15,051 nt of DNA from Ascoidea asiatica JCM 7603 (taxonomy: Eukaryota > Fungi > Ascomycota): NCBI GenBank assembly GCA_001600695.1, contig BCKQ01000020.1, forward strand, positions 212,770 through 227,820. The letters are read 5' to 3'. Positions 1-15,051 of the stretch are shown in pieces. The notes beneath the pieces were generated by a model that had not been told where the DNA came from, searched no databases, and saw only the letters and a list, made by a program, of their open reading frames with translations. Positions within the stretch are counted from its first letter, which is position 1. The number at the start of each line of letters is the position of its first letter. The position numbers and the translations under genes are program-made.

Positions 1-180
1 TTTGGTGGTGTTGCAATTGATAAAAGTGAAGGTATTGATATTGCAAATTCAATGAATAAAAATGATAAAGCAGTAATTTTACAAAATCATGGAATTTTAA
101 CAGTTGGTAAAACAGTTGATGAAGCTGCATATTTATTTGGTTTAATGGAAAGATCTTGTGAAATACAATTGAAAGTTGAA
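1..180 (+). repeat. Left arm of a long inverted repeat (pairs with 14840-15019); runs off the window edge
   Basis: Position n matches the complement of position 15020-n. Bases 1-137 are identical; mismatches occur only at 138, 140, 141 and 171 up to base 180. Confidence 0.95.
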
Positions 181-336
181 GCTGCTTCAAATTTAAATAG
201 TTTACCAAAAATTTTAATTAATGATAATGATGCTTATTATACCAGTTTAATAATGAATGATTCTGATACTGTTTATGGAATGTTTCAAAATGAATATGAT
301 TATCAATTATCTTTGAATAATGATTTTCTAAATTGA
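1..336 (+). CDS. Class II aldolase/adducin head-domain protein (Mug14-like), 3' part only; 5' end lies outside the window
   Basis: Frame 1 is open from base 1 (FGGVAIDKSEGIDIANSMNKNDKAVILQNHGILTVGKTVDEAAYLFGLMERSCEIQL...) to TGA at 334-336. ILQNHG(I/L)LTVG.TV.EA is the class II aldolase/adducin metal-binding motif. The ATG at 52 is internal. Confidence 0.9.
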   Translation, partial: FGGVAIDKSEGIDIANSMNKNDKAVILQNHGILTVGKTVDEAAYLFGLMERSCEIQLKVEAASNLNSLPKILINDNDAYYTSLIMNDSDTVYGMFQNEYDYQLSLNNDFLN

Positions 337-770
337 TAAAATTAGTTATTTATTTATTTATTTATTCAGTTAGTTATATATATATATATTCCTAAAAGTA
401 AAAGACTTTAAATTTAGCCAAAGAATGATTAAGTCAACATTAAAAGAAATTACCATAGTTTTTAGTAAGTGCTAAAGTTTATGGTTTTCCATGAAATTGC
501 ATCCATTATGCACCTTCTTGCAGGAATAAGTTAATGTTAATTAAGCTTAAATTTGATAAGCAATTTAAAATAATTTTTATTTATATTAATTGATTGTTAT
601 TGTTTAATTATTGAATATAGATTATAGTTTTTATAGTAAGAATCAAAACAAATAAGAAAAAAAAGGTAATTAAAATATTTTAAATTTTTACTAGAATTTA
701 ATTATATGGGCTCAAACTCAAAATAAATTTATAAATTTGAATCATTTTGATTCGATTGCAGATTTATATT

Positions 771-1586
771 TCAATCACCTTGAGAAAGGAAAGATTCATT
801 AAAAATTTTATCAATGGTATTTAGTGATTTAGTTTCAAAAAAAAATTCCGAAAACGAATCATCATAATCTGAATAATTTTCTTGAGTATTATTATAATCA
901 TTAATATTATTGTTATCATTAATATTATTATTATCATTATCATTAGTAGTAAGACAATCATTTTTATTATTAATACTCTCTTCACAAGTAATAGGAATAG
1001 GATTTTTTAAAGTTGATAGATTTAAGCTTTCAGAATTGAGATCATTTAATGATGTTATGCTTTGATAAGTTGCTAAAATACTTTCATTAATATTTTTTTT
1101 TTTTGATTTGAAATTATGTTTAATAATAATATTTTTAAGTATTAAATTATTATTTGATTTTAAATTACAAGGTGCAAATTTTTTAATTTCTGAGGTTTGA
1201 AGATTTTGAATTTTTTTATTTAAAATTAAAAGAAAAAGTATACTATAAGTACCTTTTAAAGTTATTGCTAAATTTTTATAGTCAAAAAAAATTAAATTCT
1301 CAATTTCATTATATTTACCAATTATAATAAGATCACCAGTTAAATTATTTGAAGAATCACCAGATAAAGAATCAAATAAAGAAGCTTGCATTATATACTC
1401 AAATTTAGAATTATTAAAATCTAATAAAGAATTAATTTTAGAAACTTTTAAACAAATTACTGTTTCTGGTTTTAATCTTCTTCTATTTGAACTACCATAT
1501 GGTCTACCAGAAGTTGCAAAAGATTTAAAACTTAGATCATAACTAGTACCAAGTTCATCAGATGCCAGACATCTTTTAAAACACAT
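771..1586 (-). CDS. Hypothetical 271-aa protein with a globular-looking N-terminal half and an Asn/Asp-rich acidic tail; weak hAT dimerisation-like motif at the N-terminus
   Basis: 816-nt ORF in very stop-rich DNA, AAAATG start context, and A/T-ending codon usage like neighbouring genes. No confident family recognition. Confidence 0.65.
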   Translation of the reverse strand: MCFKRCLASDELGTSYDLSFKSFATSGRPYGSSNRRRLKPETVICLKVSKINSLLDFNNSKFEYIMQASLFDSLSGDSSNNLTGDLIIIGKYNEIENLIFFDYKNLAITLKGTYSILFLLILNKKIQNLQTSEIKKFAPCNLKSNNNLILKNIIIKHNFKSKKKNINESILATYQSITSLNDLNSESLNLSTLKNPIPITCEESINNKNDCLTTNDNDNNNINDNNNINDYNNTQENYSDYDDSFSEFFFETKSLNTIDKIFNESFLSQGD

Positions 1587-1899
1587 TTTAAATGAATATT
1601 TGTATTATTATACAGTATAACTTTAAATTAAAATTGTTTTTTAAAGATAAAAGTATAATTACATTTTTAAAAAAAAACATTCAAATTGATTAAATTTAAA
1701 TGATTTAAGAATTTATATTTTTTCATAAATCTGGTTAAAATTCAATATATAATACTCCAAATTCCTGGAGAAAGATTTAAAAAAAAATTAAATGTTAAGT
1801 AAAAACTATTCAACTGTATTTATGGATGAAATCTTATAGCCTCCGTTTACGGGGCTTACAAACAGCTTTAAGTTCAAAATAAATTATTTTTAATTCTTT

Positions 1900-2450
1900 C
1901 ACAAAAGAGTCAAAAAAAAAAATATAAATAAAAATAACAATGAAAAGAAAAAAGAAAAAAGAAAAAAGAAAAAAGAAAATAGAAAACAGGAAAAAAAGGA
2001 GAAAGAAGTAGAAGTAGAAGAAGAGGTAATAGTAGAACATAAATATTAATATTACATAAAAACTCAATCTATTTTTGAAGGAACTGCATAACTTTATATA
2101 AATTTAGATTTGGAATTTTTTTTTGATTGTGTTCTGAATCTAAATTCTACTTTAGATTAGAACAAGACTGTTGATTGGTTACCTTTATTACGGGTTTATC
2201 ATAACCACTTTTGAAATCAAAACTGGAGAAAAATTCAAATACTTCTAAAGCAGAGTCACAGAGCAATTTATTTAGTAACAGAAGCAGCAGAAGCAGCAGA
2301 AGCAGAAGTTGGGGGAGTTGCTGAAGCTGGGGGAGAAAGCGCACAGAGACCACTTCTGCGGCTCTCCTCCGGGGTATATAAAGGGTCTTCTTTCCTCTTC
2401 TCTTTCTCTTCTCTTCTCTTTCTTTTCTCTTTCTTTTTATTTCTTTTATT
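1900..2450. promoter_or_regulatory. Divergent promoter region between the 271-aa ORF and the ECM11-like gene
   Basis: TATATAAA on the minus strand (2093-2100) and on the plus strand (2375-2382), each followed in its own direction by a long C/T tract (about 2035-1920 minus; about 2386-2450 plus). A GC-richer core lies between them, with TGGGGGAG twice and SYGGGG (Mig1/CreA-type) hexamers at 2327 and 2369. Confidence 0.5.
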
Positions 2451-2651
2451 CATCAGGATAAAAGAAATAAGAAGAAGAAGACTATAAATTAACATAAATC
2501 AGTAAAACTTGATATAAAAAATGTATTATACACTTTTAATTTAATTATAAATTATCAATTAGCGCCCATAATTGAATGAATAAATACTTACAATTTATTT
2601 ATTATTTTATTATTTTATTATTTTATTATTTTATGATTTTATTAAAGAAAA

Positions 2652-3441
2652 ATGAGTGAATTAAATTCAAAATTTTTAAGATCTAAAACATTTGAAAAAG
2701 AAAAAGAGAGAAAAAAAGAAAAAAAGAATATTGAAATTAAATTAGAATATTCAAATAATGAAATTAAATTAAATAAATTAAATAATATTAAAGGAGTTGA
2801 AGAAAATAAAGAAGTTAAAGAAAATAAAGAAATTGAGAAAAAAAGTAATAAATTAATATTATTAAATGAAAAATCAAAAGAAAATTTGAAAAAAAATGAA
2901 AAAATTAATTCTGAATTTAATAAATTTAATCAATTTTTTATTCAAATGCCAAAATCAGTATCAGCGGTTAATTCAATTTCAAAAAATATTTTAAATACAA
3001 AATCTTTAGATATTATTAATAAAAATAAAAATAAAAATAAAAATAAAAAAAGATTAATAAGTTTAAATGATTCAATTAATTTAAATAATATTGAAAATAT
3101 CAATTATAATAATAATAATAACAATGATAATGGTAATAAAAGAATTAAATTATCAAATGAATTAAGCGCTATCAATGATAATAACAATGACAATGATAAT
3201 GACAATTATAATGATGATAAAATTGAAAGATTGGATAATAATTCAAGTATTGATTCAACTTTATCTTCTAATTTATCAAATTCAAATTTCAATAAAGATT
3301 TTAATAAAGATAATAATAAAGATAATAATAAGGATATTAAAAATAATAAACATAAAAAAATTATAGAAAATTCAAAATTATTTGAAACTTTACCTAATAA
3401 TTTAGCAGATTCATTACCAAATGAAAATATTTTAGATTATT

Positions 3442-3474
<33 letters not shown>

Positions 3475-3749
3475 GTAATGATAAAGAAATAATTGATAAA
3501 GAAATTATAAAAATTACTTCAATGAATTTCACTAATTGGTCAAATTATGGTATAAATTTAATTGAAAAACAATTTAAATTAATTCAAGAAACAATTTTAA
3601 ATCGTAAAAAATTAAATTTAAGATTTAATTTTATTAATTCAATTATTGATAATCATATTAATTTACTTAATTCTTATGAAAATATAATTAAAAAAAAATC
3701 AGAAAAAGTAAGTTTATTAGCTGATGAAATTGTAAATGAAATTAAATAA
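2652..3749 (+). CDS. ECM11: Ecm11-like protein (synaptonemal complex central element), 365 aa, with a low-complexity K/N-rich N-terminus
   Basis: The C-terminal ~120 aa (LPNNLADSLP...SMNFTNWSNYGINLIEKQFKLIQETILNRKKLNLRFNFINSIIDNH...KKSEKVSLLADEIV) matches my recollection of the ECM11 C-terminal domain: W..G..L, then R.KL..F..I...I, then a coiled coil. The rest of the protein looks disordered. Confidence 0.6.
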
Positions 3750-3914
3750 AAAAAAAAATCTCATTTATCTCTAGCTTTTTTTAATAACTTCTAATACAAC
3801 ATTTAATTTTATTCTTCTTTTCCCTTGTAGATTATCGATAAAATTAAATTTTCAAATTTATATTTTTACATGTATTTTTTGACATTTGTTGATTTGTTAA
3901 TTTTTTACAATAAC

Positions 3915-4230
3915 AGACAACCGGACACGGAATAATACACGGAATCTACAATTAAGTAAAAAAGCAGATCCTGAGTATGGAACGGACATGGATGCATACT
4001 GAGGCACAATCATGCTATCAAGCATAAACATACATTGGATCCATAAACATGGCTTTACACGTGACCAGTGAAAATTAAAAAAAAATGAATTCCTAAAAAC
4101 AAAACCGCCGTTTTCCGTGTGAATCCGTGTTCAGCTGCTGGCCAATGAACGGGCGCCATTTGCCTGCGCTCCACTGAAGAAGCGTTTCTTTCTTTTACTG
4201 GCAGAGATCACCAAAATTCACTCTCCAATA
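3915..4230 (+). promoter_or_regulatory. GC-enriched upstream regulatory island of ATP4
   Basis: CCAAT boxes at 4034-4038 (minus), 4142-4146 and 4225-4229 (Hap2/3/4/5-type, as expected for a respiratory gene). CACGTGAC at 4058-4065 (Cbf1-type). Four ACACGGA motifs. Confidence 0.55.
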
Positions 4231-4262
4231 ATTATCAAAGGAATATGTGAAGAATGTGAAGA

Positions 4263-4310
4263 ATATAAAGATATAAAGATATAAAGATATAAAGATATAA
4301 AGATATAAAG
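4263..4310 (+). repeat. Tandem repeat (ATATAAAG)6 in the ATP4 core promoter
   Basis: Six perfect 8-nt units, each containing TATAAA. Confidence 0.95.
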
Positions 4311-4427
4311 AAGACTTTCAGTAAAGTAATACTGTGTAGTAAAGATAGTTATAGAAGAGATCAGAAAAGAGAAGTAAAACTCTATCTTCATTATTTAATA
4401 TCTATTTCAATTTCAATATTATTCAAA

Positions 4428-5138
4428 ATGAGTTTACGTTTATTATCAATGAGATCAGTTAATTCAATTAACTCAATCTCAAAAATTGGTTTAAAATCTT
4501 CAATTAATTTAATTCAATCAAGAAATTATTCTAATGAAAATCCAAAGGAAAAAGCTTCTTCAATTATTCAAGCTTTACCAGGTAATAATTTCATTTCAAA
4601 AACTGGAATTTTAGCAACAACAATTGCAGGTTCAATTTATGCAATTTCTTCTGAATTATATATTGTTAATGAAGAAACAATTTTACTTGGTACTTTTACT
4701 GCTTTTACTTTATTAATTGCAAAATTAGTTGCTCCAATGTATACTGATTTTGCAAATTCAAGAATTTCTGAAATTTCAAAAATTTTAAATAATTCAAAAT
4801 TAAATCATATTAATTCTGTAAATTCAAGAATTGATCAAGTTTCAAATTTAAAAAATATTAATTCATTAACAAAAGATTTATTTAAAATTTCAAAAGAAAC
4901 TGTTAATTTAGAATCAAATGTTTTTGAACTTAAACAAAAAATTAATTTAATTAATGAAGCAAAATCTGTTTTAGATTCTTGGGTAAGATATGAATCTTCT
5001 GTAAGACAATTACAACAAAAACAATTATCAAAATCTGTTATTAATAATGTTCAATCTCAATTATCAAATCCAAAATTTCAAGATAAAATCTTAGATCAAT
5101 CTGTTAAGGAAATTGAAACTCTTTTCTCAAAAGCTTAA
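4428..5138 (+). CDS. ATP4: Mitochondrial F1F0 ATP synthase subunit b (subunit 4)
   Basis: Arg/Ser-rich presequence followed by hallmark segments KASSIIQALPGN..SKTGIL, AISSELYIVNEET and EAKSVLDSWVRYE; length 236 aa is typical. Confidence 0.97.
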   Translation: MSLRLLSMRSVNSINSISKIGLKSSINLIQSRNYSNENPKEKASSIIQALPGNNFISKTGILATTIAGSIYAISSELYIVNEETILLGTFTAFTLLIAKLVAPMYTDFANSRISEISKILNNSKLNHINSVNSRIDQVSNLKNINSLTKDLFKISKETVNLESNVFELKQKINLINEAKSVLDSWVRYESSVRQLQQKQLSKSVINNVQSQLSNPKFQDKILDQSVKEIETLFSKA

Positions 5139-5158
5139 ATAAATAAAATACTTTTTTC

Positions 5159-5193
5159 AATTTAATTTAATTTAATTTAATTTAATTTAATTT
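5159..5193. repeat. (AATTT)7 microsatellite in the short ATP4/SLH1 convergent terminator region
   Basis: Read directly from the sequence; followed by TATATA-type 3'-end efficiency elements. Confidence 0.85.
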
Positions 5194-5261
5194 ATATATA
5201 GTATATAAATACATTATACAGTATCTTTTTCATATATATATATATAAATTAATTATTCAAT

Positions 5262-8200
5262 TTACTTTTGAAATAAATATCTAGTTCTATATTCAATATC
5301 CATTCCATCACATATACAAATTATATCTAATTCATTTCCATAAATTTCTTCTGGAATTTTAAAATTTCCAATAATCTTATTTTTTTCTTCATTTTTAAAA
5401 TATTTTGGTGAACATCTTTTAATAAAATAAAGTTCATTAATTTCAATATCACAAATTATAAAAAACCAAGATTCTCTTTGAAATTTTGGAAATTTTGAAC
5501 AATATAATTCAAATTTATTTAAATTTAATTTATTTTTATGTATAATTTCAATTTCAATTGAATTTTTATTATTTTGTTTAATTTTTATAATATCTTCATT
5601 ATTAATTTCATTATTAATTTCATTATTAATTTTATTAAATGATTTTCCAATTGGTAATCTTTTAAAAATTTTATTAAATTCTTTTCTTTTTATTTCATCT
5701 TCAATAAAAATTTCATTTAAATTTAAAAAATTATCAACTTCTTTTAAATTTAAATTACAAAATTCTTTAAAATTAATTTGAATTTTCATTTCATTTTTTT
5801 TCTTTAATTTTAAACCTGGTAAACTTGTTATACTATCATCATCATACCAATATCCTTGTTTAATACATTGCATTAAACAAATAAATTTTAAAACTGAATT
5901 TAAATATCCTAATTCTGATGATATATCAATATATGCTTGTAAAATTCTTAATGATTGATCTAAAACTGTAACTGTATCTTGAGAATAATCTGCAATTGGT
6001 AATTCCATTCTTGTGAAATATGCTTGTAATAATAAAAATGTTTTTAAATGTGGATCCCAAATTGGTACATCTTTAATATTATCTGATTTATATCTTAAAA
6101 TTTCTGACATTTCCATATTAATTAATTCTTCTCCATGTCTTGTTGGTAATTCATCATATTCACTTGCTTCACTTAATAATATTAAACATTCTTTAAATGA
6201 TAAATTATTATTAATTTTATTCATTACATTTCTTATAGTTTTATGTGACATATAATAATATGATGAAATATCTAAAAATGGTGTACTTTTAATAATTTGT
6301 TTATTTTTATCTCCTTTAATAAGTATACATTTACTTTCTTTTAAATTTTCAATTGTTTTATCAATTAATTCACCTAAATATGAACTAATTCCTGCAACTG
6401 AAGTTTCTTCAATTCCATAATATGTTGGATTATGATGTGCTCTTCTATATAAAAATGTCCATGATAAAAATTCCATTGCATCTTCTCTTGTTTTTATTGT
6501 ACCTGAAGAAATTTCTGCTCCAATATGATTATCTAAAACTTTATGTAATGAAGATTCAACTGGAAATCCAATATTTATAAAATGTTTATAAAATGTTTTT
6601 TTACTTTCTTTTGTATATATTATTGCAATACCTTTTGTATCATAAGCTGGACGTCCAGCTCTACCCATCATTTGTAAAATATCTGTTAAATCCATATCTC
6701 TATAAGCTTCAATTTTTGCATCAAAAAATTGTGTACCTTTAATAATAACTAAATGTGCTGGTAAATTAACACCCCAAGCTAAAGTTGAAGTTGCAATTAA
6801 AATTTGAATTTTATTATTTTGAAATAATTCATGACTTATTTTTCTATCACTTTCAACTAATCCTGCATGATGTAATCCAATACCAAATTGTAAAGAAATT
6901 TTTAATGTTTCATCTTTAACTCTTTCAATAATTGTTTCAATTTCTTCTTCTGAAGTTTTTAAAAATCTTCTTGGATTTGTTTCCATTCCACATAAATGAA
7001 TTAAATCTAAAGCTGTTAATCTTGTTTGACGACGTGATGCAACAAATATAAGTACTGGTTTTTCTGGTGAATGTTGTTTAATAGCCATATAAGCAGGTTT
7101 ATTCATTTTTTTCATTAATGGACAAAATGCTAAATTATCTGGAAATCCATCAATATACATTTGAAGTGGTACAGGTCTAACAGACTGTGGAAAATTAAAT
7201 AAACCATTTTGAATTCCTAACCAACTTGCCATATCCATTGCATTCGCAACAGCTGTTGACATACCCAATAATCTCACTGGTTTTTTAGTTTGAGAACTTA
7301 TATAATTCATTCTACTAACAATCATTTCTAAAATTGGTCCTCTATCACTTGCTAATAAATGAATTTCATCCATAATAACTAAAGAAATATTTTGAACAAA
7401 AGATCTTGTTTGCCAATTACGTGATATACCATCAAATTTTTCTGGAGTTGTAACAATAATTTTAGCTTCTTTAACTTCTCCAATATCTGGAGTAGAATCA
7501 CCTGTTAATTCAACTAGTTTAAACCCAGTTTTTGGAGTAATTCTTTTTCTCCAGTCATCAACTCTTTCTCTAACTAAAGCTTTCATTGGAGCAATATAAA
7601 CGATTTTGGAATCTGGATATTCATTAAAAGCATGCCAAATTGCTAATTCTGCAGCAACTGTTTTACCTGAACCTGTTGGTGATCCAATAAAAACACTTGA
7701 ATTTGAATGATAAAGTGTATGAAATACCATTGTTTGCATTGGATTAAAAAAAAGAAATTTTGAATTATAAATTGATTCATATTTTGAATTTTGTAAAGCC
7801 ATTACAGGTAATGGCTGTAATTTCAATAATTTTGTTATTAATGTTTCATTATGTGGTTTAATTAAATGTTTAAAAGAAATTGTATGTAAAGATTCAGATC
7901 CAATCCATGAATCTGAAATGGCTCTAACAACAATTTGTGTGGGTATTGGATCTTTTAATGGTATCATAAAATCTAATTCTTGAACATTTTTGAAATTTCT
8001 TTTATTAATTAAAACTTTTTGATAATATAAAACATTTGAAATATTATCACTTTCTTCACAAGTTAAATGAAAACATTCTAATTTTGAATGAATTTTATCA
8101 TCCCAGATAAAATCTGCTTCAATAATTAAATGAACTCTCATTACAGTATCAGTTATTGGAAAAATTTCTCCATCAATTAATAATATTGGAAATCTATTAA

Positions 8201-11200
8201 CATAATTAAATAATTTTTTACCAATATGATTATTATGTACTAATTCACCAAGTTCCATAGGTTCCATATCTCTTAAAGTATCAATAGAAGCATTAATATT
8301 TCTTAATTTATTTAAAATATTTATTGGTAAATCAAATTGTGCCATTGGATGATCCCAATACCAAATTCTTTTATCAACACTTTTACAAATTGATAACATA
8401 ACTCTTGAAAAAATTCCCCATAATCTATTTATACCAATTAAAAATAAAGCTCTACAAATTCTTGCAGAATTTTGAGCAACATAATTTGAATCAGATATAA
8501 GAGCAGAATCTTGAATTGAAGCCTTTGAAATAAATGCTTGTAATAAAATATTAGTTTTTGATTGACTTGAATCTGGGGTATTAGCAATTTGACAATGAAC
8601 AGCATTTTCCATTAATTTAGTAAGTTCATCAGCTTCTTCTTCTCTAAATTTAACATTATCAAATTCACTACTCATACTTATCATTGATAAAACATCAGCT
8701 TCAGTTGCTTTTGGATTTAAAATTTGATTAAAAATTTCAACTGAATCACTTAATAAATAAAAATCAGAAGCAACACGACCTAAATCTTTTGAAATTAATG
8801 AAGAAGATTTTGAATCATAAACAATCATTTGTAAAGAATGTAATTTTTTTGCAGCTTCTATAATCATTTTTCTTCTTTTATTAACTAATTGTGGATCTTC
8901 AGTTAATTCTTGCCATTCAATTGCATAACCAAATGGATTTTGTCTCATTCTAACAAACATATAAGTATAACCTAACCAAGTTATACCTTCTTCAACATTT
9001 GTAACAGTACCTAAAGAAATTTCTGCATTTAAATTATCAATTAATTTTGAAGCTAATTTACTTTCAATTGGATGTTGTTGAGTTAATAAATTTAAATAAT
9101 GATCTAATTTATCATTTGAAGTTATTAAAATTCCAGTACCAAATTTTTCAAATTGAGGTCTACCAGCTCTACCAAAAATTTGAATAACATCAGAAATACC
9201 TAAATCAATAAAACCACCTTGTTTTGAATCATAAACTTGAGTACCTTTAATAATTACAACAGAAGCAGGTAAATTAACACCCCAAGCTAAAGTTGCAGTA
9301 CAAACAAGTACTTGAATAATACCATCTAAAAACATTTTTTCTATTAAATTTCTATCACTACGTAACATACCAGCATGATGACAACCAAAACCAAAAGGAA
9401 ATAATTCTTTAATATCTTTATTTCTACTTCTTTGATTTAATTCTTTTTCATATTTTTGATATAATTTTGGATTTTTAGATTTTAAATTAAATAATAAAGA
9501 ATATTCAGGATCTTCTTTAATCATATTAATTAAATTTTTTGAAGTTTTAATAGTATCTTTTCTTGAAGTTACAAAAATCATAACTTTATTACCTTGTTGA
9601 ATATTTTCAATTAATTTTTTATAAGTTATTTTTTCAATATTATCTCTTGATTGAAAAGAACCAGATTTACCTTTTACACCAATAATTTCTTGTTTTAAAG
9701 GTACAGGTCTAAAACTTGAATCAAAATAAAACATACCAATATTTCTATTAACATTTAAGAAATCAGCAACATCAGTATAATTTGGTAAAGTTGCAGATAA
9801 ACCTAAGATTCTAATCATTGATTGAGTTGATTCAACTTGTCTTAAAGTTCTTGCAACTAAAGATTCAATTACAGAACCTCTTTCTTCATGTAAAAGATGA
9901 ACTTCATCAATAATTAATAATTTAACTTTTGAAATTAATTCATCATCACCATTTGATTTTCTTGTAACAATATCCCATTTTTCTGGAGTTGTAATAATAA
10001 TTTGAGTTGAAAAAATTTCTGATTTTGTTAATTGCATATCACCAGTTAATTCTCTTATTTGAATATTTAACCAATTTAATTTTTTTTGAAATTTATTTAC
10101 AATTTCTGAAGCAAGAGCTTTTAATGGAGCTATATAAATAATTTTAAAATCATTTAAATTTATATTAATTTCATTATCACCATTTAATAAAAAATTTTCA
10201 GATAAAAATAAATTTATAGTATGTAAAATTGTTAATAAAGCAATATCAGTTTTACCAGAACCAGTTGGAGAACAAATTAATAAATTTTCATTAGTATTAA
10301 AAGCAATTGGATAAACTAAAGATTGAACTTGATTTAAAGATTTATAATTTTTAAAAGTTTTTTTACATAAAAAATTTAAATTATTAATCAAAATTAATGG
10401 ATTTGATAATTTAATTTTTTCACTCATTGAAAGAACTGAGTTATTATTGTTGTTATTTTTGTTGTTGTTTGTTGGATATGGTATTAAAATTTCTTCATAA
10501 TTTATAAAAGATTGTCTAATTGTACCATTTGGTAAAGAATATTTTTTACCAATTATTGATAAAGTATTATTTGAATTATAATTTTGATAAACATGAGGAT
10601 AAGAATTTTTTAATTGAATTGGTAAAATTTTTAAATTTTTTGAAATTTCAAAATTTTCTTTTAATTTTCTTTGTTTTTGATATTCAGTTAAAAATATTGG
10701 TTGTATTGGATTAAAATTAGTTGATGATTGAGATTGAGATTGAGATTGAGATTGAGATTGAGATTGAGATTGAATATATTTTTTAAGAATTTTAATATTT
10801 TTTAAGATTATTGTAATTAAATCAAAATTTTCAAAACCTAGAATATCAAATAAAGAAGATTGAATTTGTTCATCTTGTTTATCATCTTCATCATCTTCAT
10901 CATTACAGTTTTTTGAAATAGTTGTAAGAATAATTTGAATTAAATCATTTGAATTTGAATATTGTATTGAATTTGAAATTTTTTCAATTTTTTTAAAAAT
11001 ATTATTATAAATATCTTCTTCATTTTTTGAAAAAATTATAATTTTTAAACAATTTTTATCATAATTATTAATAAAATTTAAATTTTTTTTAATTTCATTA
11101 AAATTTTCAATTAATTTATTAAAATTTTTTAAAATTTCTTTTAATTCTTTTGAATTATCAACATCTAATTCTTTTAATTGATTATAATTATTATTATAAT

Positions 11201-11321
11201 TATTATTATTATTATAATCTTTTGGTAATGAATTTGATGAAACTTGATTTAAATGTTGAGCCATATAATTCATTGCATTCATATAAGATTTAGTTGAATT
11301 TATAGAATATGAAGTTGCCAT
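5262..11321 (-). CDS. SLH1: Ski2-like RNA helicase Slh1/Rqt2 (ASCC3 ortholog; RQT ribosome quality-control complex), 2019 aa
   Basis: Two tandem helicase cassettes: PTGSGKT/DEVH/TATLAWGVNLPA/QIFGRAGRPQF and PTGSGKT/DEIH/TSTLAWGVNLPA/QMMGRAGRPAY, each followed by a Sec63-like region. Intact motifs in the second cassette favour Slh1/ASCC3 over Brr2. Confidence 0.95.
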   Translation of the reverse strand: MATSYSINSTKSYMNAMNYMAQHLNQVSSNSLPKDYNNNNNYNNNYNQLKELDVDNSKELKEILKNFNKLIENFNEIKKNLNFINNYDKNCLKIIIFSKNEEDIYNNIFKKIEKISNSIQYSNSNDLIQIILTTISKNCNDEDDEDDKQDEQIQSSLFDILGFENFDLITIILKNIKILKKYIQSQSQSQSQSQSQSQSSTNFNPIQPIFLTEYQKQRKLKENFEISKNLKILPIQLKNSYPHVYQNYNSNNTLSIIGKKYSLPNGTIRQSFINYEEILIPYPTNNNKNNNNNNSVLSMSEKIKLSNPLILINNLNFLCKKTFKNYKSLNQVQSLVYPIAFNTNENLLICSPTGSGKTDIALLTILHTINLFLSENFLLNGDNEININLNDFKIIYIAPLKALASEIVNKFQKKLNWLNIQIRELTGDMQLTKSEIFSTQIIITTPEKWDIVTRKSNGDDELISKVKLLIIDEVHLLHEERGSVIESLVARTLRQVESTQSMIRILGLSATLPNYTDVADFLNVNRNIGMFYFDSSFRPVPLKQEIIGVKGKSGSFQSRDNIEKITYKKLIENIQQGNKVMIFVTSRKDTIKTSKNLINMIKEDPEYSLLFNLKSKNPKLYQKYEKELNQRSRNKDIKELFPFGFGCHHAGMLRSDRNLIEKMFLDGIIQVLVCTATLAWGVNLPASVVIIKGTQVYDSKQGGFIDLGISDVIQIFGRAGRPQFEKFGTGILITSNDKLDHYLNLLTQQHPIESKLASKLIDNLNAEISLGTVTNVEEGITWLGYTYMFVRMRQNPFGYAIEWQELTEDPQLVNKRRKMIIEAAKKLHSLQMIVYDSKSSSLISKDLGRVASDFYLLSDSVEIFNQILNPKATEADVLSMISMSSEFDNVKFREEEADELTKLMENAVHCQIANTPDSSQSKTNILLQAFISKASIQDSALISDSNYVAQNSARICRALFLIGINRLWGIFSRVMLSICKSVDKRIWYWDHPMAQFDLPINILNKLRNINASIDTLRDMEPMELGELVHNNHIGKKLFNYVNRFPILLIDGEIFPITDTVMRVHLIIEADFIWDDKIHSKLECFHLTCEESDNISNVLYYQKVLINKRNFKNVQELDFMIPLKDPIPTQIVVRAISDSWIGSESLHTISFKHLIKPHNETLITKLLKLQPLPVMALQNSKYESIYNSKFLFFNPMQTMVFHTLYHSNSSVFIGSPTGSGKTVAAELAIWHAFNEYPDSKIVYIAPMKALVRERVDDWRKRITPKTGFKLVELTGDSTPDIGEVKEAKIIVTTPEKFDGISRNWQTRSFVQNISLVIMDEIHLLASDRGPILEMIVSRMNYISSQTKKPVRLLGMSTAVANAMDMASWLGIQNGLFNFPQSVRPVPLQMYIDGFPDNLAFCPLMKKMNKPAYMAIKQHSPEKPVLIFVASRRQTRLTALDLIHLCGMETNPRRFLKTSEEEIETIIERVKDETLKISLQFGIGLHHAGLVESDRKISHELFQNNKIQILIATSTLAWGVNLPAHLVIIKGTQFFDAKIEAYRDMDLTDILQMMGRAGRPAYDTKGIAIIYTKESKKTFYKHFINIGFPVESSLHKVLDNHIGAEISSGTIKTREDAMEFLSWTFLYRRAHHNPTYYGIEETSVAGISSYLGELIDKTIENLKESKCILIKGDKNKQIIKSTPFLDISSYYYMSHKTIRNVMNKINNNLSFKECLILLSEASEYDELPTRHGEELINMEMSEILRYKSDNIKDVPIWDPHLKTFLLLQAYFTRMELPIADYSQDTVTVLDQSLRILQAYIDISSELGYLNSVLKFICLMQCIKQGYWYDDDSITSLPGLKLKKKNEMKIQINFKEFCNLNLKEVDNFLNLNEIFIEDEIKRKEFNKIFKRLPIGKSFNKINNEINNEINNEDIIKIKQNNKNSIEIEIIHKNKLNLNKFELYCSKFPKFQRESWFFIICDIEINELYFIKRCSPKYFKNEEKNKIIGNFKIPEEIYGNELDIICICDGMDIEYRTRYLFQK
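10726..10773 (-). repeat. (GATTGA)8 coding repeat encoding a (QS)n tract in the Slh1 N-terminal region
   Basis: Read directly from the sequence; protein reads IQSQSQSQSQSQSQSQSS. Confidence 0.9.
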
Positions 11322-11401
11322 TTTGAATAAATAATGTATTCTTGGTTGTTCTAGTATCCAATCAAATTACTTAAACAACTATTCTTTATTTTCTTATCTT
11401 C

Positions 11402-11524
11402 TCTATTATATCTATTATATCTATTATATCTATTATATCAATCAATCTATATCAATCAATCTATATCTATTATATCTATTATATCTATATCTATTATATC
11501 TATATCTTTATATCTTTATATCTA
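11402..11524 (-). repeat. Compound TCTATTATA / TCTATA / TCTTTATA minisatellite in the SLH1 promoter
   Basis: Imperfect tandem array of 6-, 8- and 9-nt variants read directly from the sequence. Confidence 0.85.
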
Positions 11525-11719
11525 CTTCCTGTTTCTCAAACTCGTCCCAAAACGGAAAGTTCTGGAAACTGCGCCAGTCGGAATGCAATTACTCAAACCG
11601 GAAACTGCTCGATTTCCGACTTGATTTTAATTTTTTCAAATTTTCAACCACAAAAAAACAAACAAAGAAAAAGGAATAAAAAAAAGAATAAAAAAAAGAA
11701 TATTTAAAAGAATATTTAA

Positions 11720-12289
11720 AAAAGAATATACAAAAGTAAACAAGAAGAAGAAGAAGAAGAAGAAGAAGAAGAAGAAGAAGAAGAGAATAGTAATAGTGAA
11801 TTTATATCAAATTTAAAAATATTTTATTTAACTTTCAAAGAAATAAGTAAATATAATGGAGTTTCAGAATTTAAAGAAGTGATTAATGAATATATTAATA
11901 TAATTATATTAAATTGTATGAATAATAAAGTTTTAATTAGAAATTATTGTAAACAATTAATTTATTTAATTAATAAAGATTATAGTTATTGGAATATAAG
12001 TAAAATGAAAGAAATTTTAGAAATTATGAATACAATTTTAGATATTTTAAATTTGAATGAATTTAATGATATTAAAAAAAAAGATTTTCTCAATTGTTTA
12101 AATGAAGAAATTATTAATAATAGTTATATTCCAATTGGAGAAGATGAAGAGAATTATTAAGTTTATTAGATTATTGTATTGAAATTAATCAAATTGGAAT
12201 CACCAGATCAATGAATATTCATTCAAACTGCAGCAGGAATTATTGTCAATGCTTATTCCATACAACACTTCAATAAAAATGATCAATAA
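11720..12289 (+). pseudogene. Coding-like remnant with no ATG at its 5' end, an apparent frameshift and internal stops; family unknown
   Basis: One frame is open from 11720 to 12160 (KRIYKSKQ-E14-NSNSEFISNLKIFYLTFKEISKYNGVSEFKEVINEY...), with the first in-frame ATG only at 11918. Protein-like sequence continues in the -1 frame from 12151 (ELLSLLDYCIEINQIG...) and again in the original frame at 12215-12289 (IFIQTAAGIIVNAYSIQHFNKNDQ*). Confidence 0.45.
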
Positions 12290-12334
12290 ACCTTTAATTT
12301 TTTATATTCTTTATTTATATTCTTTATTTATATT

Positions 12335-12480
12335 CGCTGCACTGGGATTATCGAGAACCGAGGCAGATTGCCCGTTCGGGCATTGCCCTTTCTGGCCAAT
12401 TCCGGTCTGCACGTGCTGCTTACGTAATCCATTTGTCATCCGGTGCTTCCGCTGTATCCGTCTGTTTCCGCGCCACGGAT
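12335..12480 (+). promoter_or_regulatory. GC-rich regulatory island upstream of YAP180
   Basis: Palindromes TGCCCG-TT-CGGGCA (12369-12382), GCACGTGC (12409-12416, E-box) and TTACGTAA (12420-12427, bZIP/Yap-type); CCAAT at 12396-12400; five TCCG half-sites. Confidence 0.5.
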
Positions 12481-12582
12481 GAAAAAAGGGGTTTTCTTGT
12501 CCAGTCACCAACAATAGAAAAAGGCAACGAAACTCTGTGAATGTCACGAAAGTAATAAAAAGTATGTACAAAACAAGAGATA

Positions 12583-12615
12583 ATGAAATATATATGAAAT
12601 ATATATGAAATATAT
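12583..12615 (+). repeat. (ATGAAATATAT)3 tandem repeat in the YAP180 proximal promoter
   Basis: Three perfect 11-nt units. Confidence 0.9.
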
Positions 12616-12680
12616 ATTTTAATTATATTCATTCATATTCTATTTAATATTCAATAATATCCTATTCTATTCTAGAAATA

Positions 12681-14040
12681 ATGACAACTTATGAGAAAAT
12701 TGTAAAAGGTGCAACTAAGATTAAATTAGCTTCTCCAAAACCAAAATATATTGAACCAATATTATTATCAACTTCAAATAATAATGATTTTAGAAATGTA
12801 ATGAAATTTATTTCAATCAGATTACAAAATTCAAATTATATTATAATTTTAAAATCTTTAATTGTTTTACATTTAATGATTAGAGAAGGTGAATTAAATA
12901 AAACTTTAAATTATTTATATAAAAATTTAAATATTTTAAATATTAATATTAATATTATTACAATTAATAATCATAATCATAATAATCATTCAAATGATAA
13001 TGATGATATAAATTTAAATTTTTTAAAAAATTATGCAAATTATCTTATAACAAGATCAAAACAATATCAATTAACTAGAATAGATTATGTAAGATATGAA
13101 AAATCAATTCTTAAACAATCTTCTTTATCTTCTTCTTCTTCATCTTCTTCCAATAATAATAATAATAATGGTGGTAGATTAAGAAATTTATCAATTGAAA
13201 AAGGTTTACTTATAGAAGTTGAAAGTATTGAAAATCAAATAAATTCTTTATTATTATGTAAAAATAATGAATATCAATTATCAAAAAATATTTTATATTT
13301 AACTTCTTTTAAATTATTAATTAATGATTTACTTTCTTTATATCAATCTTTAAATGAAGGTGTAATAAATATTTTAGAACATTATTTTGAAATGAATAAA
13401 TTAAATTCATTAAAATCTTTCTGAAATATTTATAAAATTTTTGTTAATTTAACAAATAATGTTGTAAATTTTTTAAAAATTGCAAAACATTTAGAAAAAA
13501 TTTCAAATTTAAAAATTCCAATTATTAAACATGCTCCAACTGCTTTAACTAATTCTTTAGAAGATTATTTAAATGATAAAGATTTTGAAATTAATAGAAA
13601 ATTTTATTTATCTGAAAAAAATAAAAAAAAAAATTCTCAATCTATTCATAATCATAATCATAATCATAATAATAATGATAAAGATAAAGAAAGATTTAAA
13701 AAAACTAATGAAATTAAAAATTTAAAATTAATTGATAACAAAATTAAAGATGAATCAAATAATGAAATTAATAATAACAATAATAATAATAATAATAATA
13801 ATATTAACAATAACAATAATGAATTAATTGTACAACAAACTGGTTATAATCCTTGGGCATTGGCATTACAAAATCAAATTCAAAATCCAATTCATATTAA
13901 TCAAGTCTTTATACCAATTCAACAACAACAACAACCATTACAATCTACCATGCAAACAGGAATGCAACCTATAATGCAAACTGGATTTCAAACTGGTATG
14001 CAAACTGGTATGCAAACTGGAATTCAACCACTACAATTTC

Positions 14041-14081
<41 letters not shown>

Positions 14082-14591
14082 CCTGTAATTCAACCATTAC
14101 AAATGCAACAAATGCAACAACAATCTTTACAACAACAACCTGTAATTCAAATTCCAATGCAAACAAATGTTCAAAATCCTTTTATAAATCAAACACCAAC
14201 TTTATCAATTCAAAAAACTGGTACAAGTAATCCATTCTCTATGGATAATATTAATACAACAATTAATTCTACTATTAAAAGATCAAAAACAAATCCATTT
14301 TCTTTATCTTCAACAACATCAAATTCAAATGTAATCTCAAATAGTAATCCATTTAATTATGTTAATAATGAAGCTAATTTAAATTTAATTCAATCTCAAA
14401 AAACTGGTAATAATCCATTTACTTCTACTATTAATTCAAATAATAATATTAATAATTCAAATGCTACTTTTGGTGGTTTAGAAAATTTACCAACAATTCC
14501 AATTTTCAATTCAAATAATAATTTAAATAATAACTTTAATAATTCAAATAATTTAAATAATCTATATAATAATAATCAAAGTTTAATATAA
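12681..14591 (+). CDS. YAP1802: Clathrin coat assembly protein AP180 (Yap1801/Yap1802 family, ANTH domain), interrupted by one in-frame TGA at 13422-13424
   Basis: The N-terminus MTTYEKIVKGATKIKLASPKPKY...KSLIVLHLMIREG...LNEGVINILEHYFEM is an ANTH domain. After the TGA the same frame continues NIYKIFVNLT...KIPIIKHAPTALTNSLEDYLND and stays open into the 13860-14591 ORF, which carries five NPF motifs, QxTG repeats and polyQ. The two track ORFs are therefore one gene. YAP1801 and YAP1802 cannot be distinguished. Confidence 0.9.
14040..14081 (+). repeat. (CAA)14 polyglutamine tract in YAP180
   Basis: Read directly from the sequence. Confidence 0.95.
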
Positions 14592-14653
14592 TTTCATATA
14601 TTTATATATAAATTACTTTATAAATCTTAATTTCAATTTCAATTTCAATTTTA

Positions 14654-14688
14654 ATATTTTATATTTTATATTTTATATTTTATATTTT
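14654..14688. repeat. (ATATTTT)5 repeat in the 101-nt convergent gap between YAP180 and the aldolase paralog
   Basis: Read directly from the sequence. Confidence 0.85.
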
Positions 14689-14692
14689 ATTT

Positions 14693-15051
14693 TTAATTTA
14701 AAAAATCATCATTTAAACTTAATTGATATTCAAATTCATTTTGAAATTCTGCATAAAGTGATTCATAATCTCCTGTTGCTGATTCTGTAAAATTTGCAAT
14801 TTCATTTGGAATTATTCTTTTTTTTAGATTTGAAATACTTTCAACTTTTAATTGTATTTCACAAGATCTTTCCATTAATTCGAATAAATATGCAGCTTCA
14901 TCAACTGTTTTACCAACTGTTAAAATTCCATGATTTTGTAAAATTACTGCTTTATCATTTTTATTCATTGAATTTGCAATATCAATACCTTCACTTTTAT
15001 CAATTGCAACACCACCAAAGTTTTCATAAACTGAATGAGAATTATAAAAAA
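14693..15051 (-). CDS. Class II aldolase/adducin head-domain protein, second paralog, 3' part only
   Basis: Frame is open from the window edge: FYNSHSVYENFGGVAIDKSEGIDIANSMNKNDKAVILQNHGILTVGKTVDEAAYLFELMERSCEIQL...FQNEFEYQLSLNDDFLN*. Confidence 0.9.
   Translation of the reverse strand, partial: FYNSHSVYENFGGVAIDKSEGIDIANSMNKNDKAVILQNHGILTVGKTVDEAAYLFELMERSCEIQLKVESISNLKKRIIPNEIANFTESATGDYESLYAEFQNEFEYQLSLNDDFLN
14840..15019 (-). repeat. Right arm of the inverted repeat (pairs with 1-180)
   Basis: 176/180 identity to bases 1-180 in reverse complement. Confidence 0.95.

What the first reader, a model, noticed from the sequence alone, without database searches (positions are those of the whole stretch)
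13401..13445. Single in-frame TGA in the YAP180 ANTH domain that appears to be an extra (inserted) codon
Seen in sequence: the region reads TTA AAT TCA TTA AAA TCT TTC TGA AAT ATT TAT AAA ATT TTT (LNSLKSF*NIYKIF). The frame is otherwise open across all 1911 nt from 12681 to 14591, and conserved ANTH sequence (KHAPTALT.SLE.YL.D) resumes right after the stop, so this is not a frameshift. From memory of the family: homologs have 10 residues between F(E/D)(M/L) and (I/L)YK.F (e.g. PICALM YFDM-KKNQCKEGLD-IYKKF), whereas here there are 11 positions counting the stop. Deleting CTG (13421-13423) gives SLNIY and restores the conserved Leu; deleting TGA gives SFNIY. TGA is an ordinary stop in this DNA: it ends the left aldolase where the paralog has TAA, and the Trp codons I checked are TGG. 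Inference: either a recoding site (readthrough or stop hopping) giving a short ANTH-only form and a full-length adaptor, a very recent 3-nt insertion null allele, or an assembly error. The undecayed 389 downstream codons argue against an old pseudogene.
Basis: partly seen in the sequence, partly recalled or inferred. Interest (0 to 1): 0.8.

Follow-up and report, generated by a model that had tools for sequence, protein, structure and literature searches.

The report
Inserted stop codon breaks YAP180 gene
A yeast endocytosis-adaptor gene (YAP180/AP180 type) carries one extra, inserted TGA stop codon in a helix of its membrane-binding domain, which looks like a very young loss-of-function allele (less likely an assembly error) and not a recoding signal, so it is ordinary.

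Summary
Window 12681-14591 (+) is a single-copy YAP180/AP180-type gene of an Ascoidea-like yeast (nearest ortholog A. rubescens, 69%). It has exactly one in-frame stop, TGA at 13422-13424. ANTH homology continues on both sides. The segment between FEM and IYK has 11 positions here against 10 in 235 of 235 homologs and in solved CALM, and a profile HMM puts the stop in an insert state. The site lies inside a long, confidently modelled helix.

Nothing supports recoding:
- There is no stimulatory context and no downstream RNA structure (z = -0.05).
- There is no tRNA-Sec.
- TGA-A ends a neighbouring ORF.
- No lone TGA occurs in 328 conserved-domain matches genome-wide.

A second lone TGA in an ABC transporter is an ordinary Ser-column substitution. 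Earlier unchecked first-stage notes on this same genome list further lone premature stops, both TAA and TGA.

The 388 downstream codons, including five NPF motifs, are intact and collinear with the ortholog, so the lesion is very young. The best reading is a real, recent 3-nt insertion that makes a null allele, possibly heterozygous or private to the strain (about 0.6). Interest is low.

The parts
12681..14591 (+). YAP180/AP180-type clathrin-adaptor gene, 636 sense codons plus one internal TGA, terminal TAA
   Evidence: Best homolog is the A. rubescens ANTH-domain protein (69% identity over the N-terminal piece). It is single-copy in the 20.3-Mb genome.
12681..13421 (+). N-terminal 247 codons: ANTH domain up to eight residues into its long penultimate helix. 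This is the only product if translation stops at the TGA.
   Evidence: Pfam PF07651 residues 3-241 = profile 1-219, E=5.4e-34. The PIP2-site residues K20, K22 and Y23, invariant in alignment A1, are present.
13395..13427 (+). The 11-position segment NKLNSLKSF*N between FEM and IYK. Every homolog has 10 positions here.
13422..13424 (+). In-frame TGA, followed by A. It is the supernumerary codon in the best-scoring placement.
   Evidence: hmmalign insert state and column scoring. The DNA alignment to A. rubescens opens a 3-nt gap opposite window C-T-G at 13421-13423. Removing CTG or TGA both give homolog-compatible residues (SLN or SFN).
13425..13577 (+). Rest of the ANTH domain after the stop (NIYKIF...IIKHAPTALTNSLEDYL)
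   Evidence: Pfam PF07651 profile 227-276. 47 of the first 60 aligned residues are identical to A. rubescens.
13578..14588 (+). Low-complexity adaptor tail, intact, collinear with the ortholog
   Evidence: BLASTP of the whole post-stop piece to P0001 residues 234-621, E=9e-53, with conserved islands ELIVQQTGYNPWALALQ, KRSKTNPF and TFGGLENLxTxPxF.
14175..14420 (+). Five NPF motifs (at 14175, 14229, 14292, 14346, 14412), the EH-domain-binding motifs typical of AP180-type tails
   Evidence: Motif count. The role of NPF motifs is from established knowledge of the family.

Best explanation
A real and very recent 3-nt insertion, most simply CTG into a Leu codon or TGA between codons, put a stop codon into the single-copy YAP180 gene of the sequenced strain. 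Ribosomes terminate at codon 248. The 247-residue product lacks most of the long helix, the last three helices of the ANTH domain and the entire NPF-bearing tail, so it cannot link cargo, EH-domain proteins and clathrin. The transcript is probably also degraded by nonsense-mediated decay (inference). The allele is therefore a null or near-null. It may be heterozygous, segregating, or private to this strain. It is tolerated because AP180 function is dispensable for viability in yeast. Shown: the anatomy, the supernumerary position, the intact downstream sequence, and the absence of recoding features. Inferred: that the variant is real rather than an assembly error, and its effect on the protein and mRNA.
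For: There is one stop in 637 codons. There are 11 positions against 10 in 235/235 homologs, and the stop is in an HMM insert state. CALM 1HF8 aligns without a gap there. The A. rubescens ortholog DNA lacks the 3 nt. The insertion point is inside helix 225-254 of a pLDDT-94 model of the ortholog's ANTH domain. The downstream 388 codons are intact and collinear with the ortholog, E=9e-53, with 5 NPF motifs. Given the target size for disabling mutations, staying intact by chance limits neutral divergence since the lesion to about 1.7-5%. No intact paralog exists. The assembly's reading frames are clean: of 328 conserved-domain matches (Pkinase, MFS_1, ABC_membrane, Helicase_C, AAA, Mito_carr), only 3 contain any stop and none contains a lone TGA. 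The inserted bases are not a homopolymer or tandem-repeat change, which is atypical for a consensus error. The genome carries at least one other young nonsense allele: an ABC transporter at C8:137032-137034, with TGA in a column where the two closest tandem paralogs have Ser, and 450 + 983 codons open. Cells lacking both Yap1801 and Yap1802 are viable, with a cargo-specific Snc1 uptake defect (PMC2711619).
Against: No read-level or second-assembly confirmation was possible. No same-species or sister-species sequence closer than 69% identity was available. A non-repeat 3-nt insertion that lands as an in-frame stop is a rare class of mutation. The gene is single-copy and conserved across fungi, so a fixed null allele would be somewhat surprising.
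Confidence: 0.6

Rival explanations
1. Assembly or consensus error: the strain's real gene has 10 positions here and no stop, and the 3 nt are an artefact of assembly or polishing, for example at a heterozygous or poorly covered site.
For: This is a single lesion in an otherwise perfect, conserved, single-copy gene. No read evidence could be obtained. The 0.96-0.97 word shares of the three runs cannot resolve one site.
Against: Reading frames are clean across 328 conserved-domain matches, with no frameshift-split kinase. The change is 3 nt of non-repetitive sequence, not a homopolymer length change. Three runs from two studies hold 96-97% of the sampled words of the gene, though this is not site-specific.
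Confidence: 0.2
2. Two separate events: an older, tolerated one-codon insertion in this lineage (for example the Phe), followed by an ordinary point nonsense mutation of the conserved Leu (TTA to TGA) or of the next codon.
For: Column scoring gives near-ties when the stop is placed in column 9 (Leu in 198/235) or column 10. The faster MAFFT mode chose such a placement. TTA to TGA is a single substitution. The C8 transporter shows that point nonsense TGAs occur in this genome.
Against: It needs two rare events within two codons of each other. No homolog among 235 tolerates an extra residue in this segment. Phe fits the Leu column well (29/235), and Lys-Ser-Phe fits columns 7-9, only if the stop is the extra position.
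Confidence: 0.1
3. Programmed recoding: regulated UGA readthrough or a one-codon bypass yields both an ANTH-only short form and a full-length adaptor.
For: The downstream 388 codons are intact and conserved. The gene is single-copy. Unchecked first-stage notes mention other in-frame TGAs in this genome.
Against: The context TTC-TGA-AAT-ATT matches neither the CAR-YYA type 3' motif nor an A-rich 5' context (motifs from my own knowledge of yeast readthrough). There is no downstream structure: MFE -10.3 kcal/mol against -10.2 for shuffles, z = -0.05. There is no matching landing codon for a hop. The same TGA-A tetranucleotide ends the ORF at 771-1586. No lone TGA occurs in about 54,000 conserved-domain codons. 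The A. rubescens ortholog has no stop or extra codon here. Any inserted residue would shift the register of a conserved helix. The short form would end mid-helix, not at a domain boundary. The one other lone TGA examined is a plain substitution in a redundant paralog.
Confidence: 0.04
4. Selenocysteine insertion, or TGA reassigned to a sense codon in this organism.
For: The codon is TGA.
Against: There is no tRNA-Sec above threshold: best hit 35 bits against a gathering score of 47, from hits 71-73 nt long. The stop aligns to a gap, not to Cys. Trp is TGG 19 times with no TGA in SLH1. TGA ends genes in the window. No lone TGA occurs in 328 domain matches.
Confidence: 0.01

Closest known systems
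S. cerevisiae Yap1801/Yap1802 (yeast AP180 homologs)
   Same: N-terminal ANTH domain with the KxKY lipid-binding stretch, a long low-complexity tail with NPF motifs, and a nearly identical N-terminus. Homologs named Yap1801 appear among the hits.
   Different: The gene is single-copy here rather than a paralog pair. The open reading frame is interrupted by a supernumerary TGA at codon 248. The protein ends about 85 residues earlier than the A. rubescens ortholog.
A. rubescens ANTH-domain protein ODV57942.1 / XP_020044249.1 (P0001)
   Same: Nearest ortholog: 69% identity over the first 243 residues and collinear over the tail.
   Different: It has 10 positions (NFNNAKRALK) and no stop where the window has 11.
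CALM/PICALM and AP180 ANTH domains (PDB 1HF8, 3ZYK, 1HX8)
   Same: Same fold family (E about 1e-26 to the ortholog) and the same 10-residue spacing in YFDM-KKNQCKEGLD-IYKKF.
   Different: These are metazoan proteins with different tails. They were used here only as a structural yardstick.
Programmed stop-codon readthrough (for example the TMV-type UAG-CAA-UUA context, or UGA between gag and pol of the Candida Tca2 retrotransposon)
   Same: A single in-frame stop with a conserved open frame after it.
   Different: None of the stimulatory features is present, and the stop is in a helix rather than between domains. The examples are recalled from my own knowledge and were not tested.
Segregating loss-of-function (nonsense or indel) alleles in natural and collection yeast strains
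   Same: A lone, young disabling lesion in an otherwise intact, dispensable gene. A second example in this genome was verified here (C8 ABC transporter).
   Different: The lesion is an in-frame 3-nt insertion that creates the stop, rather than a point substitution or a frameshift.

Membership tests
AP180/CALM/Yap180 clathrin adaptors | N-terminal ANTH domain | tested here: met
   PF07651 matches on both sides of the stop, profile 1-219 and 227-276. 541 homologs at E<=1e-3.
AP180/CALM/Yap180 clathrin adaptors | Basic lipid-binding stretch near the N-terminus (K..KxK[HY]) | tested here: met
   K20, K22 and Y23 are invariant in alignment A1 and present in the window protein as KGATKIKLASPKPKY.
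AP180/CALM/Yap180 clathrin adaptors | Unstructured tail with NPF (EH-domain-binding) motifs | tested here: met
   Five NPF motifs, all after the stop. The tail is collinear with the ortholog.
AP180/CALM/Yap180 clathrin adaptors | C-terminal clathrin-binding motif | tested here: inconclusive
   The protein ends 26 residues after the conserved FGGLENL island, while the A. rubescens ortholog continues about 85 residues further. No clathrin box was sought.
AP180/CALM/Yap180 clathrin adaptors | Uninterrupted reading frame (a functional gene) | tested here: not met
   TGA at codon 248.
Programmed stop-codon readthrough genes | Stimulatory nucleotide context around the stop | tested here: not met
   The context is TTC TGA AAT ATT. 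The same TGA-A ends a neighbouring ORF.
Programmed stop-codon readthrough genes | Downstream RNA structure | tested here: not met
   z = -0.05 against shuffles over 120 nt.
Programmed stop-codon readthrough genes | Stop conserved in orthologs | tested here: not met
   It is absent from A. rubescens and from all 251 other homologs. Closer relatives were unavailable.
Programmed stop-codon readthrough genes | Translation past the stop (footprints, peptides) | not testable with these tools
   No RNA run is on record and no proteomics tool is available.
Selenoproteins | tRNA-Sec in the genome, and TGA aligned to Cys or Sec in homologs | tested here: not met
   RF01852 best hit 35 bits, below the gathering score of 47. 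The stop aligns to a gap.
Nuclear code with TGA as sense | In-frame TGAs spread through conserved genes | tested here: not met
   No lone TGA in 328 domain matches. SLH1 has 19 TGG and 0 TGA.

The most novel reading that the evidence does not exclude
The TGA is a maintained recoding site. Low-level or regulated UGA readthrough inserts one extra residue into the ANTH helix and doses the full-length adaptor against an ANTH-fragment form, in a yeast lineage (Ascoideales) already known for ambiguous CUG decoding.
Probability: 0.04. Interest if true: 0.6.

Novelty: new member of a known kind. Interest (0 to 1): 0.12.

Why it matters
If the variant is real, the sequenced strain is a natural knockout or near-knockout of its only AP180-type adaptor. 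That is a modest point for anyone using this genome for gene-content or endocytosis comparisons, because the gene should be annotated as disrupted, not absent. The case also shows why a lone in-frame TGA with an intact downstream frame should not be taken as evidence of recoding. In this genome such cases fit the ordinary load of young loss-of-function alleles. Only the unlikely recoding reading would have wider interest.

Tried and rejected
I worked beside them, on 12681 onward. Local scripts did read the whole window file.
- Indirect second-assembly evidence: exact look-ups of the 247-aa product and of the 213-aa ATG-started downstream ORF found nothing on record.
- Word-based search with the first 70 post-stop residues found nothing. 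With the 247-aa piece, the closest hit was 45% identical. With the A. rubescens ortholog, no congener was found.
- Reference-free scan for long frames split by one stop: it was noisy. Most events were antisense or low-complexity frames, retrotransposon pol copies, or a multiply broken REV1-like relic. It was used only to show that the YAP180 case is unusual in 215 kb.
- The weak second ANTH-like hit on C12 has four stops in 41 codons and no ORF, so it is not a paralog.
- MAFFT --auto placed the gap upstream of the stop. This was rejected in favour of the profile-HMM and column-score placement, but it is kept as a rival.
- A tiny intron was rejected because only one codon is extra. A frameshift was rejected because the frame is the same on both sides. 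Hopping was rejected because no landing codon matches TTC.
- A pattern scan of metagenome contigs was not run, because the expected yield was low.

Full report
**Observation.** The window is about 21% G+C. Positions 12681-14591 (+) form a 637-codon frame whose only internal stop is TGA at 13422-13424. Pfam's ANTH model matches profile positions 1-219 before the stop (E=5.4e-34) and 227-276 after it. It is therefore one domain in one frame, interrupted by a stop and not by a frameshift. The window's other ORFs are ordinary housekeeping genes: class II aldolase fragments at both ends, an ECM11-like gene, mitochondrial ATP synthase subunit b, and an SLH1/BRR2-type helicase of 2019 residues.

**What the gene is.** An exhaustive phmmer search with the 247-residue N-terminal piece found 541 homologs. 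The best is 69% identical and is the ANTH-domain protein of Ascoidea rubescens DSM 1968. It is followed by proteins of Pachysolen, Spathaspora and Ogataea, and by proteins that their sources name Yap1801 or clathrin coat assembly protein AP180. The post-stop piece aligns collinearly with residues 234-621 of the A. rubescens protein (E=9e-53). Conserved islands in the otherwise low-complexity tail are intact, as are five NPF motifs. The window's genome is 20.3 Mb in 71 contigs and has no second copy. A weak ANTH-like hit on contig 12 has four stops in 41 codons and no ORF. The organism is therefore an Ascoidea-like budding yeast. I did not establish the species.

**Is the stop an extra codon?** In an L-INS-i alignment of the gene (read through with X) with 57 full-length homologs, the X stands alone in its column. 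An alignment-free motif count gives 10 residues between [FY]F[EDQ][MLIV] and [ILV]Y in all 235 homologs that match the anchors, against 11 in the window. Solved CALM (1HF8) aligns to the A. rubescens ortholog across the segment without a gap. A faster MAFFT mode placed the one-residue gap upstream and put X into the conserved Leu column, so I tested the placement explicitly. A profile HMM built from the homologs alone aligns the X in an insert state. Column-by-column scoring ranks 'stop is the extra position' best at -7.97 bits. There are near-ties when the stop sits in column 10 (-8.00) or column 9 (-9.37, before crediting any residue at the stop). With the stop as the extra position, Lys-Ser-Phe fits columns 7-9 (R/K, A/T/S, L/F). 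At the DNA level A. rubescens reads AGA GCT TTG AAA ATT TAC, and the aligner opens its 3-nt gap opposite the window's CTG at 13421-13423. Removing either CTG or TGA gives homolog-compatible residues. In every placement, an insertion never seen in 235 homologs and a unique stop lie within two codons of each other. This argues for one event.

**Where it sits in the fold.** AlphaFold2 on the A. rubescens ANTH domain with a 47-sequence alignment gives mean pLDDT 94.1. The insertion point, between L232 and K233 of the ortholog, lies eight residues into helix 225-254. Termination there removes most of that helix, the three helices after it and the whole tail. A residue inserted by readthrough would shift the register of a helix that contains the invariant Tyr235.

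**Tests of recoding.**
- The context TTC-TGA-AAT-ATT has none of the readthrough-promoting features known to me, and it offers no landing codon for a hop.
- The 120 nt from the stop onward fold no better than shuffles (z = -0.05).
- No tRNA-Sec reaches Rfam's threshold: the best hit is 35 bits against 47, from hits of ordinary tRNA length.
- TGA ends the left aldolase fragment, and TGA-A ends the ORF at 771-1586. SLH1 uses TGG 19 times and TGA never.
- Genome-wide, 328 matches to six large Pfam families contain stops in only three cases: one match with TGA plus TAG, one with TAA and one with TAG. The families are Pkinase (128 matches), MFS_1 (12), ABC_membrane (17), Helicase_C (58), AAA (20) and Mito_carr (93), about 54,000 codons by my rough estimate. 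None has a lone TGA, and no kinase is split by a frameshift.

TGA is therefore a normal terminator here, and the assembly's frames are clean.

**Other lone stops in this genome.** Earlier first-stage notes, all unchecked, list lone premature stops of mixed type: TAA in an ECM3-like gene, TAA in NBP2, and TGA in a transporter. I located a transporter that fits the last note. It is an ABC-membrane-family (PF00664) ABC transporter gene in a tandem family on contig 8, with a single TGA at C8:137032-137034 (-) between open segments of 450 and 983 codons. In the alignment with six intact paralogs, that TGA occupies a filled column where the two closest paralogs have Ser. It is an ordinary point nonsense mutation (TCA to TGA would be one step) in a redundant gene, not a supernumerary codon. 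In 215 kb scanned without a reference, the YAP180 TGA was the only clean single-stop split of a conserved single-copy gene. The rest were antisense or low-complexity frames, retrotransposon copies and a multiply broken REV1-like relic. The picture is a small, ordinary load of young disabling alleles of all stop types, not a TGA-specific phenomenon.

**Age.** At this composition a random frame stays open for 388 codons with probability about 1e-17. The downstream part offers 181 stop-creating substitutions plus indel targets. Staying intact by chance (P=0.05) therefore limits neutral divergence since inactivation to about 1.7-5%, depending on the assumed indel rate. The lesion is very young, or the frame is still protected, for example by a functional second allele in a heterozygote.

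**Real or artefact.** This could not be settled. Three DNA runs from two studies hold 96-97% of the sampled words of the gene, which does not resolve a single site. Exact-product look-ups in public assemblies returned nothing, possibly by design. The clean frames elsewhere and the non-repetitive nature of the 3 nt favour a real variant.

**Consequence and verdict.** In S. cerevisiae the yap1801 yap1802 double mutant is viable and shows a cargo-specific defect in Snc1 internalisation (PMC2711619), so losing the single AP180-type gene is plausibly tolerated. My estimates are:
- a real, recent 3-nt insertion null allele, possibly heterozygous or private to the strain: about 0.6
- an assembly error: about 0.2
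- an older tolerated insertion plus a point nonsense mutation: about 0.1
- programmed recoding: about 0.04

The biology is ordinary.

Noticed in passing
G000 contig 8, 133537-139389 (loci L032 and L037); stop at C8:137032-137034, minus strand: An ABC-membrane-family (PF00664) ABC transporter in a tandem family has one in-frame TGA (context ACT TGA ATT) between open segments of 450 and 983 codons. The TGA aligns to a column where the two closest paralogs have Ser, so it is a point nonsense allele and also very young.
   Followed up: yes
G000 contig 20, about 11860-14600 (locus L004): A REV1-like translesion-polymerase gene is broken by several stops (TAA at 12543, TGA at 13500, others in shifted frames) and contains an N run. 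It looks like a decaying relic near the contig end. The identification rests on motif resemblance only, not on a Pfam scan.
   Followed up: partly
G000 contig 20: 19250 (-) and 157472 (+); N runs at 36388-40052, 91349-94988 and 127147-131698: Retrotransposon pol-like frames (RT/RNase H and integrase text) carry in-frame TGAs. Several multi-kb stretches read N (withheld), and scattered single Ns cluster around them.
   Followed up: no
window 1-336 (+) and 14693-15049 (-): Inward-facing, near-identical C-terminal fragments of class II aldolase/adducin-domain genes (PF00596) bracket the window. They diverge in their last 45 or so residues and end in TGA and TAA respectively.
   Followed up: partly
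G000 contig 12, 441613-441735 (locus L002, 1501-1623): A 42-residue stretch is 56% identical to ANTH residues 21-62 but has 3 TAG and 1 TAA inside and no ORF. It is possibly a very old relic of a second AP180-type gene, or chance.
   Followed up: partly
G000 contig 6, about 130-135 kb and 323-332 kb: Pairs of kinase genes with identical open-frame lengths (577 and 552 aa) and near-identical scores suggest a segmental duplication about 190 kb apart.
   Followed up: no
window 14511-14591: The YAP180 protein ends 26 residues after the conserved FGGLENLPTIPIF island, whereas the A. rubescens ortholog continues about 85 residues further. A C-terminal clathrin-binding segment may be missing or diverged.
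   Followed up: partly
G000 contig 14, 349748-350482 (-): This is the only one of 128 protein-kinase domain matches with internal stops (1 TGA and 1 TAG, open frame 260 aa). It is a likely pseudogene or contains an intron.
   Followed up: no
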